The notes under the pieces: model-generated | Told to the model about the DNA's origin: nothing | The model's database searches: none | The model's input: only the letters and a program-made list of their open reading frames with translations | Shown here: positions 1-64,000 of the stretch, piece by piece | How positions within the stretch are numbered: position 1 is the stretch's first letter | Layout of the letters: the number at the start of each line of letters is the position of its first letter | Made by a program: the position numbers and the translations under genes | Sequence record: NC_018855.1 | Length of the DNA stretch: 64,000 nucleotides | Reading direction: 5' to 3' (one strand) | Source: Escherichia phage HX01

Positions 1-561
1 AAACTTCTTGAAACAGAAAAACCATTTATTAAAGACGAAGTCATTGTTCTACAAGAGCCATTTACTAAGACATATAAGCTAGACGGTAAAAATATGACCG
101 AAATGCTTTTCAATAATGGGCAATTCGTTCGTATTCGAGATGCTGTAGAAACGTCTACATTCGTTAAAGCACGTGGTGTTTCAGGCGAATATATGATACG
201 ATACTGGAATCTTACAGTAGAAACATATGGTGATGATGAAGAATACGTCCGCGAAGATATAAAGGTTATTTCTTCTGAAGAAGAGCTTTATAAATTCAAT
301 TTGTTTTTGGCTAAGGCCGCAGAAACATACAAATTCTGGAATAAAGGTGGTAAAGCTCCATGGAGCGAATTCTGGGATGCTAAACGCATGTTCACTAAGG
401 TGAAGGCACTACCTGTATCAACCTTCCATAAGGCCCAGGGTATGTCTGTTGACACGGCCTTTGTTTATACACCGTGTATCCATTATGCCGATTCAGAATT
501 AGCTAAACAGTTATTGTATGTCGGCACAACTCGTGGTCGGTTTGACGTCCATTTTATTTGA
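1..561 (+). CDS. dda: Dda-like SF1B DNA helicase, C-terminal part (start lies upstream of window)
   Basis: Frame open from position 1; C-terminus ...HKAQGMSVD...YVGTTRGRFDVHFI resembles T4 Dda motifs V/VI; lies just upstream of dexA as in T4. Confidence 0.7.
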   Translation, partial: KLLETEKPFIKDEVIVLQEPFTKTYKLDGKNMTEMLFNNGQFVRIRDAVETSTFVKARGVSGEYMIRYWNLTVETYGDDEEYVREDIKVISSEEELYKFNLFLAKAAETYKFWNKGGKAPWSEFWDAKRMFTKVKALPVSTFHKAQGMSVDTAFVYTPCIHYADSELAKQLLYVGTTRGRFDVHFI

Positions 562-570
562 GAGAAAATT

Positions 571-1248
571 ATGAGCACTGATGTTATTATAGATTTTGAA
601 ACATTCGGCAATACATCAAAAGCGGCTGTTATTGACCTTGCGGTTATTGCATATAATTCCGACCCTGAAGTTGTTGAATCATTTGAAGAACTTGTTCAAC
701 GAGGTAAGCGAATTAAATTTAATTTAGCTTCTCAGAAAGGGAAGCGAGTTTTCGCTAAATCCACTATGAAATGGTGGAAAGAACAATCGGCTGAAGCGCG
801 TAAAAACTTGGCTCCGTCTGAAGACGATGTCACTACGCTTGAAGGCATTAAAATCTTTTTAGATTATTGCCGAGCTAATAAAGTTGACCAATGGAAATCA
901 CAGATGTGGTGTCGTGGTATGAGCTTTGACTTCCCAATCTTGGTCGATTTGATTCGTGACCTCTATCGTGATGAAGGTGTTCTTGAACCAGATATTGATA
1001 CTGATAAATTAGAACCTGTTAAATTCTGGGCTCAACGTGATATTCGTACGGCAATCGAAGCTTACTCGTTGACACGAGGATTAAGTATGTGTCCATTACC
1101 GATGGGTACGCTAAAAGGATTCGTTGCCCATGATAGTATTCATGATTGTGCTAAAGATATTTTGATGTTAAAATATGCTCAGCGTTATGCGCTTGGCCTT
1201 GAAGATGTCCCTGAGAATCCTGATCCGTTAAGTGTAAAACAGCGATAA
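571..1248 (+). CDS. dexA: Exonuclease A (DnaQ-like 3-5 exonuclease)
   Basis: 225 aa; N-terminus IIDFETFG and overall similarity to T4 DexA (227 aa) from memory; synteny. Confidence 0.8.
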   Translation: MSTDVIIDFETFGNTSKAAVIDLAVIAYNSDPEVVESFEELVQRGKRIKFNLASQKGKRVFAKSTMKWWKEQSAEARKNLAPSEDDVTTLEGIKIFLDYCRANKVDQWKSQMWCRGMSFDFPILVDLIRDLYRDEGVLEPDIDTDKLEPVKFWAQRDIRTAIEAYSLTRGLSMCPLPMGTLKGFVAHDSIHDCAKDILMLKYAQRYALGLEDVPENPDPLSVKQR

Positions 1249-1252
1249 AACA

Positions 1253-1282
1253 GTTTACAACCAAGGATGGTTGGAGTATAAT
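1253..1282 (+). promoter_or_regulatory. Early-type sigma70 promoter (GTTTAC-18-TATAAT)
   Basis: GTTTACAACCAAGGATGGTTGGAGTATAAT upstream of ORF 1314. Confidence 0.6.
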
Positions 1283-1313
1283 CTTTCTATCTTAACCAAA
1301 CAGGAAAAACATT

Positions 1314-1808
1314 ATGAATATCAATACTATGGCTACTTACATCCTGAAAGACGAAAAACAAATCAACTGGTACGGTGCTTCAGTGCGAGCTTATGAAAAG
1401 TTTTGTGAAATTTTAGGTGCCACTCAAGGTAATAGTTTCACTATTGTTAACTTCATCAAACAAGCTGAAGGCCCTTGGTTATTCTTAGAAATTAAAAATT
1501 CACACGGTACAATTTCTACTACCGCCCTTCCAAGCACTGACTTTGAACTGTTGATTGAAGAAGCACCTGTTAAAGATGGTCTCCACTTTGATATGGACAT
1601 CGCTTGTATGTACGGTACTCTGATTAAGCCTATTGAGCCTACTGATTTGTTGTGTAAAGCTGTTTCAATTCGACGTCCGTTCGCAGGACCAGTGAGTGGA
1701 TGGGTAACTGATCAGTGGATTGAAGACGGTGTTGAACTTCTGAACGTAGTTCATGCGGGTGATTTTAGTGTAGTTCCACGTAGTGCAGTAGTTAATATCC
1801 TTAATTAA
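1314..1808 (+). CDS. Hypothetical protein, paralog A of a tandem three-gene family (motB-region)
   Basis: 164 aa; C-terminal motif GWVTDQWIEDGVELLNVVHAGDFSVVP shared with the two downstream ORFs; own promoter upstream. Confidence 0.6.
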   Translation: MNINTMATYILKDEKQINWYGASVRAYEKFCEILGATQGNSFTIVNFIKQAEGPWLFLEIKNSHGTISTTALPSTDFELLIEEAPVKDGLHFDMDIACMYGTLIKPIEPTDLLCKAVSIRRPFAGPVSGWVTDQWIEDGVELLNVVHAGDFSVVPRSAVVNILN

Positions 1809-1810
1809 TG

Positions 1811-1840
1811 TTGTACATCCAAGGATGGATGGAGTATAAT
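1811..1840 (+). promoter_or_regulatory. Early-type promoter (TTGTAC-18-TATAAT)
   Basis: Near-copy of promoter at 1253 (spacer CATCCAAGGATGGATGGAG). Confidence 0.55.
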
Positions 1841-1872
1841 GAATTCAATTTAAACAAAGAGAGAGAGAAATT

Positions 1873-2337
1873 ATGATTACTATTGGTGAAATCCTTCGTG
1901 TATCTCCTGCTTCTCGTTCTAAAGCTGCAGGTCGTCTGGTTGAAGTAGCAGGGCTTCGTACTAACGGCATGGGACGTGTTAAAGAAGTTAAAGTTCGAAT
2001 CATCCCCAGTTTTGGCGGACAAGATGCCCAGTATGCTTACGTAAGTCCTAAATTCCTGGAAAAACATATACGAGTCCAATTTGCTTCAAGCGATATCGTT
2101 GAGCCTACTACACAGTTCAAATGGGCCCTTTGCAAAGGCGTTGAATTTATAACCGATAAAGAATTTGATTACATCGACGAATACGGATATCCAAGCAAAA
2201 CTGATATTATGTGTGGCTTCATTAGTGACCAATGGGTTGAAGATGGTGAAAAGTTATACAATATCGTATTCTTAGGTGACTTCCGAGTTGTTAAAGAATC
2301 TGAAATCACTCGCTATGTGTCTCCTCGTAAAGCTTAA
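1873..2337 (+). CDS. Hypothetical protein, paralog B of tandem family
   Basis: 154 aa; full-length similarity to ORF 2347-2766 (SPASRSKAAGRLVEV vs SVASRSKVAGKLVEV; FISDQWVEDGEKLYNIVF vs FISDRWVEDGVKLYNIVF). Confidence 0.6.
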   Translation: MITIGEILRVSPASRSKAAGRLVEVAGLRTNGMGRVKEVKVRIIPSFGGQDAQYAYVSPKFLEKHIRVQFASSDIVEPTTQFKWALCKGVEFITDKEFDYIDEYGYPSKTDIMCGFISDQWVEDGEKLYNIVFLGDFRVVKESEITRYVSPRKA

Positions 2338-2346
2338 GGAATTATT

Positions 2347-2766
2347 ATGAATATTGTAAATCTTTCTACAGGTGATTACGTATATGTATCTGTTGCTTCT
2401 CGCTCTAAAGTTGCCGGGAAGTTGGTTGAAGTTCTTTCTGTGAGTGATCCGGTTTTTGGACGTAACGAAGTTAAAGTTCGTGACGCCGATGGTAATATTG
2501 GTTACGTTAAAAGCCAATTCATTGAACCAGAAGAAAAGGCGTTCAAATGGGGACTATGCAGATCAGTTTCTGTTGAAAAAGACCACGAATTCACTATTGC
2601 TGCGGCAACCGATGGAACGCCATGGAAAACTAAGCAAATCGCCGGATTTATTAGCGACCGTTGGGTAGAAGATGGTGTTAAGCTTTATAACATCGTTTTC
2701 GCTGGTCAGTTCATGGTAGTTCCTGAATTCCAAATTAAAAAATATAGCCCAGCTGCTTTCGCATAA
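2347..2766 (+). CDS. Hypothetical protein, paralog C of tandem family
   Basis: 139 aa; paralog of ORF 1873-2337; RBS AAGGA upstream. Confidence 0.6.
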   Translation: MNIVNLSTGDYVYVSVASRSKVAGKLVEVLSVSDPVFGRNEVKVRDADGNIGYVKSQFIEPEEKAFKWGLCRSVSVEKDHEFTIAAATDGTPWKTKQIAGFISDRWVEDGVKLYNIVFAGQFMVVPEFQIKKYSPAAFA

Positions 2767-2770
2767 AGTT

Positions 2771-2799
2771 GTTTACTTCTCCTCTGGTTTTGATATTAT
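2771..2799 (+). promoter_or_regulatory. Early-type promoter (GTTTAC-17-TATTAT) inside an 11-bp inverted repeat
   Basis: CTCCTCTGGTT (2779-2789) and AACCAGAGGAG (2809-2819) flank the -10; right arm carries the RBS. Confidence 0.55.
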
Positions 2800-2825
2800 A
2801 GCCATATTAACCAGAGGAGAATAAT

Positions 2826-3350
2826 ATGTTAGTTTACCGCGTAGAACGTAGTTTTTGTACTCAACGTGAATCATTACCAGGAATTGCTATTGAAGACGGT
2901 AAAGCCGTCAGAATTTGGGAAACCTCTTGGAATAAAGAACCTCGCTCACCATACGGTTGGTCAGGCACCGACAACTCTGAAGAAACATGGGAGTTCCTTG
3001 ATAAACATGGAATACTCTCAGGTAACTTCTACCATCATGGCGACAACTATAATGTCCCTAATCGTCCTACAGTAAATGAAGACAAACTCCTTGAACAAAA
3101 TATCTTAAGATACTATAGAATTGAGCACACATTTGAATTGAGTGAAGATTGGGCTCAAGGGTTCTATTTTGGATTTGAAAGTGTTGACGCGGTTTATGCA
3201 TGGTTTGATGACCAGGTGGATGTTGAACTCCTGAAAGCTAAAGGATACTACATCGCCGTCTATGAAGCACCTGATTTCATCCTCGGAAGTTGTCAATTAA
3301 TGTTTAGACGTTCATTGGCAGAACAAGTTGATTTTATTTTGCTAAAATGA
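2826..3350 (+). CDS. Hypothetical early protein
   Basis: 174 aa ORF with strong RBS GAGGAGA 6 nt upstream and early promoter at 2771-2799. Confidence 0.55.
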   Translation: MLVYRVERSFCTQRESLPGIAIEDGKAVRIWETSWNKEPRSPYGWSGTDNSEETWEFLDKHGILSGNFYHHGDNYNVPNRPTVNEDKLLEQNILRYYRIEHTFELSEDWAQGFYFGFESVDAVYAWFDDQVDVELLKAKGYYIAVYEAPDFILGSCQLMFRRSLAEQVDFILLK

Positions 3351-3379
3351 TGTACAACAACTATGGTCTATGATACTAT
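3351..3379 (+). promoter_or_regulatory. Early-type promoter (TGTACA-17-TACTAT) with palindrome GGTCTAT/ATAGACC around -10
   Basis: Palindrome 3365-3384. Confidence 0.5.
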
Positions 3380-3407
3380 AGACCTATCAAAACAAGAGGA
3401 GAATATT

Positions 3408-3635
3408 ATGAAACGTCAAATCATTAAAAACGTAACTACTGATTCAAACATCGATGAGTTTGAAGATGTTCTGTTTAATCCTGATTTAGTTGTTGTACAG
3501 AAAAGCTGGACCGAATTTTTATGCTACACCGAAGTGGTTTACGTTTACGAAAAACTCGGTGATGAAATGCCTATCTATGGTATCTTCCGTGAAATCACTG
3601 AAAACGGTACAACTTATTGGAAGGAAACTTACTAA
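3408..3635 (+). CDS. Hypothetical protein (start moved to ATG with AGGAG RBS)
   Basis: ORF track 3363-3635; in-frame ATG at 3408 is preceded by AAGAGGAGAA; promoter at 3351-3379. Confidence 0.5.
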
Positions 3636-4045
3636 TGGCTAATAAATTTGAAGTTAATAAATGGTATCAGTTCATAGATAAACGTGCCCAAGAAGAGTTT
3701 ATTAAAGACCACACTGATAATGGGATTTATGCACGACGTCTTGGCATGGAGCCATTTAAAGTATTAGATGTTGACCATCTTGGACGTCCTACTAAACTTG
3801 TGACATCTACTGGCATGGTTGGATACGCAACAGGCGGTGATATCCTTGATGAAAACTTTATCTGGCTCTCCACAAATGAAGCAGAGTTCTTTGACGAAGT
3901 TGAAAATCCATATCAAGCGTCCGAAGAGCAAGATTCTGGTGAACTTGACGAATTGTCTGAATTTCCTGTGATGACGATTACTATCGAAAATAATGATCAG
4001 GCATGGTCTTTGTATCAAATGTTGAAAACACATTTTAAGGAATAA
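3635..4045 (+). CDS. Hypothetical acidic protein
   Basis: ORF track 3617-4045; ATG at 3635 overlaps the upstream stop (TAATG) and has an AAGGAAA RBS. Confidence 0.5.
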
Positions 4046-4047
4046 TA

Positions 4048-4227
4048 ATGCCATTATACGACTATAAATGTCAATCTGAAGATTGTGGCCATGAATATGA
4101 AAAAATTAAAAGAATTTCTGAACGAGAAAACGATGTTTGCCCTGAATGTCATCGTTTGTCTACTCGTCGGGTTTCTGCTCCTAAACATGTGAACGGTGGT
4201 TTTTACGACTTACTTAAGAAGGGTTAA
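4048..4227 (+). CDS. Small zinc-ribbon protein (CxxC...CxxC)
   Basis: 59 aa, below ORF-track cutoff; MPLYDYKCQSEDCGH...CPECH; tightly packed between neighbours. Confidence 0.45.
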   Translation: MPLYDYKCQSEDCGHEYEKIKRISERENDVCPECHRLSTRRVSAPKHVNGGFYDLLKKG

Positions 4228-4229
4228 TT

Positions 4230-4655
4230 ATGGCTTTTAAAGGTTTTGAAGTTGGTAAGAAATATCGTATTATCAAAGGACAGGAAGATAATTTCTTGAG
4301 AATTCTTAATACGACTGGTAAACGTCTTAATACTAATCTGCATACTACTTTGTTGTCCAAAGATTTTATTGTAGAAGAGATGATTGGTTACGGCGTTTCG
4401 GTTATTGCCGTAGAAGCCGTAGGCGATTATGGCCGAACTATTCATAGTATGCAAGGTGATATTCTGCTTTATGGTGCAGAATTTAAATTCTTTGAAGAAG
4501 TTCCGGAACCAGATACATCTGTCGATTTCAAAAAAGGCTCTGTAGAATTTGTTGATGGTTCGGTGATCGTATCAGGTGATGTGGTCATTACAGTTAAAAG
4601 TGAACAAGGGCGTTTGGCTGCAATTGATGCACTTCAGAAAATTAAATTTAAATAA
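4230..4655 (+). CDS. Hypothetical protein, positional and length equivalent of T4 goF (141 aa)
   Basis: 141 aa ORF followed directly by a UUCG hairpin terminator; sits upstream of gene 39 as goF does in T4; sequence identity not verified. Confidence 0.45.
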   Translation: MAFKGFEVGKKYRIIKGQEDNFLRILNTTGKRLNTNLHTTLLSKDFIVEEMIGYGVSVIAVEAVGDYGRTIHSMQGDILLYGAEFKFFEEVPEPDTSVDFKKGSVEFVDGSVIVSGDVVITVKSEQGRLAAIDALQKIKFK

Positions 4656-4673
4656 GGGCTTCGGCCCTTTTTG
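4655..4673 (+). terminator. Intrinsic terminator (GGGC-UUCG-GCCC plus T-run)
   Basis: AGGGCTTCGGCCCTTTTT immediately after ORF 4230-4655. Confidence 0.7.
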
Positions 4674-4696
4674 CTTTAGATTTCGGATGATAGAAT
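4669..4696 (+). promoter_or_regulatory. Putative MotA-dependent middle promoter
   Basis: MotA-box-like TTTGCTTTA at about -30, 12-nt spacer, TAGAAT -10; overlaps upstream terminator; precedes homing endonuclease. Confidence 0.45.
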
Positions 4697-4702
4697 ACCT
4701 TT

Positions 4703-5386
4703 ATGAAATACATAACATACTTAACAATATACACAGGCGATAAGTTGCCACCGTTTTATATAGGGTCTACTTATCTTGATAAACATACAAACAATTACTA
4801 TCATGGTACGGTAAAGTCGAAAAAATATAAACAAATTTATGATAAAGAGATAAAAGATAATCCTCATTTATTTGATTCATGTATTATTGGCGAATTTGAT
4901 ACACGGGAAGAAGCGACGTTTTGTGAGTTGTATTACCAGAAATTGCATAATGTGGTTAAATCTGAAAAATTTTTCAACATGTCTTATGCCACAGTTGATG
5001 GGTGCTTTGGTATGGATGTTTCAAAAGAGTTAAATCCATTTTATGGACATAATCACTCTGAAGAAACTATTGAACTACAATCCGTTATCAAGAAAGGCGA
5101 TCTTAATCCGATGTATGGAATTAAGCGCCCGGAACATTCTAAAGCAATGAGTGGCAAAAACAATCCATTTTATAATAAGAAACATACAAAGGAAGCGCTT
5201 ATAAAGTGTGGGCTTAAAAATCGTAAAAGTCCTGTATGGGAATATGAATCTGCTTTATATAAATTATGGTTAGAATTGGATAAACCAAAGGTTGGGAAAT
5301 TTGCTAAAGAAAGCATTAAACGTGGATTTCCGGAAGGTTCATACAAAAATATAGTCATGCAATTTGAGAGAAAATCTAATGATTGA
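4703..5386 (+). mobile_element. Free-standing GIY-YIG homing endonuclease (Seg-like) with NUMOD3-type repeats
   Basis: 227 aa; N-terminal YITYLTIYTGD...FYIGST (GIY-YIG); repeated NPFYG/NPMYG...HS(E/K) modules; 8-nt overlap with gene 39 start. Confidence 0.8.
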
Positions 5387-7199
5387 TAATAAAATTGAAA
5401 TGCTATCCGATAAAGAGCATTGTTTGAAGCGTCCTGGCATGTATATTGGAAGTGTTGCCAATGAAGAACAAGAACGTTTCCTATTCGGTGAATTTAAAAA
5501 GGTTAAATATGTTGCAGGTGTTCTCAAATTAATTGATGAAATTATTGACAACTCGGTAGACGAAGCTATTCGAACCAATTTCAAATACGCTAATAAAATT
5601 TCCGTTAGTATTGATTTAAATTCTAATAAAGTGACTGTTGAAGATAATGGTCGAGGTATTCCTCAAGAAACAGTTATTACTCCTGAAGGAGAAGAAATTC
5701 CAGGACCAGTTGCGGCGTGGACACGTACAAAAGCCGGTGGCAACTTTGGTGACGACAAAGAACGTGTTACGGGTGGACAAAACGGTGTCGGTTCTTCATT
5801 AACAAATATTTTTTCTGTCTCTTTTGTTGGCACTACTTCAGATTGTAAAAACGAATTGACAGTTAATTGTTCTAATAATGCTGATAATATTTCTTGGAAA
5901 TCTAAGCCGTCTAAAAACAACGGGACTAAGGTCGAGTTTATTCCTGATTTCTCTCATTTTGAAATGAATCAATTTGAAAAAATATACCAAGATATTACTA
6001 TAGACCGGCTCCAAACATTGGCAGTCGTTTATCCTGGCATTGAATTTAAATTTAATGGCAAAAAGATTCAAGGTAACTTTAAGAAGTTTGCTAAACAATT
6101 TGATGAAGAGGCCATCATTCAAGAACAAGACGGATGCTCTATTGCCATTGGTCGGTCACCAGATGGCTTCCGACATTTAACTTATGTTAATAACATCCAT
6201 ACCAAAAACGGCGGTCATCACATTGAATGTGTGATGGACGACATTTGCGAAGAATTAATTCCGGCTATTAAACGCAAATATAAAATCGACGTGACTAAAG
6301 CGCGCATCAAGGAATGTCTCACTCTCTTAATGTTCGTTCGTGGAATGAAGAACCTTCGTTTTGATTCCCAAACCAAAGAGCGTTTAACAAGTCCTTATGG
6401 CGAAATTCGGACGCATATTAAATTAGATACCAAAAAATTGGCAAAAAATATTTTGAATTCTGAAGCAGTTTTGATGCCTATAATTGAAGCAGCATTAGCT
6501 CGTAAATTGGCAGCAGAAAAGGCCGCAGAAACTAAAGCAGCTAAAAAGGCAACTAAAGCTAAGGTTCATAAGCATATTAAAGCTAACCAATGTGGTAAAG
6601 ATGCAGATACGACATTGTTTTTAACAGAAGGTGATTCGGCAATTGGTTATCTCATTGATGTTCGTGACCGTGAACTACACGGCGGATTCCCATTACGTGG
6701 TAAGGTGATGAATAGCTGGGGTATGTCATATGCTGATATGATGAAGAACAAAGAGCTCTTCGATATCTGTGCTATCACAGGTCTTATTCTTGGTGAAAAG
6801 GCAGAGAATACGAACTATCGTAATATTGCAATTATGACCGATGCCGATCATGATGGTCTTGGAAGTATTTATCCGGCTTTGCTTGCTTTCTTTAGTAATT
6901 GGCCTGAATTGTTTGAACAAGGACGTATTCGCTTTGTTAAAACGCCTGTAATTATTGCACAAATTGGCAAAACTCAAAAATGGTTTTATACTGTAGCTGA
7001 GTATGAAGAAGCTAAAGATACACTGCCTAAGCATAGTATTCGATACATCAAGGGATTGGGCTCCCTTGAAAAGTCAGAATATCGTGAAATGATTCAGAAC
7101 CCTGTGTACGACGTAGTTAAACTTCCTGAAAATTGGAAAGAACTCTTTGAAATGTTGTTGGGTGATGATTCAGAACTTCGTAAAGAATGGATGTCCTAA
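5379..7199 (+). CDS. 39: DNA topoisomerase II large subunit (GyrB-like ATPase), contiguous 39 plus 60-equivalent
   Basis: ORF track 5364-7199; start placed at MIDNKIEMLSD matching T4 gp39 N-terminus; GHKL ATPase and Toprim-like motifs; 606 aa with no split. Confidence 0.9.
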   Translation: MIDNKIEMLSDKEHCLKRPGMYIGSVANEEQERFLFGEFKKVKYVAGVLKLIDEIIDNSVDEAIRTNFKYANKISVSIDLNSNKVTVEDNGRGIPQETVITPEGEEIPGPVAAWTRTKAGGNFGDDKERVTGGQNGVGSSLTNIFSVSFVGTTSDCKNELTVNCSNNADNISWKSKPSKNNGTKVEFIPDFSHFEMNQFEKIYQDITIDRLQTLAVVYPGIEFKFNGKKIQGNFKKFAKQFDEEAIIQEQDGCSIAIGRSPDGFRHLTYVNNIHTKNGGHHIECVMDDICEELIPAIKRKYKIDVTKARIKECLTLLMFVRGMKNLRFDSQTKERLTSPYGEIRTHIKLDTKKLAKNILNSEAVLMPIIEAALARKLAAEKAAETKAAKKATKAKVHKHIKANQCGKDADTTLFLTEGDSAIGYLIDVRDRELHGGFPLRGKVMNSWGMSYADMMKNKELFDICAITGLILGEKAENTNYRNIAIMTDADHDGLGSIYPALLAFFSNWPELFEQGRIRFVKTPVIIAQIGKTQKWFYTVAEYEEAKDTLPKHSIRYIKGLGSLEKSEYREMIQNPVYDVVKLPENWKELFEMLLGDDSELRKEWMS

Positions 7200-7200
7200 G

Positions 7201-7225
7201 CTCCTTCTGGAGCTTCATTTTAATT
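7201..7225 (+). terminator. Possible terminator hairpin after gene 39
   Basis: GCTCCTTCTGGAGC then TTCATTTTAATTTT; weak T-run. Confidence 0.35.
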
Positions 7226-7241
7226 TTAATAAGGCTTAATT

Positions 7242-8342
7242 ATGAAAGTTATGTTTATCCCATCTCGTGCAGTCCCATTTAATCCTGACCGTGTACAAGG
7301 TGGTCTTGAAGCAGTACATTTAAATGTGTTGAAATATCTTGTGTCCATCGGTGCTGATATTGATTATATCGGCTTTGATAATGACACGTTTGGTGACTGG
7401 AAAGTTACACACCATCCTGTTGGTCATCTGACTAAATTTAGTCTAGGTATGAGTTATACTATGGCTCGTAAGATTGTTGAACTAGCCGGCATCCATGAAT
7501 ACGATTTTGTTGTTACTATGGAACCGACTAAACTAACCGTTCAGGCAATTAAAGACGCAGGTCTCTCTAAAGTTCATAAGAATTTTATGGCAACACCATT
7601 TGAACCGGTATCTCGTGGCATTGTTCAAATTTGGGACCAGACTATTCAAATTCATAAGAATGGTGGTAAGAGTTATGCTCCTACTAAAGCCTTCCGTGAA
7701 TTTGAACGCAAATATTGTTATATGACTTCAGGTCTGACTGACAAAATTGATTATGATTATTGGCGAGCAAATCCGTTGTTTGAAGCCGAAGATTATCCGG
7801 TTATTTGTTTGAATGAGAAACCTGAAGTTCTTCCGGCGACTGATCTGATTATTAGTGCACAACGTTATGACACTAAAATGCGTCGTACTGATGTTGCTCT
7901 TGAAGCGATTAAAGCACTAGGCGAAAATGGTGTAGGATACTGTCCAAGCAAATGGGCACCACCAGCTAAATATCCTGTTATTATTGATGCTCCACACAGT
8001 GAAATCATGGAACGTCTTAAAACAGCTAAAGCGCTTATTAATACGTGTCCTGACACAGGTACGGTAGAGAATAGTTCTATTGAAGCCATCTCTAAAGGTG
8101 TCCCTGTAATCCAGTTAGTTTTTAAGGATTATCCTCATGCGACATTCGAATACGACCCAGATACTGTGCGTGTAGAAATTGATTCCTCTACTCCTAAGAA
8201 AGAAGTAGTTGCGCTTTACACAAAAGCTGTATTAGAATTCACTGACACATACGAAGCTCGAGTTAAACGTGCTGAAGCAGTATGGAAGAAGTATAACCGA
8301 GATGCAGTTGTTGCGATGTGGGATAAAATCTTCACAGCGTAA
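7242..8342 (+). CDS. Glycosyltransferase-like protein (GT-B fold), candidate DNA hypermodification transferase
   Basis: 366 aa; N-terminal MKVMFIPS...GGLE Rossmann start and C-terminal ...TVENSSIEAISKGVPVI resembling the GT4 E-x-E region; occupies the slot between gene 39 and rIIA. Confidence 0.5.
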   Translation: MKVMFIPSRAVPFNPDRVQGGLEAVHLNVLKYLVSIGADIDYIGFDNDTFGDWKVTHHPVGHLTKFSLGMSYTMARKIVELAGIHEYDFVVTMEPTKLTVQAIKDAGLSKVHKNFMATPFEPVSRGIVQIWDQTIQIHKNGGKSYAPTKAFREFERKYCYMTSGLTDKIDYDYWRANPLFEAEDYPVICLNEKPEVLPATDLIISAQRYDTKMRRTDVALEAIKALGENGVGYCPSKWAPPAKYPVIIDAPHSEIMERLKTAKALINTCPDTGTVENSSIEAISKGVPVIQLVFKDYPHATFEYDPDTVRVEIDSSTPKKEVVALYTKAVLEFTDTYEARVKRAEAVWKKYNRDAVVAMWDKIFTA

Positions 8343-8358
8343 ATCCTGAATCGCCTGA

Positions 8359-8409
8359 GGCACTATTACACATAAGATGATAAATTATATGGTCTTTAGT
8401 AATAGTGCC
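8359..8409. repeat. 11-bp perfect inverted repeat with 29-nt loop in intergenic region
   Basis: GGCACTATTAC (8359-8369) and GTAATAGTGCC (8399-8409). Confidence 0.7.
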
Positions 8410-8434
8410 CTAGGAATCTACTGAAGAGAATATT

Positions 8435-8635
8435 ATGAGAACATATAACGTGGACTTGGAACTTTTTGATAAAGCAGTGCTCCGGGAATTCCGGCTTATC
8501 CAAAGATTTTTTGATATCGAATCAGCTGAAGCCTTTAAAGAACGCTTTAAGGAAATTCGATATAAAATACAAACCGATACAGCTACTAAAGAAGAACTTC
8601 TTGAAGTAGCAGAAATTTTTAAACGTAACTTGTGA
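8435..8635 (+). CDS. Hypothetical protein (rIIA.1 position)
   Basis: 66 aa ORF immediately upstream of rIIA. Confidence 0.5.
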   Translation: MRTYNVDLELFDKAVLREFRLIQRFFDIESAEAFKERFKEIRYKIQTDTATKEELLEVAEIFKRNL

Positions 8636-8647
8636 TGAGAGAAAAAT

Positions 8648-10861
8648 ATGATTATTGAAACGGCTAAAGAAACGATTATTGGTTCAGGCGGTAAGAGCAC
8701 AGCATTTACTATTCAAGGCAATAGCAAAGTTTATAAGATTTTGTCTAATGACCTTTATACAAACAAAGAATTGGCTTGTGTACGTGAATTAATCACAAAC
8801 TGTATTGATGGGCAAATTCTTAATGGTTGCACTGATAAGTTTATTGTTCAGGCTCCAGGTCGTTTAGACCCACGTTTTGTAGTTCGTGATTTTGGACCTG
8901 GTATGAGTGATTTCACTATTCGTGGTAATGACGAAGAGCCAGGAATTTATAACTCATATTTTGCTTCAACTAAAACATCGAGTAACGATTTCATTGGTGG
9001 ATTCGGACTCGGCTCTAAAGCTCCATTAGCATATACTGATACGTTTAACCTTACGTCTTATCATAATGGTGAAGTTCGTGGTTACGTAATCTACCAAGAT
9101 GACACAGGTCCACAGATTAAGCCGACCTTTGTAGATAAGATGGGTCCTGATGACCGTACGGGTGTAGAAGTAGTTGTACCGGTTAACCCGGAAGATTTTG
9201 AAAAGTTTGCATCCGAAATTGCATATGTTATGCGTCCTCTAGGTGATATTGCAGAAGTTCGTGGTGTTAAAGATATTAAATACTTCCCAGAATTTGATGA
9301 TGTATATTTGGCCAAGGAAGCTCCATGGGGTGAACGTGGTAATATCATGGCTGTTTATGGCGGTATTGTATATCCAATCGGAAGTGTTATTAAAGAACAA
9401 ACATGGATGATGACACGATGCACTACAGCTTATATTAAATTCCCAATGGGTGAACTAGATGTTGCTCCGTCTCGCGAAGCATTGTCATTTGATAAACGTA
9501 CAGTAGCAAATATCCATAAACGCGTTGCAGAAATCGATGCTAAATTGTTCGCTGAAGATTCTAAGAAATGGATTGATTGTAAATACCCACGACATGTGTT
9601 CCGCGAAATTGATTCTCTTGGCTATACCGCTCGTAAATACATGGAAAAGGCCGGGTCTAATATTGAATCACTGAAATACTCTAAAGAACAACTAACTTAT
9701 TCTGAGTTGTACAAACGTTTTAAAATGGGACCTGAGTGGTGTAATCTTGGTGTCGTATACGATATCGTTGAATCCCCTCGTCTTCGTCGTATTCGTGAAA
9801 GTGGTAGCTCATCATCAACCATTTCAATTAACAGCCTGATTGGCATTAACATTAAAAACGTTGAAATTGTTATTGACGATGTTAAGGGACGCGTTCCATT
9901 AATGCGAGCTCTTAATTCAATTGAAATGTCTAAAGACGAGGTTAAATTATCCGGTAAAGTTCCACGCGGTTTTGGTAAAAGCGTACTATTCGTTGACCCT
10001 ACAGACGAAGATGCAATGAAACTTCTGGAACGCCTTAAAGTTATCTTTGATGGCGATAGCATTAACATGTACAAGACTTCAGAGCTTTTACAAATCGTTA
10101 AGCCATGGATTGAAGTCAGGAAACGGACTAATGAGCCTCGTCCTAAATCCCCAAGTGCTCATCGGTTCTTTAAGAATGAAAAGGATGTTTGGGTATCAGA
10201 AGATCTCTTTATTCCAGCGAGTGAAGCTGATGAAATCCAAGGTTATGCTATAGTTCGTAATCGTTCTAATGCTGAATGTCTTGACGCAGATAAAGGTTGG
10301 TTAAACTATGACTCTAATTTCTTGACTCGTATTGCTGATTTGTCAGGTATTAAAGAGTTCACTGTAGTTCGCCCACAGATTGCTAAGAAAGTTCGTAAAC
10401 TTGGTGAAGTAGAATGCTTGTTCGAAAAATCAATTAATGACTATATTACGCTAATTGATAAAGTGGATTATGATGAGTATGTGTCACCAAGTCGTAGAGC
10501 ACAGCCTTATTTGAATCATATTACTCGTAATGAAGAGCTTAACTTCCTTAGTAAGTATTTTAGCTCTAAGAACAAAGAAATCAGTAAAGACTTTGCAAAA
10601 CTCTCAACAGTAAATAATCGTTGGGGATGGAATCGATTCGCAGGTGCTACTAATACAGACCTGAATAAGAAGTTAGAATTGTGTGCTAAAATTTTCGATA
10701 AGCTTAAAGATAATGCTTACGATAATGATGATAAAATGGTTATTGAATTCGAAACCAATTATCATATTGTGTCAGAATACATGGGACGACGTGGTACTCT
10801 TTCCAAAGAACAGGTCGCTCAAATCGTTAAATTCATGAAGGCCGTGGAAGCGGCCAAATAA
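8648..10861 (+). CDS. rIIA: rIIA lysis-inhibition/exclusion protein
   Basis: 737 aa (T4 rIIA about 725 aa); N-terminal GHKL-like ATPase motifs; followed by rIIB. Confidence 0.88.
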   Translation: MIIETAKETIIGSGGKSTAFTIQGNSKVYKILSNDLYTNKELACVRELITNCIDGQILNGCTDKFIVQAPGRLDPRFVVRDFGPGMSDFTIRGNDEEPGIYNSYFASTKTSSNDFIGGFGLGSKAPLAYTDTFNLTSYHNGEVRGYVIYQDDTGPQIKPTFVDKMGPDDRTGVEVVVPVNPEDFEKFASEIAYVMRPLGDIAEVRGVKDIKYFPEFDDVYLAKEAPWGERGNIMAVYGGIVYPIGSVIKEQTWMMTRCTTAYIKFPMGELDVAPSREALSFDKRTVANIHKRVAEIDAKLFAEDSKKWIDCKYPRHVFREIDSLGYTARKYMEKAGSNIESLKYSKEQLTYSELYKRFKMGPEWCNLGVVYDIVESPRLRRIRESGSSSSTISINSLIGINIKNVEIVIDDVKGRVPLMRALNSIEMSKDEVKLSGKVPRGFGKSVLFVDPTDEDAMKLLERLKVIFDGDSINMYKTSELLQIVKPWIEVRKRTNEPRPKSPSAHRFFKNEKDVWVSEDLFIPASEADEIQGYAIVRNRSNAECLDADKGWLNYDSNFLTRIADLSGIKEFTVVRPQIAKKVRKLGEVECLFEKSINDYITLIDKVDYDEYVSPSRRAQPYLNHITRNEELNFLSKYFSSKNKEISKDFAKLSTVNNRWGWNRFAGATNTDLNKKLELCAKIFDKLKDNAYDNDDKMVIEFETNYHIVSEYMGRRGTLSKEQVAQIVKFMKAVEAAK

Positions 10862-10870
10862 GGAAACATT

Positions 10871-11818
10871 ATGTACAATATTAAATGCTTGTCCCAAGAA
10901 GAACAGTTAGAAGCTTATGGCCTGGTTGAATCAGGCAAATGGACTCGTAAAGAAATTGCCGATTACTTCGACATTTCAACAGATACTCTTCGTAAGATTG
11001 TTAAGAATTTTAAAGCAGAAGGCGTTGTCCCTGAAGCAAACGATGCCTCTTATGTAATCGAAGAAGTTCCAGAAAATGATGAACCTATTATCGGCGGACA
11101 TCGTCCTGAAATCGTATGGAACGCGTCATCTAAATTTATTTCAATTATTGAAGGACGCGTAGCATACAATGCGACTCCATCAAGTCATGCAAATTTTGAA
11201 GAAATTAAAGCTAATCTGGTCGCAGGAAACCTTAATAAAGCTGTCGAACTTATTAACATCAAGAAAGCTATTAGTAAGTTTGTTGACGGTAATGTTGTTA
11301 TTGAAGGTGGTAGTTTATTTTATCAAGGTATAGAGATTCGTTCTGGTCTGGTTAATCGTATTATTGATTCTATGGAAAAAGGCGAAGACTTTAAATTCTA
11401 TCTACCGTTCCTTGAAAACCTGTTAGAAAACCCAAGCGAAAAAGCTGTACAACGTTTATTCGACTTCTTGGTTGCAAATGATATTGAAATCACTGAAGAT
11501 GGGCATTTCTACGCGTGGAAAGTAGTTCGTAAAGATTATTTAGATTGCTATAGCGGTACATTTGATAACTCACCAGGTAAAGTTGTTTCAATGCCTCGTA
11601 CTCGTGTTAACGATGATGATACACAAACCTGCTCCCGTGGTCTACATGTTTGCGCTAAATCGTATATTCGTTACTTTGGTTCTAGCTCAGATAAAGTTGT
11701 TAAGGTTAAAGTTCATCCACGTGATGTTGTGTCCATCCCAGTTGACTATGGCGATGCTAAGATGCGTACTTGTCGTTATGAAGTAATTTCAGACGTTACT
11801 GAATTATTTGCAGAATAA
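10871..11818 (+). CDS. rIIB: rIIB protein
   Basis: 315 aa (T4 312 aa), directly downstream of rIIA, followed by strong terminator. Confidence 0.85.
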   Translation: MYNIKCLSQEEQLEAYGLVESGKWTRKEIADYFDISTDTLRKIVKNFKAEGVVPEANDASYVIEEVPENDEPIIGGHRPEIVWNASSKFISIIEGRVAYNATPSSHANFEEIKANLVAGNLNKAVELINIKKAISKFVDGNVVIEGGSLFYQGIEIRSGLVNRIIDSMEKGEDFKFYLPFLENLLENPSEKAVQRLFDFLVANDIEITEDGHFYAWKVVRKDYLDCYSGTFDNSPGKVVSMPRTRVNDDDTQTCSRGLHVCAKSYIRYFGSSSDKVVKVKVHPRDVVSIPVDYGDAKMRTCRYEVISDVTELFAE

Positions 11819-11823
11819 TAATT

Positions 11824-11846
11824 GGGGACTTCGGTCCCCTTTTTTT
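11824..11846 (+). terminator. Intrinsic terminator after rIIB
   Basis: GGGGACTTCGGTCCCC followed by TTTTTTT. Confidence 0.8.
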
Positions 11847-11860
11847 CTTTAGGGGTAATT

Positions 11861-12148
11861 ATGATTCATCCATTTGACGTATCAGAATCCAAAATTGCTA
11901 ATCTTCGTGGTCATCATAAGTGTAAATCAGTTTATTGTGCTAAATTGGTAAAACATCCTGGCGATGCACACTACGGCTGGTTAGAATGCGACGAAGTTGT
12001 TATTGAAATTCCGCCTGTAGATGCAGAATATCTTGAAGAAGGAGACCGCATTTATTTTGGCGAACTACACATCAGAGGTATCTATGGTAAAGACGAACTT
12101 GGGGCTGTTGAGACTGAAGAATCTTCCGACATTTATCCTGTCGAATGA
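11861..12148 (+). CDS. Hypothetical Cys/His-containing protein
   Basis: ORF track 11822-12148; the first 13 codons are the translated terminator hairpin, so start moved to ATG 11861 (RBS AGGGG). Confidence 0.4.
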   Translation: MIHPFDVSESKIANLRGHHKCKSVYCAKLVKHPGDAHYGWLECDEVVIEIPPVDAEYLEEGDRIYFGELHIRGIYGKDELGAVETEESSDIYPVE

Positions 12149-12164
12149 GTTTTTGACTAGTGAA

Positions 12165-12641
12165 ATGAAGGTGAAGATTGCTGACACTGCTCGGTATTCC
12201 CTGAGCCAAAATCCTGATCAAAACAAAGAAGATGTAGTTCGACGTTGTAAGGTTGCGATCTTTGCAGAGTATGTAGTAGCAAATTGGCTAGACGGATATG
12301 TTAATAAAGGTATTGAAGACGTAGAAGACCCGTACACGTATGCATGGGACGTGTTAGCCCATCCCAAGTATTGTGGAATTCGTGTAGAAGTCAAGACACA
12401 CCAGATAGATTCTAAATGGATTTCTGTTACCACAGGATACAGTGGTGATTATCCAGGTGGCAACGGAATCAACATAGGGCCCTTCTTGAACCATCGAGTC
12501 GCAGATTGCATTATTATATTAGATGTCAAAGAAACCTCACCTGACGTCTTCTCTTATTCTATAAAGTTCGTGGGAGACCATGAAGACCTAAAGAAAATCG
12601 TCCGCAAGAGCAACTACAACGGGTGGTATCTTCATCTTTAA
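12165..12641 (+). CDS. Hypothetical protein in the denB position; start uncertain (12021, 12084 or 12165)
   Basis: ORF track 12021-12641; start at 12084 would give 185 aa, the T4 DenB length; identity with DenB not verified. Confidence 0.4.
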   Translation: MKVKIADTARYSLSQNPDQNKEDVVRRCKVAIFAEYVVANWLDGYVNKGIEDVEDPYTYAWDVLAHPKYCGIRVEVKTHQIDSKWISVTTGYSGDYPGGNGINIGPFLNHRVADCIIILDVKETSPDVFSYSIKFVGDHEDLKKIVRKSNYNGWYLHL

Positions 12642-12653
12642 TTTCATAAAAGT

Positions 12654-12683
12654 GTTTACAACTAAGTAGGTCTATGATATAGT
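12654..12683 (+). promoter_or_regulatory. Early-type promoter (GTTTAC-18-TATAGT)
   Basis: -10 flanked by inverted repeat TAGG...CCTA. Confidence 0.55.
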
Positions 12684-12709
12684 AGTCCTATCTAAAAGAG
12701 GATAACATC

Positions 12710-12973
12710 ATGAAATTTAAATTTTTCTACGCAAAACATAAAGTGACCGGTGAGTTTGTTTCAATGTACAACACCGCAGATGACGAAGGGATGATTTATA
12801 CTCATTTAGGTCTATCTCATTGGGACTCAGACGTGCCTTATATGTCATCTGAAGCCGAAATAACTCGTTTAGTTAATGGACATATGAACGACCATTTTAG
12901 TGTTATTCTTTCTAAAGACCTTAAAGAGGTTATCAACAAAGGATATATGGAACTCGCGGAAGTTGAGATATGA
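12710..12973 (+). CDS. Hypothetical protein
   Basis: 87 aa with RBS AGAGGA and promoter at 12654-12683. Confidence 0.5.
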   Translation: MKFKFFYAKHKVTGEFVSMYNTADDEGMIYTHLGLSHWDSDVPYMSSEAEITRLVNGHMNDHFSVILSKDLKEVINKGYMELAEVEI

Positions 12974-13056
12974 GCTCTAAAATGTGGATAGGAATATGGT
13001 TGCTTAGTATCCCTATGATTTGTATAGTATTTTCAATTGTATTGAGGTACTTATGA
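12970..13056 (+). CDS. Putative 28-aa hydrophobic peptide
   Basis: ATG overlaps upstream stop (ATGA); MSSKMWIGIWLLSIPMICIVFSIVLRYL, single predicted TM segment. Confidence 0.3.
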   Translation: MSSKMWIGIWLLSIPMICIVFSIVLRYL

Positions 13057-13163
13057 AAAATGCACTTATTATTGTACTAAGAACAATTTGTGATACGGGT
13101 TTTTACATCGCATGTTCGTTCACTGGAACATGGTTGGCTTTAACATATTTTAATGTAATTTAA
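13053..13163 (+). CDS. Putative 36-aa hydrophobic peptide
   Basis: ATG overlaps upstream stop; MKNALIIVLRTICDTGFYIACSFTGTWLALTYFNVI. Confidence 0.3.
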   Translation: MKNALIIVLRTICDTGFYIACSFTGTWLALTYFNVI

Positions 13164-13165
13164 TT

Positions 13166-13195
13166 GTTTACAACAAGGTAGGATTATGGTATAGT
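13166..13195 (+). promoter_or_regulatory. Early-type promoter (GTTTAC-18-TATAGT)
   Basis: -10 flanked by GTAGG...CCTAC. Confidence 0.55.
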
Positions 13196-13223
13196 AGTCC
13201 TACTGAAACATGAGGAACACAAA

Positions 13224-13424
13224 ATGGCTAAGCTTTTTAAAGATGTTGAAATTGGTGAAAAATTTGTTCTGAATAATGGTCAGCAGCTTATTCGTGTAGC
13301 TTCTATCGCCGGACAAACTCATAACTGTATCGCCCCAACGTGTTGGACTCGATTCTTTATTGAAGATGACACTGAATGTTTAACTGTTGAAGAGCTTTTT
13401 GAACGTTCTGATATAGCCGAATAA
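13224..13424 (+). CDS. Hypothetical protein
   Basis: 66 aa with RBS GAGGAA and promoter at 13166-13195. Confidence 0.5.
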   Translation: MAKLFKDVEIGEKFVLNNGQQLIRVASIAGQTHNCIAPTCWTRFFIEDDTECLTVEELFERSDIAE

Positions 13425-13426
13425 AA

Positions 13427-13456
13427 TTGTACAAACTCTTGAGAGCAGAGTATAAT
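13427..13456 (+). promoter_or_regulatory. Early-type promoter (TTGTAC-18-TATAAT) upstream of ndd
   Basis: -10 flanked by GAGAGCA...TGCTCTC; near-identical to element at 41819. Confidence 0.6.
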
Positions 13457-13500
13457 GCTCTCATGGATTACAAAAACATTAATCAATTGAGGAAATTAGC

Positions 13501-13947
13501 ATGTCCAAATATTTAACTCGTAAAGACCTTCTGGCAGTTGGCGGTGAAGTTGTTGCAGTAGTTCGTAATGGTGAATACGGTTCTGAAGTTTCTAAAGAGT
13601 TTCGTTCTCGTGAAGGTTTTTACTTCTTTGTTAAAGGTTCATCTGACTGGCGTCAAGTAGCAGCACGATTCTTTGTAGGACGTCAACGTTCTAAACAAGG
13701 GTTGGATGCAATTCTTTCTCACATTCGTCAAGGCCGTTCGCAACTAGCCCGTACTATGGGCACTAACAATATTGAATATGATGTAATCTTTGTTGCAGCT
13801 AAGAACATGAAACCACTGACTACTGGTTATGGTAAAGGACAATTGGCTCTGGCATTCACTCGCAATCATACATCAGAATATCAAACACTCACTGAAATGA
13901 ACCGTCTTCTGGCCGATAATTTCAAATTCATTCTGCAGAGTTACTAA
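13501..13947 (+). CDS. ndd: Nucleoid disruption protein Ndd
   Basis: 148 aa; C-terminal ...[38 protein letters not shown] matches T4 Ndd from memory. Confidence 0.8.
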
Positions 13948-13954
13948 TTTATAC

Positions 13955-13986
13955 AGGCCTAGCTTAATAGGCCTTTAATTTATTTT
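13955..13986 (+). terminator. Probable terminator after ndd
   Basis: AGGCCT-agcttaat-AGGCCT hairpin followed by T-rich tract. Confidence 0.5.
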
Positions 13987-13999
13987 TGAGGTAATTAAA

Positions 14000-14149
14000 A
14001 TGGTAGCATGGATTATTGCATTGCTGTGTTGGTCGTTTTTATTCGTTAACACTTTAGTTACAGGCGAAACAACAGTATTTCAACAGGCTGTGTCACAAGG
14101 TACCTTAGCGGTCTTAGCTCTTCTTAACGTATTAAAAGGCGAGCAATGA
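14000..14149 (+). CDS. Small membrane protein (ac-like position)
   Basis: 49 aa hydrophobic ORF, RBS GAGG upstream; T4 has small membrane genes (ac, 52.1) here. Confidence 0.4.
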   Translation: MVAWIIALLCWSFLFVNTLVTGETTVFQQAVSQGTLAVLALLNVLKGEQ

Positions 14150-14286
14150 TTAAGAAAATCTTAGCAGGAGCCTTCGGGCTCTTGTTGTTGCTTACGGTTC
14201 TGTACTACGGTGTGATGTTTGGGCTAATCCAAGTAGTGCTTTTCATTTCAGATGTTATAATGGTTATTCGTTCATTAATATGGTGA
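14146..14286 (+). CDS. Small membrane protein (52.1-like position)
   Basis: 46 aa hydrophobic ORF, ATG overlapping upstream stop. Confidence 0.4.
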   Translation: MIKKILAGAFGLLLLLTVLYYGVMFGLIQVVLFISDVIMVIRSLIW

Positions 14287-14290
14287 AAAT

Positions 14291-15616
14291 ATGCAATTGA
14301 ATTCTCGTAATCTAAAAAGTATTATTGATAACGAAGCCTTAGCATATGCGATGTACACCGTTGAAAACCGTGCAATCCCAAACATGATTGATGGATTTAA
14401 GCCGGTTCAACGTTTTGTGGTTCATCGTGCGTTAGATTTGGCTCGTGGTAATAAAGAAAAATTTCATAAACTTGCGTCAATTGCAGGAGGTGTTGCAGAT
14501 TTAGGTTATCATCATGGCGAATCTTCTGCACAAGATGCAGGTGCATTGATGGCTAACACATGGAACAACAACTATCCGTTGTTAGATGGCCAAGGCAACT
14601 TTGGTTCTCGAACAGTCCAAAAAGCTGCAGCATCTCGTTATATTTTTGCTCGTGTAAGTAAAAATTTCTATAACGTATATAAAGATACTGAATATGCTCC
14701 AGCTCATGAAGATAAAGAACACATTCCGCCAAAATTCTATCTTCCTATTATTCCGACAGTTCTTTTGAATGGCGTCTCTGGTATTGCAACCGGTTACGCA
14801 ACAAATATTCTGCCTCATAGTTTTAAATCAGTCAAAAAGGCTGTATTACAAGCTCTTCAAGGTAAAAATGTCACTAAGCCAAAAGTTGAATTCCCGGAAT
14901 TCCGTGGTGAAGTACATGAAGTTGATGGGCGTTATGAGATTCACGGAACATATAAGTTCACATCTCGCACTCAAATGCAGATAACTGAAATCCCATATAA
15001 ATTCGACCGTGAAACGTATGTGAGTAAGGTTCTTGACCCGTTGGAAGACAAAGGTCTAATCTCATGGGAAGATGATTGTGGTGAACACGGCTTTGGGTTT
15101 AAGGTGAAGTTCCGTAAAGAGTACTCGCTTCCTGATGATGAAGAGCTACGTCATGAAAAAATCATGAAAGATTTTAGTCTCATCGAACGTCGTTCACAAA
15201 ACATCACAGTGATTAATGAAAAGGGTAAATTAGCAGTCTACGATAACGTAGTGGACTTAATCAAAGATTTTGTTGAAGTCCGTAAGACTTACGTTCAGAA
15301 ACGTATTGACAACAAAATCCTTGAATCTGAAAAAGCGTTTAAACTTGCTTTTGCTAAGGCACACTTCATCAAAAAAGTTATTACAGGTGAAATTGTGATT
15401 CAGGGCAAGACTCGTAAAGCTTTGACTGAAGAGCTAGCACAAATCGAAATGTATAAAGAACATGTCGATAAACTGGTAGGTCTTAACATCTTCCATATCA
15501 CTTCCGACGAAGCACGTAAACTAGCAGAAGAAGCTAAAGCTAAGAAAGAAGAAAATGAGTATTGGAAGTCTACCGATGTTGTGACAGAGTACACTAAAGA
15601 CTTGGAGGCACTTTGA
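14291..15616 (+). CDS. 52: DNA topoisomerase II medium subunit (GyrA-like)
   Basis: 441 aa; N-terminal region ...AIPNMIDGFKPVQRFVVHRA is GyrA/ParC-like and matches T4 gp52. Confidence 0.92.
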   Translation: MQLNSRNLKSIIDNEALAYAMYTVENRAIPNMIDGFKPVQRFVVHRALDLARGNKEKFHKLASIAGGVADLGYHHGESSAQDAGALMANTWNNNYPLLDGQGNFGSRTVQKAAASRYIFARVSKNFYNVYKDTEYAPAHEDKEHIPPKFYLPIIPTVLLNGVSGIATGYATNILPHSFKSVKKAVLQALQGKNVTKPKVEFPEFRGEVHEVDGRYEIHGTYKFTSRTQMQITEIPYKFDRETYVSKVLDPLEDKGLISWEDDCGEHGFGFKVKFRKEYSLPDDEELRHEKIMKDFSLIERRSQNITVINEKGKLAVYDNVVDLIKDFVEVRKTYVQKRIDNKILESEKAFKLAFAKAHFIKKVITGEIVIQGKTRKALTEELAQIEMYKEHVDKLVGLNIFHITSDEARKLAEEAKAKKEENEYWKSTDVVTEYTKDLEAL

Positions 15617-15692
15617 GTGCCCTAGCCTTAGGATTTCTCGGTGCAATAGCTGCACTAGTGATTTGGCTGTATTGGTTGGACAAACATGATTA

Positions 15693-15713
15693 GGGAGCTT
15701 CGGCTCCCTTTTG
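15693..15713 (+). terminator. Intrinsic terminator after gene 52
   Basis: GGGAGCTTCGGCTCCC plus TTTT. Confidence 0.75.
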
Positions 15714-15733
15714 TGCATTTTTCTCACAAAACA

Positions 15734-15762
15734 GTTTACATGTGCTTCAAACATGATATTAT
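15734..15762 (+). promoter_or_regulatory. Early-type promoter (GTTTAC-17-TATTAT) with MotA-box-like GCTTCA
   Basis: Part of a repeated promoter-leader module. Confidence 0.55.
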
Positions 15763-15801
15763 AGACCTATCAAAACAAAACAACCAAATTGGAGAAATAA
15801 A

Positions 15802-16017
15802 ATGTCTAAAATGAAATTAACCCAAAACACAACTACTCGTTTTGGTAAAGTTAAACCTGGTATGAATGCTCCCCGTAAAGCACTTGTTGAAGAATTAAAT
15901 TTCTTAGAAGTTGAAATCAATTCTTTAGTGGTTCGCGGTTCAAATGGACATCGTTTAGAAAAGCTTCGTTCTAAAAAGGCAAAACTTATTGGCCTTATTA
16001 AAGAAATGAGTTTGTAA
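15802..16017 (+). CDS. Hypothetical basic protein
   Basis: 71 aa; driven by a copy of the motA promoter-leader module. Confidence 0.5.
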   Translation: MSKMKLTQNTTTRFGKVKPGMNAPRKALVEELNFLEVEINSLVVRGSNGHRLEKLRSKKAKLIGLIKEMSL

Positions 16018-16055
16018 ATTTTACCAGGGCTTTTGGAAAAAGAGCCCAAAATAAA

Positions 16056-16084
16056 GTTTACTTTTGCTTCAAACATGATATTAT
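16056..16084 (+). promoter_or_regulatory. motA promoter (GTTTAC-17-TATTAT)
   Basis: Second copy of the module; 38 nt upstream of motA ATG. Confidence 0.6.
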
Positions 16085-16121
16085 AGACCTATCAAAACAA
16101 ATACTAATTTGGAGAAATAAA

Positions 16122-16754
16122 ATGTCTAAAGTTACTTATATCATCAAAGCTTCTGAAAACGCTCTGAATGAAAAAACTGCTGCAATAATGGTTTATATCA
16201 TTAAGAACAACTTCACCACTGCTGCCAATGTCCGTGAAGCTCTGGAAGCGGAATACAATGCATCGGTTGTTAACTCTAACATTGGTGTATTGATTAAGAA
16301 AGGTTTAGTCGAAAAATCTGGTGATGGACTTATAGCAACAGGCGAAGCAATGGATATTATCCAAAAAGCTGCAGACCTCTTTGCCCAAGAAAATGCTCCA
16401 GAACTTCTTCAGAAACGTAACACTAGAAAAGCACGTGGAGTTACTCCTGAAATGCATGAATTAGCAAACTTTGTTTTTGAAAATATTAAAGATAAAGTTG
16501 AAGTTAAAGAAATTGGTGAAAACCGTAGTAACTTGGAAGTTCGATTTGCAAAACGAGTTCTAGGTATTCGTCAGATCGAAATTCGTCGAAATGGTTCTCT
16601 TAGAATCTTTGCATACAACATGTCAGAAACCGAATCAAAGCTGTTTACTTCTCTTGAAAATGATGTTAAGATTAAGATCGGTGGTAAATATACTTACATT
16701 GACTTCCCTAATGTGTCCAAAGAAATCATTACCCTTGTAACTAACGTACTGTGA
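16122..16754 (+). CDS. motA: Middle transcription activator MotA
   Basis: 210 aa; MSKVTYIIKAS...NSNIGVLIKKGLVEKSGDGLI matches T4 MotA (211 aa) from memory. Confidence 0.92.
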   Translation: MSKVTYIIKASENALNEKTAAIMVYIIKNNFTTAANVREALEAEYNASVVNSNIGVLIKKGLVEKSGDGLIATGEAMDIIQKAADLFAQENAPELLQKRNTRKARGVTPEMHELANFVFENIKDKVEVKEIGENRSNLEVRFAKRVLGIRQIEIRRNGSLRIFAYNMSETESKLFTSLENDVKIKIGGKYTYIDFPNVSKEIITLVTNVL

Positions 16755-16764
16755 GGAATACATA

Positions 16765-17109
16765 ATGAATAAGCTGAATATTATTAACGAACTTCGTAAA
16801 TGTGCAGAACCTACTCAGGAAGGATGGGATATTTGGTACCACGGGGCTTATCTTGGAACTATAGTTAAAGTTAAAGCTGGGTTATATTTAATTATTCGCG
16901 AAAATTCTGAATTCCCTAATGGAGTAGCTCCTGGCGGTATACGTAAAAACTTTATGGCAGCGATCAGTTCATTTGTTGATGCCGCTTACGAAATCTATAA
17001 AGAAGATTATAAAGAATATCAGCAGTCACAACCGGTTATTCGTTCGATTGGTGTAAATAAACAAGCACAAAAATCTATTTGGCAACGTATTAAGGAATGG
17101 TTTAAATGA
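16765..17109 (+). CDS. Hypothetical protein
   Basis: 114 aa ORF, RBS GAGGAA. Confidence 0.55.
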
Positions 17110-17567
17110 AATCATTTAAAGAACGTTTAGAGCTATTAGATTTGGCCTTGTCTCGTGAGACTCCTGAAAGTCTAGCAGAAAAATTACAGTCCTACGGTTA
17201 TAATTATTCTGCTGATGATGTAATGAATGAAGTTCCTGAAATCTGTTGGCAAACGTGCTATTGGAATAATGACCAAAAAGTTCAACGTGTTATAGTATGT
17301 GCAGCTAATAGGTTTAAATTGAAGAGTGGTGGAACTCTGGTTATTCCTGGAGTTCGTCATTACTCTAAAGATATGGCTGAAGTACTTGATATAGTTGGTC
17401 CTCAATTAGTCTCGCAACAAGTTTGTGGTGACGATCAAGGCTTTATCGACCAATACTCTAATTACTGGACTCGTGAAGAAGCAATGGTTATTGCAACGTA
17501 TGCTGGACAGGTACGTATTGAACGTGGCGGAAGCGAGAAAGAACTTTATTCAGAGGACCTTTATTAA
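17106..17567 (+). CDS. Hypothetical protein
   Basis: 153 aa, ATG overlapping upstream stop. Confidence 0.55.
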
Positions 17568-17848
17568 TGAATATTAAACAACTCCAGAAAGATGCTATTG
17601 AATCACGCATCCAAGATATCAAACGTCTTAATCATATGATGGAAGAAAACTATGGTATGTATGCTAATCAGCCTGGTTGGGACGCTTTAGACCATCCTTA
17701 TTTGGTTAATTTATGTAAAGGTGATACGTTAGCAATTATTCGTGATGGGTTAAAACCTTTCTTACGCGACATGTATATTAAAATGAACGAAGAAATTATT
17801 AGCTCGTTGCAATATCAATTAAGGAAATTAGATGATGAGAATAATTGA
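17567..17848 (+). CDS. Hypothetical protein
   Basis: 93 aa, start overlaps upstream stop (TAATG). Confidence 0.5.
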   Translation: MNIKQLQKDAIESRIQDIKRLNHMMEENYGMYANQPGWDALDHPYLVNLCKGDTLAIIRDGLKPFLRDMYIKMNEEIISSLQYQLRKLDDENN

Positions 17849-18050
17849 TTCTAAAGCAGATTATTTTAATTCTGTTAATGATAAGAATAAAGCTTTAATT
17901 CGCCACTTTATTACTGAGATGGGATACACTGACTCTAAAGATTTGAAAGAGCACATTATCGAATGTTCTGTGGCTAAAAAGTTTTCTTTTACCGATAAAT
18001 GTTTAAACGAGGTTATAAAGCATTATGAACAATCTTGTAGCAAAACATAA
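17832..18050 (+). CDS. Hypothetical protein
   Basis: 72 aa with RBS AAGGA. Confidence 0.45.
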   Translation: MMRIIDSKADYFNSVNDKNKALIRHFITEMGYTDSKDLKEHIIECSVAKKFSFTDKCLNEVIKHYEQSCSKT

Positions 18051-18133
18051 TTTCAATAAGGCTTCTGTTCATAAGGACAAGAAGAAATCAGAACTTCAAT
18101 CTAAACGTAAACAAAAACATAAGGGTAAAGACT

Positions 18134-18433
18134 ATGCTTATTAAAATCAAAGAAAATCCTGCAACTGAACTTGTTATTCGATGCGAAGAACTTGCAGAGC
18201 TTTATCAGGTTAACCGAGAAGTATATCGTAGTGTTGTTGCAGATATGGCAGACGAAGTATGTTCTCGTATTCCTTTTAGTGTTGATTTCAATCACATGAA
18301 GCCTGGTGAAATCACTATCGTCTTTGGTTCTGACTATACTGAAGAACGGGCTCTTAATGCCCTAGAATATGAAATGTCGTTCTTCGACATACAGGACTAT
18401 ATTGATAGTTATAAGGAACGATATGAGTCATAA
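18134..18433 (+). CDS. Hypothetical acidic protein
   Basis: 99 aa ORF between motA and asiA. Confidence 0.5.
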   Translation: MLIKIKENPATELVIRCEELAELYQVNREVYRSVVADMADEVCSRIPFSVDFNHMKPGEITIVFGSDYTEERALNALEYEMSFFDIQDYIDSYKERYES

Positions 18434-18584
18434 TCTTCAGAACGTAGTAGAGGCCGAACGTGAGCGTGAGGCTTTAGTCTATAATGAACTATTAGTTCCG
18501 TTCTTGGCCTTACACTCGTACGAACAGGAAGACTACACCAATTACGTTAAAAGCGTAGAAAAAGCCATTTACAATCAACACTGA
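18422..18584 (+). CDS. Hypothetical small acidic protein
   Basis: ORF track 18369-18584; start moved to ATG 18422 overlapping upstream stop. Confidence 0.4.
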
Positions 18585-18630
18585 TAATGGTACTATATCC
18601 ATATCAACTAAGTGGAATGAATAAAACGTT

Positions 18631-18903
18631 ATGAATAAAGACATTGAAATCGTACGTGAAATTATTACTATTGCTTCTATTTTGATTAAATTCTCTAGGG
18701 AAGATATTGTTGAAGACCGAGCAAGTTTCATCGGATTCTTGAATGAGATTGGAATTAAAAAAGATGGTCGGCAGCTAAATCAGAATTCGTTCAGAAAACT
18801 AATTACAAATTTAACTGCCGAAGAAAAGAAAACACTGATTAGTGAATTCAACGAAGGTTTTGAAAATATTTATCGTCATTTAGCGATGTATTCTAACAAC
18901 TAA
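18631..18903 (+). CDS. asiA: Anti-sigma-70 factor AsiA
   Basis: 90 aa; MNKDIEIVREIITIASILIKFSREDIVE...NQNSFRK matches T4 AsiA. Confidence 0.92.
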   Translation: MNKDIEIVREIITIASILIKFSREDIVEDRASFIGFLNEIGIKKDGRQLNQNSFRKLITNLTAEEKKTLISEFNEGFENIYRHLAMYSNN

Positions 18904-19563
18904 TTATTTGGCCCTTCCTAGTATTCGGACCGCTTGGTTGCATATAGCCGCTAAGCGATCCTCCTCAAGTATATTATTCCCCTTATACCAATACATCGTC
19001 ACAGTTCCAGCATAGATGTTATCCAAATTAAAGTATGGACAACTATACATATAAGAAAGTTCGGCAGTCTTAGATTTTGTAGGCAAAAATGCAAATTCTG
19101 ATTTAGATGAGAAATGACGGCCACTTAAATGAATTATATATTCATTGGCCGTTTTATCCACCGGGAATCCACCAAGGGACTTTTCAGAAATTGTGCTAGG
19201 TAGTTTGCCTTCATAAGCTATAAGGTCGACAAAATAATTTAAGTTTTTAGGTCTGAAAGAATACACAGCACTAAAATCTGCACCAGATGAGATATGAACT
19301 ATTTGCAGTTGTTCTAGAGCCGCAGATTCAAAACGTAAAGCTCGTTCTTTTTGGATTATTTCAGTATAAGTATCATACTTAGCTCTTACGTAATAATCCA
19401 GCAAAATACTTCCTTTGTACCATATTAGTGCCATTAGGAACAAAAGAATAATTACCGCTACTCGTGACATTAAAACCTTTCCAGTAGCGTTATCTTTGAA
19501 AATACGATCTAGCAACCCAAATAGAATATCACTAGGTGAAAATGACACTTTTGGTGTTGCCAT
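18904..19563 (-). CDS. t: Holin T
   Basis: 219 aa; MATPKVSFSPSDILFGLLDRIFKDNATGKVL... matches T4 holin (218 aa). Confidence 0.92.
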   Translation of the reverse strand: MATPKVSFSPSDILFGLLDRIFKDNATGKVLMSRVAVIILLFLMALIWYKGSILLDYYVRAKYDTYTEIIQKERALRFESAALEQLQIVHISSGADFSAVYSFRPKNLNYFVDLIAYEGKLPSTISEKSLGGFPVDKTANEYIIHLSGRHFSSKSEFAFLPTKSKTAELSYMYSCPYFNLDNIYAGTVTMYWYKGNNILEEDRLAAICNQAVRILGRAK

Positions 19564-19572
19564 AATACCTCC

Positions 19573-20124
19573 TTACTTAAAGATATTTATAATCGCTTTG
19601 AAAATAGATTTGTTTTCAAGGTCAGGGAATTTAGGGAATTCGCCGCCAAGATGTTCATGTTTTTCTAAAAGGGCAAAGAATTTTTTGAGCTCTTTAAATT
19701 TTCGTTTTTCTTCTCTATTAGCAACCTCTGCGTCAATAAGAGAACTTAAAACACCGAATAATTTATAGAGTTCATGAATTTTCTTGTCACGTTGAACTAC
19801 GCGTTTATATGCTTCATCTTCCTTCCACCCGTCACCGGACCAAATGTCAAATTCACCAGGTTCTTCTGTAGTAACATTTTGAAGAGTACCTGGAGTGTCA
19901 ATAACAATTTTTTGCTTATCATAAGTCCATACTGTTTTTCCACGATGGTCTTCGACATATACCCATTCTTGTTCGCGTTCATCAAATACAACAGCATAGC
20001 CTTCTTTAGGGTCTAAAGGTTTTTTTGGTGTCGAATGAGCCGGAAATCCTACGCCTTTTAATGGTTTATAATTTTCTTCTTTGTAAAATTCTTTAGTGTC
20101 AAAATAATAGTGATAGAGTTTCAT
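19573..20124 (-). CDS. 38: gp38, tail fibre assembly chaperone (T4-type, 183 aa)
   Basis: 183 aa; MKLYHYYFDTKEFYKEENYKP... as in T4 gp38. Confidence 0.9.
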   Translation of the reverse strand: MKLYHYYFDTKEFYKEENYKPLKGVGFPAHSTPKKPLDPKEGYAVVFDEREQEWVYVEDHRGKTVWTYDKQKIVIDTPGTLQNVTTEEPGEFDIWSGDGWKEDEAYKRVVQRDKKIHELYKLFGVLSSLIDAEVANREEKRKFKELKKFFALLEKHEHLGGEFPKFPDLENKSIFKAIINIFK

Positions 20125-20128
20125 ATTA

Positions 20129-20148
20129 TAAAAAGGGACCGAAGTCCC
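20129..20148 (-). terminator. Intrinsic terminator downstream of gene 37 (- strand)
   Basis: - strand reads GGGACTTCGGTCCC then TTTTTATAAT. Confidence 0.65.
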
Positions 20149-20154
20149 TTCTCC

Positions 20155-23100
20155 TTATGCTAAACGAACGATATAGTTAAAAGCAACGTTTTTAACTGTG
20201 TTTTCTGTATTTCCTGTGGCATTTACAGTTATTGTATGTCCATGGGAACCAATTGCAACAGTATGAGAATGAGCACCAATACCCACAGTATGCGTATGAG
20301 CACCAATACCCACAGTATGAGCATGGTTACCCGTAGCGCTAGTAGTTCCTGACCAACTATGAGTGTGGGCACCATCTGAAGAAGTTTTGGCTATATTCGA
20401 CCCTGCAGTAGCACCATTCACGGTTCCAGTGAATTTAGCGTTGGCGTTTGCACCTACACTATTATATCCGTCATAGAATATGTTATTGGGTATGCCGGCT
20501 TGTATCTGAGGGCCTGAACGCGCGTGTTGGTGCGCACCGGCGGAACTAGTATTACCGCTCACTGTATGGTTATGGTTACCAGTGGTATTACTGGTCTTAG
20601 TACCATAATCAAAGCTTGAAGTCGTTTTGCTACCGTAATCAAAACTAGAAGTGGTCTTAGTACCCAAATCCGTGTTTGATGCACTTGCACTATGGCTATG
20701 TGACTTAACACCGTCTGCTTCTGTACTTAATACAGCACGCCCAGATGGTTTACCCTTGATAGTTTGACCACGCATATCAGGCAGAGAGCCGGAAGGATAC
20801 ACAGCAGCTAACTTAGGATACAAGCCAGCATCAAATGTTTGACCTTCCATTATGGCGTAACCTTCAGGAGGTGTATCAGTAGGCCAAGGAATCGGAGCAC
20901 CAATTGGATAACTTGAGACAATATCCGTCTTAAGGTTATTTATTGTGGTATTCAAGTTAGCAAAATTGCCAGAACCACCGGTGATATTACCATCAGTACC
21001 AATACGAACATTACCAGCGCCTAATTTACCAGGAGAGTAAAAATCACCGTTTTTATTAAATTCCCAACCTAAATCCTTTATAATTGCGCCAGTAGAACCG
21101 CCATCGCCACCTTCGTGATAATGAACTCTAAAGTTACCACCATTAATTAAAGTACCAATAGAATAGCAACTATTATTTTGAACGTATCTTTGTTTCACAA
21201 TAGGAACATAAGTGCTTGTATCTGTTCTATCAATATTCATATAGAAAGGAGCACGAACGTTTTCATTATTTTGTGAAGCAAAAGAACCGGCTCCAGCTGG
21301 GCGAACAGCATCAGTACATTCTGCATCAATGTACGCCGACTGACCTATCTGCATTCTGAAATTAGGAGAAATGCGACTATTACTAGTAACAACAACAAGT
21401 TTGTTATCGTTGTCCACAGTAATCATATTACCACCAGCACCATCATCGCCTAACGTAACAGAATGACGCATTTGCACCATACCATTATTAAGGCTAATAC
21501 TAAGCGGGCGGAGATTACTTATTCCACCACTTTCACCTGCATCTTTAAGTGTAGGTATAATATACAAAGACGCTTCAGAACGACGGAAAATAGCTCCATA
21601 TTCAGCATTGTAAATACGGAAAGCATCTGCGGTATTACCGATTTTAACTTGACCTGTAATAGAACCACCGCCGGATAAAACAAGCCCGTTATCCATAGTA
21701 ACTTGTCCGGATAATGTACTTAATCCATTAACTCTAAGACTTCCATCGGTGATAATGCTCCCTCTTGCATTCAGTTGTCCATTAATTTGTGTTACAACAG
21801 GTCCCACAGTTTCTGAACCGGTTGGAGCCACACGCTGTGAATAAAAATAATATCCTTGTCCGTCAGCTACTTCAAAAACTGTTTCACGATTACGATCGCC
21901 GGATGCGTTAAATGAATTACCCCATGCTTTAACAGTTACATAACTCTTATTCTGACCTGCTCGAGTACCGCCTTCCCACATGATTTGCTTAGTGCCGTCA
22001 ATACCTGAAGCTGCTTTAAAAACTAGAGAAGCATTAGTTCCATCACCATTAAAATATAATCCATTATTAAGCTTTAACGTTTGAACAGAAGCGACGGTAC
22101 CATCAGCACGCAAACTTAATGTATTTGAACTAGTTTTAATATCTAAAATTCCTGGTTCAACAATAAGTCCTTCGGCCATGCCAACAGCCATACGACCTGT
22201 ACCACGGAAATAGTGATACATCTTGGCATTGCTGCTATAACCTATATGAGTCTGACCATCGCCGTTATTATTACCATCAATATCGGTGCGTGCGGTAAAC
22301 ATTGCTTGGTTGTTATTTGGAAAATCCCAGGTAGAACCGGAATCTCGACTATAACCAACCATCAATTTTTTAGTACTGTTAATACCGTTATTAAGAATAG
22401 TGCCGGCAGAAATACCATTCGCAACTAAATCGATAACCCCGTCACGAACCCATTTAATACCAGTATCATTGTCACCAATTGCAATACCTTTACCAAACGA
22501 AACCAATGGATAACGTCCTTGGTCACCAACATCAGCAAGACCTATACCTATCGAATTAGCAACAGACATACGCCCATCTGTGGTATAAGACCATTGATAA
22601 ACTTCAGCATTACGTCCCGTCCAATACGAAATATTCTGTGGTTTACCTGAACGAGCATCAGCAACTTCATGGAAAATAGCAGAAGAAACATGTCCGCGGA
22701 ATTTACGAAGGTAGTTTATACCATTAGTATCCAAATCCGTTTCGGTTGGAGTATACTGCCAAGTCGGTAATGAAACTAAATCATATGCAGTATCAATATT
22801 AGTGTCCCAAGATTTAGTGCTCACATTGATATTTTTGGTAATAACTTTAGGACCAATTAAAGAACCAGCTTTAGTTTCAATATTACTTTGAGTAACTAAA
22901 TATCCATTAGATACTAATAAACTTCCGGAATCAACTTGAAAATTACCGTTTCGATTAAAAGTCCAGTATTTTGAAGTCCCGGTTTCATCAATATAATGGA
23001 ATTTAAAACTACCTTCGTTTACTAATGTACCAGCAGAAAAAGTTCCATCTTTATAGCGTTGTTTAATCAGCGGATGGTATTCTGAAACAGAAGTAGTTGA

Positions 23101-23448
23101 ACTTAAATCTGTAAAGATAGGGGCTTTATTCAAATGTTGGTTGGCCCAACGAGCACCATTTCCAGCGGTTTTAGGTAAAAATTCAATATACTTACCGGCG
23201 TAAACGAACATATTACCATTGAGGTTAAATGTGCCGTTTTGTAAATAATCACCATTTTGAGTTACATTACCGTTAATATCCCCGCCCTTAGCAAAGCCTA
23301 GGCTAATAATATTACCGAGGTCATCTTTAGTAAAAAGAGTTCGATCTTTTAAGTTTATCGCTAATTCGCCTTCGGCTAATTGTGCCGCAGTAGGATTAAC
23401 TCCTGCTACTTTGCTTCTTTTAAATTGTATCTGTTTTAATGTAGCCAT
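20155..23448 (-). CDS. 37: gp37, long tail fibre distal subunit with C-terminal His-box receptor-binding tip
   Basis: 1097 aa; N-terminus [16 protein letters not shown]... as T4 gp37; C-terminal HxH repeats. Confidence 0.93.
20244..20324 (-). repeat. Tandem 27-nt repeats encoding His-box (HxH) units in gp37 C-terminal tip
   Basis: GAGCACCAATACCCACAGTATG(C/A)G(T/C)AT repeated twice plus a degenerate third copy; encodes GAHTHTVGI-type units. Confidence 0.75.
20593..20665 (-). repeat. Tandem about 30-nt repeats in gene 37 encoding KTTSSFDYG(S/T)
   Basis: Direct nucleotide repeat; protein shows [21 protein letters not shown]. Confidence 0.7.
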
Positions 23449-23456
23449 AAGTCCTC

Positions 23457-24119
23457 TTAATAATAGCCGAAATCTTGAACAGAATCTTTAATTACAATCT
23501 GGTCGAAACGAGGAACATGATTAGCCTCGGATGCCGGATTCTGTGAGAAAAAGTTTGGTGCTGTTAAAGTACCAGTCATGGTGTCGCCTTTACGCAATAC
23601 ACGGGAATTTGCGTTATCCGTAACAATATTTATTCGTCCATCAACATAGTCCTTTCTAGTAAGGTCATTCGCTGCTACAGGAGCAGTAGCGTTAGAACGA
23701 ACAGGACCGGTTGCATAAAAACCGCCCTTAGTGCTGACATCACCGGTACGAGCGTTAATAACAACAGTTCGTTCTGCTGAACCTTGTGATGATTTAAAAC
23801 CAATACCATTCCATGAAACGATGTCAATATTTGCCATAGCAAAAGTAGCTGCATCACCGTTACCTGGATAAACACCGCACTGTTGACTACTACCTATAGT
23901 AGGAACATGTACGCCTCCATTAAATCGAACGGTCGCGCCGTAAGTACCACCATTAGCTTTAGAAACGAAATCGTTATCAGCCGCTTGTGGTTTATTATAT
24001 TCTGAATAGAGTTTAAACGTTTTATACAGGACGTCATCACCTGCTGGCATTAAAGGGAAATTACCTTGATGCCATATGACAGCACCGCCAGTTGTACTAC
24101 CAGCTTTTAAATCGGCCAT
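23457..24119 (-). CDS. 36: gp36, long tail fibre hinge/distal connector
   Basis: 220 aa (T4 221 aa); position between 35 and 37. Confidence 0.9.
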
Positions 24120-24143
24120 AGTTGTCTCCTTATATGTATACCA

Positions 24144-24151
24144 TATTTATA
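24144..24151 (-). promoter_or_regulatory. Late promoter (TATAAATA) for gene 36-37 transcript
   Basis: TATAAATA on - strand about 25 nt upstream of gene 36 ATG. Confidence 0.6.
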
Positions 24152-24152
24152 C

Positions 24153-24176
24153 AAAAATGGGAGACCGAAGTCTCCC
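24153..24176 (-). terminator. Intrinsic terminator downstream of gene 35 (- strand)
   Basis: - strand reads GGGAGACTTCGGTCTCCC then ATTTTTG. Confidence 0.65.
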
Positions 24177-24181
24177 TAAAT

Positions 24182-25309
24182 TTATTCCGATGCTTCTTTA
24201 AATTCTTGTCCAAATACCTTACCAGTATCAGTTGAAGATTGAGTAGGTAATGTCATTATGTCTGGGGCACTTAAAGATTCTGAAACATAATTTACACGAA
24301 TACCATTTACACCAAACTCAGCAGGTTTTGAAACGCTTCCATTACATGATACTTCAGTGAATATAATGTTTCTTAATCCACCTTGCCCGACTGGAGCTGT
24401 ACGATAACAATAAATCGTGAACCCGTCAGCACCAGCAGGAATTTCTATGTAGTCTTCATATATCTTCCATTCACCTGCAGCCCCATCAAAGTTTATATCC
24501 TTAAATGAAATAGGTGAAGTAGAAGGAGATTTAAAGAAACGAATAGAAAGTCGTGTCGTCCCTTGTGCTAACAAATCAGCATCGGCCATTAGTTGGAATT
24601 TCATATAAAGGAAATCTCCAGGCTTCAATTTATACCCAGCGAGAGGTGTAATAAGGGATGTTGTAGGCATCCTTTTAATTTCATTATTAGTACCTCCAAC
24701 GGCAGATAAAAATGTGTCTGTCGATTCATACGTACGACTAGGGAAGCCGGTAGCACCAATATCGTCGATCGTGTCATACACAACATCAAGTGGTGTACTA
24801 TAGTCGGTTGAAGTTTTCTTATTACTATACTTAATATGTTCTAGTGCTATAGCATTCTTACCAGAAATATAAAATGCCGAATAAGAAATGTCCACTATAT
24901 TTAAAACTTGTTGAGCTAATGGAATAGCAGAACTTCCGGCTTTATTAAACCATGTAAGAACTTCAGGCGGAAAGTTTGTTTTAGCGTTAGTAACAAGAGC
25001 AAATATAAAATTTGAAGCATATGTGTCCATGAAAGTAACAAATGCACTTGACGTTGTGTCGTTTTCAGTAGAGAAATTATATGACTTAGATTCAACTACT
25101 GCACCTGTTGTAGGATTTATTACACGAACGTTTAATCCAACGGAAAAAACCTGGGACCCAAGTGGATTATCTTGGAACTTAATATAAGCAGGAGATGTTG
25201 ATAGCGGGCAAGAGCCCGCTATGCTTAATTTAAATCGTACTGAATTGCTTTCCGATAAAAATGGCGTTTGGACGTATCCTTGTCCGAACTTAGCCATAAA
25301 TTTTTCCAT
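24182..25309 (-). CDS. 35: gp35, long tail fibre hinge protein
   Basis: 375 aa (T4 372 aa); synteny. Confidence 0.9.
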   Translation of the reverse strand: MEKFMAKFGQGYVQTPFLSESNSVRFKLSIAGSCPLSTSPAYIKFQDNPLGSQVFSVGLNVRVINPTTGAVVESKSYNFSTENDTTSSAFVTFMDTYASNFIFALVTNAKTNFPPEVLTWFNKAGSSAIPLAQQVLNIVDISYSAFYISGKNAIALEHIKYSNKKTSTDYSTPLDVVYDTIDDIGATGFPSRTYESTDTFLSAVGGTNNEIKRMPTTSLITPLAGYKLKPGDFLYMKFQLMADADLLAQGTTRLSIRFFKSPSTSPISFKDINFDGAAGEWKIYEDYIEIPAGADGFTIYCYRTAPVGQGGLRNIIFTEVSCNGSVSKPAEFGVNGIRVNYVSESLSAPDIMTLPTQSSTDTGKVFGQEFKEASE

Positions 25310-25317
25310 AATACCTC

Positions 25318-28300
25318 TTATTCAATCCACTCAAATTTAACAGTTTTATTCACAGGGTCTGGAATAATGCGAACATTACCAATCCTTAAGAAATCCCTTA
25401 TTGTCAAGTTTCCGATTGTTGCATTATCAGAAGGTAAAGCGCCAATATCAGAAGGTTGAGGAGGGTTTCCGCCATCAAATACCTGAACAAAACTCGACCA
25501 AGAATTTTTAGTTTTCTGCCATGTACGTGTCCAACGGGTTGTACGTGCTTCTGGAGTTGTTGGATAAGTAATCCAATCTTGGTAAAGTGAATCAAGTGTA
25601 TTACCAAACTGAGTCAATGTACCAGGAGATTTAACTTCTTCGCCACGTTCTAAGTATGGAAGCCCAGTCACTTCATTAGTTTTTTCAACCATTTTAAAAT
25701 AACCCGGGAATTGGTTATAAGTAGCTGAATCATTAATGTCAATTGACCAGAATCCTACAGTATCAGATGTCGGTGCACGGGTGTATAAATCAGCGGTTTT
25801 AGTGCCCTGAGAACGAATTCTCGAGTTAACAGTTAAACCACCTGAATTTATAGTAGCACCTTTGGCAATGATTAAGCTTTCACCAATCGTTACTTGGCCG
25901 GATGCATTATTAATAGCTAAAGGACGTAATCCATTAAATCCGCCAGTCTGATCACCTGATGCAGTAAGCATAAAATAGGTATTAGCAGCATCATTACGAA
26001 TAAAGAATCCGTAATTACCACTAATTGCTCTGAATGCGTTTGCACTATAGGTTATAAATTCACCCTGTGCTGTCACCGAACGTCCAAATGTTGCCGCACC
26101 ATTAGCATTCAATGTTCCGGATGCATTAACATTAATCGGCCGAACTGTACCGTTGATGCTGAAAGTAATATTACCAAGGTTATCCCGTTGTGAATAAAAG
26201 TGGTTAGATGTTTCATCACCAACTTCAAATATCGTAGCACGAGATGTATCAGAACCGCCGGCGAATTGGTTACCCCATACACGGATATTCATCGCCTGAG
26301 CAGGGTTGTTTCCAGTTTGTGGACCTTTTTCAAATATTAAGCGAGTTGAAGCACCTGTATTAGAAATAGTTAATGTACTATTAGCAGATACCGAACCACC
26401 AAACGTAGCCGTACTAGATGATACAAGAGGGGCACTCAGATTCGTTTGTTGGGTTAAGGTTAGTGAACCATTAACCGTCTGTGCAATGTCCCTACGAATG
26501 AACTGAGATGAATCTAGGCCATCTAATAAATTTGCGTCAGCAGCTTTTGCTTTTAATGGCAAGTAATTTGCCAATACACGGTTTAATTCATACGGTGATA
26601 CTGCATAGCTATTTTTCTCGTATAGCTCTAAGTTTTGTGTAGAACCGACTGTATCATTACCAACGAATGTAATAGAACCGGATGAAGTTTTAACGAATCC
26701 GCGAATTGCTGTAGTAGCAGCCCATGTTGGTTCACTCTGCACAATCCATTTTAAATTCTTAGGAGATACAGCAGTGTTCGCTGACGTTCCAGTCACAGTT
26801 TCAGACTGGGTTGCAACCTTGATTACACCTTCAGACGTTTCAGTGGACTTAGTCCCTAAAAGCTTTTTAGGAGTAATAAGAACATCATCTAAAGTTCCTG
26901 CATTAGATTCTGCCTGGGTCGCTACGCGAAGTGTACCACGTTGTGTTTCATTTGCTTTAGAAATATCAAGAGTATAATGGTTCCACAAGGTTCCTTCTTC
27001 AATAAGTCCGGAATCAGAATTAACACTGGTACGGTCAGAAGAATCAAAATGAGTTTTAATTTTCAGTGGAGTCGAGATACGAGTATCATCAGTTCCAGTA
27101 TCAAATTCAACTTGCGTAGCAATTTCGGCTATGCCGGATAATCCTTCCGTCGCTCTCCTATCATTTAACGTCTTAGGCGTTACTGCACGTGTATAATCAG
27201 TCCCAGCATTAGTTTCTGCTTGCGTAGCAATTTCAATTAAACCAATACGTCCATCAGTAGAAGTTTTCTTATGTAGTGTTTCAGGAGTTACTACAGCATG
27301 AGAGTATCCAGACTGAGATTGTCCAGCAATTACTTCACTATCAATAGCTAAAATTACTGCACCTTGTTGGGCGTAAGTTGCTTTATATTGGTCAAGGGCT
27401 TTAGGAGAAATAGTTAAATTATTTACGGTTTTATTATAAACATTAGTGCCTGCAGCCCCACGAGTTTCGGCAGGAGTAGCAGAAGTAGTTGATACATATT
27501 TAACTATACCCGATAGTGTTTCGGAACCCTGACGTGCCTGTAATTTCTTAGGCGTAATAATCGTTGTGTCATCAAGACCAGCATCGGTTTCAGTCTGAGT
27601 AGCAATTTCAGCAAGACCGCGACGAGTTTCAGTTGCTGTACGCTCATTTAGTTTTTTAGGCGTAACAATAGTATCGTCCACAAATGATGCTGTGGAATTC
27701 TGGTTAACTTGTGCTGTTGTAGCAATTTTAGCGATACCACGTCGAGCTTCAGTTGCTGTACGATTTGCCAACGTTTCAGGAGTAATAGCAACTTCTTTAG
27801 CCGGAGTATTCTCTAAATCAACATTTGCTTGCGCTTGAGTAGCAAGAGCAATAACACCTAAACGAGCTCGTGTAGCATCAGTTCCAGCATCAACACGTTC
27901 TACCGTAGGGACATTCTGTTGCACAACCCAATAATGGGTGTCAGAATCGGTATCTTCAATATATGCTAATTCTAATACAGGAACATATGAATTAGTACCA
28001 TTGAATTCCAATTCAGTAACAGAAACCCATTGAGCATCAGGTGGATATTCAGAACGTTTAGGGAACTGAAGCAATGCAACAGAAGAAGCAATTGTATCAC
28101 CAGTAGCTGCTTTAATTTTTACTGTTTGGCCTTTACGCATGTAGTTCATTGAAATTTTAACAGTGTCACCACTCAAAATTCCAGTAGGCAGCGTAAGATT
28201 AATAGTTCCGGTTGTAGCGTTATTTGTGCCAAAAATAAGAACTTCTTCATTTGGACGAATATTTGAATCAGCACGGATAATACGAAGACGCGATTTCTGG

Positions 28301-29193
28301 TCGCCTTCCCATATACGCCATAAACTATTTGAAGCATCAAAAACAAAAAACGCGTCAGAGTCATTTCTGCCTTCGGCAATATGAGTCCCGACTTCACCAA
28401 TAGACGTTGTATCATCAAATGTTTTAACAATTGTATGATACAGTGGGTTTAATTTATCTAAATCGACTAGGGTGATTATATCACCATTGTTAGCATTACG
28501 TGGAAGTGTAATGTTGATTGGTGCTGCACTAGTAAAACGACGAACGATAAAATCATTTGCTTGTGCTTGATATGGTGTCGCAGGTGTAACAGTGATTGAT
28601 TCTTTACCGTAATCAATGATATACATCTGCCACAAACGATTACTAAACACAAACACTAGTTGTGAACGTGGGCGCGTCATTAAAACTGTACGAACTTGTT
28701 CACCTCTAAAGTTTAAAATACTCTGCACAGATGCGTTAATCTGTACTTTAACTGTCCCGGTTCTTCCACCAATATCAGCCAAAACAACAGTATCACCATC
28801 AACTGGTGCACTTGGCAACGTGAAAACCATATCATTGCCGGCACCAGTGTTAACCGAAATCGATTCACCTGAAGAAAGTTGATAAGTCCCAGAAGCGACA
28901 GTTATCCATTGTGCATCAGTACGAACTGCACGCCATTGTAAAAGGTTAAATGCCCCGGAAGGAGACACGATATCATTTATTGCTTGATATAATCGGTTGT
29001 CATAAAGAACAACAAATCCTTTGTTATATCCACGCGTAGAATCATATACTTGAACGGTGTTTTCTTGTACCAGGAAGTCAACGTTTACGCCATCAGTACC
29101 TACTGTACGGTCGGCTAATGCTACGTTAACAATCTTGTCGCCACCGGCGTCCAGACCGTCTTCGGCTCTGAACTTACGTTTGATGTCGGCCAT
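25318..29193 (-). CDS. 34: gp34, long tail fibre proximal subunit
   Basis: 1291 aa; near-colinear with T4 gp34 (1289 aa), e.g. C-terminal ...TRWTRTWQKTKNSWSSFVQVFDGGNPPQPSDIGALPSDNAT. Confidence 0.95.
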   Translation of the reverse strand: MADIKRKFRAEDGLDAGGDKIVNVALADRTVGTDGVNVDFLVQENTVQVYDSTRGYNKGFVVLYDNRLYQAINDIVSPSGAFNLLQWRAVRTDAQWITVASGTYQLSSGESISVNTGAGNDMVFTLPSAPVDGDTVVLADIGGRTGTVKVQINASVQSILNFRGEQVRTVLMTRPRSQLVFVFSNRLWQMYIIDYGKESITVTPATPYQAQANDFIVRRFTSAAPINITLPRNANNGDIITLVDLDKLNPLYHTIVKTFDDTTSIGEVGTHIAEGRNDSDAFFVFDASNSLWRIWEGDQKSRLRIIRADSNIRPNEEVLIFGTNNATTGTINLTLPTGILSGDTVKISMNYMRKGQTVKIKAATGDTIASSVALLQFPKRSEYPPDAQWVSVTELEFNGTNSYVPVLELAYIEDTDSDTHYWVVQQNVPTVERVDAGTDATRARLGVIALATQAQANVDLENTPAKEVAITPETLANRTATEARRGIAKIATTAQVNQNSTASFVDDTIVTPKKLNERTATETRRGLAEIATQTETDAGLDDTTIITPKKLQARQGSETLSGIVKYVSTTSATPAETRGAAGTNVYNKTVNNLTISPKALDQYKATYAQQGAVILAIDSEVIAGQSQSGYSHAVVTPETLHKKTSTDGRIGLIEIATQAETNAGTDYTRAVTPKTLNDRRATEGLSGIAEIATQVEFDTGTDDTRISTPLKIKTHFDSSDRTSVNSDSGLIEEGTLWNHYTLDISKANETQRGTLRVATQAESNAGTLDDVLITPKKLLGTKSTETSEGVIKVATQSETVTGTSANTAVSPKNLKWIVQSEPTWAATTAIRGFVKTSSGSITFVGNDTVGSTQNLELYEKNSYAVSPYELNRVLANYLPLKAKAADANLLDGLDSSQFIRRDIAQTVNGSLTLTQQTNLSAPLVSSSTATFGGSVSANSTLTISNTGASTRLIFEKGPQTGNNPAQAMNIRVWGNQFAGGSDTSRATIFEVGDETSNHFYSQRDNLGNITFSINGTVRPINVNASGTLNANGAATFGRSVTAQGEFITYSANAFRAISGNYGFFIRNDAANTYFMLTASGDQTGGFNGLRPLAINNASGQVTIGESLIIAKGATINSGGLTVNSRIRSQGTKTADLYTRAPTSDTVGFWSIDINDSATYNQFPGYFKMVEKTNEVTGLPYLERGEEVKSPGTLTQFGNTLDSLYQDWITYPTTPEARTTRWTRTWQKTKNSWSSFVQVFDGGNPPQPSDIGALPSDNATIGNLTIRDFLRIGNVRIIPDPVNKTVKFEWIE

Positions 29194-29223
29194 TCGTTTT
29201 TCCTTTATTGTTTCAATAATACT

Positions 29224-29231
29224 TATTTATA
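29224..29231 (-). promoter_or_regulatory. Late promoter (TATAAATA) for gene 34
   Basis: TATAAATA on - strand about 30 nt upstream of gene 34 ATG. Confidence 0.6.
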
Positions 29232-29234
29232 CCA

Positions 29235-29264
29235 GTTTACGCTTTCAAATGAGTGTGTTACTAT
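29235..29264 (+). promoter_or_regulatory. Early-type promoter for rnh (GTTTAC-18-TACTAT)
   Basis: In the divergent 34/rnh intergenic region. Confidence 0.5.
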
Positions 29265-29296
29265 AGACAAGTTGACTAACTGAACAAGAGGTTCAT

Positions 29297-30214
29297 ATGG
29301 ATTTAGAAATGATGTTAGATGAAGATTACAAAGAAGGTATTGCACTTGCCGACTTTAGTAACATTGCATTGGCCGCCGCATTAAACAACTTTGAAGACGG
29401 CGATAAAATTACTGTTCCGATGGTTCGCCATGTAATCTTGAATTCAATTCGTAAAAACGTGGTGATGTTCCGTAAGCAAGGCTATACAAAATTTGTATTG
29501 TGTATGGATAATGCTACTTCAGGTTATTGGCGTCGTGACTTTGCTTACTATTACAAGAAAAATCGTAAAACCGATCGTGAAGCTTCAAAGTGGGATTGGG
29601 AAGGATATTTTACTGCACTCCATCAAGTTGTTGATGAGATTAAGAAATACATGCCATACGTTGTAATGGATATTGACAAGTATGAAGCGGATGACCATAT
29701 CGGTGTATTAACTAAATATTTGTCATTAGCTGGACATAAGGTGTGTATTGTTGCATCAGATGGTGACTTTACACAATTACACAAATACCCTAACGTTAAA
29801 CAGTGGTCGCCACCACAGAAAAAATGGGTTAAAATTAAGAACGGTTCTGCTGAAATTGATTGCATGACTAAAATTCTTAAAGGTGACCGTAAAGATGGCG
29901 TTGCATCTGTTCGAGTTCGTGGTGACTTCTGGTTTACTCGAGTTGATGGTGAACGAACTCCGAGCATGAAAACAACGATTATTGAAGCAATTGCCAATGA
30001 CCGTTCTCAAGCCGAAGTATTATTAAGTGCAGAAGAATATAAACGGTATCAAGAAAATTTGGTTCTCATTGATTTTGATTATATCCCTGATAATATTGCT
30101 TCAACCATTATAGAGTATTATAACTCATATAAACCACAACCTAAAGGCAAGATTTATTCATACTTTGTAAAATCTGGTCTTTCTAAATTAACAAGTGTAA
30201 TTAATGAATTCTGA
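29297..30214 (+). CDS. rnh: RNase H (5-3 exonuclease/flap endonuclease)
   Basis: 305 aa; MDLEMMLDEDYKEGI... and ...GYWRRDFAYYYKKNR... match T4 RNase H. Confidence 0.95.
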   Translation: MDLEMMLDEDYKEGIALADFSNIALAAALNNFEDGDKITVPMVRHVILNSIRKNVVMFRKQGYTKFVLCMDNATSGYWRRDFAYYYKKNRKTDREASKWDWEGYFTALHQVVDEIKKYMPYVVMDIDKYEADDHIGVLTKYLSLAGHKVCIVASDGDFTQLHKYPNVKQWSPPQKKWVKIKNGSAEIDCMTKILKGDRKDGVASVRVRGDFWFTRVDGERTPSMKTTIIEAIANDRSQAEVLLSAEEYKRYQENLVLIDFDYIPDNIASTIIEYYNSYKPQPKGKIYSYFVKSGLSKLTSVINEF

Positions 30215-30221
30215 GGTAAAC

Positions 30222-30491
30222 ATGGCTAAGAAAGAAGCAGTTGAATTTAATCAAGATGTGCATGGTGAAGAACTGGCTAAACTAGTCAAAGAAGCTTCCG
30301 ATAACAAACTTAAAATTTCTGGTTATAATGAACTGATTAAAGACATTCGTACTCGTGCTAAAGAAGAGCTTGGCGTCGATGGAAAAATGTTTAATCGTTT
30401 GTTAGCTCTTTATCATAAAGACGCACGTGACCAATTTGAAGCTGAAAACGAAGAGGTAGTCGAGCTTTATGACACAGTTTTCACTAAGTGA
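30222..30491 (+). CDS. dsbA: dsDNA-binding late transcription enhancer DsbA
   Basis: ORF track 30204-30491; start moved to MAKKEAVEF (89 aa as in T4), RBS GAGGT. Confidence 0.88.
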   Translation: MAKKEAVEFNQDVHGEELAKLVKEASDNKLKISGYNELIKDIRTRAKEELGVDGKMFNRLLALYHKDARDQFEAENEEVVELYDTVFTK

Positions 30492-30807
30492 TATTAAACC
30501 GGTTGATGAGACCGGTTTATCTGAACAAGAATTAGCAGTAAAACACGATAAAGATGATATCGCTAAATTGCTTGACCGACAAGAAAATGGATTCATTATC
30601 GAATCCATGGTTGAACAATTTGGTATGTCTTATTTAGAAGCAACAACTGCTTTCTTGGAAGAAAATTCTATTCCAGAAACACAATTTGCTAAATTTATTC
30701 CTACAGGAATTGTTGAAAAAATTACAAGCGAAGCAATTGACGAAAATATGCTTCGCCCATCAGTTGCTCGTGGTGAAAAAACTAATACGTTAGATTTCTT
30801 ATTATGA
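30469..30807 (+). CDS. 33: gp33 late transcription co-activator
   Basis: 112 aa (T4 112 aa), synteny dsbA-33-59-32. Confidence 0.85.
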   Translation: MTQFSLSDIKPVDETGLSEQELAVKHDKDDIAKLLDRQENGFIIESMVEQFGMSYLEATTAFLEENSIPETQFAKFIPTGIVEKITSEAIDENMLRPSVARGEKTNTLDFLL

Positions 30808-31457
30808 TTAAAATACGCATGCCTCCTGATGGAGAACGTTATATTAACGGAAAATCGGTATACAAACTATACTTGATGTGCAAACAACATTTTAATGGTC
30901 GGTATGACGTAATCAAATATAACTGGTGCATGCGTGTTTCGGATAATGCGTATCAAAAACGCCGAGATAAATATTTCTTTGAAAAACTAGCAGAGAAATA
31001 TAAATTGAAGGAACTCACCTTGATATTCATAAGCAACTTAGTTGCTAACCAAGACGCATGGATTGGTGAGATATCAGACGCTGATGCATTAGTTTTCTAT
31101 AGGGAATATATTGGACGTCTCAAACAAGCCAAGGAGACGTTTGCTGAAGATGTACGTAACATCTACTATTTCGGTAAGAAAGTTGAAGTTAGCGCGCTTC
31201 AAGAGATATTTGATTATAATAATAAAGTTCAGTCGAGCTACATATTTAAATTGCTACAAAGCAATATAATTTCATTTGAAACCTTCTTGTTGTTAGATTC
31301 ATTTTTGAATATTATAGATAAGCACGACGAACTCACCGATAACTTAGTCTGGCAAAATTATTCTACCAAATTAAAGGCATATCGAAAAATACTTCAAATC
31401 GATGGAAATGCTGCTAAGAAATTGTTCATAGAAACAATCAAATCATGTAAGTATTAA
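30804..31457 (+). CDS. 59: gp59 helicase loader
   Basis: 217 aa (T4 217 aa), synteny. Confidence 0.88.
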   Translation: MIKIRMPPDGERYINGKSVYKLYLMCKQHFNGRYDVIKYNWCMRVSDNAYQKRRDKYFFEKLAEKYKLKELTLIFISNLVANQDAWIGEISDADALVFYREYIGRLKQAKETFAEDVRNIYYFGKKVEVSALQEIFDYNNKVQSSYIFKLLQSNIISFETFLLLDSFLNIIDKHDELTDNLVWQNYSTKLKAYRKILQIDGNAAKKLFIETIKSCKY

Positions 31458-31486
31458 GCTTTATTTCTTGTGTGTTAAAATTACTT

Positions 31487-31494
31487 TATAAATA
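31487..31494 (+). promoter_or_regulatory. Late promoter (TATAAATA) upstream of gene 32
   Basis: TATAAATA 86 nt upstream of gene 32 ATG. Confidence 0.5.
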
Positions 31495-31504
31495 AATCAT
31501 ACCA

Positions 31505-31579
31505 GCTACGAGGTATAAGTGTCGTAGCAACCAACTGTAAGTAAATAAATTAAATAATCTAAATAAAAGGTAATAATCC
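31505..31579 (+). promoter_or_regulatory. Gene 32 5-prime leader: candidate autoregulatory translational operator
   Basis: 7-bp stem GCTACGA/TCGTAGC (31505-31528) then AU-rich unstructured stretch (AAATAAATTAAATAATCTAAATAAAAGG) to the ATG. Confidence 0.5.
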
Positions 31580-32482
31580 ATGTTTAAACGTAAATCTACT
31601 GCTGACCTCGCTGCTCAAATGGCTAAACTGAATGGTAACAAAGGTTTCTCTTCAGAAGATAAAGGCGAATGGAAGCTGAAGCTAGATGCATCCGGTAATG
31701 GTCAAGCGGTAATTCGTTTCTTGCCAGCAAAAACTGATGATGCACTACCATTTGCAATTCTTGTTAACCACGGTTTCAAGAAAAATGGTAAATGGTATAT
31801 TGAAAATTGCTCTTCTACACATGGTGATTACGACTCTTGTCCTGTATGTCAGTACATTAGTAAAAATGACCTGTACAATACCAACAAAGCTGAATATTCT
31901 CAACTGAAACGTAAAACTTCTTATTGGGCTAATATTCTGGTTGTTAAAGACCCTCAAGCTCCAGATAACGAAGGTAAAGTATTTAAATATCGTTTCGGTA
32001 AAAAGATTTGGGACAAAATCAATGCAATGATTGCAGTTGATACCGAAATGGGTGAAACTCCAGTTGATGTTACTTGTCCGTTTGAAGGTGCTAACTTCGT
32101 TCTGAAAGCTAAGCAGGTTTCTGGTTTTAGCAACTATGACGAATCTAAATTCTTGGGTCAATCTGAAATTCCTCGTATTAATGATGAAGCATTCCAGAAA
32201 GAACTATATGACCAGATGGTAGACCTTACCACTTTGACGGCTAAAGACCAGTTCAAATCCTTTGAAAAATTAAATGAATCTTTCGCTAAGGTTCTTGGTA
32301 CTGCCGCTCTTGGTGGTGCAGCAGCCGCAGCAGCTTCTGTTGCAGATAAAGTTGCTTCTGACCTTGACGATTTTGATAAAGACATGGAAGCCTTTAGTTC
32401 TGCAAAAACTGAAGATGACTTCATGAGCTCTACCTCATCCTCTGATGATGGTGACCTCGATGACCTGTTAGCCGGTCTATAA
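31580..32482 (+). CDS. 32: gp32 single-stranded DNA-binding protein
   Basis: 300 aa; [36 protein letters not shown]... with acidic C-terminal tail as T4 gp32. Confidence 0.95.
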
Positions 32483-32488
32483 TAAATC

Positions 32489-32511
32489 GGGAGACTTCGG
32501 TCTCCCTTTTG
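32489..32511 (+). terminator. Intrinsic terminator after gene 32
   Basis: GGGAGACTTCGGTCTCCC plus TTTT. Confidence 0.8.
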
Positions 32512-32537
32512 AGTATCTGTAAATTGCCGAAAAAGTT

Positions 32538-32566
32538 GTTTACTTCTTCCCTGGATGTGTTAGTAT
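32538..32566 (+). promoter_or_regulatory. Early-type promoter (GTTTAC-17-TAGTAT)
   Basis: Followed by TATAGACCTATCAA box seen at several other promoters. Confidence 0.5.
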
Positions 32567-32595
32567 AGACCTATCAACAACATGAGGAAATCAAA

Positions 32596-33000
32596 ATGGA
32601 AATCGGAAAATCTTATATCATTAACCCTTTATTTAAAGATGACTTTGTTCAAGAAGCACCACACAATAACGCTAAGATGTTAAAATTGATTGAACTCCAC
32701 GGGCCTAGTTTTGTTGTAAACGGAATGGAACCTGATTATGATAGCGATACGTCAAACGTAGTAAGTGTAACTATGGAAGATGGTACTGTATGTTCTGCCG
32801 GTGGTGAAATTGAAACTTATTTTGAGATTTATCCTGACGAGTTCAAATACTTTATTGAGTACTTTACTGAGGTAACTTTAGAAAAGCCTCAACCTACTAA
32901 CGAAGGTATAACTTTAGGTGTAACAAAAATCCATTGTATCGTAGATGAAACCAACGTCGACGAAATCATCAAACTTTTGCAAAAAACTTTTAAAAAGTAG
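32596..33000 (+). CDS. Hypothetical protein (frd.x region)
   Basis: 134 aa with promoter at 32538-32566 and RBS GAGGAAA. Confidence 0.55.
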   Translation: MEIGKSYIINPLFKDDFVQEAPHNNAKMLKLIELHGPSFVVNGMEPDYDSDTSNVVSVTMEDGTVCSAGGEIETYFEIYPDEFKYFIEYFTEVTLEKPQPTNEGITLGVTKIHCIVDETNVDEIIKLLQKTFKK

Positions 33001-33030
33001 TGTACAATCAGATAGGGTTATGTTATAGTA
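33000..33030 (+). promoter_or_regulatory. Early-type promoter (GTGTAC-19-TATAGT)
   Basis: -10 flanked by GATAGGG...CCCTATC. Confidence 0.5.
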
Positions 33031-33064
33031 GCCCTATCAAATCAAAAGTGAAGCGGAGAATAAA

Positions 33065-33313
33065 ATGAGATTGCAACGCCAGAGCATCAAAGATTCGGAA
33101 GTTAGAGGTAAATGGTACTTCAACATCGTCGGTAAAGACGCTGAACTCCTTGAACAAGCTGAAGAAGCTTTACGAGAAATGGGTTGGAACGAAGAATGTG
33201 ATGGATGTCCACTCTACGAAGATGGTGAAAGTGCAGGATTCTGGATTTATCATTCTGACGTCGATCAGTTTAAAGCTGATTGGAAAGTTGTTAAGAAAAA
33301 TCTGAGGAAATAA
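33065..33313 (+). CDS. Hypothetical protein
   Basis: 82 aa, promoter at 33000-33030. Confidence 0.5.
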   Translation: MRLQRQSIKDSEVRGKWYFNIVGKDAELLEQAEEALREMGWNEECDGCPLYEDGESAGFWIYHSDVDQFKADWKVVKKNLRK

Positions 33314-33315
33314 TT

Positions 33316-35001
<1,686 letters not shown>

Positions 35002-35002
35002 A

Positions 35003-35257
35003 ATGATTTTACGTTTTATTAATTCATATGGCACCACAATTTTTGAAATGAAAAATCCTACAGAACTAGATATCCCTTCGCCAAATAGTGAAATCACAGT
35101 TAAAGGTGAACGATTCATTTGCTATTCACATGAACGAATTTATGAATATCGTGAATTTTGTGGTGGTTACGGTATGGAAAAAGAACCATTGGTTTATTTC
35201 GATATCACAGTTTTGACTCCTAAAGAATACAAAGAAATTATTGCTAAGAATAATTAA
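35003..35257 (+). CDS. Hypothetical protein (nrdA.1 position)
   Basis: 84 aa ORF between td and nrdA. Confidence 0.5.
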   Translation: MILRFINSYGTTIFEMKNPTELDIPSPNSEITVKGERFICYSHERIYEYREFCGGYGMEKEPLVYFDITVLTPKEYKEIIAKNN

Positions 35258-35344
35258 CGCTTCAGTTTAAAAGTGTATAATAAATTAACGGGATAAATAC
35301 TATCCCGTTTGGAGTAATGTCTATCAACCTATACTGAGGAATAT

Positions 35345-37600
35345 ATGCAAGTAACTAAGAGCAGTGGTGTATCCCAAAATTTTGATGCACAGAAAATTAT
35401 TCAAGTATTAACTTGGCAATGTGAAGGAACACAAATCGACCCATATGAATTGTACGAAGAAATTAAGACCCATCTTGTCGATGGGATGAGCACCAAAGAT
35501 ATTCAGAAGATTTGTATTAAAGTTGCAGCTAACTCGATTTCTGTCGAAGAACCCGATTATCAATATGTTGCCGCTAAAGGATTAATGTTTGCACTTCGTA
35601 AAGATGTATATGGACAGTTTGAACCTCCTGCTTTTATCGACCATATTTCTTACTGTGTTAATGAAGGCAAATACGATCCCGAGTTGTTGTCTAGATATTC
35701 TGCAGAAGAAATCATTTATCTTGATTCTCAGATTAAACACGAGCGAGATTTCGACCTGACTTATGCTGGTGCTATGCAGCTTAAAGAAAAATACCTGGTT
35801 AAAGATAAAACAACTGGTAAGATTTATGAAACTCCCCAGTTTGCTATCATGGCTATTGGTATGGCCTTACATCAAGACGAAACTCATGACCGTTTGAAAC
35901 ATATTATTCGTTTTTATGATGCCGTTTCTACTCATCAAGTTTCATTGCCTACTCCAATTATGGCAGGTGCTCGTACTCCAACTCGCCAGTTCTCTAGTTG
36001 TGTAGTTATTGAAGCCGGTGATTCGTTAAAATCTATTAACAAAACTTCAGCATCAATTATTGAATATATTTCTAAACGAGCTGGTATAGGTATCAACGTT
36101 GGTATGCTTCGTGCAGAAGGTTCTAAGATCGGTATGGGTGAAGTTCGACATACGGGTGTTATTCCATTCTGGAAACATTTCCAAACTGCAGTAAAATCTT
36201 GTTCTCAAGGTGGTATTCGTGGTGGTGCTGCTACAGCGTATTATCCGATGTGGCACTTAGAAGTAGAGAACCTATTAGTTCTGAAAAATAACAAAGGCGT
36301 GGATGAAAACCGTATTCGACATATGGACTACGGAATTCAAATTAATGACCTTATGATGGAACGCCTTGGTAAAAATGATTATATTACTTTATTTAGCCCT
36401 CACGAAATGTCAGGCGAACTATACTACTCGTTCTTTGAAGATCAAGATAAATTCCGTGAGCTTTATGAGAAAGCTGAAAAAGACCCGACAATCAGAAAGA
36501 AAAGAATTAAAGCACTAGAACTCTTTGAATTGTTCATGACTGAACGTTCTGGTACTGCTCGAATTTATCCACAGTTTGTTGATAACACGAATAACTACAC
36601 TCCATTTATTCGTGAAAAAGCTCCAATTCGTCAGAGTAACTTATGTTGTGAAATCGCTATTCCAACTAATGATGTGAATGGCCCTGATGCTGAAATTGGT
36701 TTATGCACATTATCTGCTTTTGTATTAGATAAATTTGATTGGCAAGACCAGGATAAAATTAATGAACTTGCTGAAGTGCAAGTACGTGCACTTGATAACC
36801 TGTTAGACTATCAAGATTATCCGGTTCCAGAAGCTTTAAAAGCTAAAAAGCGTCGTAATCTTGGTGTTGGTGTTACGAACTATGCCGCGTGGTTAGCTTC
36901 TAACTTTGCTTCATATGAAGACGCTAACGATTTGACTCATGAATTGTTTGAGAGATTGCAATATGGCCTTATCAAAGCTTCAATCAAACTCGCCAAAGAA
37001 AAAGGATGTTGCGAGTATTATTCAGACACTAAATGGTCTAGAGGCGAATTACCTATCGACTGGTACAATAAAAAGATTGACCAAATCGCAGCCCCGAACT
37101 ACGTCTGTGACTGGGAAGAACTTCGAGCTGAACTCAAAGAACATGGAATTCGTAACTCAACGTTGTCTGCACTCATGCCTTGTGAGTCAAGCAGTCAAGT
37201 ATCAAACTCTACAAACGGGATTGAGCCCCCGCGCGGTCCAGTAAGTATTAAAGAATCTAAAGAAGGCAACTTCCGTCAGGTTGTTCCTAATATAGAACAT
37301 AACATGAGTCTTTACGACTACGCGTGGAAACTTGCTAAGAAAGGTAATAAACCTTATTTGACCCAAGTTGCTATCATGTTGAAATGGGTGTGCCAATCTG
37401 CTTCTGCTAATACTTACTATGACCCTGCAGTATTTGAGAAAGGTAAAGTGCCAATGTCAGTAATGCTTGACGATCTGCTTTACTTCTGGTACTTTGGCGG
37501 AAAAAATCTCTACTATCATAACACTCGTGATGGGTCAGGTACAGATGACTATGAATTAGAAACACCTAAAGCTGAAGATTGTTCTGCTTGTAAGCTTTAA
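35345..37600 (+). CDS. nrdA: Ribonucleotide reductase large subunit
   Basis: 751 aa; near-colinear with T4 NrdA, e.g. C-terminal ...DGSGTDDYELETPKAEDCSACKL. Confidence 0.95.
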   Translation: MQVTKSSGVSQNFDAQKIIQVLTWQCEGTQIDPYELYEEIKTHLVDGMSTKDIQKICIKVAANSISVEEPDYQYVAAKGLMFALRKDVYGQFEPPAFIDHISYCVNEGKYDPELLSRYSAEEIIYLDSQIKHERDFDLTYAGAMQLKEKYLVKDKTTGKIYETPQFAIMAIGMALHQDETHDRLKHIIRFYDAVSTHQVSLPTPIMAGARTPTRQFSSCVVIEAGDSLKSINKTSASIIEYISKRAGIGINVGMLRAEGSKIGMGEVRHTGVIPFWKHFQTAVKSCSQGGIRGGAATAYYPMWHLEVENLLVLKNNKGVDENRIRHMDYGIQINDLMMERLGKNDYITLFSPHEMSGELYYSFFEDQDKFRELYEKAEKDPTIRKKRIKALELFELFMTERSGTARIYPQFVDNTNNYTPFIREKAPIRQSNLCCEIAIPTNDVNGPDAEIGLCTLSAFVLDKFDWQDQDKINELAEVQVRALDNLLDYQDYPVPEALKAKKRRNLGVGVTNYAAWLASNFASYEDANDLTHELFERLQYGLIKASIKLAKEKGCCEYYSDTKWSRGELPIDWYNKKIDQIAAPNYVCDWEELRAELKEHGIRNSTLSALMPCESSSQVSNSTNGIEPPRGPVSIKESKEGNFRQVVPNIEHNMSLYDYAWKLAKKGNKPYLTQVAIMLKWVCQSASANTYYDPAVFEKGKVPMSVMLDDLLYFWYFGGKNLYYHNTRDGSGTDDYELETPKAEDCSACKL

Positions 37601-37653
37601 GACTTTTGATTATAATTTACTCATGGATGAGTTAAACTAAGTGAGAAAATATA

Positions 37654-38793
37654 ATGAGTACAGTTTTTAACACACAACAAGTCGATGTTTTGAATGAACC
37701 GATGTTCTTTGGTTCCGGTCTTGGCCTCGCACGTTACGATATTCAGCGTCATAAAGTTTTTGAAGAACTTATAGAAAAATCCTTGTCATTTTTCTGGCGT
37801 CCTGAAGAGGTAAACTTGATGTTGGACTCTGCGCAGTTCAATAAGCTTCCTCAGTTCCAACAGGACATCTTTACAAACAATCTTAAGTATCAATCATTAT
37901 TAGATTCTATCCAAGGCAGGGCCCCATCTGCGGTACTTATGGCACTGATTTCCGACCCTTCATTAGATACATGGGTTGCAACATGGACATTCAGTGAAAC
38001 TATTCACTCTCGTTCGTATACTCATATTATGCGAAATCTTTATACAGACCCATCTAAGGTATTTGATGAAATTGTATTAGACGAAGCAATCATGAAACGA
38101 GCTGAATCAATAGGTAAATATTACGATGATGTTCTAGTCAAGACTCGCCTTTACCGGAATGCTTTAGAAGAATATCACGAGTTTAGCGAAGGCGTAAAAC
38201 AGGCTAAATATGAACTAATGCGTTCTCTTTACCTCTGTCTGCACGTAATCAACGCACTGGAAGCTATTCGTTTTTACGTATCATTTGCATGTACTTTCAA
38301 CTTCCATAAAAATATGGAAATTATGGAAGGTAATGCAAAGATTATGAAGTTCATTGCTCGTGACGAACAACTCCATCTCAAGGGTACTCAGTACATTATC
38401 CGTCAACTTCAATCTGGTACTGATGGTGATGAGTGGGTTCAAATTGCTAAAGAATGTGAACAAGAAGCAGTTGACATTTTTATGGAAGTAAATAGACAAG
38501 AGAAGGAATGGGCTGCACACCTCTTTAAAGACGGTACATGTCCAGGTATCAATACGCAGAGTATGTGTGCTTTTGTTGATTACTTGACTGTGTCTCGTAT
38601 GAAACAGTGTGGTTTACCATGCCCAATCACTGATGCTCCGTCCAAGCATCCATATCCTTGGATTCGTGAATATCTGAACTCTGATTTAGTTCAAGCAGCT
38701 CCTCAGGAAGTTGAAATCAGTTCTTATCTTGTCGCACAAATTGATAATGATGTAGACCAAAATGTAATCAATTCATACAAAAAATATTTCTAA
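37654..38793 (+). CDS. nrdB: Ribonucleotide reductase small subunit, uninterrupted
   Basis: 379 aa contiguous ferritin-like R2 protein; no intron or I-TevIII-like ORF. Confidence 0.92.
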   Translation: MSTVFNTQQVDVLNEPMFFGSGLGLARYDIQRHKVFEELIEKSLSFFWRPEEVNLMLDSAQFNKLPQFQQDIFTNNLKYQSLLDSIQGRAPSAVLMALISDPSLDTWVATWTFSETIHSRSYTHIMRNLYTDPSKVFDEIVLDEAIMKRAESIGKYYDDVLVKTRLYRNALEEYHEFSEGVKQAKYELMRSLYLCLHVINALEAIRFYVSFACTFNFHKNMEIMEGNAKIMKFIARDEQLHLKGTQYIIRQLQSGTDGDEWVQIAKECEQEAVDIFMEVNRQEKEWAAHLFKDGTCPGINTQSMCAFVDYLTVSRMKQCGLPCPITDAPSKHPYPWIREYLNSDLVQAAPQEVEISSYLVAQIDNDVDQNVINSYKKYF

Positions 38794-38797
38794 GGAC

Positions 38798-38818
38798 GGG
38801 ACTTCGGTCCCACTTTAT
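38798..38818 (+). terminator. GC hairpin (UUCG loop) after nrdB, weak T-run
   Basis: GGGACTTCGGTCCC then ACTTTATTA; overlaps denA start region. Confidence 0.45.
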
Positions 38819-38819
38819 T

Positions 38820-39230
38820 ATGAAAGATATCGCCGCCGAATATTCCTTTATTAAATATACAGAATTGGAGCTATTAGAAGATGCAACAATTAAAACAGTT
38901 GATGTCCCTAATAAGAAAAATGTCATATATGCTATTGCTATAGATGACGAACTTGTGTATATTGGTAAAACCAAGAATTTAAAGAAACGCATTAACTATT
39001 ATCGAACAGCCATAAATCGAAAAGACCAGACTTCAGATTCAAGAAAATCACTTATGATTTTGGATGCCTTAATGCAAGGCAAAAAGGTTGAATTCTGGGC
39101 CCGCCAATGTTTTGACCTTTCAGTCACCAACGAACTTGGTTCAATGACCATCGCAACAATGGACCTTGAAGAACCGCTTTTTATCAAAAAGTTCAACCCG
39201 CCTTGGAATATCCAACATAAGAAAAAGTAG
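38820..39230 (+). CDS. denA: Endonuclease II (GIY-YIG family)
   Basis: 136 aa (T4 136 aa); ...VIYAIAIDDELVYIGKTKNLKKRINYYR... GIY-YIG-like core. Confidence 0.85.
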   Translation: MKDIAAEYSFIKYTELELLEDATIKTVDVPNKKNVIYAIAIDDELVYIGKTKNLKKRINYYRTAINRKDQTSDSRKSLMILDALMQGKKVEFWARQCFDLSVTNELGSMTIATMDLEEPLFIKKFNPPWNIQHKKK

Positions 39231-39259
39231 TTTACACACCACAAGGATTGTGGTACAAT
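39230..39259 (+). promoter_or_regulatory. Early-type promoter for rnlA (GTTTAC-18-TACAAT)
   Basis: Spacer contains CCACAA...TTGTGG inverted repeat. Confidence 0.55.
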
Positions 39260-39276
39260 TTAAAAAAACTAACTGA

Positions 39277-40410
<1,134 letters not shown>

Positions 40411-40412
40411 TG

Positions 40413-40442
40413 GTTTACAAACACCAAGGAAGGTGTTACTAT
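40413..40442 (+). promoter_or_regulatory. Early-type promoter for alc (GTTTAC-18-TACTAT)
   Basis: Spacer ACACC...GGTGT inverted repeat; lies in the apparent N-terminal extension of the alc ORF. Confidence 0.55.
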
Positions 40443-40472
40443 GGCTTTTATCAACATCACGAGGAGAAAATT

Positions 40473-40973
40473 ATGAATATGCAATTGATTACTAACGATA
40501 TGGTTGTGGCAGCATTCGGTGATTCTACAGATGGAATCCGGGTCTTTAAGAAAGGACGTCCAGTTGGTTATCTTACTGACCTACGTGTTACACTGGCCAA
40601 AAATCTTAAAAAGAAGTTAAAGCAAAAGGAATATTCAACACGTTACACCGAAGAGAAACGCGAAGCGATGCCGGAAGCAGTTAATGCCATGGTAGAATTT
40701 CTTCAAAATAATTTGACTAAATATGACGCTAATGTGTTCATTAATATTAGTCAACCAAACGTACATATCGCAGGTATAAAATTCTACATTATTTGCGACC
40801 CTCTTACCGACAAATTCAACCGTCTCGGAATCTCAAGTCCGTATCATACAGCAGAAGAGTTGTGTGTATTGTTTGAATCGTACAAAATCCAGTGTGATGG
40901 TCCGAAAACCGTTCTTATCAATGGATTATCCCGAGATGAAATCATTGAGATTATTAAAACATGCTTAAAGTAA
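40473..40973 (+). CDS. alc: Alc (host transcription elongation inhibitor)
   Basis: ORF track 40410-40973; first 21 codons contain a promoter, so start moved to ATG 40473 (RBS GAGGAG); about 166 aa as T4 Alc. Confidence 0.8.
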   Translation: MNMQLITNDMVVAAFGDSTDGIRVFKKGRPVGYLTDLRVTLAKNLKKKLKQKEYSTRYTEEKREAMPEAVNAMVEFLQNNLTKYDANVFINISQPNVHIAGIKFYIICDPLTDKFNRLGISSPYHTAEELCVLFESYKIQCDGPKTVLINGLSRDEIIEIIKTCLK

Positions 40974-41317
40974 ATCCGATTTATGCTATAGTAGCAGCTT
41001 TTGCTCTAGTTTCTACGGCAACAATAGTTGTCTTAAACAACAAAGTTGATTCGTTGAATACTGAATTAGCTTCTGTCAAAGAGACTGCTAAAAACAATGC
41101 TAAAGTATTAGACGACTTCAAGGTTCAGTATCAGTCAATCGAAGAAATGACTTATAAGAACCGTGTTTTAGTTGACCAACTTAAGGCCGAAAATGAAAAG
41201 CTCCGTAAGGATTCGAAGAAGAAGAACGTGGTGGCAAGTAAACCAGGATTGGTCGAAAAACAAATCAACAAGTCCTTCGATTCCTTTGCAGAAGACCTCA
41301 GGAAGCTCTCAGAATGA
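40961..41317 (+). CDS. pseT.3: i-spanin (Rz-like inner-membrane spanin subunit)
   Basis: 118 aa; N-terminal TM segment then coiled-coil periplasmic domain; T4 i-spanin PseT.3 lies here. Confidence 0.7.
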   Translation: MLKVNPIYAIVAAFALVSTATIVVLNNKVDSLNTELASVKETAKNNAKVLDDFKVQYQSIEEMTYKNRVLVDQLKAENEKLRKDSKKKNVVASKPGLVEKQINKSFDSFAEDLRKLSE

Positions 41318-41604
41318 TTAAATTAACCGCAGTTGTATTATCTATTAGTATTTTGGCTGGATGTGCCCAGGATGTGCCCTTAAGCCCTAAAGAAACTTTA
41401 CATCCGCCATGGCCTGAATCTATTGTTGAATATAACCAGAAATGGCAAGTAAAGGTTATTGATGGTAATCCGTGGGTTGGAATGCCGTTTGAAGACTCTC
41501 AAGAATTTCGTATCTGGTTAAACGATGTAAAAAGATATGTACATGACCAGAAGACTATGATATGTTATTATCGTAGTGGTTTAAAAGAGGAAAAATGCCA
41601 ATGA
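41314..41604 (+). CDS. pseT.2: o-spanin (Rz1-like outer-membrane lipoprotein)
   Basis: 96 aa; signal peptide with lipobox ILAGC; follows i-spanin with overlapping start. Confidence 0.7.
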   Translation: MIKLTAVVLSISILAGCAQDVPLSPKETLHPPWPESIVEYNQKWQVKVIDGNPWVGMPFEDSQEFRIWLNDVKRYVHDQKTMICYYRSGLKEEKCQ

Positions 41605-41819
41605 CTAAAGAACAACATGAATACATTAAAGGGCTTATCTATGAATCTGAAATGGCGGCTATGATTTATGGGCGCCAGATTCAACGATTAGAATCTTTGC
41701 CTCCGACTAATGACCGATTGTTAGTTCAGTCTCGTGCTAATCTGAAAAATGAATATCAGAATAAGTGGGCAGTAGCGACTAAAGCTCTTCACGAGTATAT
41801 TGAATCTTTAGTAAAATAG
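41595..41819 (+). CDS. Hypothetical protein
   Basis: 74 aa, overlapping start with upstream gene. Confidence 0.5.
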   Translation: MPMTKEQHEYIKGLIYESEMAAMIYGRQIQRLESLPPTNDRLLVQSRANLKNEYQNKWAVATKALHEYIESLVK

Positions 41820-41848
41820 TTTACAAACTCTCAGGAGCAGAGTATAAT
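41819..41848 (+). promoter_or_regulatory. Early-type promoter (GTTTAC-18-TATAAT)
   Basis: -10 flanked by AGGAGCA...TGCTCCT. Confidence 0.6.
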
Positions 41849-41876
41849 GCTCCTATGGATAATTGAGGAAATCTAA

Positions 41877-42175
41877 ATGAAAACATTACTAGAGAATTAC
41901 ATCAAACGGTCTGATGAGTATATTGATATCTGTCGTGGAATGTCACTCGGCAATTATGACAAAGATGCAGCAAAGGCACTAGATGAAGCAGGTAAAGCTC
42001 TTCGTAAAGCTGCTAAAGAAAAAGGGTTGGATTTGCAACAACTCAAAAGTCATATGATTAAATTTATTTCTTCAAACGTTAGAAGTACGTCAATTAATAA
42101 AAACGTTGCTGAAATTAATAAAGACCGGCGCGAGCATAACATTCGTATTCTTGAAATTTTCTTAGGAATAAAATA

Positions 42176-42176
<1 letters not shown>
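41877..42176 (+). CDS. Hypothetical protein
   Basis: 99 aa; promoter at 41819-41848, RBS GAGGAAA. Confidence 0.5.
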
Positions 42177-43262
<1,086 letters not shown>

Positions 43263-43263
<1 letters not shown>

Positions 43264-43454
43264 TGAAACGATTATATGAAGTGATTGAGGCCATCGAACA
43301 GCATAAAGAATATTTGTTTGTAGTATGGCCTTTAGTAAATGGACGGTTCGGTATTGATGTGCTGGACTATGAACATGAAGAATGGTTGGACGGCAGTATA
43401 TTTGATAACGTCGACCAGGCAATTGAATGGTTAAATGAAAACTATGTACGATAA
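43263..43454 (+). CDS. Hypothetical protein
   Basis: 63 aa. Confidence 0.5.
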
Positions 43455-43659
43455 ACATCATGAAATCGAAGATGAAGCATACAAAATGCTTCGTAAACTA
43501 GTGGGACTTAATATGAGTCCTACATTAATCAACAAACTCGCAGGAATTCGTAATGATCTGAATACTCGTTACAAAGGTGAATATCATGTAGAGTTTGTTC
43601 CTGTAGGTGAACCAACCGAGCGATTTGTTGTTCGAGTTAAAGTAAATACTGTACACTGA
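43435..43659 (+). CDS. Hypothetical protein
   Basis: 74 aa. Confidence 0.5.
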   Translation: MKTMYDKHHEIEDEAYKMLRKLVGLNMSPTLINKLAGIRNDLNTRYKGEYHVEFVPVGEPTERFVVRVKVNTVH

Positions 43660-43666
43660 GGTAATT

Positions 43667-43942
43667 ATGTTCCCAACTTATTCTGAAATTGTAAAGGTAG
43701 TCTTCAGTCAGATTATTGCTAATAATATGTTTGAAGTGCTTGATAATGCAGCCGAACTCAGAGTTCATGCTCAACTAACTCATGTACTCAATGCTTTGCT
43801 CCCAGACCAAGTAGATTCTATTGCTATTACTCTTCTCCCTGGGTCTGCACACGTCATAGTGGTATTTGATCTTGACGGCGATTTAGTTATCCAATGTGAT
43901 ATCAATTTCGGTACACAAAAAATTGAATGCAAAGCAATTTAA
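43667..43942 (+). CDS. Hypothetical protein
   Basis: 91 aa, RBS GAGG. Confidence 0.5.
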   Translation: MFPTYSEIVKVVFSQIIANNMFEVLDNAAELRVHAQLTHVLNALLPDQVDSIAITLLPGSAHVIVVFDLDGDLVIQCDINFGTQKIECKAI

Positions 43943-43944
43943 TG

Positions 43945-43974
43945 GTTTACAACATGGTGGAGTTGTGATACTAT
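43945..43974 (+). promoter_or_regulatory. Early-type promoter (GTTTAC-18-TACTAT)
   Basis: GTTTACAACATGGTGGAGTTGTGATACTAT. Confidence 0.5.
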
Positions 43975-44002
43975 AACTCTACCAACAAATGAGGAAATAG
44001 AA

Positions 44003-44239
44003 ATGCTAAGTGAAAACCCAATTACAGTACACGAATTTCAGATTAAAGTAAAAGAATTTGCTCAAGCACTCATCAATAAAGTGTCTGAACGTTTCCAAGA
44101 TGCAACATTACGAGTTATTCAAGAATCTCCACGTTCTTTTCTCATAATCGTTAATCCTAAAGATGGTGACCAAATTACTAATCTTAAATTAGGCAGTGAT
44201 GGTCTTGTTGAAGCAACTCGAGTATATGGAACACTATAA
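44003..44239 (+). CDS. Hypothetical protein
   Basis: 78 aa; promoter 43945-43974; RBS GAGGAAA. Confidence 0.5.
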   Translation: MLSENPITVHEFQIKVKEFAQALINKVSERFQDATLRVIQESPRSFLIIVNPKDGDQITNLKLGSDGLVEATRVYGTL

Positions 44240-44359
44240 TGAGAGCTATCTCATTACTATCGAGAATGGTCATAAATCTGAGCACTACCAACTTAGCCTG
44301 TCTAATCCGGTTAAAGGTATTGTTGAATCAGAATCTGTTTATATCTCCTAAGGATTGTT

Positions 44360-45352
44360 ATGTTACCTGTCATCAGAAAACTTATTTCTCCAAAAGAACT
44401 GGCTGAGATTATTCCTTTGTCGGAAGCTTACGCATCACAAGTGGCTTCTCATCGCGAACAAGTTAATTCGATTATGAATGGTGAAGACCCACGCAAACTT
44501 ATTGTTGTAGGTCCTTGTTCAATTCATGACCCTATTGCTGCTGTTGAATACGGCAAACGTCTGGCTGAACTTCAAACTCGTCTTCCTAATGTTCTGTTAG
44601 TGATGCGCGTTTATTTTGAAAAGCCTCGAACTACCGTAGGTTGGAAAGGTCTTGTAAATGATCCATATCTTGACGGAAGTTTTGATATGAACCACGGTCT
44701 TATAGTTGCACGAACATTGTGTCGTAAACTTCTACGTATGGGACTTCCATTAGCAACTGAAGTATTAGACCCATTCACGATTAAGTATCTTTCTGGTATT
44801 TTCTCATGGGTTGCTATTGGCGCCCGTACGACTGAAAGTCAGACACATCGTGAAATTGCTTCAGGTCTACCGATGTGCGTAGGCTTCAAGAACGCAACCA
44901 ATGGTTCTATTAAAGTAGCTACAGACGCGATGTATAGTGCCGCCTGGCCTCATCGGTATATGGGTATGGACGTCGATGGTACTGTAGGCATTGTTGAAGC
45001 TGAAGGTAATCAGAATACGCATATCGTATTGCGTGGCGGGACTAACGGCCCGAACTATCATTCTTCTGATATTCAAGAAGCTTCTAACAAAGCAAGTGCA
45101 GTAGGTCTGAATCATTATGTAATGGTTGACTGTAGCCATGCAAACGCTGATGGGTATTATAGCAATCAAATTGGTATTGGTAAAAATTTAGCAGCTAATG
45201 ATTTGGTCAAAGGAATTATGATAGAATCATTCCTACATGAAGGAAATCAAAAAATTTCTGATAATATGTCCTATGGCGTTTCCGTTACCGATGCGTGCAT
45301 CGGTTGGGAACAAACTAAAGAGCTGTTAACTTATATTAATAAGGTTCAATAA
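44360..45352 (+). CDS. 3-deoxy-D-arabino-heptulosonate-7-phosphate (DAHP) synthase homolog, class I AroG/F/H-like
   Basis: 330 aa; motifs LIVVGPCSIHD, KPRTTVGWKGL, GARTTESQTHRE, VGFKNATNG, DCSHAN, IMIESFLHEGNQ, SVTDACIGWE align with E. coli AroG active-site segments; RBS AAGGA. Confidence 0.85.
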   Translation: MLPVIRKLISPKELAEIIPLSEAYASQVASHREQVNSIMNGEDPRKLIVVGPCSIHDPIAAVEYGKRLAELQTRLPNVLLVMRVYFEKPRTTVGWKGLVNDPYLDGSFDMNHGLIVARTLCRKLLRMGLPLATEVLDPFTIKYLSGIFSWVAIGARTTESQTHREIASGLPMCVGFKNATNGSIKVATDAMYSAAWPHRYMGMDVDGTVGIVEAEGNQNTHIVLRGGTNGPNYHSSDIQEASNKASAVGLNHYVMVDCSHANADGYYSNQIGIGKNLAANDLVKGIMIESFLHEGNQKISDNMSYGVSVTDACIGWEQTKELLTYINKVQ

Positions 45353-45933
45353 TGAAAGCTAGCACATATCTTCAAATTGCTTATTTGATTTCTCAAGAAT
45401 CAAAATGTTGTTCATGGAAAGTTGGTGCCGTCATTGAAAAAGATGGACGCATTATCTCTACTGGATATAATGGCTCACCCGCAGGTGGCGTTAACTGTTG
45501 TGAACATGCATCCGAAAATGGTTGGTTGAAGAATAAACCAAGCCCGGTCATCGTTGCTGGACATAAAGAAGGCACTACAGCATTTGGACGGGCAGATAAT
45601 TTTGTTTTGGCTAAAGAACATCGGGCCGCTCATAGTGCATGGTCTGCTAATAATGAAATCCATGCAGAATTGAATGCAATTTTGTTTGCAGCTCGTAAAG
45701 GTAATTCTATTGAAGGTGCTACGTTATATACTACGCTTTCTCCATGTCCTGATTGCACTAAAGCTATTACGCAGTCAGGTATTAAAAAGGTTGTATACGC
45801 AGAATTATACGATCGATCTCCTGAAAATTGGGCAGACATTCTAAAACAAGCCGGTATTGAAGTAATTCAGTACTCTCGTAATAATCTTCGTTCTCTGAAT
45901 TGGGAACAAATCCGAAACTTTTGTGGTGAATAA
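45352..45933 (+). CDS. cd: dCMP deaminase
   Basis: 193 aa (T4 193 aa); zinc motifs HAELNA and PCPDC. Confidence 0.92.
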   Translation: MKASTYLQIAYLISQESKCCSWKVGAVIEKDGRIISTGYNGSPAGGVNCCEHASENGWLKNKPSPVIVAGHKEGTTAFGRADNFVLAKEHRAAHSAWSANNEIHAELNAILFAARKGNSIEGATLYTTLSPCPDCTKAITQSGIKKVVYAELYDRSPENWADILKQAGIEVIQYSRNNLRSLNWEQIRNFCGE

Positions 45934-45934
45934 T

Positions 45935-46231
45935 ATGATTTTAACTGAACAAGAAACTATGGTTCTTCGTGAACGTATTAAAACTATTCTGTCTGTAGGC
46001 GTTCATTGTGTTGTATTTGAAAAGGCTAACGGCGAGGTACGCACTATGTTTGCTTCGCGCGATGAACTTGAAGTCAAATATGAAAATAACAATCCAGCAA
46101 CAGAAGTTCGTTATGAACCTCGTGAATCAGTTCGAGCATTCGATACCAAGTTAGGCCAGTGGCGTTCTTTCCGCCTTGATAAAGTAATTTCGGTTGATGG
46201 TACTCCGGCGGAACGTTTGCTTCTTATGTAA
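45935..46231 (+). CDS. Hypothetical protein
   Basis: ORF track 45923-46231 (GTG start); ATG at 45935 used. Confidence 0.5.
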   Translation: MILTEQETMVLRERIKTILSVGVHCVVFEKANGEVRTMFASRDELEVKYENNNPATEVRYEPRESVRAFDTKLGQWRSFRLDKVISVDGTPAERLLLM

Positions 46232-46258
46232 TATGCTTTACGAATAGTATGGTATTAT
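46231..46258 (+). promoter_or_regulatory. Putative MotA-box middle promoter upstream of gene 31
   Basis: ATGCTTTA, 12-nt spacer, then TATTAT. Confidence 0.35.
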
Positions 46259-46288
46259 TAATCTATCGTCAAACAACAAGGAAATAAG

Positions 46289-46621
46289 ATGTCTGAAGTA
46301 CAACTCCCAATTCGTGCTGTTGGTGAATATGTCATTCTGGTTTCTGAACCCGCTCAAGCAGGTGATGAAGAAGTTACAGAATCAGGACTTGTGATTGGTA
46401 AACGTGTTCAAGGTGAAGTTCCTGAACTATGTGTAGTTCATTCTGTAGGTCCTGATGTTCCTGAAGGTTTTGTTGAAGTCGGTGATTTGACTCCACTACC
46501 AGTTGGACAAATTCGAAATGTTCCACATCCATTTGTGGCTTTGGGACTTAAACAACCTAAAGAAATTAAACAGAAATTCGTAACATGCCACTATAAAGCT
46601 ATTCCGTGTCTTTATAAGTGA
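46289..46621 (+). CDS. 31: gp31 co-chaperonin (GroES analogue)
   Basis: 110 aa; [21 protein letters not shown]... matches T4 gp31 (111 aa). Confidence 0.92.
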
Positions 46622-46629
46622 TATAAATA
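46622..46629 (+). promoter_or_regulatory. Possible late promoter (TATAAATA) between 31 and rIII
   Basis: TATAAATA on + strand 117 nt upstream of rIII. Confidence 0.3.
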
Positions 46630-46745
46630 ACTATATGAAGAGAACACTCTTCTAAGCGGTAGCCTACAACTGAGAGACTTGTCGAAAGAAGGTGAAATTC
46701 AGACGAACGTGGCTACTAAATATTATCTCGAATTGAGAATTTAAA

Positions 46746-46994
46746 ATGATTAAACAATTACAACACGCTCTTGAACTGCAACGAAACGCATGGAATAACG
46801 GTCACGAAAACTACGGTGCGTCAATTGATGTTGAAGCCGAAGCACTGGAAATCCTGCGATATTTCAAACATCTGAATCCTGCTCAGGCTACTCTGGCTTC
46901 TGAACTGGAAGCTAAAGATGAATTGAAATATGCTAAGCCTCTGGCTTCTGCAGCACGCAAAGCAGTTCGTCATTTTGTTATTACCCTGAAGTAA
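46746..46994 (+). CDS. rIII: rIII lysis inhibition accessory protein
   Basis: 82 aa (T4 rIII 82 aa); position downstream of gene 31. Confidence 0.75.
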   Translation: MIKQLQHALELQRNAWNNGHENYGASIDVEAEALEILRYFKHLNPAQATLASELEAKDELKYAKPLASAARKAVRHFVITLK

Positions 46995-47256
46995 GTTAAA
47001 TCGAGGAGCCGTCGAATTGTCTGATTATCGATTTGCGAATCGGTATGTTTTAGAAGTACCGCCCCGACAATTTTACGGTGTACCTCTTGAATGTTACTAT
47101 CATGCGTCAGAAAAGTGTTATCTGTGTAAGTCTTGGTGGTATGATGACGAGGTTTATGGTTATCCTGTCGTTAAATATCCAAAACCTATGTTCCCCTTGA
47201 GGGCTTGAGCAGGCAATGTCAATAAGTCCTGCATTTTCATTTAAAGAGAATTTATA

Positions 47257-47436
47257 ATGGCAAAACAAGCTAAAGCAAAGAAAGCAGTTGAAAAGAAAGT
47301 TGATGGTACCTCTAAACGCGCTGGATACAAGCGTGGGTCGAACTCTCGTATTAATCAAACAGTTGAGAAGATCATGCGCAGAGCACGTGCAGTTCTTCGA
47401 GATGATGCTTCTCGTTTTGGAAAGGTTGTTGCATAA
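47257..47436 (+). CDS. Small Lys/Arg-rich protein (59 aa)
   Basis: Below ORF-track cutoff; MAKQAKAKKAVEKKVDGTSKRAGYKRGSNSRINQ...; followed by UUCG hairpin terminator. Confidence 0.4.
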   Translation: MAKQAKAKKAVEKKVDGTSKRAGYKRGSNSRINQTVEKIMRRARAVLRDDASRFGKVVA

Positions 47437-47441
47437 TTTTA

Positions 47442-47464
47442 GGGAGACTTCGGTCTCCCTTTTG
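47442..47464 (+). terminator. Intrinsic terminator after small basic ORF
   Basis: GGGAGACTTCGGTCTCCC plus TTTT; stem identical to 32489-32506. Confidence 0.8.
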
Positions 47465-47496
47465 TGCGTTTAGGGCAGAAAAAGTTTAAAAAAGAT

Positions 47497-47525
47497 GTTT
47501 ACTCTCCTGTAGGATGTGTTACTAT
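47497..47525 (+). promoter_or_regulatory. Early-type promoter (GTTTAC-17-TACTAT)
   Basis: GTTTACTCTCCTGTAGGATGTGTTACTAT. Confidence 0.5.
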
Positions 47526-47566
47526 AGACTTGTACCACCTAATCAATAAAACAATCGGAGAATAAA

Positions 47567-47935
47567 ATGAAAATCAATCTGAACTCATACATCAAATGTA
47601 AAGACCACGACGGTTATAAAGCTATCGAAATTAAAGAATTCCAGTGGATGTTATACAAAGAGCAATTTGAGTTCGTAGGTTGTATGACCCCTGAAGGTCC
47701 TTCAGATGATTTCTCTTGGAAAATTGTGCTAGCAAACTTTTTCACAGGTGACACATATGAATTAAAAACTATTATTACCGGTAAAATTCGTTCAGAAACA
47801 TATGTTGACGAAGAAACTGGTTACTCTGAAGATGTTACATGGTATCAAAATGGACGCATTACAGCAGATAACCTGATCGAAAAAATGAAAGCCAAAGGTG
47901 TTTTAAATTTAGACAATTGGATTAAAGTTGCATAA
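47567..47935 (+). CDS. Hypothetical protein
   Basis: 122 aa; promoter 47497-47525; RBS GGAGAA. Confidence 0.55.
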   Translation: MKINLNSYIKCKDHDGYKAIEIKEFQWMLYKEQFEFVGCMTPEGPSDDFSWKIVLANFFTGDTYELKTIITGKIRSETYVDEETGYSEDVTWYQNGRITADNLIEKMKAKGVLNLDNWIKVA

Positions 47936-47939
47936 AACA

Positions 47940-47969
47940 GTTTACTTTGGTACAGGTTATGTTATTATA
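47940..47969 (+). promoter_or_regulatory. Early-type promoter (GTTTAC-18-TATTAT) inside a 9-bp perfect inverted repeat
   Basis: GGTACAGGT (47949-47957) and ACCTGTACC (47971-47979) flank the -10. Confidence 0.55.
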
Positions 47970-48009
47970 GACCTGTACCAACAAACAACTTAAACATCTG
48001 GAGAATAAA

Positions 48010-48375
48010 ATGAACTACACCAACTTCGAACGCAAATATGTTTCTAACGGTATCGCTGGTTCTATCGATATGGTTTGTTTGTGGAAGCATAAAAATGGTT
48101 CAGTATGTGAAATTGAGCAGTGCATGACTCCTAATTATGTTTATATGCGATTTGAAAATGGCATCACGGTTTCAATCACGACGGAAGGTTCAAATTTTAA
48201 AATTGCATTAGATGATGATTTCCGTCAGCGTGATTTAGGTACTCATCCTTGCTGGAACGGCGTTAATCGTAAACTTCTGGTTAAAACTTGGATTCGTCAT
48301 ATCCTGAGTAACCGAGCTAAACCTGAACATCTCGAAGCAATCTTTGATGTAGTTCTTAACGAATTCGATATCTAA
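48010..48375 (+). CDS. Hypothetical protein
   Basis: 121 aa; promoter 47940-47969; RBS GGAGAA; followed by GC hairpin. Confidence 0.55.
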   Translation: MNYTNFERKYVSNGIAGSIDMVCLWKHKNGSVCEIEQCMTPNYVYMRFENGITVSITTEGSNFKIALDDDFRQRDLGTHPCWNGVNRKLLVKTWIRHILSNRAKPEHLEAIFDVVLNEFDI

Positions 48376-48382
48376 TTTAACT

Positions 48383-48398
48383 GGGAGCTTCGGCTCCC
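48383..48398 (+). other. GC hairpin with UUCG loop, no T-run (RNA stability or processing element?)
   Basis: GGGAGCTTCGGCTCCC directly before RBS of ORF 48411. Confidence 0.4.
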
Positions 48399-48410
48399 AC
48401 TGAGGAAATT

Positions 48411-49025
48411 ATGTTTAAAGTTAATACTTTTTATAAAATGAATTTTAAAAATGGGGATATTACTCCACGCCTTAAAAACATGTTCTCATATGACCTTATC
48501 GAGCCTTTTGAAGTTTTAGAAGTTACTGATGCCGGCTCGGTTTGTGAAATTAGAACTTCTGAAGGTAAAATTTATCAGGCAGGTGTTGGTAAATTTAGTA
48601 ATTGTTTTACTTTAATATTCTCGACCGATTTAGATGAGCATTTTATTGAATGTCCTAGCCCTAAGGTCTACGAAGTTCCACATCAAGAAACTAAGAAAAA
48701 TGGCCCACACGAATATACGAAGGTTGAAACTCCTCATGGCGTGATGTGGCGTCATAACTCTCCTTTTGGAAGTAAAGGAACATTTGCTCAACCGTCTAAA
48801 CCGTATGATGATGAAAAATACATCGTCGTCTTTTTATCTGAACAGGGTACTCAAGACCGTGGATGCCAACGAAGTGGTTTACTAAGTGAACTTGAAGCTC
48901 ATAACCAAGCACGTGAATTCGTTGAGAAAAATCCTGGTTCTGAAGCTCTAGTCATGAAAGCAATTACTCAATATATCACTGCTCAACCTGTTGTTCATCC
49001 GGTAGAAATTAATTTCGTTAAGTAG
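48411..49025 (+). CDS. Hypothetical protein
   Basis: 204 aa; RBS GAGGAAA. Confidence 0.55.
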   Translation: MFKVNTFYKMNFKNGDITPRLKNMFSYDLIEPFEVLEVTDAGSVCEIRTSEGKIYQAGVGKFSNCFTLIFSTDLDEHFIECPSPKVYEVPHQETKKNGPHEYTKVETPHGVMWRHNSPFGSKGTFAQPSKPYDDEKYIVVFLSEQGTQDRGCQRSGLLSELEAHNQAREFVEKNPGSEALVMKAITQYITAQPVVHPVEINFVK

Positions 49026-49053
49026 TTTACATCCAAGGACGGATTAGAGTATA
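49024..49053 (+). promoter_or_regulatory. Early-type promoter (GTTTAC-18-TATAAC)
   Basis: Spacer CATCCAAGGACGGATTAGAG resembles promoters at 1253 and 1811. Confidence 0.5.
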
Positions 49054-49079
49054 ACGATTTCTTTAGTAAGTGGAAAAAT

Positions 49080-49277
49080 ATGAAATTTTTAATAGCACAA
49101 ACAGTCCAATTAAAAGGTGTTGGAATTCCTGGGGTGATTTTTAAAGTTCTCCCTGAATTTAAAACCGCCGCTGGAATTATCAATGAAGCGTATGCTGTTC
49201 AATGGGTTGATTGGACTTCTGACATACGTATGGGTAAAGAGTTATCTCCTATTAAAGGGTTGAAACATGTTGAATAA
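49080..49277 (+). CDS. Hypothetical protein
   Basis: 65 aa; promoter 49024-49053. Confidence 0.5.
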   Translation: MKFLIAQTVQLKGVGIPGVIFKVLPEFKTAAGIINEAYAVQWVDWTSDIRMGKELSPIKGLKHVE

Positions 49278-49479
49278 ATTAATCCAGAAATTGTTAGGTA
49301 CAGAAATGGTTGAAGTTACGTATCGTGTGACTGACTGCTCGCCTATTCATCCACAGGATGAACCATTTATCAAGACAATTAAAATGCTTAAAAACGATGG
49401 TGGTTTATCTATTGAAGACCGTCTGCCTAGTTACGGTCATTGGGCTGATGTTGAAATTATAAGTGTTAAAGATGTCTGA
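49267..49479 (+). CDS. Hypothetical protein
   Basis: 70 aa overlapping neighbours. Confidence 0.5.
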   Translation: MLNKLIQKLLGTEMVEVTYRVTDCSPIHPQDEPFIKTIKMLKNDGGLSIEDRLPSYGHWADVEIISVKDV

Positions 49480-49930
49480 ATTAGAAATAAGAAGCAATTT
49501 CAAATGGCCGTCATGCGCATTAAGTAATTTCGCCCAATGGCCTTTTGTTATGGATGGTATTCAATTCGGAGGACTTGAAGGATTTCTCCAAGGATGTAAG
49601 GTGAAAAACGTTGAACAACAAAAACGTATATTTGGGTTGTCTGGATTGGCTGCACAGCAAGCTGGAAGGTCTTATGCAAGAGCTCAGGACCGTGGGACTC
49701 TCTTCTGGTTAGGAGTTCCATTTTCAAGATACTCTGAAGCGTGGAAAGAATTATACACAAATGCATATTTTGAAGCCGCGATCCAAAACAAGGGGTTTCG
49801 TGATGCCTTACAAGCCTCTAAAGGAAAAATTTTGAAGCACAGCATGGCCAGCCACCTAACAAAAGATGATACAATATTAACCGAAGCTGAATTTATTGAT
49901 GTGTTAAACCTATTAAGAGACTCTTTATGA
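49472..49930 (+). CDS. NADAR (YbiA/DUF1768)-like protein
   Basis: ORF track 49463-49930 (GTG); ATG 49472 used; segment ALSNFAQWPFVMDGIQFGGLEGFLQGCK resembles the NADAR signature (SNF..PF..DG..F...E.FQA.K). Confidence 0.45.
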   Translation: MSELEIRSNFKWPSCALSNFAQWPFVMDGIQFGGLEGFLQGCKVKNVEQQKRIFGLSGLAAQQAGRSYARAQDRGTLFWLGVPFSRYSEAWKELYTNAYFEAAIQNKGFRDALQASKGKILKHSMASHLTKDDTILTEAEFIDVLNLLRDSL

Positions 49931-50763
49931 AACCTACTATTTTGACTGATATTGATGGTGTATGTTTAAGCTGGCAATCTGGACTTCCTTATTTTGCCCA
50001 AAAATATAATCTTCCATTAGAACATATTTTAAAAATGATTCAGGACGAAAAATTTATTTCTCCTGGTAAACTATTCAATACCGACGATGACCTCGGTAAA
50101 CAATTAATAGAAAAATATAATCGCTCTGATTTTATTCGTTACTTAGCGCCTTATTCGGATGCTCTTCGAGTTATCAATAAACTAAAAGAAGACTATAATT
50201 TTGTAGCCGTGACGGCGCTAGGTGATTCAATTGATGCTCGATTGAATAGACAATTTAATTTGAATGCTTTGTTCCCAGGCGCTTTCTCTGAAGTAATGAT
50301 GTGTGGTCATGATTCTTCAAAGGAACAATTATTCGAACTAGCTAAAACAAAATATAACGTGATTTGTTACGTTGACGATTTAGCTCATCACTGTGACCAT
50401 GCAGCAGAAATTCTTAATGTACCGATTTATTGGTTGGCTCGTGGTGAACGTGATGATATTCCTCGCACTGCACAACGTGTACACACGTGGGATGATATTG
50501 AATCTCGTTTGGTTCTACCAGAGCATAATTCAGATTCAGATCGTGAAGACCTTTTAAAACGATTGGCGGATTTGCTTAAAGAATCTGGTGCAACAAGTCC
50601 AGGTGCATGGCCTAATCAAATTGGCGCTCCGTCGAATCCGTACACCTGGCGAACTCCAGGACCAACCGATATGCTGCCTCATTGGCGATACACTAATGTA
50701 GGCGAACATCCTGTTCCTCCGTATTGGGCAGTTCCACAAGGTTACGGCACAACTAAGGGTTAA
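49927..50763 (+). CDS. HAD-superfamily hydrolase-like protein
   Basis: 278 aa; N-terminal LTDIDGV (HAD motif I) and YVDD (motif IV); equivalent to T4 30.2 region. Confidence 0.55.
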   Translation: MKPTILTDIDGVCLSWQSGLPYFAQKYNLPLEHILKMIQDEKFISPGKLFNTDDDLGKQLIEKYNRSDFIRYLAPYSDALRVINKLKEDYNFVAVTALGDSIDARLNRQFNLNALFPGAFSEVMMCGHDSSKEQLFELAKTKYNVICYVDDLAHHCDHAAEILNVPIYWLARGERDDIPRTAQRVHTWDDIESRLVLPEHNSDSDREDLLKRLADLLKESGATSPGAWPNQIGAPSNPYTWRTPGPTDMLPHWRYTNVGEHPVPPYWAVPQGYGTTKG

Positions 50764-50765
50764 TT

Positions 50766-51035
50766 ATGTTTGTAGTTCATGATATTACAGATGGCAAAAA
50801 CACCACACGTGACTACGGTCACGTTAACATGTTCTTTCGAGACTGGCCATTGTTTCGTTCAGTAAAAGACGCAGAAATATTTAAAGAGTGTGTTGAACAA
50901 GGGTTCATCTACATTTCAGAATACTATGTTGAAGGACTCGGTAAATGGATTACCACTTATCAGAAAACGCTGAAATCGCTTCTAGATGAAGTGGCTTATA
51001 ATAGAACCGTAACCAAAATCGAGGACATCAAATGA
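50766..51035 (+). CDS. Hypothetical protein
   Basis: 89 aa directly upstream of ligase. Confidence 0.5.
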   Translation: MFVVHDITDGKNTTRDYGHVNMFFRDWPLFRSVKDAEIFKECVEQGFIYISEYYVEGLGKWITTYQKTLKSLLDEVAYNRTVTKIEDIK

Positions 51036-52525
51036 TTTTAGATATTTTAAACCAAATAGCTGCGATCGGTTCTACTAAAACAAAACAAGAAATCCTTAAG
51101 AAAAATAAGGACAACAAATTACTTGAACGTGTGTATCGTTTAACATATGCACGTGGTATCCAGTATTATATTAAGAAATGGCCAGGACCAGGTGAAAGGT
51201 CTCAAGCGTATGGTCTTCTTGAATTAGATGACATGTTGGATTTTATTGAGTTCACATTAGCCACTCGTAAACTCACTGGTAATGCTGCAATTAAAGAGCT
51301 CATGGGTTATATCGCTGACGGTAAACCTGATGATGTAGAAGTCCTTCGTCGTGTAATGATGCGAGACCTTGAAGTAGGTGCTTCAGTGTCTATCGCGAAT
51401 AAGGTGTGGCCTGGACTTATTCAATTGCAACCACAGATGTTAGCATCTGCATATGATGAGAAATTGATTACTAAAAATATTAAATGGCCCGCATTTGCCC
51501 AATTAAAAGCAGATGGTGCTCGTTGTTTCGCTGAAGTTCGCGATGATGGTGTTCAATTCTTTTCTCGTGCCGGTAATGAATACCATGGTCTTACTCTATT
51601 AGCTGATGAACTAATGGAAATGACTAAAGAAGCTCGTGAAAGACACCCTAATGGGGTTTTAATCGACGGTGAATTAGTTTATCATTCATTTGATATTAAA
51701 AAGGCTGTGAGCTCAGGAAATGACCTGTCGTTCTTATTTGGTGATAATGAAGAATCCGAAGAAGTACAAGTTGCAGACCGTAGCACTTCAAATGGTTTAG
51801 CAAATAAATCTCTTCAAGGGACTATTTCTCCTAAAGAAGCGGAAGGTATGGTTCTTCAAGCCTGGGACTATGTTCCTTTAGATGAAGTCTATTCTGATGG
51901 CAAAATTAAAGGTCAGAAATACGATGTTCGTTTTGCTGCTCTTGAAAATATGGCTGAAGGCTTTAAGCGAATTGAGCCAATTGAAAATCAGTTAGTTCGT
52001 AATCTTGACGAAGCTAAAGTGGTTTATAAAAAATATGTTGACCAAGGTCTTGAAGGTATTATCCTTAAAAACCGTGATTCATACTGGGAAAACAAACGCT
52101 CTAAGAACCTAATTAAATTTAAAGAAGTTATTGATATCGCTTTAGAAGTTGTAGGATACTATGAACACTCTAAAGACCCTAACAAATTAGGTGGTGTCGA
52201 ACTCGTATCACGTTGTCGTCGTATTACAACCGATTGTGGTTCAGGGTTTAAAGATACAACTCATAAAACAGTTGATGGTGTAAAGGTTCTTATTCCTTTA
52301 GATGAGCGTCATGATTTGGACCGTGAACGATTAATGACCGAAGCTCGTGAAGGTAAATTGATTGGACGTATTGCTGATTGTGAATGCAATGGTTGGGTTC
52401 ATTCTAAAGGACGTGAAGGCACTGTAGGTATTTTCCTTCCAATTATTAAAGGGTTCCGTTTTGATAAAACAGAAGCGGATTCGTTTGAAGACGTATTTGG
52501 ACCGTGGTCCCAGACAGGTTTATAA
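51032..52525 (+). CDS. 30: ATP-dependent DNA ligase
   Basis: 497 aa; MILDILNQIAAIGSTKTKQEILKKNKDNKLLERVYRLTY... and adenylation motif LKADG match T4 gp30. Confidence 0.95.
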   Translation: MILDILNQIAAIGSTKTKQEILKKNKDNKLLERVYRLTYARGIQYYIKKWPGPGERSQAYGLLELDDMLDFIEFTLATRKLTGNAAIKELMGYIADGKPDDVEVLRRVMMRDLEVGASVSIANKVWPGLIQLQPQMLASAYDEKLITKNIKWPAFAQLKADGARCFAEVRDDGVQFFSRAGNEYHGLTLLADELMEMTKEARERHPNGVLIDGELVYHSFDIKKAVSSGNDLSFLFGDNEESEEVQVADRSTSNGLANKSLQGTISPKEAEGMVLQAWDYVPLDEVYSDGKIKGQKYDVRFAALENMAEGFKRIEPIENQLVRNLDEAKVVYKKYVDQGLEGIILKNRDSYWENKRSKNLIKFKEVIDIALEVVGYYEHSKDPNKLGGVELVSRCRRITTDCGSGFKDTTHKTVDGVKVLIPLDERHDLDRERLMTEAREGKLIGRIADCECNGWVHSKGREGTVGIFLPIIKGFRFDKTEADSFEDVFGPWSQTGL

Positions 52526-52713
52526 TGAAAGCTTATTTAGAAACAGTTATTGTAGCTAAGAAGGATGGTGGAGATGTTTCCACCTCTTGCTCTCAGATTA
52601 TATTAGATTTTCCTAATGAAAATTCGTATCGGGTTTTCGTAGATAACGTTAATGGGTACGAAAAAGGCCCTAATTTTGAAGTTTATCGTACTTTGCTCCC
52701 GATTGTGGATTAA
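52525..52713 (+). CDS. Hypothetical protein
   Basis: ORF track 52504-52713; ATG 52525 overlaps ligase stop; followed by terminator. Confidence 0.45.
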   Translation: MKAYLETVIVAKKDGGDVSTSCSQIILDFPNENSYRVFVDNVNGYEKGPNFEVYRTLLPIVD

Positions 52714-52733
52714 GAGCCTTCGGGCTCTTTTTG
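52713..52733 (+). terminator. Intrinsic terminator upstream of alt
   Basis: AGAGCCTTCGGGCTCT plus TTTT. Confidence 0.7.
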
Positions 52734-52768
52734 GCATAAATATAAATTATTACTAAAAGGAAAACACT

Positions 52769-54856
52769 ATGTCTGAACAATTAAATGAAGTGTTTGAATC
52801 TGAAGGCAGTCTTCCTGTCGTCAATTTGAACCCTAAAGCTAAAGTTCCACAAGTCTGGAAAATTGGTGATATCGATACAAACATCGTAGTTCGCTTATTC
52901 TCTTACCTTTCTGAAGGCGATGCTGTAAAACAAGTTAAACTTGGCGACAAATACGCTCATGTTGTTATTATGAGTCTGTCTGAAAAGGGTAATCTCGCTG
53001 AATTGAAAAATGGCCTTGGTCCTGCTCCTATTGATGCAATCAACACCATTTTCAATACAGTATATGAACAGGTTAAAGCTCTTCGTATGGATGCAGTTCT
53101 GTTCCGATTCCCTACCAAGAAATTGAAAGGACGTGGACAACAACTTCAAACTCTTCTTGCTCGTTTAGTTTCTACTAAAACCGGTGGACGTTTTAAAGTA
53201 TTGTCGGCAATGTATCAATTCACAGGTAAACACACCTATGTGATGATGGTTCGTAAAAATGCCAACATTGACGATATTAAAGGCATCCCTAACATTAACA
53301 CAGAGTTGTACACGAAAGTAGATTCTGATGTTGGTGAAGTTTATGTGAGTAAAAAGACCGGCGAAACGGTCACCAAAGAAACGGCTATCGCTGGTTCTAT
53401 TGCTGCTGTAGAAGAAAAACGTAAAGATAAGCCTGTTATTGCTCGTACTAAAATTTCTCGTCGTGCTATTGCAGCAAGTCAATCTTTAGAAGCTGACCGT
53501 CAAGAAGGTGAGTTATTCCAGAAATACGAAAATTCTGCTAAAGAAGTTAGTGGCCCAGCTACAGCCGAATTACTTCCTGAAGCATATGAAATCGTACTAG
53601 CCCAAGCATCGTCCACAGCAAAAGGCACTTTAGTTGCTGATATCGAAAATAAGATTTATAATCGTATTGATGAATCCTTTAGATTTGCTGATGAAGTTTC
53701 TTATGGTAGTGTTATTAAGCCAACTTTAGAAAAGTTTGCTAAGAAAATTAAAACTGAAAAAACAACATCTGTTAAAGCATTAGCTGCTTTTGTTGAAGCT
53801 GCAAATGAAATTGCAGACTCTATTAAAGACGAATGGTTTGAAGATTTTAGACGTGATAATTTCCAACTGGCTGACGACGTTTTAGCTGAAGTATCTGAAA
53901 AAACTTGGAAACAACGTAAATCAGCGTTCTTGTCTAATGTGATGTATACTTATGCACGAGAATCGGCTAGAGGCACCTTTAATATAACAATGAATCGGGA
54001 CCCTAAACAATACTCTGTTGCTGAAAAACGAGCTATTCGTGAATATGCCTCTTCTGCGTATACCGATATCAATAATATGTTGTTAGGTCGTTATAAACCA
54101 GATTTTTACGATGTTGCAGATGAAGATGAAGTTAAACGCGCTATTGATGGTCTTGATTCGGCGTTCTTAAATGGAGACCGTTTACCTGAAGGACTAACGT
54201 TATATAGAGCTCAGTCTATCAGAATGCCTATTTACGAAGCAATGGTTAAAAATAAGGTATTCTACTTCAGAAACTATGTTTCCACTTCACTAGCTCCTAT
54301 TATTTTCGGTGGGTTTAAAGAGAACGTTGCCCTTGGACTTGCTCCTGAAGAAGTTCGCAAAGAGCTTAACATTGACAATAATGACGAAGGTGTTACTATT
54401 TCTCCTAGTCAAGTAAGAACAGCTATGCATGCACCAGACCAAATCCGTGTTAACGTTGGATGGGCTATTGATGGCGCCCATAAAGTTAACGTGATTTATC
54501 CTGGACAGTTGAGTAATCACCCTAATGAGCAAGAAATTATTTTGCCTAGAGGCATTCTCTTGCAGATAAATAAAATTACGGATGCGTCATCTGACACTGG
54601 TGCAGGTTTAGAATCCAACCTTAAATTTATTCAAGCTGAAGTTATGTCCTCAGACCAGTTGGACGAAGCTGTCATTTACGATGGTGATGTTCTCATGGAA
54701 ACAGGTGAGGTGGTTGCTATGACTGGTGAAATCGAATCAGATGAACCGATATCGTTCTCTTCATTTGTAGAAAAAACTAGTGCTCCTAAAGGATTGAAAT
54801 TGTTAGCATCTTTAATGGATTTAGAATCAGTTCCGTTTAAATTTGTCCAAGGATAG
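52769..54856 (+). CDS. alt: Alt, packaged ADP-ribosyltransferase
   Basis: 695 aa (T4 Alt 682 aa); position downstream of gene 30. Confidence 0.8.
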   Translation: MSEQLNEVFESEGSLPVVNLNPKAKVPQVWKIGDIDTNIVVRLFSYLSEGDAVKQVKLGDKYAHVVIMSLSEKGNLAELKNGLGPAPIDAINTIFNTVYEQVKALRMDAVLFRFPTKKLKGRGQQLQTLLARLVSTKTGGRFKVLSAMYQFTGKHTYVMMVRKNANIDDIKGIPNINTELYTKVDSDVGEVYVSKKTGETVTKETAIAGSIAAVEEKRKDKPVIARTKISRRAIAASQSLEADRQEGELFQKYENSAKEVSGPATAELLPEAYEIVLAQASSTAKGTLVADIENKIYNRIDESFRFADEVSYGSVIKPTLEKFAKKIKTEKTTSVKALAAFVEAANEIADSIKDEWFEDFRRDNFQLADDVLAEVSEKTWKQRKSAFLSNVMYTYARESARGTFNITMNRDPKQYSVAEKRAIREYASSAYTDINNMLLGRYKPDFYDVADEDEVKRAIDGLDSAFLNGDRLPEGLTLYRAQSIRMPIYEAMVKNKVFYFRNYVSTSLAPIIFGGFKENVALGLAPEEVRKELNIDNNDEGVTISPSQVRTAMHAPDQIRVNVGWAIDGAHKVNVIYPGQLSNHPNEQEIILPRGILLQINKITDASSDTGAGLESNLKFIQAEVMSSDQLDEAVIYDGDVLMETGEVVAMTGEIESDEPISFSSFVEKTSAPKGLKLLASLMDLESVPFKFVQG

Positions 54857-54885
54857 TTTACAAACACATGGATGTGTGATACTAT
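54856..54885 (+). promoter_or_regulatory. Early-type promoter (GTTTAC-18-TACTAT)
   Basis: Spacer ACACAT GG ATGTGT palindrome. Confidence 0.5.
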
Positions 54886-54914
54886 CATCCCATCAACAAC
54901 ATGAGGAAAACGTT

Positions 54915-55208
54915 ATGAAATCTATGCTTCGCTTTAATGGTCAAGAACTAGTAGTTGAAGATGTTATCCCAGCGGATGATGCTTTTAACGAAGCTGTGAT
55001 TGACGAATTGAATCGAGTATTCCCAGGTGCATTCCATATTGCTATGGAACCTCTTAAAAACTTTCGTGACCCTGAGCACACTGATCAAATTTTTGTCGGT
55101 GTAGTGACAGGTCATTTAGAAACAGAGGTACCAATGGTCGTATTAGTTAAATACTCTAAAGATGATACTCCATTCCGAGCACCAGCATTCCTTTCATTCC
55201 GTAAATAA
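54915..55208 (+). CDS. Hypothetical protein
   Basis: ORF track 54843-55208; start moved to ATG 54915 downstream of promoter 54856-54885 (RBS GAGGAAAA). Confidence 0.5.
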   Translation: MKSMLRFNGQELVVEDVIPADDAFNEAVIDELNRVFPGAFHIAMEPLKNFRDPEHTDQIFVGVVTGHLETEVPMVVLVKYSKDDTPFRAPAFLSFRK

Positions 55209-55217
55209 ACCCCTAAA

Positions 55218-55240
55218 GGGAGACGTTGTCTCCCTTTTTC
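55218..55240. terminator. Terminator hairpin between convergent + early and - late genes
   Basis: GGGAGAC-GTTG-GTCTCCC followed by TTTTT on + strand; only a short T-run on - strand. Confidence 0.65.
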
Positions 55241-55241
55241 T

Positions 55242-56204
55242 TTATAGTCCTAAAACTCTTGACGCAGAATTCACCACACCTGTCAATGTGTTTATATTAG
55301 ACACACCTCCAGCAGTCCCACCTAATCTAGAAAGTCTTGATACTGCACTTCCTAGACCAGAATCATTCTGATTATTTCCAAACATTCCTGAAACACTACT
55401 AATAAGTCCTGATTCCAGCCATTCTAAAGCAGCCTGTCTATTTACAGCACCTGATTGCATAACGCGATAAGCAAATGTTACATCAAAAACTGTTATCTGA
55501 TTATCACCGTCATACGTTAACTCAGGAGAAGAGACACTAACAGGAATACATCCAGTGAACATGACAGCGGTATGTGGTAAACCATTTCGTGCATGTAAAT
55601 TAACCTGAATATCTGCTTCGACGTCTTGTGGTAAAGCGCGAAGACCTGTTACAGGGTCTTGGACTGAGTTTACCCAGTCTTGCATTGCTCTAAAGTTAGA
55701 TGCTTCAGAATCCATTCTAAAGCTTATTACTAACGGGTCCATTTCACGGCCGGTAATTCGGATGTTCGGTGAGTTATAGTTGAAATCTGTTTCATAAGAT
55801 AATCGGTTCTCAGGCATTTTTACAGAATAAATCATTAAACCTGTATTATTATATGCCATATTGAAGAAGTCTATCAGATAAGCTCCTACTGTGAACTCGC
55901 CTAACAAGCTTTGTACCGTACGTTGACTCATTGCTCCAATCAGATATTTACTTACACCTGATTTTCGAATTAATTTCTGTGTCCCTGCTGTAATCAGGGT
56001 TGTTACGCCCTGATTGATATCACCTTGAGTCAATCCTAGCCAATCGGAATCCAACCCTAAGTTATTATAAGCAAAACTACCAATTGACGAAATTAGTGAA
56101 GACGATTTGGTTGATGGTGTAGTAGCAAATACACAACTAAACATATTGTTTCGTTGGAAATCTGCATTTATAGCTTGGTTATTAAATTCTTCTAAAGAGT
56201 ACAT
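55242..56204 (-). CDS. 54: gp54 baseplate tail-tube initiator
   Basis: 320 aa; MYSLEEFNNQAINADFQRNNMFSCVFATTPSTKSSSLISS... matches T4 gp54. Confidence 0.93.
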   Translation of the reverse strand: MYSLEEFNNQAINADFQRNNMFSCVFATTPSTKSSSLISSIGSFAYNNLGLDSDWLGLTQGDINQGVTTLITAGTQKLIRKSGVSKYLIGAMSQRTVQSLLGEFTVGAYLIDFFNMAYNNTGLMIYSVKMPENRLSYETDFNYNSPNIRITGREMDPLVISFRMDSEASNFRAMQDWVNSVQDPVTGLRALPQDVEADIQVNLHARNGLPHTAVMFTGCIPVSVSSPELTYDGDNQITVFDVTFAYRVMQSGAVNRQAALEWLESGLISSVSGMFGNNQNDSGLGSAVSRLSRLGGTAGGVSNINTLTGVVNSASRVLGL

Positions 56205-57313
56205 TAGAAAGTCCCCGCATAAAGTGAAGAACGGTTTAATGTAATAATTTCTCGCATTGTTATCTCTAACGTAAATGTTGATGGTAAGTTAGGAGCAATA
56301 GCGAGACCATTAAATTGACCATTTGGAGTTTTATCAAAACGTACGCTTTGAATTTGGCATGGGCCAAATACGTCAGTTAATCCATCAAATTTAGACGTAT
56401 AACCAAAGTTTTTAACCATCCAAATTGTAGGGTTGCTTACAACTAATACGTTTGTTAATGACGCAGTAATCTTTTCAAACAATGTCTTATTTTTTACTGC
56501 ATCATCCGGCGTCATAGGCTCAATAAACGTTGAACGGTACCATTCGTCTAAATAACTTTTAATCTCTTGGGCGTACTGTGATTTACCGGTCTCACCATAT
56601 GAGAAATAGTTAAAATACTGGTAAATGTTTATAATAGCCATAAGGTCTTCAGTTGAACGTGGAGTTAAATCCCATGTAAAGACTTTAGTACGGTTCTCAG
56701 CACCGCCATACATACTACGAGAAGTCGTATAAATCTGTTCATTATTATCAGCCATAAGCCCTTGAGTAATAGAATCTAATGCACCAAAAACTGCAGTAGA
56801 AGCAATGTTACTTAAAACACCCGTAGCAGTACCTCCACCTTTAGTAATAAGGCTATCACCGATATCATTAAAACGATGTGAAGTTGTATCAACGTCAGAT
56901 TTGGAACGTGGCAAAAGTATATTAGCAACAGGAGTTTTATTTATAGTAGGTTTATTAGCTCCGGCAGGAAGCAACCCATTAGAGAATTTAGTCACTGCAT
57001 CTTTCACATTATCAGTTAAATCTGATATGATACCATTAGATGAAGTGCCGGCGTATGCCGGACGTAAATTCCTGAGGGATCCTGAATCGCGTGCAGACAT
57101 ATTGTACGCGGTAAATAATAATCCATTCTTATAAAGGTCTGTTACCTGGAAGTCTCCTGCGGAGTCATTTCCGGCTGCTCTTCCTGTAGGAAATTGAGCA
57201 ACGTAAGTTTTAGTAGTTGTTTCGGTTTTAGTGCTTTGCCCAGCACTTTCTGAGACTGGGATTGCTTTATTTAAATCCTTTGCATCTACTACTATTTCTT
57301 TTACACTAATCAT
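56204..57313 (-). CDS. 48: gp48 baseplate tail-tube cap
   Basis: 369 aa (T4 364 aa), synteny 29-48-54. Confidence 0.9.
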   Translation of the reverse strand: MISVKEIVVDAKDLNKAIPVSESAGQSTKTETTTKTYVAQFPTGRAAGNDSAGDFQVTDLYKNGLLFTAYNMSARDSGSLRNLRPAYAGTSSNGIISDLTDNVKDAVTKFSNGLLPAGANKPTINKTPVANILLPRSKSDVDTTSHRFNDIGDSLITKGGGTATGVLSNIASTAVFGALDSITQGLMADNNEQIYTTSRSMYGGAENRTKVFTWDLTPRSTEDLMAIINIYQYFNYFSYGETGKSQYAQEIKSYLDEWYRSTFIEPMTPDDAVKNKTLFEKITASLTNVLVVSNPTIWMVKNFGYTSKFDGLTDVFGPCQIQSVRFDKTPNGQFNGLAIAPNLPSTFTLEITMREIITLNRSSLYAGTF

Positions 57314-57321
57314 AATAATCC

Positions 57322-59094
57322 TTAATTAACACCGGTGGCATGGAAAATTCCAGGAGCCGTTGTACTTGTTACAGGGGTCATATTCTGGACTACGGTATTC
57401 TTTTTGACGACATTATTTGTGTTACTAATCGCCGCTACCGGTTGCTGTTGTTTAGATTCAGAAGCACGTCCTTTCTCTATTGACTGAACTTGTTTTGCTT
57501 CCGGAGATTTAGTCGAAGATTCAGGCTTAACTGTTGTCTGAGCCTTTTTGGCTTCAGCCATTTTATTATTTAGCTTTTCAAATCTAGCATCTAATTCCTT
57601 TTTAACAACAGGAGTTTTATTAAGTTCAGGGTCTTTAATAAGTTTACTTAAATCGGCATAAGACTTCTCGACGTTTTTAGCATTTTCCGGATTAGTCATA
57701 TCGATTTTATCGATATAATCCTCAAATCTAACTAGTGCCGCACGAGTTTCATTAGCTTTTATATACGCCTCTTTACGCTCCTCTTCAGGTAACTCTTTTA
57801 ATTTTGCCGATTCCGCAGCACGCTCATCGCTTGTACTAAACTCTTCTTTATTGTCATTACCACGAACCCAGTTGGTAACGAATGTTTTGCCGCGTTGTAA
57901 CATATCAAGACCTTTAGAAACGGTTCCTAATTCCCCATCATCACGCTTCATTTGATATTTAGCGACTTTCTCTTGGTCTTCTTTCTTTAATTTGTTCCCA
58001 GTAGTTTCTTGGAATCCTTCCAAAGCACGTCCTTCTATTTCATCCGCGGTATCACCAAAACCTATAGCACGCAATATAGACGCGGAGAGTTTAGCCATTC
58101 CTAATTGAATTAGTTCACCTAAGTTCATTAATGCTGTTCCTACACCTTTGACAATAGCAACGGTTAAACCACCCCAGTCTCCAGCTTCCCACAATTGTTT
58201 TATAGAGTCAATGGAAGTGAATATATCACTTAAGAATTTACCCCACTCTTTAGCTTCATCGGAGAATTTAGTAAAGTTTTCATCAAATAAATCCCAGGCA
58301 GAAGTGAACTTGTCTGTCCAATATTTGAAATGGACTATCAATAAATCAATACCGATAACAATACCAAGAATAAGTGCGGCCATTTTTGCTGCTTCAATAG
58401 CAGCCGTTATAGTGTATTTGAAAAGCATTCCAGCAATTCTGTCCGAAATTGATATTGATTTATTAAACCCGGCTTGAACTGTTTTGGTGAGCATTGCAAT
58501 TTTATCGCTCAATTTAAAGCTAATTCCGCCTTTAGAATCAGAAGTAGAATTAGCACTTTCTTGAACCGGGGCTGGGAAGAAATCTTCGTCTGGCTTATTA
58601 TCAATCTTTTCAGGTGTAGGTAATGCTTTAAACAGCTCATCATAAGTTTCATTCTCAACCACTTTAACAGGTATTGCGTTCTCAATTACTTCAAGAGAGG
58701 TGCCTCCTGTATTTTGAATAGCGGTAGATGTTTGTAATTTTTGCTCTAATAATGTAGCTAATCGGTCTAACTTGGAGCTTATTGCACTAGAAACTTCGTT
58801 TATACTTTTAGTGACTTCAGTTTGTTTTTCAATAACTTCTGCGATAAGCTCTGTGCCTTCAGCAGTATTATCTGTCGAATTCTTTAAGTCTCCAATTGAT
58901 TCAATAATTCCATTGCCTTTATCTTCTACACTTTGTGATGTGAGTTCAGACGCGGCTTGGACATCGTCTAGTTTTGATGAAATATCATTCAATGCTTCTA
59001 ATGAATCAGTAGCTGCTGTTGCAGCTACTTTTTGTGGTTTATTATCGGCAATGACCTTATTTCTACGCATGGATTTCATTTCTTCAGGTTTCAT
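57322..59094 (-). CDS. 29: gp29 tail tape-measure/baseplate hub protein
   Basis: 590 aa (T4 590 aa), synteny. Confidence 0.9.
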   Translation of the reverse strand: MKPEEMKSMRRNKVIADNKPQKVAATAATDSLEALNDISSKLDDVQAASELTSQSVEDKGNGIIESIGDLKNSTDNTAEGTELIAEVIEKQTEVTKSINEVSSAISSKLDRLATLLEQKLQTSTAIQNTGGTSLEVIENAIPVKVVENETYDELFKALPTPEKIDNKPDEDFFPAPVQESANSTSDSKGGISFKLSDKIAMLTKTVQAGFNKSISISDRIAGMLFKYTITAAIEAAKMAALILGIVIGIDLLIVHFKYWTDKFTSAWDLFDENFTKFSDEAKEWGKFLSDIFTSIDSIKQLWEAGDWGGLTVAIVKGVGTALMNLGELIQLGMAKLSASILRAIGFGDTADEIEGRALEGFQETTGNKLKKEDQEKVAKYQMKRDDGELGTVSKGLDMLQRGKTFVTNWVRGNDNKEEFSTSDERAAESAKLKELPEEERKEAYIKANETRAALVRFEDYIDKIDMTNPENAKNVEKSYADLSKLIKDPELNKTPVVKKELDARFEKLNNKMAEAKKAQTTVKPESSTKSPEAKQVQSIEKGRASESKQQQPVAAISNTNNVVKKNTVVQNMTPVTSTTAPGIFHATGVN

Positions 59095-59624
59095 TCAAGC
59101 AATCCAATAATTTCTGCTATACCCTTAATAGGACCATTAGGGCCTGGAATAGCAATAGTTGTCGAAAGGTCTTCTGCCCATTTGATTACAAAAGCAGGCA
59201 TCTCAAGGAAAGAAATTTCTTTCTCTTCGTCATTAACTTTTATTAAGCAATTTGATAGCATTTCACTGATTGTAGCGAATTGTTCAAATTTGCCTGGGGG
59301 TCTAAAATAAAAAGTATTACCTTGAAATTGGAATTCTGTTCGTTGGCATACATAGACGTCATCTAGTTTATAAGTGAATCCATCTTTTTCAACTTCAGAC
59401 TTAAGTTTGTTATTAAATTCCAATATGTGTAGACATGCAAAATCAAAATCCGCTGGACTCATATTTTTACAAATAGAATCAGCTAAGATTTTCATGTTTT
59501 CGTCAGGGCCTTTAACGTCCTTTAAAAGATTATAATGTTTGAGCCCTAATTTGGGAATCATTACCTTTTTATTAGACTGTGGTAGAATTATTTTCTTTAG
59601 AGGTAGAATCAGATTTAAGTTCAT
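59091..59624 (-). CDS. 28: gp28 baseplate hub distal subunit
   Basis: 177 aa (T4 177 aa); overlaps 3-prime end of gene 27 by about 50 nt, start not certain. Confidence 0.82.
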
Positions 59625-60744
59625 TTTTAACCTTAACTGGGTTAACAGGTTCTAACACCATTGAGTTGGTAAACATGTACAGATGAGTTTGTGAGTTGTT
59701 ATTTGATAACTCATGAATAACTTCATCCACGTAAAATTCGGATTTGAATTGGTTCTTTTGGTCAACAAATATAATTTTAGTAGCAGGCGTTATGTTAAAA
59801 TTACCTGTAGTAGTGCATTTAGCATATCCGTCATATTGAGCCATTGTCTGAAGACGACTTGCTTCTTCAAATCCATTACGATAGGTCATTTCGGAATATC
59901 CACCTGATCTTGACACAAGAATAGCATTATCACCATCACCTGTAACAATAACCGGAATAGATGTATCTAAAAATGAATGAGCGAATATCGTGGCGTTTTT
60001 AATAGGGTCTCTTGTAAATTGGTTAGCTTTAGTCATCCAGGTGAAATCCCATACTAATGGATACTCAAGCTCTTGAATATACTGACCTACAGTATTTGGC
60101 TCGCCTACAATCATCTTAATGCCTTCCTGACCAATAAGAGTATCATAGTCAATCATGTTTACGCCTAAAATATCTTGCCATACGAATACGAACTTATCAC
60201 TCGCTGTAGCAAGTCCTAATTCTCTGACATATGCCAAATAATCATCAAACGTGCTTGTCCAAGGAATATCAGGAACATAAGCATTAATAGTGTTTATTGG
60301 CGGAGTAATTAACGTACGGTCTTTATATATGACACCTAACATTTCACGTATAGATTCTCCTGCGTCTGAGAAGAATGGTCGCCCAAATTTAAGATTCTCT
60401 ATAGAATGTATTGTTCCAAGCTCAATTGCAATAATATTGTCACCTTTTGAGTCTACAGACACAGAATAATGTCTACATCCGTAAATTCGAGTTCTAACTT
60501 GGAGAGGTGTGTTTGAATTTGAAACAGAGATTTGGACTATCTGTCTACCATCCATTTTAGTGTGGATGTTTTTAGTGTCATAAAATTGAAGAATCCCTTC
60601 ATTTCTTCCATATAGTGAATCTCGCATGGTTAAAGTTGTTATTGTTGCGGCGAGTTCAACGTATCTATTTTCTTGCCAAGCCGAATAATCTTGATATAAT
60701 TTAACGCTTAAGTTAGGATATCCTGGACGTTGGAATACTGTCAT
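59572..60744 (-). CDS. 27: gp27 baseplate hub subunit
   Basis: 390 aa (T4 391 aa), synteny. Confidence 0.9.
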
Positions 60745-61493
60745 TTTTTATGGTCCTTTTCTACTAATGTTAAAGCAATACCACGTTCAACAGGAATCAT
60801 TTGCATAATAGAATCCAATGTGTATTGACTCTTTACTAGTGAATGGTTTATCTGATAGAATGTAAAAATCTCATCAGGGTTAACTAACAATTTAAAAACC
60901 TCTAAGATATCAGTATATGTTTTAACATGACGTTCACAACAACCTAATCTAAGGGTCAAATTAATAGGGTTCATAGAAGCAATAACCTTCTCGAGAGAGT
61001 CAATGTCTATTGCTTCTATTACTTGGATTTGGTTCTCTTCAGTCAAATCATTCCATGGGTACCATTCATCATTATAATATATTTCTTTTATGTTTTCACT
61101 TATCATTAATGCTTTATTATCATAAAACTTTTCAGGGAAAGAAAAACGTATTTTTATACCAGCAACATCAAGTTCAGGTTCGACTAGTTCTTTTTGATAT
61201 ATCTCAAATGGTGCAGTTTTTTCTTTAGAGCATTTAGGGCAAGTGAAAATAACGGGAACTTTTGTTTTGCCTATAGAGCCTGCAAAAACTTGCAGGAATA
61301 TAAATGGTTGCCATGTTTTAGGGTACTCGCCAAAATAATCATCAATCAGATCGGCAATTATTTCTTTTTGTTCTTGTGGCGAACGATGTTCGATATCATT
61401 TCTAACTAGTAAAAAGTCTCTATAATCCGCCACGGTGAACGGCTTGAAACGATGAACACCATCCGGTAATTTACAACGAATTATATTAGCCAT
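60741..61493 (-). CDS. 51: gp51 baseplate hub assembly catalyst
   Basis: 250 aa (T4 249 aa), divergent from gene 26. Confidence 0.88.
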
Positions 61494-61510
61494 AATTACT
61501 CCTTTTCTAT

Positions 61511-61522
61511 TATTTATAAATA
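61511..61522. promoter_or_regulatory. Overlapping divergent late promoters for genes 51 (-) and 26 (+)
   Basis: TATTTATAAATA reads TATAAATA on both strands. Confidence 0.6.
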
Positions 61523-61540
61523 CACAATAAAGGAGTTAAC

Positions 61541-62167
61541 ATGTACAAATATACGTTTACCGTACGTTTAGGCGATAAAGAAGTGAATTGTAGAGCCTTT
61601 ACTTTAAAAGAATATTTAGGACTCATAGGTGCGCGGGCTACCGGTACTATTGAATCAGCAGTGAACAATATTATCACTAATTGCTCTAACGCTAAAAACT
61701 TGACTAAACAAGAAGCCGAGTTATTGTTGGTAAATCTATGGGCACATTCGTTAGGTGAAGTGAATCAAGAACACACCTGGAATTGTTCCTGTGGGCATTC
61801 ATTTCAAGTCTATATGAATTTATTGCACACTCAATTGGATGAACAGGCCGACCCCTGGTATTCGTTTAATGGTATTAAAATTAAGTTCCGACAACCTAAA
61901 TTATTTGACGATAAAAATATCGCATTAATGATTGCTTCATGTATTGAGGCCGTTTTTGTCAATGGAGAGTCCATCCCTGTTGAAGATTTAACTGAAGCAG
62001 AAATAAACGACCTTTACGGCCTTATAACAGAAGATGACATGATCAATATTAAAAATCTTTTGGTATCGCCATCAATTTATCTGGCAACCCCTATTAAATG
62101 TCCCAAATGTGGGGCGTCACACGTTCACACAATACGAGGCCTCAAAGAATTCTTTGAGTTACTATAA
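61541..62167 (+). CDS. 26: gp26 baseplate hub subunit
   Basis: 208 aa (T4 208 aa). Confidence 0.88.
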   Translation: MYKYTFTVRLGDKEVNCRAFTLKEYLGLIGARATGTIESAVNNIITNCSNAKNLTKQEAELLLVNLWAHSLGEVNQEHTWNCSCGHSFQVYMNLLHTQLDEQADPWYSFNGIKIKFRQPKLFDDKNIALMIASCIEAVFVNGESIPVEDLTEAEINDLYGLITEDDMINIKNLLVSPSIYLATPIKCPKCGASHVHTIRGLKEFFELL

Positions 62168-62565
62168 TGTCTAATATCAATAAACTTTATTCAGATATCG
62201 ACCCAGAAATGCGTATGGATTGGAACAAGGACGTTGCTCGTTCTGTAGGACTTCGTTCTATTAAAAATAGTCTTCTTGGCATAGTGACAACTAGAAAAGG
62301 CTCACGCCCCTTCGACCCTGAATTTGGATGCGATTTGGTCGACGAACTTTTCGAGAACATGACACCACTTACAGCCGATACGATTGAGCGTAATATCCAG
62401 GCAGCCGTCCGTAACTATGAGCCGCGCATCGACAAACTTTCTGTAAGTGTAACGCCAGTATATGATGACTATACAGTTATAGTAGAGATTAGATTTTCGG
62501 TCGTAGATAACCCTGATGATATCGAACAAATCAAACTTCAGTTAGCATCAAGCAATAGAGTGTAA
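62167..62565 (+). CDS. 25: gp25 baseplate wedge/sheath initiator
   Basis: 132 aa; MSNINKLYSDIDPEMRMDWNKDVARSVGLRSIKNSLLGIVTTRKGSRPFDPEFGCDL... matches T4 gp25. Confidence 0.93.
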   Translation: MSNINKLYSDIDPEMRMDWNKDVARSVGLRSIKNSLLGIVTTRKGSRPFDPEFGCDLVDELFENMTPLTADTIERNIQAAVRNYEPRIDKLSVSVTPVYDDYTVIVEIRFSVVDNPDDIEQIKLQLASSNRV

Positions 62566-62645
62566 TGCTTCAAGGCAACCTATGTATAATGGTTTTAGGT
62601 CCTTCCGATACAGCCGGGAGATTATTAGTTAAAAGAGAGAATATT

Positions 62646-63059
62646 ATGAAGCTGGAAGATTTACAGGAAGAGTTAGACGCAGACTTAGCTATTGATACGA
62701 CAAAGTTGCAATATGAGACGGCGAATAATGTTAAGTTATACAGCAAATGGCTACGTAAGCACTCATTTATTCGTAAAGAAATGTTGCGTATAGAGACTCA
62801 GAAGAAAACTGCTCTAAAAGCAAGATTAGACTACTACTCGGGACGAGGTGACGGTGATGAATTCAGTATGGACCGATACGAGAAATCTGAAATGAAAACT
62901 GTCCTGGCTGCAGATAAAGATGTGCTTAAAATAGAGACTACTTTACAATACTGGGGAATTTTACTTGAGTTCTGTAGTGGTGCACTTGACGCAGTTAAGT
63001 CTCGTAGTTTTGCACTTAAACATATCCAGGATATGCGAGAATTTGAAGCGGGGCAATAA
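62646..63059 (+). CDS. uvsY: UvsY recombination mediator
   Basis: ORF track 62565-63059; start moved to MKLEDLQEEL (137 aa as T4 UvsY), RBS AAAGAGAGA. Confidence 0.92.
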   Translation: MKLEDLQEELDADLAIDTTKLQYETANNVKLYSKWLRKHSFIRKEMLRIETQKKTALKARLDYYSGRGDGDEFSMDRYEKSEMKTVLAADKDVLKIETTLQYWGILLEFCSGALDAVKSRSFALKHIQDMREFEAGQ

Positions 63060-63283
63060 TGCGTTATTCAATTGAAGATGCCTTTAATAATGATGAAGAA
63101 TTTGAAACTGAAATTAAATTCTTAATGGAAAAGTATCGTCTGCGTCGCCAGGATATTCGTATTCTGGCAGACCATCCTTGTGGCGAAGACGTCCTTTATA
63201 TTAAAGGGAAGTTTGCCGGGTACATCGACGAGTATTTTTATACAAAAGATATGGGTATCGATATGTGCATGCGAATGGTATAA
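63059..63283 (+). CDS. Hypothetical protein (uvsY.-1 position)
   Basis: 74 aa, TAATG overlap with uvsY. Confidence 0.6.
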   Translation: MRYSIEDAFNNDEEFETEIKFLMEKYRLRRQDIRILADHPCGEDVLYIKGKFAGYIDEYFYTKDMGIDMCMRMV

Positions 63284-63286
63284 ATA
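63279..63286 (+). promoter_or_regulatory. Possible late promoter (TATAAATA) upstream of uvsY.-2
   Basis: TATAAATA overlapping the stop of the uvsY.-1 ORF. Confidence 0.35.
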
Positions 63287-63315
63287 GATATGTAATTTCA
63301 ACTTAGGAGGCAATC

Positions 63316-63483
63316 ATGTCAGATAAGATTTGTGTTGTCTGTAAAACTCCAATCGATTCTGCATTGGTTGTTGAAACAGACAAAGGTCCAGCACATCCTG
63401 GTCCTTGTTATAATTATGTCCAACAATTACCGGTTTCAGAAAGTTCAGAAGAGCAATTGAACGAAACCCAACTTTTACTATAG
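63316..63483 (+). CDS. Hypothetical Cys-containing small protein (uvsY.-2 position)
   Basis: 55 aa, below ORF-track cutoff; RBS AGGAGG 6 nt upstream; followed by terminator. Confidence 0.5.
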   Translation: MSDKICVVCKTPIDSALVVETDKGPAHPGPCYNYVQQLPVSESSEEQLNETQLLL

Positions 63484-63507
63484 TGTTACCTTTTTTGCCT
63501 ATGGTTT

Positions 63508-63538
63508 TGGCCCTTCCAAAAAGGTCGGGCCTTTTTTA
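63508..63538 (+). terminator. Terminator after uvsY operon
   Basis: GGCCC...GGGCC hairpin followed by TTTTTT. Confidence 0.55.
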
Positions 63539-63539
63539 A

Positions 63540-63773
63540 TTAGAAGTCTTCTTCCTCATCCTCATCATCGTCGCCTTCAAGTTCGGCACGCTTACCTGCT
63601 AAGGCATCCCTGACAGAAATATCATCTGTATCTTTTAATTCCGTTTCTTTTATACGTTTCTTATAATAAGCTTCCAATTCTTCAAGCCCTTCTAAGGTAT
63701 GACAACTAGCAATTTTACCCATGAATTCGTCAATAGATGCTTCGTATAAAAATTGTTTAAATTCAAGTACCAT
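63540..63773 (-). CDS. uvsW.1: UvsW.1-like small acidic protein
   Basis: 77 aa with acidic C-terminal tail; position next to uvsW as in T4. Confidence 0.6.
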   Translation of the reverse strand: MVLEFKQFLYEASIDEFMGKIASCHTLEGLEELEAYYKKRIKETELKDTDDISVRDALAGKRAELEGDDDEDEEEDF

Positions 63774-63798
63774 TTTTATCTCCTAAGGGCCGAAGCCC

Positions 63799-64000
63799 TT
63801 ATAAATTAATTGTTTTCATTACATAGTTAAATTTCTCATCAGCGTAACGTTGGATACGATCAATACCGTGTTTTAACAAGTAATTAAGATGAGTATACTT
63901 CTTTTTAGTATTTAATGATTTAGGTTTTACACCTGCGTCATCGATTAGATCCCAAACTGTGGCAACAGCTTTAGAACCATGCTTACGAAGCACGCGACCT
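63799..64000 (-). CDS. uvsW: UvsW helicase, C-terminal fragment (continues beyond window end)
   Basis: Stop at 63799 and frame open to window edge; position consistent with T4 uvsW; identity inferred from synteny only. Confidence 0.5.
   Translation of the reverse strand, partial: GRVLRKHGSKAVATVWDLIDDAGVKPKSLNTKKKYTHLNYLLKHGIDRIQRYADEKFNYVMKTINL

Follow-up and report, generated by a model that had tools for sequence, protein, structure and literature searches.

A probable Seg-like homing endonuclease gene of a divergent GIY-YIG type upstream of topoisomerase gene 39 in Escherichia phage HX01, probably spreading with a linked gene 39 allele

Results

Distribution and linkage to a divergent gene 39 allele

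A free-standing ORF directly upstream of gene 39 in Escherichia phage HX01 (record NC_018855.1, of which a window of 64,000 nucleotides was analysed) probably encodes a Seg-like GIY-YIG homing endonuclease that spreads as a block together with a divergent ('class A') segment of gene 39; the probability of this reading was put at roughly three in four. The ORF had been predicted from the sequence to span 227 codons and to overlap the start of gene 39 by 8 nt, and both claims held (Table 1), with the TGA stop at 5384-5386 and the gene 39 ATG, set by homology to the MIKNEIK/MIDNKIE start of relatives, at 5379-5381. An overlap with the gene 39 start was seen in all 10 orthologs examined (five named genera and four metagenomic contigs), and the ORF lay between the -10 box of the resident promoter and gene 39. 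No published description of an endonuclease upstream of gene 39 was found in the literature searched, coverage of which was incomplete.

Table 1. Coordinates of the endonuclease gene, its domains and the neighbouring signals in the HX01 window
Feature	Position	Strand	Basis or details
Terminator-like hairpin, GGGC-UUCG-GCCC plus T-run	4654..4669	+	Terminator scan; resident sequence
Gene 39 middle promoter, resident	4672..4696	+	MotA box TGCTTTA 4672-4678, 12-nt spacer, -10 TAGAAT 4691-4696
Homing endonuclease gene (probable), free-standing	4703..5386	+	ATG start, 227 aa
Mobile block (proposed), 1.78 kb	4703..6483	+	ORF plus gene 39 nt 1-1105 ('class A' allele: ATPase and transducer domains)
Divergent GIY-YIG nuclease domain	4703..5011	+	aa 1 to ~103: T8-I9-Y10, Y19-I20-G21-S22, K27, Y33, E75, N92
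Three NUMOD3 DNA-binding repeats	5030..5200	+	aa 110-166; Pfam PF07460 E 8.7e-12, three stretches
C-terminal helical domain, resembling helix-turn-helix	5231..5380	+	aa 177-226
Candidate MotA-type middle promoter inside ORF, TGCTTTA-N13-TAGAAT	5251..5276	+	~100 nt upstream of gene 39 ATG
Gene 39 ribosome-binding site, GAGAGA	5366..5371	+	In last ORF codons; conserved in Bp7 and IME281
Gene 39, topoisomerase II large subunit, unsplit, 606 aa	5379..7199	+	phrog_543 E 2e-283; Pfam GHKL, DNA_gyraseB, Toprim

The ORF was carried by 8 of 165 Mosigvirus records, being absent from about 95%, and among Dhakaviruses by three phages only (Bp7, IME281 and EcWhh-1), compared with dozens that lacked it. A carrier frequency of about 5% is unlike that of a very efficient homing element. 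The original prediction of a polymorphic site was borne out, as phages differing in little else had or, more often, lacked the ORF; rather than being a fixture of all relatives with no sign of mobility, it had sharp boundaries and was linked to a foreign stretch of gene 39.

Alignment with ORF-less relatives, suggested earlier as a means to define the insertion boundaries, did give sharp ends, although the inserted unit proved to be not the ORF alone but a block running from 4703 to 6483. Identity to the ORF-less phage PHB12 was ~100% up to 4702, 61-81% over 5379-6475, and 97-100% from 6476 onwards. The block ended at gene 39 nt 1105-1107 in both Mosigvirus and Dhakavirus, which places the breakpoint between protein domains, in the linker that precedes Toprim. 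The 5' part of gene 39 sorted by allele class and the 3' part by genus: nucleotide identity in the 5' part was 76-79% between lineages for class A (98% for Bp7 versus FB) and 80-81% between genera for class B, as against 67-70% between the two classes. In carriers, the ORF was always linked to the class A form of the first 1105 nt of gene 39. JM10 and G2285, like HX01, have the class A form, and PHB12, ST0 and AV117 have class B. Dhakavirus FB has a class A gene 39 and no endonuclease, and the divergent allele can therefore exist without the enzyme. The linked class A segment with its shared end point appears, from the genome comparison, to fit co-conversion, though this does not amount to proof. 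No independent tract end points were found among the ORF-carrying Mosigviruses, all block ends being identical, which therefore adds no evidence for repeated homing and makes a single acquisition equally possible. The flanks in the window matched ORF-less PHB12 at 100% but other carriers at 81-98% (over 4377-4576), which suggests transfer of the block from one genetic background to another.

This pattern could also result from an old allelic dimorphism, in which the ORF and class A gene 39 form an ancient haplotype persisting beside class B, ordinary homologous recombination between conserved flanks moves it, and the nuclease has ceased to promote its own transmission. Each class is about 80% identical between genera, compared with 67-70% between classes, which suggests an A/B split at least as old as the genera; this age of both classes is a counterpoint to homing in its own right. 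The low carrier frequency, the ORF-less class A allele of FB, the identical block ends of the Mosigvirus carriers and the placement of the breakpoint at a domain boundary point the same way. We nevertheless consider this explanation improbable, because the nuclease and DNA-binding parts are both under strong purifying selection (with dS saturated), conservation of the two catalytic Tyr and of the catalytic Glu and Asn is 99-100%, the ORF is tied to a single site in 10/10 orthologs across the five genera and four contigs, and the flanks match an ORF-less phage better than they match other carriers.

Nuclease and DNA-binding domains

The evidence supports placing the protein among the Seg-like free-standing homing endonucleases. 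Its dN/dS was 0.04-0.18 against nine orthologs, with strong purifying selection on the nuclease and DNA-binding parts alike and dS saturated. A homolog search returned 172 sequences, the best 120 of which were taken into the residue-conservation analysis (121 sequences in all). The predicted model had a mean pLDDT of 88.7 (93-98 in the N-domain), and a BFVD fold search gave 181 matches at E <= 1e-3, among which Seg, GIY-YIG and group I intron endonuclease were frequent names; TIGR01453 matched the protein weakly but collinearly (E 5e-5).

The GIY-YIG module of the original prediction was upheld as a fold by structure prediction and was visible only in part in the sequence signal, which fell below the Pfam cut-off. 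Pfam returned only NUMOD3 at E <= 1, and PF01541 scored 9.3 bits (E 1.9) against a cut-off of 22.6, with profile positions 2-73 of 78 covered; 29 of 50 family members matched this profile weakly (best E 1.5e-4). The shortfall is a threshold failure of a divergent subfamily and is no evidence of a different fold. The predicted order of elements in the N-domain, beta-beta-alpha-alpha-beta-alpha, is that of the GIY-YIG core and matches I-TevI, UvrC and Eco29kI, and Foldseek ranked the I-TevI structures 1mk0 and 1ln0 at the top (probability 0.96-0.99). Comparisons by sequence were less sensitive: phmmer gave no match of the protein in PDB, and hhalign against the single I-TevI sequence aligned NUMOD3 and not the nuclease domain.

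The catalytic residues, the absence of which would have spoken against a nuclease, were retained (Y10 99%, Y19 100%, G21 99%, E75 100% and N92 99% of the 121 sequences). By the family HMM, E75 aligned to E75 of I-TevI, and N92 stood opposite I-TevI N90 in an hhalign alignment of low confidence; the I-TevI catalytic-domain profile was thin (9 near-identical fragments), and profile-profile alignment was used only for residue correspondence. The position of I-TevI R27 appears to be occupied by Lys27 (K 69%, R 16% and N 9% across the same 121 sequences, from the best 120 of 172 homologs), and no Arg is invariant; position 27 is the only conserved basic residue in a shortened helix alpha-1 (about 9 residues shorter than that of I-TevI in a non-significant hhalign match, E 0.12), and the charge at this position is positive in 85% of the family. 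The apparent replacement of the canonical Arg by Lys, or by Asn in 9% of the family, together with the shortened alpha-1 and the non-significant hhalign match, forms a counterpoint to homing. Beyond the canonical set, residues Y33, S39, E49 and F57 were invariant as well.

In the DNA-binding half, the predicted NUMOD3-like repeats were recovered by Pfam as three stretches, with motifs NPFYG, NPMYG and NPFYN at nt 5033, 5105 and 5162 and at no other place in the window. The only PDB match of the family profile was the I-TevI DNA-binding domain (1i3j, E 0.004). A zinc-finger linker was not detected: CxxC pairs were absent from the protein, and PF22635, found weakly in 8 of 50 relatives, did not match it. 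The modular layout is like that of I-TevI and the T4 Seg proteins, the nuclease at the N-terminus being followed by the NUMOD3 repeats and then by a putative DNA-binding domain, predicted to be helical, at the C-terminus.

I-TevI represses its own promoter, and the deviations at position 27 (Lys here, Asn in some relatives) and in alpha-1, the sub-threshold Pfam GIY-YIG score, and the location of the gene on the gene 39 promoter with a second MotA-like element inside it could suggest a domesticated, nuclease-dead DNA-binding regulator, for example a repressor at the gene 39 promoter. This is very unlikely, since the other catalytic positions are invariant and would not be required for DNA binding alone, positive charge is kept at position 27 in 85% of the family, and a gene that is present in some relatives and absent from others, with a divergent form of its target linked to it, is what homing leaves behind when it is active or was so recently; moreover, most phages lack the ORF, so gene 39 has no need of it. 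Annotation noise, meaning a chance ORF or the 'HNH endonuclease' named by phrog_10820 and by the RefSeq records of Bp7 and IME281, can be dismissed, given 172 homologs, a dN/dS well below 1, a predicted GIY-YIG fold and the absence of an HNH motif and of any HNH Pfam match. The HNH label was accordingly rejected; the family is mislabelled in public records ('HNH endonuclease' or 'hypothetical protein'), and the label needs correcting.

Expression signals

The hairpin and the MotA-like promoter ahead of the ORF were present where the original prediction had placed them; they were, however, not part of the insertion. The hairpin was identical in the ORF-less phages PHB12, ST0 and AV117 and in Dhakaviruses, and ORF-less phages had the same promoter sequence 20 nt upstream of the gene 39 ribosome-binding site; because these phages carry both elements, both are resident gene 39 signals. 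The gene upstream of the hairpin resembles T4 gene 39.1. Terminator-like sites numbered 5 in the region (0.9 expected), and the hairpin had a folding energy of -9.4 kcal/mol with a modest z-score (-1.4). The MotA-type pattern occurred 6 times in the window (1.0 expected), always on the + strand, and the spacer of the resident promoter agrees with the published MotA consensus, which has a spacing of 12 +/- 1 and a -10 element numbered -12 to -7 (PMC2988021).

The predicted +1 of the resident promoter, 4703, is the A of the ORF's own ATG. In 7 of 10 orthologs the ATG was located 6-7 nt past the -10 box and a ribosome-binding site was absent, a configuration that makes a leaderless mRNA possible. 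The same layout, with the -10 box ending 6-7 nt ahead of the ATG and no ribosome-binding site, was found in all members of the 'MKYITYLTIY' subgroup (7/7, from four genera and with several promoter types), and judging from this arrangement the endonuclease mRNA may be leaderless. Members of the 'MFIVYLTIYS' subgroup had ordinary GGAG ribosome-binding sites, and a Tequatrovirus paralog of the nuclease domain (teqhad), upstream of gene 47, had no clear leaderless pattern; the layout is therefore specific to one subgroup. No link between leaderless mRNA and T4 endonucleases was found in the literature, of which coverage was incomplete.

The MotA-type element inside the ORF was present in 8 of 10 orthologs, and the synonymous codons that compose its box and -10, which include those of A184/L185 and L190/E191, were unusually fixed (Fisher p = 0.0018). 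This putative promoter may drive gene 39.

Discussion

Under the homing reading, the enzyme would, in a mixed infection, cut the class B (endonuclease-less) gene 39 region of a co-infecting phage. The break would be resected until homology is reached, on the left at the conserved hairpin and promoter and on the right at the linker-coding stretch from gene 39 nt 1106, and repair from the endonuclease-carrying genome would bring in enzyme gene and class A segment together. The carrier genome would itself be protected if, as we presume, its class A segment cannot be cut. Expression of the enzyme would be low as a result of the ATG lying on the predicted transcription start, giving a leaderless mRNA with no ribosome-binding site. 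Middle-mode transcription of gene 39 would be kept through the second MotA-type promoter in the 3' part of the ORF, and its translation signal through the ribosome-binding site in the last ORF codons.

A more far-reaching version, which we offer tentatively and regard as rather less probable than its negation, is that the element forms an expression-neutral cassette set at the +1 of the gene 39 middle promoter, in which the endonuclease would be made only from a leaderless 5'-AUG mRNA, a MotA-type promoter formed by synonymous codons would give gene 39 its transcription back, and the class A allele of the topoisomerase ATPase domain would serve as a long-lived immunity allele common to several genera. 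If true, control through a leaderless mRNA would be a means of dosage control new to homing endonucleases.

Free-standing endonucleases are a major driver of mosaicism in T4-like phages, and to our knowledge few of them have defined mobile units. Here the unit can be read from genome comparison: it begins sharply at a -10 box and ends in an interdomain linker, 1105 nt inside a replication gene that is essential, with the same two edges in both genera. The natural pair of topoisomerase ATPase-domain alleles, one of them linked to an endonuclease, offers a system for the study of homing, marker exclusion and compatibility in chimeric enzymes, and two predictions on expression control are testable, namely the leaderless start and the promoter embedded in coding sequence. 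The element is of an ordinary kind for phages, with boundaries and control signals that are unusually clear.

Among known systems, T4 has the Seg endonucleases SegA-G, for example SegF beside gene 56, SegG beside gene 32 and SegB in the tRNA cluster. The HX01 protein resembles these in being free-standing between conserved genes, in having a GIY-YIG-type N-domain and a C-terminal DNA-binding half, and in being polymorphic among close relatives with co-inherited flanking markers; SegG and Seg-like proteins were matched in the BFVD fold search (E 1e-7 to 1e-8). It differs in that its nuclease domain belongs to a separate, more divergent subfamily (sub-threshold PF01541, Lys for Arg, short alpha-1), and in that the site upstream of gene 39 is not among the described T4 Seg sites. 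Among the tblastn matches listed (E <= 1e-3) there was none between the N-domain and T4, and the only T4 match was that of MobD to the C-terminal part. I-TevI, from the td intron, provides the best solved-structure match of the nuclease domain (PDB 1mk0, 1ln0; 1i3j for DNA binding), with E75 aligned, NUMOD3 aligned to its DNA-binding domain and the weak collinear match to TIGR01453; unlike I-TevI, the HX01 protein is not intron-encoded, lacks the Cys4 zinc-finger linker and has three NUMOD3 repeats, at an identity of ~18%.

In T4, the HNH endonuclease MobA and a bypass element are located in gene 39/60, near aa 466-473, and split the gene (bioRxiv 10.1101/2022.08.31.505936). Both cases involve a mobile endonuclease cassette at the gene for the topoisomerase II large subunit, with replacement of host-gene sequence; the HX01 element, however, is of the GIY-YIG type and lies upstream of an intact fused gene, the first 368 codons of which are replaced by a divergent allele. 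In ICP1 phages, nuclease genes are reported at boundaries of genetic exchange (PMC10448857). The likeness is one of concept only, in that an endonuclease gene borders, on one side, a block exchanged by recombination among relatives; the phage family and the nucleases are different.

Organization of the locus

The window is part of the genome of a T4-like Mosigvirus, with JM10 and G2285 as the closest records (98.4-98.6% identity over 4000-6000). As originally predicted, a 227-aa ORF lies directly upstream of gene 39 and overlaps its start by 8 nt, downstream of a terminator hairpin (GGGC-UUCG-GCCC and a T-run) and a MotA-type promoter (TGCTTTA-N12-TAGAAT). The tandem paralogs resembling MotB.x have a common C-terminal motif (…ISDQWVEDG.KLYNIVF.G.F.VV…), are named 'transcriptional regulator' or MotB.x in relatives, and differ in copy number and boundaries among Mosigviruses. 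The 366-aa ORF between gene 39 and rIIA is conserved in Mosigvirus; it gave zero Pfam matches, its sole match being the unknown-function PHROG family phrog_8302.

Features of the gene 39 region and candidate middle promoters in the window
Feature	Coordinates	Strand	Remark
End of dda, dexA, three tandem paralogs resembling MotB.x	paralogs 1314-1808, 1873-2337, 2347-2766	+	leftmost genes, in this order
ORF of ~174 aa		+	follows the paralogs; like them labelled 'transcriptional regulator' in relatives
cef and one further ORF		+	precede zinc-ribbon gene
Zinc-ribbon gene resembling T4 39.2	4048-4227	+	
Gene resembling 39.1 or goF	4230-4655	+	
Terminator hairpin	4654-4669		
MotA-type promoter	4672-4696	+	
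Endonuclease ORF	4703-5386	+	227 aa
Foreign block	4703-6483		
Putative embedded promoter	5251-5276	+	TGCTTTA-N13-TAGAAT
Gene 39 ribosome-binding site	5366-5371	+	GAGAGA, in last codons of endonuclease ORF
Gene 39, unsplit	5379-7199	+	606 aa, topoisomerase II large subunit
366-aa ORF	7242-8342	+	followed by rIIA, rIIB
Other MotA-box/-10 matches	4465-4489, 26953-26978, 46234-46258, 58624-58648	+	candidate middle promoters; that at 4465 inside the gene resembling 39.1

A foreign block with constant ends

The insertion site is polymorphic, as had been proposed: only 8 of the 165 phage records matching 4000-6000 carry the ORF (JM10, G2285, AV109, AV114, AV115, AV116, AV118 and CEV1), and in records without it the match to the window ends at 4702-4704. 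In PHB12, ST0 and AV117, which lack the ORF, the same hairpin and MotA-type promoter are followed by CATAAC-GAGGAG-ACAAC-ATG of gene 39. Their position directly before gene 39 in such phages indicates that they are resident gene-39 signals and not part of the insertion, which begins just past the -10 box. In the alignment with ORF-less relatives proposed at that stage, sliding identity to PHB12 was ~100% up to 4702, 61-81% over 5379-6475 and 97-100% from 6476, the last differences falling at 6482-6483. This drop and recovery point to a foreign unit comprising the ORF and gene 39 nt 1-1105. Its ends are common to all Mosigvirus carriers, and the window flanks are 100% identical to ORF-less PHB12 versus 81-98% to some other carriers (at 4377-4576), which suggests that the block is present in at least two genetic backgrounds.

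In AV118 an A-run beyond about codon 40 of the ORF (about 3320 of its locus, L006) contains a frameshift, which reflects either decay into a pseudogene or a sequencing error in the homopolymer. Some carriers have a second, unrelated endonuclease gene (HNH motif and NUMOD3, 265 aa) directly downstream of gene 39 (AV115, L005:5700-6497; split into two ORFs in AV118, L006:5699-6049 and 6066-6497). Gene 39 thus lies between two selfish elements in these Mosigviruses; the window is without the second one.

Orthologs occupy the same place in the Dhakavirus phages Bp7, IME281 and EcWhh-1, and most other Dhakavirus members have none. Comparison of the two genera resolved gene 39 nt 1-1100 into two allele classes that cross genus lines. 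Class A, the allele linked to the ORF (the window, Bp7, FB, IME281 and, by protein only, TG1), showed 76-79% nucleotide identity between lineages (Bp7/FB 98%) and 80-87% amino acid identity, while the values for class B (PHB12, ST0 and QL01) were 80-81% between genera and 88%, respectively; all A versus B pairs were 67-70% identical in nucleotides. Over nt 1110-1821, identity was 99% within Mosigvirus, 88-99% within Dhakavirus and 74-76% between genera. In both genera the classes switch at nt 1105-1107, the start of a linker rich in Ala and Lys (IEAALARKLAAEKAAE...) that joins the transducer domain to the Toprim domain. In Dhakavirus vB_EcoM_FB (L009:2546-2655), which has no endonuclease, an intergenic promoter of the class B type runs into a class A gene 39 exactly at ATGATT; this phage represents either endonuclease loss or a recombinant.

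Nuclease domain and protein architecture

From sequence evidence alone, the predicted GIY-YIG assignment was weak. PF01541 covered a near-complete profile at 9.3 bits (E 1.9), below the cut-off of 22.6, and gave weak matches in 29 of 50 relatives (best E 1.5e-4); TIGR01453, a group I intron endonuclease model, matched collinearly (E 5e-5), also below its cut-off. The question was settled by structure prediction: the AlphaFold2 model (input alignment of 50 sequences; mean pLDDT 88.7, residues 1-100 at 93-98) has a predicted N-domain topology of beta-beta-alpha-alpha-beta-alpha, its top five Foldseek matches were I-TevI and UvrC, and a search of predicted viral structures returned 181 matches at E <= 1e-3, many named Seg, GIY-YIG or group I intron endonuclease. 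The 'HNH endonuclease' label of PHROG and RefSeq for this family was rejected, with neither motif nor fold in its favour.

Among 121 family members (from the best 120 of 172 homologs), Y19, A71 and E75 were conserved in 100%, Y10, I20, G21 and N92 in 99%, and S22 in 98%; in the family HMM, E75 aligned to E75 of I-TevI. The canonical catalytic Arg (R27 in I-TevI) is apparently replaced by Lys. Helix alpha-1 appears ~9 residues shorter than in I-TevI, and its sole conserved basic residue, at position 27, is Lys in the window protein (same 121 members: K 69%, R 16%, N 9%), a K/R interchange suggesting that the positive charge is functionally required. Values of dN/dS against nine orthologs were 0.04-0.18 (dS saturated) and held in both protein halves, which argues for strong purifying selection.

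The remainder consists of the three predicted NUMOD3 repeats (Pfam E 8.7e-12), which align with the DNA-binding domain of I-TevI, and a C-terminal helical domain with weak homeodomain-like matches. The C-terminus of T4 MobD, an HNH enzyme, is ~32% identical to aa 139-227 (5117-5383), a likeness that suggests exchange of DNA-binding modules between nuclease families.

All 10 full-length orthologs examined directly precede gene 39, with an overlap at its start (the window; Bp7 and IME281, Dhakavirus; TG1, Tegunavirus; PSTRCR_127, Gualtarvirus; Nispero, Jiaodavirus; and four metagenomic contigs, whose proteins share 56-78% identity with that of the window). Many Tequatroviruses have the same nuclease domain (~65% identity), joined to another C-terminal half, upstream of gene 47, an instance of the shuffling of domains that modular homing endonucleases are expected to show. 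In teqhad (L019:1795-2418; ~65% identity over aa 2-123), this gene overlaps gene 47 (SbcD-like) and is labelled 'HNH endonuclease' in RefSeq.

Predicted promoters and expression

The MotA-box/-10 pattern occurred six times in the window, all on the + strand, versus 1.0 expected; the copy before the ORF matches the MotA consensus and 12 +/- 1 spacing (PMC2988021). With the -10 box set at -12 to -7, the predicted +1 of this resident promoter is 4703, the A of the ORF's ATG, and the sequence before that ATG contains no ribosome-binding site. This predicts that the transcript of that promoter is either leaderless or untranslated, and enzyme dose would be low in either case. All seven orthologs of the 'MKYITYLTIY' subgroup share the layout: 6-7 nt separate the end of a -10 hexamer from the ATG, and none has a ribosome-binding site. 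The exact TGCTTTA box and 12-nt spacer are found in three (the window, TG1 and P0016), a one-mismatch TGCTTTT box in P0002 and P0005, an early-type promoter (GTTTAC-N17-TATAAT) in Nispero, and TATAAT with no recognisable upstream element in Bp7. In the three 'MFIVYLTIYS' orthologs the ribosome-binding site is an ordinary GGAG.

A further match inside the ORF, present in 8 of 10 orthologs, is a candidate middle promoter within the coding sequence that would maintain gene 39 transcription. Only 8 of 91 conserved-amino-acid columns use a single codon throughout, and three of these (A184 GCT, L185 TTA and E191 GAA) belong to the four codons for conserved residues in the box and -10 (Fisher's test, p = 0.0018); spacer codon L188 varies freely.

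Proposed mechanism and relation to known systems

From established Seg and I-TevI biology (PMC2988022, PMC2330249), we infer that the enzyme would bind and cut the class B, endonuclease-less gene-39 region of a co-infecting phage. Because the classes differ by ~30%, strand invasion would start only past two limits, the conserved hairpin and promoter at the left end and nt 1105 at the right; repair would then copy the entire 1.78-kb block, whose class A segment would hold a resistant target. Repair limited to conserved flanks would yield constant block ends without the need for single ancestry.

The original finding is thus real and was correctly interpreted. GenBank already names the TG1 and Nispero orthologs 'GIY-YIG homing endonuclease', and our literature search, of incomplete coverage, found no paper on this enzyme or on an endonuclease at the gene 39 upstream site. 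Added here are the precise mobile block, the allele classes across genus lines and two testable predictions on expression control. By predicted fold and motifs the protein belongs to the GIY-YIG superfamily, as a separate, divergent subfamily distinguished by its sub-threshold Pfam score, an apparent Lys for Arg and the extra invariant residues Y33, S39, E49 and F57, and the element would work in the same way as the T4 Seg enzymes.

Follow-up and report, generated by a model that had tools for sequence, protein, structure and literature searches.

Gene 39 of phage HX01

The DNA analysed here (the window) is a stretch of 64,000 nucleotides from Escherichia phage HX01 (NC_018855.1). HX01 is a Mosigvirus (RB69-like coliphage), and the window is 98.7% identical to the Mosigvirus vB_EcoM_G2285 (G2285 below). 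Gene 39 ("60plus39") lies at positions 5379..7199 and encodes a complete DNA topoisomerase II large subunit (GyrB/ParE-like) of 606 aa. It is on the plus strand, as are the other genes, the Shine-Dalgarno sequence, the MobA site and the two annotated hairpins described below. The reading frame is open from position 5364 (TTG) to 7199. The in-frame ATG at 5379, which gives the 606 aa chain, is the likely start codon, because a Shine-Dalgarno sequence GAGAG (positions 5366..5370) is present 8 nt upstream and the N-terminus is aligned to T4 gp39 residue 1. The N-terminal sequence MIDNKIEMLSDKEH lines up with residue 1 of other homologues as well. The Shine-Dalgarno sequence is located inside the 3′ end of an upstream open reading frame that encodes an endonuclease; other phages that carry this endonuclease display GAGAG, GAAAG or GAGAGG at the matching position.

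The catalytic motifs of the gene 39 protein are all intact and the Pfam domains follow one another in the expected order. The GHKL ATPase domain (Pfam HATPase_c, 6.2e-10) shows the N-box, G1 and G2 motifs (EIIDNSVDE at residue 54, DNGRGIP at 89 and GQNGVGSS at 133). The transducer domain (DNA_gyraseB, PF00204, 5.9e-13; 49 bits, cut-off 27) has its QTK loop, SQTKERL, at residue 330. The Toprim domain displays the catalytic Glu in LTEGDSA at residue 415 and the DxDxD motif in DADHDG at 488; the Pfam TOPRIM_C match (3e-06, 27.9 bits) is slightly below the cut-off of 29. Gene 39 would be translated conventionally into one 606 aa protein. Its partner would be gp52, the topoisomerase II medium subunit (GyrA/ParC-like), whose gene 52 homologue is at 14291..15616 (Pfam DNA_topoisoIV, PF00521, 8.2e-78, residues 27–429).

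A terminator-like hairpin spans the gene 39 stop codon (7198..7215) and another is found 3′ of the RB69ORF005c homologue (4654..4669). Both are marked as terminators in the G2285 record. The second is identical in sequence in JS09 and RB69 and belongs to an intergenic region common to Mosigviruses that are free of the endonuclease. A further terminator-like hairpin at 6765–6782 (−6.3 kcal/mol), just 5′ of the MobA insertion region, is present in Mosigvirus only and is missing from other genera; it is regarded as a chance structure.

Comparison with T4 genes 39 and 60

In phage T4 the large subunit is divided between gp39 and gp60. The HX01 protein is orthologous to both and is collinear with gp39 followed by gp60. 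BLASTP shows that aa positions 1–475 correspond to T4 gp39 1–473 (364/475 identical, 77%, E = 0.0) and aa positions 474–606 to T4 gp60 27–159 (116/133 identical, 87%, E = 6e-88). The gp60-equivalent part is at 6798–7196. At the nucleotide level (blastn), positions 1–1424 of the gene align to T4 gene 39 and positions 1488–1815 to the part of gene 60 that follows the coding gap. The body of gp39 and the post-gap part of gp60 are thus separated by 63 nt in HX01 vs 1116 nt in T4, where the interval holds the gp39 tail, mobA, 60.1, the gp60 N-terminus and the 50-nt gap.

The insertion site of MobA, as defined by Manning and Atkins (bioRxiv 10.1101/2022.08.31.505936), and of the 50-nt coding gap is empty in HX01. 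By the codon listing and the blastn gap it is at 6804..6860 (codons 476–494). Codon 493 (6855–6857) is GGT and is followed directly by CTT and GGA (codons 493–495 being contiguous). Gly493 (GGT), whose codon is equivalent to the take-off site, and Leu494 (CTT) correspond to T4 gp60 Gly46 and Leu47. None of the GGA codons in frame in gene 39 precedes a stop codon, and GGATAG and the coding gap are absent.

Searches of the whole 64-kb window gave concordant results. The T4 coding gap (blastn-short) yielded chance matches of 10–14 nt only. With tblastn, the T4 gp39 tail (aa 474–516) and the gp60 head (aa 1–30) gave E-values > 0.1 throughout. This was also the case for T4 gp60.1, PM2 MobA and the AV118 HNH protein, all at chance level. 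The split, the gp39 tail, the gp60 head, mobA, 60.1, the GGA-UAG take-off site and the coding gap are therefore properties of T4 that HX01 is without.

These data agree with a sequence-only reading of the window, which had taken the large subunit to be one contiguous 606 aa gene with no gene 60 split, no bypass element and no mobA between the gene 39 and gene 60 parts. Gene 39 is contiguous and lacks MobA and the bypass, and there is no counter-evidence to its contiguity. The same reading had expected the C-terminal 150 residues to align with gp60. An alignment with gp60 is indeed found but it comprises the last 133 residues, since the coding sequence for the ~30 N-terminal residues of gp60 is part of the mobile element.

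Distribution of the unsplit gene

The undivided gene is already on record. RB69 gp39 (NP_861694) and JS09 "gp60plus39" (YP_009037499) are the same gene, with a length of 605–606 aa and with the same placement as in HX01, between the RB69ORF005c and RB69ORF003c homologues. The records of both phages label the unsplit gene "gp60plus39". The "60plus39" of T2 and RB14-type phages is likewise an unsplit topoisomerase II large subunit. The unsplit state is thus documented in RB69, JS09, T2 and RB14-type phages. Of 60 tblastn matches sampled at even spacing, 51 have 94% or more of the protein as a single uninterrupted piece.

Manning and Atkins consider the unsplit Topo2L gene to be parental and the MobA/bypass element a sporadic invader of Topo2L genes; they describe independent insertions of the MobA element in six clades (bioRxiv 10.1101/2022.08.31.505936). 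The uninterrupted state of the locus, which the sequence-only reading had singled out, is borne out, but this parental arrangement is also much the most frequent one and was annotated before in RB69 and JS09. It is T4 that departs from the norm.

The endonuclease open reading frame upstream of gene 39

An open reading frame of 227 aa at 4703..5386 overlaps the start of gene 39 by 8 nt. It appears to be a free-standing GIY-YIG homing endonuclease gene, with an N-terminal catalytic domain and C-terminal NUMOD3 DNA-binding repeats (PF07460, 8.7e-12, up to three stretches).

Sequence searches gave only weak matches or none for the catalytic domain. The Pfam GIY-YIG model (PF01541) aligned residues 3–83 with profile positions 2–73 at E = 1.9 (9.3 bits). 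A phmmer search of PDB sequences gave no match. A seven-sequence profile missed the catalytic domain in PDB and showed a weak match of the NUMOD3 region to I-TevI 1i3j; the I-TevI DNA-binding domain (1i3j) is a weak match to the C-terminal region of the endonuclease. A match of this profile to TenA is spurious. For this reason structure prediction and Foldseek were used. The AF2 model has a pLDDT of 88 (94–98 over residues 1–30 and 88–97 over residues 1–90), and the top seven Foldseek matches in PDB are all GIY-YIG domains. The best, at a probability of 0.99 (TMt 0.63, E = 0.075), is 1mk0, the catalytic domain of I-TevI. Among 70 homologues, residues Y10, Y19, I20 and E75 are invariant, and G21, R68 and N92 show conservation of 90% or more. 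The structural model thus indicates that the 4703–5386 product has a GIY-YIG fold, as the sequence-only reading had supposed.

That reading had also regarded the locus as a target for mobile nucleases. The distribution of the open reading frame is in line with this, as it occurs in only a few Mosigviruses. At 98–100% protein identity the endonuclease is found in 8 phage records only, 7 of which are complete Mosigvirus genomes; most Mosigviruses are without it, and their matches extend over 81% of the query only. G2285 and JM10 are among the Mosigviruses that carry it. In HX01 it occupies the place of a 14-nt leader that precedes gene 39 in JS09. On the upstream side the two phages are 95.5% identical, up to the very edge of the endonuclease open reading frame. 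Phage JK45 was considered as a possible intermediate, but it is simply without the endonuclease and has an extra open reading frame downstream.

The same endonuclease family is present directly 5′ of gene 39 in Bp7, TG1, PM2, Mexia, KMB20 and Biddle, and at least six genera have it at this site. Yersinia phage TG1 gp009, Klebsiella phage Mexia gp006 and Bp7 gp108 display 65–78% protein identity to the HX01 endonuclease and have the same length and position, overlapping gene 39, in phages of other host genera. Their records are labelled either "GIY-YIG homing endonuclease" or "HNH endonuclease". The "HNH" label given to the family in RefSeq and PHROG conflicts with the predicted GIY-YIG fold.

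Mosaic structure of gene 39

Gene 39 of HX01 consists of two parts with different relationships to the genes of RB69 and JS09. Nucleotide positions 1–1105 of the gene are ~30% diverged from both, while positions 1106–1821 are ~99% identical; overall protein identity is ~80%. Sliding identity shows a sharp transition and the maximum-likelihood breakpoint falls after nt 1105. Compared with JS09 there are 332 mismatches in 1105 nt (30.0%) on the 5′ side of the breakpoint and 8 in 716 nt (1.1%) on the 3′ side. No such breakpoint is found in gene 39 of a control pair, JS09 and Lutter.

The 5′ segment (5379..6483) encodes the ATPase and transducer domains and appears to be imported. The 3′ segment (6484..7199), with the linker, Toprim and C-terminal domain, is native to Mosigvirus (98.6–98.9% identity to RB69/JS09), and the gp60-equivalent part is wholly within it. 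The best matches of the 5′ segment outside Mosigvirus are Bp7 (78.6%), IME281 (76.6%) and TG1 (75.3%), all of which have the endonuclease. The nearest relatives of the 5′ allele are thus found in phages of other genera that have the endonuclease.

Equivalent breakpoints in gene 39 are seen between Bp7 and QL01 (nt 1107) and between Mexia and 15882-5 (nt 621), so that the pairing of endonuclease and gene 39 allele and the breakpoint pattern are found in Dhakavirus and Jiaodavirus as well. The combination of the endonuclease with 0.6–1.1 kb of gene 39 has an independent origin in three genera. Two phages show a different pattern: FB has an endonuclease-type gene 39 allele without the endonuclease, and Biddle has the endonuclease together with a gene 39 5′ end of the endonuclease-free type. 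Therefore the allele and the endonuclease can be uncoupled.

The mosaic breakpoint and the sporadic presence of the endonuclease are direct observations. Judged from the sequence relationships, the 5′ 1105 nt of gene 39 are most likely a foreign allele that arrived with the endonuclease; the gene 39 locus would then not be pristine, because this 5′ part is foreign.

Discussion

The explanation that best accounts for the locus, to which we assign a probability of about 0.9 as a whole, is that gene 39 of HX01 is an ordinary, unsplit parental gene whose MobA/bypass site is empty and was never occupied, and whose chimeric 5′ part was imported with the endonuclease by homing.

An empty site could also be left behind if a MobA element had once split gene 39 and had then been excised with re-fusion of the two halves; this course of events has been proposed for certain Aeromonas phages. 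Re-fused genes are known in other clades (bioRxiv 10.1101/2022.08.31.505936), and a Mob-family HNH gene is located just 3′ of gene 39 in the sister phages AV109–AV118. Re-fused genes, however, retain homology to the gp39 tail and the gp60 head that the element encodes, and the T4 tail and head gave tblastn E-values > 0.1 against the window. The chain length of 606 aa equals that of RB69 (606 aa) and compares with 605 aa in JS09 and Lutter, so there is no insertion, and positions 6513–7199 are 97–100% identical to RB69 and JS09. Such a re-fusion is effectively refuted. Rapid evolution in situ of the ATPase and transducer domains, such as might accompany escape from a host defence or inhibitor, has a probability that is nearly as small. 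It would fit a divergence that is limited to particular protein domains, but not the knife-edge boundary between 30% and 1.1% nucleotide mismatch in one gene, nor flanking genes that are 95% identical to JS09, nor a 5′ segment nearer to Bp7/TG1 (75–78%) than to its own genus (69–70%).

More weight has to be given to ordinary homologous recombination, with the endonuclease as a passive passenger or an inactive relic, although we consider this unlikely. Recombination is very active in T4-like phages, the downstream breakpoint is exactly where inter-genus nucleotide identity turns high, and FB and Biddle demonstrate the uncoupling of allele and endonuclease. The shared breakpoint near nt ~1105 could reflect no more than a hotspot of general recombination, the sequence there being highly conserved, and this would count against homing. 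The weak match to the Pfam GIY-YIG model and the absence of the catalytic domain from the results of the PDB sequence searches likewise speak against it. On the other hand, the upstream edge of the foreign tract is within a few nt of the endonuclease start codon, and the endonuclease with its 0.6–1.1 kb gene 39 tract is found independently in three genera. Moreover, the endonuclease open reading frame is intact, its catalytic residues are invariant across the 70 homologues, and the family is consistently present at one site in at least six genera. The recurring pairing and breakpoints fit homing with co-conversion.

With homing, the GIY-YIG gene (4703–5386) would have replaced the short gene 39 leader and brought with it 1105 nt of gene 39 from a diverged donor. 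Cleavage activity, a target site and homing itself are presumed in this scheme. The endonuclease would cut endonuclease-free gene 39 alleles during mixed infection, and repair would transfer both the endonuclease gene and the adjoining 5′ part of gene 39, which in the donor would be resistant to cleavage. The exchange would be resolved downstream in the first stretch that is near-identical between genera, in the linker-coding sequence at gene nt ~1106.

SegF (gene 56), SegG (gene 32), SegB and MobE are free-standing homing endonucleases of T4 that show co-conversion of flanking markers. The HX01 GIY-YIG/NUMOD3 protein resembles these Seg and Mob proteins in being encoded between genes, in its sporadic presence among close relatives and in the diverged allele of the essential gene next to its own. 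It differs from them in its locus, the gene 39 leader, and apparently in its family, which is barely detected by the Pfam GIY-YIG model. The T4 region at 30–62 kb, in which Seg proteins were sought for a profile comparison, contained Mob genes and I-TevII only.

The main result is that HX01 carries the normal "before" state of the T4 gene 60 bypass. As this state is already on record, the result by itself matters little. A side result is a clean natural case of a free-standing endonuclease gene combined with a large block of an essential gene, in three genera and with defined breakpoints. A second is the correction of a database label, "HNH" in RefSeq and PHROG, for a family with a predicted GIY-YIG fold. 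It is somewhat more likely than not that a putative, uncharacterised GIY-YIG homing endonuclease family specialises in the 5′ end of the gene for the topoisomerase large subunit and has spread over at least six T4-like genera. Each invasion would replace 0.6–1.1 kb of this essential gene by a diverged allele, presumably one that resists cleavage, and so create a chimeric topoisomerase. Two further endonuclease insertions are found at gene 39, i.e. MobA at codon ~475 and, in sister phages, a Mob-like HNH gene just past the stop codon; Proteus phage PM2 has two of the three gene 39 endonucleases at once. If the proposed endonuclease family is real, gene 39 would be a hotspot with three sites, each open to an independent selfish nuclease. 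A G2285-like phage crossed with RB69/JS09 would be a testable system for marker exclusion between ara-hmC phages.

Gene 39 reading frame and comparison with T4

Gene 39 of phage HX01 encodes the topoisomerase II large subunit. The open reading frame listing of the window gives positions 5364–7199 with a TTG start, and an in-frame ATG at position 5379 yields a 606 aa product (5379–7199, + strand). The ATG is the credible start, rather than the TTG, because a GAGAG Shine-Dalgarno sequence is present 8 nt upstream (5366–5370) and the N-terminus, MIDNKIEMLSDKEH, matches T4 gp39 and other phage homologues from residue 1 onward. The product displays a GyrB/ParE-like domain order (HATPase_c, DNA_gyraseB, TOPRIM_C; Pfam) and intact N-box, G1, G2, QTK, Toprim-Glu and DxDxD motifs. 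The enzyme is predicted to work conventionally.

T4 genes 39 and 60 (NC_000866) were used as references. By BLASTP, residues 1–475 show 77% identity to T4 gp39 1–473, and residues 474–606 show 87% identity to T4 gp60 27–159 (E = 6e-88). Nothing in the HX01 product corresponds to the final 43 residues of T4 gp39 or to the initial ~30 of gp60. At the DNA level, gene nt 1–1424 and 1488–1815 (counted from the ATG) align with T4; these blocks are separated by 63 nt in the window vs. 1116 nt in T4, where the interval comprises the tail of gp39, mobA, 60.1, the head of gp60 and the 50-nt gap. The equivalent of T4 Gly46 (take-off GGA, then UAG) is GGT at positions 6855–6857, followed by CTT GGA AGT. 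Neither an in-frame GGA plus stop nor GGATAG was found in gene 39, and a search of the whole 64 kb for the coding gap, the T4 tail and head peptides, gp60.1 and a MobA-type HNH sequence showed no resemblance. Thus the sequence-only reading, which had proposed a single contiguous reading frame with no gene 60 split, bypass element or mobA, is borne out by the collinear gp39 and gp60 matches; misalignment with gp60 and a cryptic frameshift or bypass signal were also examined, and the outcome favors it.

A hairpin with a 7-bp stem (ATCTGTG CTAT CACAGGT, 6765–6782, + strand, -6.3 kcal/mol) is located within gene 39, a short way 5′ of the MobA insertion site of other phages. It is probably a chance occurrence, since it is restricted to Mosigvirus and not kept in other genera.

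The interpretation of the locus as the uninterrupted state is also supported, but the arrangement is the norm and already documented. The region shares 98.7% identity with Escherichia phage vB_EcoM_G2285 and falls within Mosigvirus (RB69 group). The RB69 database record notes that the T4 large subunit is split by an insertion, and the JS09 record names its gene "gp60plus39". A tblastn search across all phage records matched 2219 of them, and in 2019 of these 80% or more of the protein maps to one place; in an evenly spaced sample of the matches, 51 of 60 rows show a single uninterrupted piece covering 94% or more of the protein. According to Manning and Atkins (bioRxiv 10.1101/2022.08.31.505936), the unsplit subunit is the parental state, and the MobA element (~1.1 kb), bypass cassette included, is a mobile invader in six clades, each with 96%–99% identical relatives that do not have the element; re-fused "hit-and-run" genes retain element-derived inserts. 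Gene 39 of HX01 has the parental length and no such insert, which makes a re-fused gene very unlikely here. The unsplit gene is therefore real, but already known.

Upstream endonuclease

An open reading frame at positions 4703–5386 (+ strand, 227 aa) adjoins gene 39 on its 5′ side. It displays NUMOD3 repeats (Pfam); its Pfam GIY-YIG match is below threshold (E = 1.9), and its relatives are labelled "HNH" in RefSeq and PHROG (PHROG 10820). An AlphaFold model has a mean pLDDT of 88 (94–98 across the first 30 residues). The top seven Foldseek matches to the PDB are all GIY-YIG domains, led by the I-TevI catalytic domain 1mk0 (probability 0.99, target-normalised TM 0.63, E = 0.075), with UvrC next. 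In an alignment of 70 homologues, residues Y10, Y19-I20-G21, R68, E75 and N92 are invariant or nearly so and fit the GIY-YIG catalytic set; we take them to correspond to I-TevI Y6, Y17, E75 and N90. On predicted fold and conserved residues the protein is accepted as a GIY-YIG endonuclease, as had been proposed for this neighbor of gene 39, and an HNH identity is rejected. The database name "HNH endonuclease" for this family appears to be wrong.

No recognisable Shine-Dalgarno sequence precedes the endonuclease ATG (gaataccttt, then ATG; 4690–4705), and this ATG is just 3′ of the −10-like element used by gene 39 in phages without the endonuclease. These two features suggest that endonuclease translation is weak, leader-poor and coupled to that of gene 39.

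Other open reading frames and insertions

Directly 3′ of gene 39, at positions 7242–8342 (+ strand, 366 aa), is a homologue of RB69ORF003c (PHROG 8302, E = 1e-222), found in the same place in RB69 and JS09; a Pfam search of it showed no domain. RB69ORF003c has been proposed as an arabinosyl-hmC transferase (Thomas et al. 2018, PMC6024577), and because of this homology HX01 DNA probably carries arabinosylated hmC. Three tandem open reading frames (1314–1808, 1873–2337 and 2347–2766, + strand) have a common C-terminal motif (approximately GFISDQWVEDGxKLYNIVFxGxFxVV) and are apparent paralogues in the equivalent of the motB region.

The sister Mosigviruses AV109–AV118 have an ~800-bp insertion directly after the gene 39 stop codon (AV118 stretch 4102–4900), missing from the window at 7193/7194. 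It encodes a 143-aa open reading frame and a 116-aa HNH fragment with 50% identity to the N-terminus of MobA from Proteus phage PM2 (E = 9e-30). Over the final ~200 nt of gene 39 in these sister phages, identity falls to 79%–90%, and this 3′ end resembles a second conversion tract linked to an endonuclease. PM2 itself (2598–5872 of the compared stretch) combines the upstream GIY-YIG endonuclease with a gene 39 split by MobA (ORF1 3268–4812, MobA 4799–5614, gene 60 from 5742), thus two unrelated selfish nucleases in one gene.

Chimeric structure of gene 39

Relative to JS09, the endonuclease open reading frame stands in for just 14 nt, the Shine-Dalgarno-containing leader of gene 39, and identity across the upstream flank is 95.5% as far as the endonuclease ATG. 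Gene 39 has one sharp breakpoint after nt 1105 (window 6483), with 332 mismatches to JS09 in 1105 positions (30.0%) on the 5′ side vs. 8 in 716 (1.1%) on the 3′ side. The pattern is the same against RB69, and a control comparison of JS09 with Tequatrovirus gene 39 showed no break. The best matches to the foreign 5′ part are gene 39 of Bp7 (78.6%), IME281 and TG1; these phages are from other genera, and each has the same endonuclease family. By these comparisons, gene 39 is a chimera.

The endonuclease family is found directly 5′ of gene 39, mostly overlapping its start, in several genera: Dhakavirus (Bp7), Tegunavirus (TG1), Bragavirus (PM2) and Karamvirus (KMB20), and in Klebsiella phages Mexia and Biddle. 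This architecture recurs in independent comparisons made within genera, with gene 39 breaks after nt 1107 (Bp7 vs. QL01) and nt 621 (Mexia vs. 15882-5). There is also a systematic difference in the initial 30 nt of gene 39: ATGATTGATAATAAAATTGAAATG in endonuclease-carrying vs. ATGATTAARAAYGAAATTAAR in endonuclease-free phages.

Proposed origin of the mosaic

The best reading of the mosaic is intronless homing, for which T4 SegF, SegG and MobE offer an analogy. The endonuclease would cut endonuclease-free gene 39 alleles during mixed infection, and repair would copy the endonuclease gene and, with it, the resistant 5′ sequence of the donor gene 39. Resolution of the exchange would take place at the first near-identical stretch of donor and recipient, the linker-coding IEAALARKLAAEKAAETKAAKKA, from nt ~1106.

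Alternatively, ordinary recombination may have made the mosaic with the endonuclease as a passenger. This is unlikely, but it is retained because two phages show allele and endonuclease uncoupled. Phage FB (1540–3429 of the compared stretch) has the endonuclease-associated allele, 99% identical to Bp7, with a leader of the endonuclease-free type and no endonuclease; phage Biddle (2601–3340) has the endonuclease with an endonuclease-free-like 5′ end of gene 39, which has a probable GTG start 60 nt upstream of the annotated one. Allele and endonuclease are thus separable. The endonuclease-linked chimerism is a neat new instance of a type of process already known, and one unsurprising to a T4 specialist.

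Follow-up and report, generated by a model that had tools for sequence, protein, structure and literature searches.

Why a promoter, a leader, a ribosome binding site (RBS) and the first codons of a gene should stand twice just upstream of the middle-transcription activator gene motA, once in front of a small ORF and again in front of motA itself, is the question raised by this locus of a Mosigvirus (RB69-like) phage. (The window referred to is the whole stretch of DNA analyzed, 64,000 nt.) An initial annotation had placed an element of about 75 bp at 15734-15810 and at 16056-16130, the first copy followed by a 71-aa basic ORF, ORF71 below, and the second by motA, and had taken the arrangement to imply co-regulation or a recent duplication that captured a new ORF. 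Its coordinates and sequences were confirmed, as was the character of the two genes (from the pI and the Pfam matches in Table 1), and the promoter, RBS context and first three codons said to be shared are indeed so in exact blocks of 36 and 22 nt. The age of the duplication is another matter.

Two copies of a promoter-to-start cassette

On a repeat search of the window the copies extend to 15725-15810 and 16047-16130, with an offset of 320-322 nt; 15725-15779 and 16047-16101 are 91% identical over 55 nt, and 15774-15810 and 16094-16130 are 84% identical over 37 nt. Within them are an exact 36-mer, the promoter core GCTTCAAACATGATATTATAGACCTATCAAAACAAA (15744-15779 = 16066-16101), and an exact 22-mer, TTGGAGAAATAAAATGTCTAAA, with the RBS and ATG-TCT-AAA (15789-15810 = 16109-16130), neither of which has a third occurrence in the 64 kb with up to 3 mismatches tolerated, where the chance expectation is approximately zero. 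The copies differ in two of the four spacer bases after GTTTAC (ATGT versus TTTT), and in the 7-9 nt between core and RBS, which is ACAACCAAA in copy 1 and, 2 nt different in length, TACTAAT in copy 2. Early promoters of such phages have a consensus of their own, and the relevant comparison is with the 13 GTTTAC..TAnnAT early-promoter modules within the window. Among the 78 pairs these yield, copy 1 and copy 2 are the most alike (85% over 87 nt, z=5.9) as against a mean of 59% (sd 4.5, maximum 74%) for the others, and their longest exact run is 37 nt where no other pair exceeds 18. Their likeness is, therefore, well above that of the early-promoter consensus, and with shuffles added to the 78-pair comparison, chance or consensus likeness is ruled out. 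Had the copies been no more alike than unrelated promoters, the proposal of a duplicated module would have lost its basis; it stands.

Table 1. Features of the gene 52-motA region, in window coordinates
Feature	Position	Strand	Basis or components
Gene 52, topoisomerase II medium subunit (conserved upstream flank)	14291..15616	+	Pfam DNA_topoisoIV 8e-78; PHROG 551; annotated gp52 in RB69, ATK47
Small hydrophobic ORF, 26 codons, TTG start (uncertain), overlaps gene 52 stop	15613..15693	+	Read from sequence
Terminator-type hairpin AGGGAGC-UUCG-GCUCCCU then UUU; stem-loop of copy 1	15692..15713	+	Fold -12.9 kcal/mol, z=-2.7
Copy 1	15725..15810	+	A-rich stretch; -35 TTTACA 15735-15740; -10 TATTAT 15757-15762; core 15744-15779; type 1 leader ACAACCAAA; RBS GGAGAAAUAAA + ATG TCT AAA 15789-15810
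ORF71, 71 aa, pI 10.6	15802..16017	+	PHROG 6200, 1.6e-39
Conserved hairpin GGGCUUUU-GGAAA-AAGAGCCC, immediately 5′ of the A-rich/-35 part of copy 2	16027..16047	+	Fold -12.2 kcal/mol, z=-2.9
Copy 2	16047..16130	+	-35 TTTACT 16057-16062; -10 TATTAT 16079-16084; core 16066-16101; type 2 leader TACTAAT; RBS/start block 16109-16130
motA, middle-transcription activator	16122..16754	+	Pfam MotA_activ 1.1e-39, MotCF 4.6e-9; PHROG 1345

The motA product has both an N-terminal activation domain (PF09114) and a C-terminal double-wing DNA-binding domain (PF09158), each matched above cut-off. The 26-codon ORF is in the position of T4 motA.1, where 34-aa ORFs are present in Dhakavirus and pEK20. The hairpin at its end, which the annotations of ATK47 and KAW3E185 give as a rho-independent terminator, closes the gene 52 transcription unit; its T run is short and it is not listed in a terminator scan of the + strand.

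A type of arrangement pertinent here is that of PeSL (promoter-early stem-loop) cassettes, in which ORFans lie between two PeSLs, the stem-loop serves as terminator or attenuator, and excision leaves a chimeric PeSL and generates mini-circles (Arbiol 2010, PMC2839356). The T4/PST PeSL promoter consensus is TTTACW-N17-TAYWAT (Comeau et al. 2014, PMC4122927), and novel RB69 ORFs are preceded by early promoters (PMC1524935). In a promoter scan both copies are called as sigma-70-type promoters with a TG-extended -10 (TTTACA-16-TATTAT, 15735-15762, and TTTACT-16-TATTAT, 16057-16084). Both fit TTTACW..TAYWAT, a match at consensus level, and upstream of them are the A/T-rich stretches CACAAAACA and CAAAATAAA, so that each is a predicted sigma-70-like early promoter with an A/T-rich upstream region. 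A stable stem-loop adjoins each promoter (15692-15709 before copy 1, 16027-16047 before copy 2), GGAG precedes the ATG by 9 nt in each, and a stop codon of the preceding ORF is just 5′ of each cassette (15691-15693 for the small ORF, 16015-17 for ORF71). The ORFan is present in some relatives and absent from others, and those lacking it have a single chimeric cassette.

The stem-loop ahead of copy 2 deserves separate mention. All 8 of its pairs are kept across 8 lineages with compensatory change, one variable pair being AU in five, GC in two and GU in one, and another CG in six and UG in two, though the shuffle control for this is weak (45/500), and the hairpin moves together with the promoter behind different upstream ORFs. 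It is followed by AAAAUAAAG rather than a U-tract, is absent from the terminator scan of both strands, and does not conform to an intrinsic (rho-independent) terminator, so that a role as terminator or attenuator would be conjectural. Discounted as a structure was a 5-bp spacer stem-loop in copy 1, CATGT..ACATG, whose fold is no better than that of shuffles (z=-0.6) and of which all four arm combinations (T/A, C/A, T/G, C/G) occur in relatives. An Rfam search with the leader and hairpins gave no known RNA family at E<=1.

The features in common with PeSLs (PMC2839356, PMC4122927) are the stem-loop, A-rich region, sigma-70-type early promoter, SD and downstream start codon, the placing of two cassettes around an ORFan with one chimeric cassette kept by ORFan-less relatives, the re-use of the cassette before unrelated ORFs, and the fit to the T4/PST-type consensus. 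On these grounds the locus can be regarded as an instance of the mechanism described for PeSLs as ‘mobile regulatory cassettes’ (Arbiol 2010; Comeau 2014). However, the cases described there are from RB49/phi1, PST/T4 and nt-1/KVP40, neither motA nor RB69 being present in those two papers. Here the pair directly precedes a core regulator, the copies are far more alike than is typical of PeSL pairs, one crossover zone is inside a translation-initiation block and includes three codons, and the copies have evolved in concert across two genera. The known picture of PeSL-mediated shuffling is left unchanged by what would be a clear example of an already described mechanism.

ORF71, its presence and its absence

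In database searches ORF71 is confined to Mosigvirus and Dhakavirus (JS98-like), between which its protein is 72-77% identical. With dN/dS of 0.15-0.21 between the two genera it is a real gene under purifying selection. Its AlphaFold2 model (pLDDT 77) has a disordered N-terminal tail and two helices, H23-44 and H50-70, forming a helical hairpin. The fold is generic, Foldseek against the PDB giving no match below E=0.6; a Pfam search of ORF71 gave no match either, and PHROG 6200 carries no functional assignment. Among 5.8 billion proteins there are only 8 ORF71 clusters, all of 51-71 aa (the two with a named source, one being Escherichia phage C6, are both ‘hypothetical protein’), and an IMG/VR search yields JS98 and VR5 only. 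ORF71 is left out of some annotations, those of ATK47, ATK48 and JN02.

The full region is present in 74 phage records, and approximately 80 close Mosigvirus records are 320 bp shorter with flanks 96-98% identical. About half of Mosigvirus genomes have no ORF71, so it is dispensable, and they are shorter by exactly 320-322 bp; from an anchor on the upstream terminator side to the motA start there are 412-415 nt in ORF-plus but 91-95 nt in ORF-less genomes. Each of the short alleles is a chimera of copy 1 and copy 2, with two classes of junction. In one (RB69, pEK20) the 5′ flank of copy 1 is joined to the leader of copy 2 by a crossover in the promoter core. In the other (VIPECOMC06, SSE1, F2, KAW3E185, mar005P1), matched by 92 records at >=95% identity, the promoter and type 1 leader of copy 1 are joined to motA codon 4 at the 22-mer. 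One pair is mar005P1, which is ORF-less, and APCEc01, which is ORF-plus: on either flank each lies closest to the other (divergence 0.6% and 1.5%), and they have rare copy-1 variants in common (GATAGTATAAACC), with the exchange restricted to the 22-mer. In NJ trees of the two flanks, built from 12 genomes, ORF-plus and ORF-less phages are intermingled, which takes no fewer than 4 and 5 changes by Fitch parsimony, and single ICTV species include both. In any one such pair the exchange, being reversible, could have been a deletion or an insertion. Nevertheless, two junction classes existing side by side, together with orthology in Dhakavirus, speak for at least one of the classes having arisen by secondary deletion.

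In Dhakavirus, ORF71 is flanked by the same duplicated promoter. Between the genera it is as diverged as motA (dS 1.2-1.6 versus 0.9-1.1, dN 0.24-0.27 versus 0.24-0.25), so the two-promoter arrangement with ORF71 is at least as old as the split of Mosigvirus and Dhakavirus. Antiquity and near-identity of the copies have then to be reconciled. Within most genomes the two promoter cores agree at 31/31 positions, and between the genera at 29/31, with genus-specific bases present in both copies (GCTTC/ATATTATAG versus GCTTT/ATACTATAG), as is a VR5-specific base. This near-identity seems best explained by gene conversion combined with constraint on the promoter, the case for conversion involving few diagnostic sites (2-3) and strong purifying selection on the promoter adding to identity. 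Dhakavirus ORF71 has an MNK start and an RBS unlike that of motA, the shared first three codons being exclusive to Mosigvirus. The 22-mer identity would thus not be left over from the original duplication but have come about afterwards, through homogenisation confined to Mosigvirus, which points to the motA start block (RBS and three codons) having been copied onto ORF71 in Mosigvirus. The same promoter as copy 2 precedes motA both in Klebsiella phage Marfa and in numerous T4-like phages of IMG/VR, making copy 2 the ancestral early promoter of motA and copy 1 its paralogue.

Regulatory features of the two copies

With promoter, leader, SD and start in common, the co-regulation of ORF71 and motA suggested by the initial annotation is plausible, and both mRNAs would be immediate-early sigma-70 transcripts. 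A canonical terminator was not found between ORF71 and motA in the terminator scan, so transcripts from copy 1 may read on into motA. In T4, RegB cleaves the SD of motA mRNA (PMC2988021, PMC1702504), and the RegB/S1 site is the 11-nt single-stranded GGAGRAYARAA (Durand et al. 2006, PMC1702504). GGAGAAAUAAA, in both copies, agrees at 9 of the 11 positions, being off at 7 and 8 due to one extra A relative to GGAGAAUAAAA, and folding predicts the region to be unstructured; both SDs may be of the RegB-sensitive type. (The regB gene is outside the window and the RB69 RegB site was taken from PMC1702504.)

A further feature is in the promoter spacer, where TTTTGCTTCA (16062-16071) of copy 2 is a perfect match to WWWTGCTTYA and TGCTTCA is present also in copy 1. 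The motif is kept as TGCTT[C/T]A in Mosigvirus, Dhakavirus and Marfa, and is in the spacer of none of the 11 other early promoters listed from the window. In a middle promoter the MotA box, (a/t)(a/t)(a/t)TGCTT(t/c)A, precedes a TAnnnT -10 element by 12 +/- 1 bp. The repeat was rejected as a MotA-dependent middle promoter, since there is no TAnnnT 11-13 nt downstream of the box and TATTAT is 7 nt away. It would be more speculative, and we think it improbable, that TTTTGCTTCA is an operator at which MotA, possibly with AsiA-modified RNA polymerase, shuts off motA, with duplication and gene conversion having brought ORF71 into the same negative feedback. If so, some of the as yet unexplained shut-off that T4-type early promoters undergo would have a cis element to account for it.

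Recombination between the copies

The copies are probably the boundary cassettes of a one-gene module in the gene 52-motA slot, with PeSL architecture, that are homogenised by conversion and recombine to excise or re-insert ORF71. In each cassette a stem-loop is followed by an early promoter of the T4 sigma-70 type, then by a short leader, a GGAG/A-rich SD and the start codon, with both promoters expected to fire directly after infection and ORF71 to be made alongside MotA. From the genome comparisons, T4-type replication and recombination make use of the short homologies between the direct repeats, either for gene conversion, which in Mosigvirus has reached through the motA RBS and three codons into ORF71, or for crossing over that excises the 320-322 bp ORF71 cassette and leaves one chimeric promoter before motA, the reverse reaction re-inserting it. 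Two crossover zones occur in nature, one in the promoter core of 36 nt and one in the 22-nt block of RBS and ATG-TCT-AAA, and as a crossover in the latter is in frame, motA remains intact while gaining the promoter and leader of ORF71. In T4, recombination at short homologies leads to deletions and amplifications (Srikant et al. 2022, PMC9391042; Singer et al. 1982 and Wu et al. 1991 as cited in PMC9391042 and PMC2839356). The parallel is that direct repeats no longer than tens of bp suffice for deletion or amplification; the difference is that the T4 cases are laboratory events at arbitrary micro-homologies, whereas here functional regulatory cassettes and fixed natural alleles are involved.

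That the motA promoter and start were recently duplicated in tandem in this phage's own lineage, an ORF then being captured or created, would at once account for near-identical copies with exact 36- and 22-nt blocks and three codons in common. It is, however, highly improbable given the same arrangement in Dhakavirus, where ORF71 is 72-77% identical, has saturated synonymous sites and motA-like divergence, and has an RBS and start unlike those of motA. A very recent transfer of ORF71 between the genera is in turn contradicted by dS above 1. The earlier description of the duplication as recent has accordingly to be abandoned, and the near-identical repeats would reflect homogenisation that is ongoing. 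The companion suggestion that a new ORF was captured was right in spirit, and what it missed is that the repeats serve as recombination joints of an optional cassette.

An account by selection, in which identical expression is favoured and the copies do not recombine, could draw on the long consensus of T4-type early promoters (TATAGACCTATCAA and GGAGAAUAAAAUG are found again at further early genes of the window) and on conservation of the motA promoter core even in Marfa. But selection alone produces neither lineage-specific substitutions paired in both copies of one genome nor ORF-less chimeric promoters, with two crossover zones, exactly one repeat period shorter, and we regard so purely functional an origin of the likeness as unlikely. 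Equally unlikely is a regulatory design, in which tandem early promoters raise motA dosage and TTTTGCTTCA gives MotA feedback on both. The lack of a canonical terminator between ORF71 and motA, the perfect box, and the conservation of its TGCTT[C/T]A part together with the restriction of this motif to these spacers among the early promoters listed, speak in its favour. Yet a single promoter is enough in about half of Mosigviruses, the spacing of box and -10 is wrong for MotA activation, the spacer is CCGCTTTA, AGCATTA or unrelated in some lineages, T4 is without the box in this orientation, and MotA alone is a weak DNA binder (PMC2988021).

Exchange through boundary cassettes, the reading preferred here, also accommodates what occupies the slot elsewhere. 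As in T4, motA follows a GTTTAC-type early promoter that itself follows the gene 52/motA.1 terminator, its SD has GGAG and then an A-rich stretch, and the ATG TCT AAA start is kept; T4 differs in having a single promoter, no ORF71, and unlike spacer and leader sequences. Other T4-like phages have at least 8 unrelated ORFs in the gene 52-motA slot, behind which hairpin and promoter are constant, and judged from these genomes the slot is a shuffling hot spot. It offers a clean natural example of the gain, loss and exchange of small accessory genes in T4-type phages with neighbouring essential regulators undisturbed, the exchanged unit being bounded by portable promoter-leader-RBS cassettes and public genomes holding both states. 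From a practical perspective, the slot looks like a well-tolerated natural insertion site for the engineering of RB69-like phages. Two further arrangements are seen there: in one (L029) a different ORF is directly behind the promoter, leader and RBS of ORF71, and in others (L049-L051) a 75-aa cassette with a Dhakavirus-type promoter has moved before a T4-type motA.

The duplicated module and its neighbourhood

The phage is an RB69-like member of the T4-type, genus Mosigvirus, with PNJ-6 and ST0 as best matches (99.4% identity). In T4 the interval from motA.1 to motA contains a single early promoter and lacks an ORF; here a 71-aa ORF, ORF71, is enclosed by two promoter-to-start modules, termed copy 1 and copy 2.

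Features of the gene 52-motA region
Feature	Coordinates	Position	Remarks
Gene 52	14291-15616		topoisomerase II medium subunit
26-codon hydrophobic ORF		after gene 52	occupies T4 motA.1 position
Terminator hairpin	15692-15709	after 26-codon ORF, before copy 1	
Copy 1	15725-15810	before ORF71	promoter-to-start module
ORF71	15802-16017	after copy 1	71 aa, basic, pI 10.6; matches PHROG 6200 (category unknown function)
Second hairpin	16027-16047	after ORF71, before copy 2	
Copy 2	16047-16130	before motA	promoter-to-start module
motA	16122-16754	after copy 2	Pfam MotA_activ and MotCF

The initial annotation's description of a duplicated promoter-leader-start module before motA stands, with the sequence as first described. 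A repeat search gave two direct repeats with a period of 320-322 nt, one of 55 nt (15725-15779 and 16047-16101, 91% identical) and one of 37 nt (15774-15810 and 16094-16130, 84%), within which are an exact 36-mer, GCTTCAAACATGATATTATAGACCTATCAAAACAAA, and an exact 22-mer, TTGGAGAAATAAAATGTCTAAA. Neither block recurs elsewhere in the 64-kb window, even at up to three mismatches, and about zero matches are expected by chance. A promoter scan scored both copies as sigma-70-type with a TG-extended -10 element. When all 13 GTTTAC..TAnnAT early-promoter modules of the window were compared (78 pairs), the two copies were far more alike than unrelated promoters of the genome, being 85% identical over 87 nt (z=5.9) with a longest exact run of 37 nt, against a mean of 59% (sd 4.5, maximum 74%) and runs of at most 18 nt in the remaining pairs.

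The second-best pair of the 78, at 47497-47575 and 47940-48018 (74% identical, 443 nt apart, both ending in GGAGAATAAAATGAA), flanks a 122-aa ORF (47567-47935) that is followed by one of 121 aa, and may be another cassette of the ORF71 kind. Separately, the window, ATK47 and other genomes have GGGAGC-TTCG-GCTCCC as the terminator hairpin after gene 52 (15694-15709), and RB69 (locus L002, ~1805-1820) has GGGAGC-CGAA-GCTCCC, which is the reverse complement at every base; either the whole hairpin or its loop has therefore been flipped between close relatives.

An old gene that is optional

ORF71 was found by tblastn in 92 phage records, about 75 from Mosigvirus at >=90% identity and 17 from Dhakavirus (JS98 group) at 72-77%, and lay between gene 52 and motA in every locus examined; a search of 5.8 billion proteins added none outside these two genera. 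Between the genera its dN/dS is 0.15-0.21 (dS 1.2-1.6, dN 0.24-0.27), which shows purifying selection, and the neighbouring motA has diverged to the same level (dS 0.9-1.1, dN 0.24-0.25), which places ORF71 in the slot at least since the genera split. The recent duplication that had been suggested for the locus does not survive this dating, and ORF71 is a real, old and optional gene. It is intact but unannotated in the deposited ATK47 (L001), JN02 (H119) and ATK48 (H125), at 97% identity by tblastn. In its AlphaFold2 model (pLDDT 77) a helical hairpin is joined to a basic tail that is disordered; Foldseek against the PDB gave nothing below E=0.6.

Of some 154 Mosigvirus-level records, 74 hold the whole region, and in about 80 both flanks are matched at 96-98% identity with a span 320 bp shorter. 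Fourteen Mosigvirus loci were compared. In genomes with ORF71 the motA start lies 412-415 nt from an anchor on the terminator side, upstream of copy 1; in those without it the distance is 91-95 nt. The single promoter of each genome lacking ORF71 is a chimera of copy 1 and copy 2, and the chimeras fall into two classes. RB69 and pEK20 belong to class A, which has the copy-1 5' flank and, past the core, the copy-2 leader AAATACTAATTTGGAG, with the crossover within the 36-nt core. Class B (VIPECOMC06, SSE1, F2, KAW3E185, mar005P1) has the copy-1 promoter and leader, AAAACAACC[A/G]AATTGGAG, fused to motA codon 4, the crossover being within the 22-nt RBS/ATG-TCT-AAA block. With the 74-nt class B junction as query, 92 records were matched at >=95% identity, making this the common allele without ORF71. 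A particularly clear comparison is of APCEc01, which has ORF71, and mar005P1, which lacks it: they belong to one ICTV species, pair as nearest neighbours on each flank (divergence 0.6% and 1.5%) and have in common the rare copy-1 variants GATAGTATAAACC. What separates them is precisely the 320-bp cassette, and the point of exchange falls within the 22-mer.

Genomes of the two states are interleaved on neighbour-joining trees of either flank, and Fitch parsimony over 12 genomes gives at least four changes on the upstream flank and at least five on the downstream. By these comparisons the repeats act as recombination joints, a point that the initial annotation missed. The exchange being reversible, the direction of any single event is not to be read from sequence; at least one junction class must nevertheless be a secondary deletion, since both classes coexist and ORF71 is old.

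Two of these genomes are unusual in other respects. F2 (L012, NC_054913) is a Tequatrovirus by its record taxonomy, yet its locus is 98% identical to Mosigvirus with RB69-type gene order, and the record is probably misclassified. In pEK20 (L004, 1200-1440), classed as Mosigvirus, the gene 52 3' end, small membrane ORF and terminator are of Dhakavirus type, and Mosigvirus-type sequence begins at the T-run of the terminator, immediately ahead of the motA promoter. This phage is an intergeneric recombinant joined at the terminator/promoter cassette; its upstream flank is 9.5% diverged from other Mosigviruses.

Homogenised copies and a slot with changing occupants

In Dhakavirus ORF71 is flanked by the same two promoters as in Mosigvirus, and genus-specific bases are present in both copies (GCTTT and ATACTATAG in Dhakavirus, GCTTC and ATATTATAG in Mosigvirus). 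At one position both copies carry A in VR5, where this base is private, and both carry C in JS98. Paralogues within a genome are identical at 31/31 positions of a 31-nt core in six of eight genomes, and orthologues between the genera at 29/31. This pattern, though its diagnostic sites are few, is that which gene conversion would produce. Dhakavirus ORF71 starts differently, with ATG AAT AAG (MNK) behind GGAGATACAAAA, and its motA with ATG TCT AAA behind GGAGATTAAA, the motA start also in T4, Marfa and Mosigvirus. The most likely origin of the 22-mer shared by the two copies is thus the initiation block of motA, which a conversion within the Mosigvirus lineage would have placed on ORF71; this would have made a second, in-frame crossover zone, the source of most alleles lacking ORF71. 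The class B junction search also drew in distant Serratia and Erwinia phages. There motA overall is far more diverged, yet its opening ~30 coding nt and the end of its RBS (ATAAAATGTCTAAAGTTACTTACATCATCAAAGCTT) are 100% identical, which suggests nucleotide-level constraint on its translation-initiation region.

A survey of the slot covered 32 IMG/VR loci encoding MotA relatives and Klebsiella phage Marfa. Among genera with only about 70-78% identity in their coding DNA, motA is repeatedly preceded by the promoter motif GTTTACTT[T/C]TGCTT[C/T]AAAC[A/G]TG.TATTATAGACCTATCAAA, which shows that copy 2 is the ancestral motA promoter. The hairpin-plus-promoter unit ACCAGAGCTCTTGAAAAAGAGCTCAAAATAAAGTTTAC.. 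is constant and the ORF in front of it varies: the slot is empty, or holds ORF71, a 30-aa membrane ORF (Marfa) or unrelated ORFs of 58, 73, 75, 87-89, 96, 101, 124 or 215-223 aa. All eight pairs of the 16027-16047 hairpin are kept in eight lineages, two of them in varying form (G-C, G-U and A-U at one, U-G and C-G at the other); so little variation in the stem makes for a weak shuffle control. A 73-aa ORF (MKTLNINSFF...) takes the place of ORF71 in locus L029, at about -364 to -75 nt from the motA start; it stands behind ORF71's own promoter, leader and RBS, directly after the ATG. Downstream in this locus, the motA promoter -35 region is swapped for unrelated sequence. In T4-like loci L049-L051 and Dhakavirus-like L041, a 75-aa ORF (MKFKIENEIV...) lies upstream of motA, at about -330 to -100 nt from its start. 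In L049-L051 this ORF stands behind the T4 motA promoter's 5' half and a T4-type motA behind a Dhakavirus-type promoter, an inter-genus cassette transfer.

Relation to PeSL cassettes and predicted expression

Promoter-early stem-loop (PeSL) cassettes are intergenic units of stem-loop, early promoter, SD and start; ORFans lie between two of these units, relatives have a single chimeric one, and mini-circles have been proposed as intermediates (Arbiol et al. 2010, PMC2839356; Comeau et al. 2014, PMC4122927). All their sequence-level defining features are found at the ORF71/motA locus, and the window promoters fit the T4/PST PeSL consensus TTTACW-N17-TAYWAT (PMC4122927), so that the locus appears to work by the PeSL mechanism. 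Neither paper mentions motA or RB69, which makes this a new example. What it adds is modest: a crossover zone taking in the RBS and three codons, evidence across two genera that the two cassettes are homogenised, and a large natural allele set for both states. From established T4 biology, the exchanges would be by-products of the recombination/replication machinery, which in T4-type phages recombines on short homology alone (PMC2839356 discussion, PMC9391042).

Anatomy, polymorphism, chimeric junctions, shared lineage-specific bases and cassette re-use are shown by the genomes themselves. As to expression, T4 biology and the T4/RB69 early promoter consensus (PMC2988021, PMC1524935) would make both promoters immediate-early sigma-70 promoters and have ORF71 co-expressed with MotA; co-regulation of the two genes is plausible. 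No U-tract follows the 16027-16047 hairpin, and copy-1 transcripts may thus continue into motA. Both mRNAs have a GGAG with an A-rich tract, as has the T4 motA SD, which RegB cleaves; agreeing at 9/11 positions with the RegB/S1 consensus GGAGRAYARAA (PMC1702504), it may be a RegB site.

The early promoter of motA itself contains a perfect MotA box, TTTTGCTTCA, in its spacer (16062-16071), separated by only 7 nt from the -10 element; copy 1 has TGCTTCA at 15743-15749. A middle promoter is ruled out by the lack of a -10 element 11-13 nt from the 16062-16071 box. In Mosigvirus, Dhakavirus and Marfa the spacer box is retained in the form TGCTT[C/T]A. The window as a whole has more MotA boxes than chance would give (21 matches, 5.9 expected). 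That the box might be a MotA operator is speculation of low probability, since it is replaced in several lineages.

By eye, short inverted repeats can be made out in many early promoters of the window (1253, 2771, 39230, 40413, 41819, 43945, 47940, 54856), placed in the -35/-10 interval or across -10, e.g. AACCA-AGGA-TGGTT, CCACAA-GGA-TTGTGG, ACACA-TGGA-TGTGT and GGTACAGG..CCTGTACC. The commonest PeSL subclass is described as having this arrangement.

Follow-up and report, generated by a model that had tools for sequence, protein, structure and literature searches.

asiA and t converge without intergenic sequence

The window analysed here, meaning the whole stretch of 64,000 nt from Escherichia phage HX01 (NC_018855.1), belongs to a Mosigvirus-type T4-like phage. 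On its plus strand it carries asiA (18631–18903), which encodes a 90-aa anti-sigma-70 factor, and on its minus strand t (18904–19563), which encodes a T-type holin of 219 aa. AsiA is a member of Pfam family AsiA (PF09010; E 2.4e-32, 111.4 bits against a cut-off of 25), with residues 2–81 aligned to positions 1–85 of the 85 in the profile; it also matches PHROG 1166 over its full length (anti-sigma factor, E 1.7e-39) and is 73% identical to AsiA of T4. The holin falls into Pfam family Phage_holin_T (PF11031; E 4.2e-92, 308.2 bits against a cut-off of 22.2, residues 6–218 on positions 2–233 of 233), matches the PHROG holins (E 1.6e-102) and shares 75% identity with T4 T. asiA is the final gene of an early transcription unit, and t is the final gene of the late tail-fibre/lysis block 34-35-36-37-38-t. 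Upstream of t, also on the minus strand, lie the homologues of gene 38 (tail fibre assembly; 19573–20124, PHROG tail fiber assembly, E 6e-49) and gene 37; t, 38 and 37 together span 18904–23448.

The two genes meet at the hexamer TAATTA (18901–18906), in which the TAA of asiA (18901–18903) is followed directly by the TTA of t (18904–18906), so that two TAA stop codons stand back to back with zero intergenic bases (junction aacaacTAATTAtttggc; plus strand AACAAC TAA TTA TTTGGC). An earlier, sequence-only reading of this DNA had named the two genes, their convergent orientation and the zero spacer between them, all of which are borne out by the sequence, the open reading frames and the Pfam and PHROG matches. 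In a crude gene map of the window, asiA/t is the sole convergent pair without a spacer, the other convergent spacers measuring 33, 56 and 142 nt. Among same-strand neighbours 36% overlap or touch, indicating that tight packing is the norm in the window. A further convergent junction in this map, 15616/15759, may be spurious: the 105-aa ORF at 15759–16076 (minus strand), which runs opposite to its neighbours downstream of a topoisomerase II subunit gene, has no PHROG match and is possibly no gene.

The layout of the asiA/t junction is already known, as T4 has the identical arrangement. In T4 (NC_000866; t at 160221–160877, plus strand; asiA at 160878–161150, minus strand) the same genes converge on the same TAATTA with zero spacer (sequence AAATAATTATTTAG). 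The junction is thus a textbook piece of T4 genome layout and adds little as a finding by itself. The region around it is 98–99% identical to that of many Mosigvirus phages (e.g., PNJ-6, F2 and slur03), which carry the same annotation.

Promoter and terminator signals

A candidate early sigma-70-type promoter for asiA, TTTACA-17-TACTAT with a TG upstream of the −10 hexamer, is placed at 18568–18596 (plus strand) by its match to the consensus only; the corresponding site in front of asiA in T4 reads TTTACA-17-TATTAT. For t, the late-promoter motif TATAAATA is found at 19584–19591 (minus strand), 21 nt upstream of the start codon and inside the 3′ end of gene 38; record OL960576 lists this copy as a T4-type late promoter. 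As the motif occurs nine times in the window against 7.4 expected, which is not above chance, it is only its position that points to a late promoter at t.

A consensus terminator scan found no site within ~500 nt of the junction on either strand; the nearest site on the minus strand, at 18390–18374, is weak. With zero intergenic bases, asiA/t also has no single intergenic bidirectional terminator with an A-tract and a T-tract. The sequence-only reading had stated that there is no terminator between the two genes. This holds for a canonical or intergenic one, but it overlooked strong hairpins that are embedded past each stop codon in the opposing gene. An Rfam scan of 17000–21000 returned only a sub-threshold plant microRNA match over the asiA hairpin, which at 21 bits against a gathering score of 60 was taken as chance.

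The other early/late convergent junction of the window, 55208/55242, is the counterpart of the T4 alt.-3/54 junction. Here a small early ORF (54915–55208, plus strand, PHROG 1739) faces the gp54 homologue, a gp54-like tail-tube/baseplate gene (55242–56204, minus strand), and the 33-nt spacer between them (55209–55241) is a textbook bidirectional terminator, AAAGGGAGAC-GTTG-GTCTCCCTTTTT, which reads AAA-GGGAGAC-gttg-GTCTCCC-TTTTT (T5). For T4-like genomes, Nolan et al. 2006 (PMC1524935) describe conserved bidirectional terminators between other convergent genes, downstream of uvsW.1 and upstream of alt; t/asiA is not among the junctions they report. These intergenic terminators, like the one at 55209–55241, answer the same problem of converging units with the same type of GC-rich hairpin. 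In contrast, asiA/t of the window has neither a spacer nor a single hairpin bearing A/U tracts on both sides, and instead has two hairpins embedded in coding sequence, each favoured on one strand and each with a weak or offset U-tract.

The boundary between the early unit and t across T4-like phages

Conservation of the boundary was analysed in annotated neighbourhoods from 14 further genera and in 58 IMG/VR loci found with a T-holin alignment, which were reduced to 31 non-redundant T4-like representatives (<90% identity around the junction). Junction spacing is bimodal among the 31: 21 are compact, with distances of −8, −4, 0, +3 or +8 nt, and the remaining 10 have 17–43 nt. Other genera show variants of the stop-codon arrangement, such as TAA|TCA, an overlapping TTAA (−4) or a −8 overlap. 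With 21 of 31 T4-like junctions lying between −8 and +8 nt, the abutment is no chance coincidence of the window. Even where other early ORFs stand between asiA and t, as in Bragavirus, Muldoon, PspYZU05 and, with an unannotated ORF, IME13, the last early ORF still faces t closely. By comparison of these genomes, the convergent meeting of the early unit with t is ancient.

At the t boundary, X20, Muldoon, PspYZU05, IME13 and 10 IMG/VR representatives use a bidirectional terminator in the spacer. In all spacers of at least 17 nt (10/10) there is a GC-rich bidirectional hairpin (−11.7 to −20 kcal/mol) with A and T runs on its flanks; some of these hairpins have a UUCG loop on the t-sense strand.

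Two annotated gaps turned out to be smaller than they appear. In Stenotrophomonas phage IME13 (L012, ~1780–2040) the 302-nt "gap" between asiA and t contains an unannotated open frame of ~87–90 codons on the asiA strand, after which follows the bidirectional terminator A6-GGGAACC-gtaa-GGTTCCC-TTTGTTTT. In Enterobacter phage PG7 (L004, 1764–1849; also L064) t is annotated short, at 193 aa, and 84 nt from asiA. We rejected this gap as a real spacer, since the original LGRAK* end of t can be read 8 nt from the asiA stop; t of PG7 is frameshifted, interrupted or mis-sequenced. Both stops and the spacer of PG7 fold into a small hairpin, GUAACA-uccu-UGUUAC.

Early RNA over late genes in T4 transcriptomes

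From the zero spacer, the sequence-only reading had concluded that the two transcripts must overlap or end inside each other. The logic is sound, and for the direction from the early unit into t, RNA-seq tables of T4 lend it indirect support. Patterson-West et al. 2018 (PMC6024815) found the T4 late genes t and 38 unexpectedly up at 5 min of a motA-amber infection and termed this rise an unusual expression mechanism. In their Table S1, the motA-am/wt fold-changes at 5 min are 3.20 for asiA, 2.95 for asiA.1, 3.20 for arn, 3.17 for t and 3.11 for gene 38, and the ratios for genes 34, 35, 36 and 37 are 0.065, 0.076, 0.117 and 0.58. Read densities per bp from this table for the motA-am infection are 21.2 for asiA, 8.6 for t (40%), 1.95 for gene 38 (9%) and 0.36 for gene 37 (1.7%). 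The density thus declines along the asiA-sense direction, asiA > t > 38 > 37. At the control junction alt.-3/54, which has a 26-nt spacer and lies near a reported terminator, densities are 43.7 and 0.68 reads per bp, and the late gene reaches 1.6% in motA-am and 3% in wild type.

By default, featureCounts is unstranded. The cDNA kit used for RT-qPCR in the T4 motA study is random-primed. The libraries of that study were stranded (TruSeq, GSE111808) and the strand used for counting is unstated (PMC6024815). A second study, which used featureCounts with "default settings", classed t and 38 RNA as early, with gp38 protein appearing late and T undetected (Wolfram-Schauerte et al. 2022, PMC9697503). 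On our assumption, both T4 data sets were apparently counted without regard to strand. The T4 counts then make it likely that RNA of the early asiA unit reads antisense through t, fading through 38 and 37. As the expression data are all from T4, we infer by analogy with these counts that the asiA and t transcripts of HX01 overlap as well, which we consider likely. Early-phase RNA complementary to late genes is the classical "anti-late RNA" of T4; our literature searches on "anti-late" RNA and on T4 3′-end maps returned nothing relevant.

It has to be considered that there is no meaningful overlap, that both transcripts end within a few nt of their stops through polymerase collisions or an unrecognised signal, and that the T4 signal over t and 38 is sense RNA from an unmapped early-type promoter. 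This would agree with the view of the T4 authors, who see an unusual expression mechanism of t and 38 themselves, and with their use of a stranded library kit. However, the fold-changes of t and 38 are within 3% of that of asiA, and the gradient asiA > t > 38 > 37 is opposite to that of a sense transcript running from 38 to t. Moreover, no early promoter is annotated upstream of 38, the gp38 protein is late and T is undetected, and, as there is no spacer, ribosomes that terminate at either stop require an mRNA that reaches into the other gene. We therefore regard an absence of overlap as very improbable. Read-through from asiA offers a simple explanation of why the late genes t and 38 were scored as early or MotA-independent in two T4 studies, and in phage RNA-seq strand-wise counting is needed before temporal classes are assigned.

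The T4 table also shows that loss of DksA raises reads over t 2.4-fold and over 38 2.7-fold, and over asiA only 1.3-fold. Read-through past asiA may therefore depend on DksA or on elongation/termination factors.

A hairpin in the 3′ end of t on the asiA-sense RNA

RNA that continues past the asiA stop runs antisense into the last codons of t and is predicted to form a hairpin 24–58 nt beyond the stop (18927–18961, plus strand; ΔG −18.3 kcal/mol, z −3.55 against dinucleotide shuffles). This is a stable GC-rich stem-loop as expected of an intrinsic terminator, but its tail, UCCUCAAGU, has 3 U in 9 nt and is no U-tract of the intrinsic type. One Mosigvirus record, OL960576, annotates the hairpin as a rho-independent terminator. 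Since 260 local structures of −15 or better are present on both strands of the window, energy alone cannot single out the asiA-sense hairpin. We therefore dropped rarity by energy as a criterion and used recoding nulls, in which the native sequence is compared with synonymous recodings of the same protein segment. The hairpin at 18927–18961 is more stable than its recodings, with z of −2.6 to −3.3 and p of 0.004–0.02. We consider it a candidate 3′-end-forming, stabilising or pause element of the early RNA.

A hairpin at this position is also found in T4, where it occupies the same interval beyond the asiA stop (+24 to +58) and its tail is richer in U than that of the window, as well as in Merlin, AM101 and seven IMG/VR lineages. 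Overall, a t-side hairpin lies at +14 to +71 in 11 of the 21 compact lineages, and its stems are made of the codons of the conserved RL..SIC.QAA motif of the holin. In L036, L053, L049, L056 and L057 a run of T5-6 comes after the homologous hairpin, so that in those lineages it is a canonical terminator. A gap-free alignment of 12 sequences has 83.5% of its cells paired, compared to 78.8 ± 1.3% in shuffles (1 of 500 as high) and 30–61% once the partners are slid. Covariation is modest, with two pairs altered on both sides, and there are two pairing registers, that of the window and T4 being shifted by one. With covariation only moderate and two registers, a single consensus structure for the t-side hairpin was rejected. 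Many of the pairs are G.U and thus exist on the asiA-sense strand only.

The hairpin is polymorphic within Mosigvirus. A 99%-identical relative (L016, 2103–2137) has GCGGTCT where the window has GCGATCC; the difference includes a synonymous change of an Asp codon in t and makes the hairpin of the relative more stable (−22.5 kcal/mol, against −18.3 in the window).

Within the 100 nt directly beyond the asiA stop, about a third of which lie in the hairpin, C is more frequent (0.29) and G rarer (0.15) than in any other stretch nearby, and the asiA-sense RNA has no substantial ORF from there on. With this composition and no ORF to follow, Rho could contribute to ending the asiA read-through RNA.

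A hairpin inside asiA on the t-sense RNA

On the opposite strand, the t-sense RNA is predicted to fold into a longer hairpin 83–136 nt past the t stop, antisense to asiA codons ~46–64 (18767–18821, minus strand; ΔG −22.2). It ranks seventh among the local structures on both strands of the 64-kb window, stands out against its recodings with z of −4.3 to −4.5 (p <= 0.002), and is favoured on the t-sense strand, the fold of the asiA-sense strand being 6.8 kcal/mol weaker. A U6 tract on the t-sense RNA (18757–18762, minus strand) begins 5 nt after the hairpin (tail CCAUCUUUUUUAA), so that the stem of −22.2 is followed by CCAUC-UUUUUU; the 5-nt offset is non-canonical, and the consensus terminator scan did not report the site. 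The flanks of the hairpin are U-rich on the t-sense strand only and A-rich on the asiA-sense strand. The structure at 18767–18821 is a candidate terminator or 3′-end element of the late RNA.

T4 likewise has a terminator-like hairpin inside asiA on the t-sense strand, but there it is formed by AAAACCCUC..GAGGGUUUU at +43 to +76, compared to the long stem at 18767–18821 in the window. Across genomes at least three classes of asiA-side hairpin without homology to each other can be distinguished, at +5 to +42, +40 to +98 and +82 to +136. Their differing positions within asiA and lack of homology suggest selection for some structure rather than for one sequence. One of these classes is equally stable on both strands and could serve the asiA mRNA instead.

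Spacer terminators and embedded hairpins across 31 junctions

None of the compact junctions (n = 21) has a hairpin of the spacer type, and their embedded structure is far more stable than that of recodings, the mean z being −1.7 (t side) and −2.9 (asiA side). In the spacer genomes (n = 10), z for the embedded structure is ~0 (means +0.8 and +0.1). The two groups differ with Mann-Whitney p-values of 9e-5 (t side) and 1.6e-5 (asiA side), which overstate independence because the groups are phylogenetically clustered. The difference is also seen when only genomes in which asiA itself faces t are compared: the three with spacers of 8–26 nt have asiA-side z of −0.1 to +0.5, and all 20 compact ones are lower, the highest at −0.8. 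Among 45 control coding segments of the window, whose mean z was −0.12, one lay below −3. Of random 123-nt coding segments of the window, 3.5% contain an antisense hairpin of −18 or better, and 0 of 400 contain one of −22 or better. Of 16 junction sides, 9 have a structure whose stability on the read-through strand exceeds that on the other strand by at least 4 kcal/mol, compared to a background of 11%. Judged by these predicted folds, the intergenic bidirectional terminator and the coding-embedded hairpins are mutually exclusive across the 31 T4-like junctions.

The 9 nt after the embedded hairpins contain 3.6 and 3.4 U, where 3.4 and 2.8 would be expected. Given that there is no overall enrichment, we do not call the embedded hairpins canonical terminators. 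The missing U-tails would also fit a different origin of the structures, in which they are unrelated to 3′ ends and reflect constraint on, or function in, the genes that host them, such as stability of the asiA mRNA or the codons of the RL..QAA and LNQ..LT motifs, and in which read-through is limited only by Rho and decay. In line with this, the stems are made of conserved peptide motifs, one asiA-side class shows no difference in stability between the strands, the sequence beyond the asiA stop is rich in C and poor in G, and the density in T4 declines gradually (40%, 9%, 1.7%), as expected for Rho or decay. Yet the recoding null conditions on the protein sequence and still returns z down to −4.8, and the excess of structure is gone exactly in the genomes with a spacer terminator, including the three in which asiA is adjacent. 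In addition, through their G.U pairs the hairpins gain stability on the read-through strand, and the t-side hairpin is a canonical terminator with T5-6 in several lineages. On this evidence we think it unlikely that host-gene constraint accounts for the embedded hairpins.

The exclusivity of spacer terminators and embedded hairpins is a modest new angle on a known junction. As a clean case from nature, it illustrates how compaction of a genome can drive RNA 3′-end signals into coding sequence.

Probable compaction and the ends of converging transcripts

We consider the following account probable. At a conserved T4-type boundary, the early unit, whose last gene is asiA, runs into the late tail-fibre/lysis unit, whose last gene is t. 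In the lineage of the window the spacer would have been squeezed out by compaction, and the bidirectional hairpin terminator still kept by more distant relatives would have been lost along with it. With this terminator lost, each transcript would be forced to end inside the opposing gene, where the embedded hairpins, Rho and decay of the untranslated antisense RNA would together set leaky 3′ ends. The late RNA would extend ~80–140 nt or more into asiA, and the early RNA would run antisense across t and dwindle through genes 38 and 37. Given that early and late transcription largely take place at different times, the overlap would mostly be a tolerated outcome of genome compaction and no dedicated regulatory device.

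The sequence-only reading had seen in the overlap an opening for antisense interference, and a regulatory use of it has to be considered as well. Early antisense RNA over t and 38 could block premature holin synthesis, or late antisense RNA reaching into asiA-arn-motA could shut off early messages, either by duplex formation followed by RNase III cleavage or by transcriptional interference between the converging polymerases. Premature holin expression would be costly, and the tight junction is conserved across many genera. T4 early-type RNA over t reaches ~40% of the asiA density, and T is undetected and gp38 late despite the "early" RNA over both genes. In another virulent phage, PAK_P3, a regulatory role has moreover been proposed for early antisense RNAs that cover structural genes (PMC4933390). 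The parallel to PAK_P3 lies in early-phase RNA complementary to late genes, which for t, 38 and part of 37 of T4 we infer from counts. The antisense RNAs of PAK_P3, however, are discrete species with a proposed regulatory role, whereas at t/asiA there is apparently plain read-through of an mRNA past its stop. Relatives thrive with a bidirectional terminator at the same boundary, indicating that the overlap is dispensable; selection seems to limit read-through via the embedded hairpins, not to promote it; and early and late transcription overlap little in time. A regulatory device in either direction thus appears rather improbable to us. We give equally little credence to the more specific proposal that T-even-type phages replaced the bidirectional terminator by leaky strand-specific hairpins such that early antisense RNA over t, and over 38, acts as a safety catch against pre-late holin. 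If true, a safety catch of this kind would also account for the early RNA signal at t and 38 that appeared "unusual" in T4 transcriptomes.

Further features of the late tail-fibre block

Two other structured regions were observed in the late tail-fibre block of the window. A strong hairpin, ATAGCGGGC-tctt-GCCCGCTAT, is formed on both strands at 25176–25235 (~−20 to −22.5 kcal/mol) and may be the conserved gene 35/36 terminator reported by Nolan et al. 2006 (PMC1524935). The C-terminal part of the gene 37 homologue (20155–20450, minus strand) encodes His-rich repeats with a duplicated TSSFDYG(S/T)KT motif in the distal tail-fibre protein, and its DNA repeats give strong local structures at 20271–20331.
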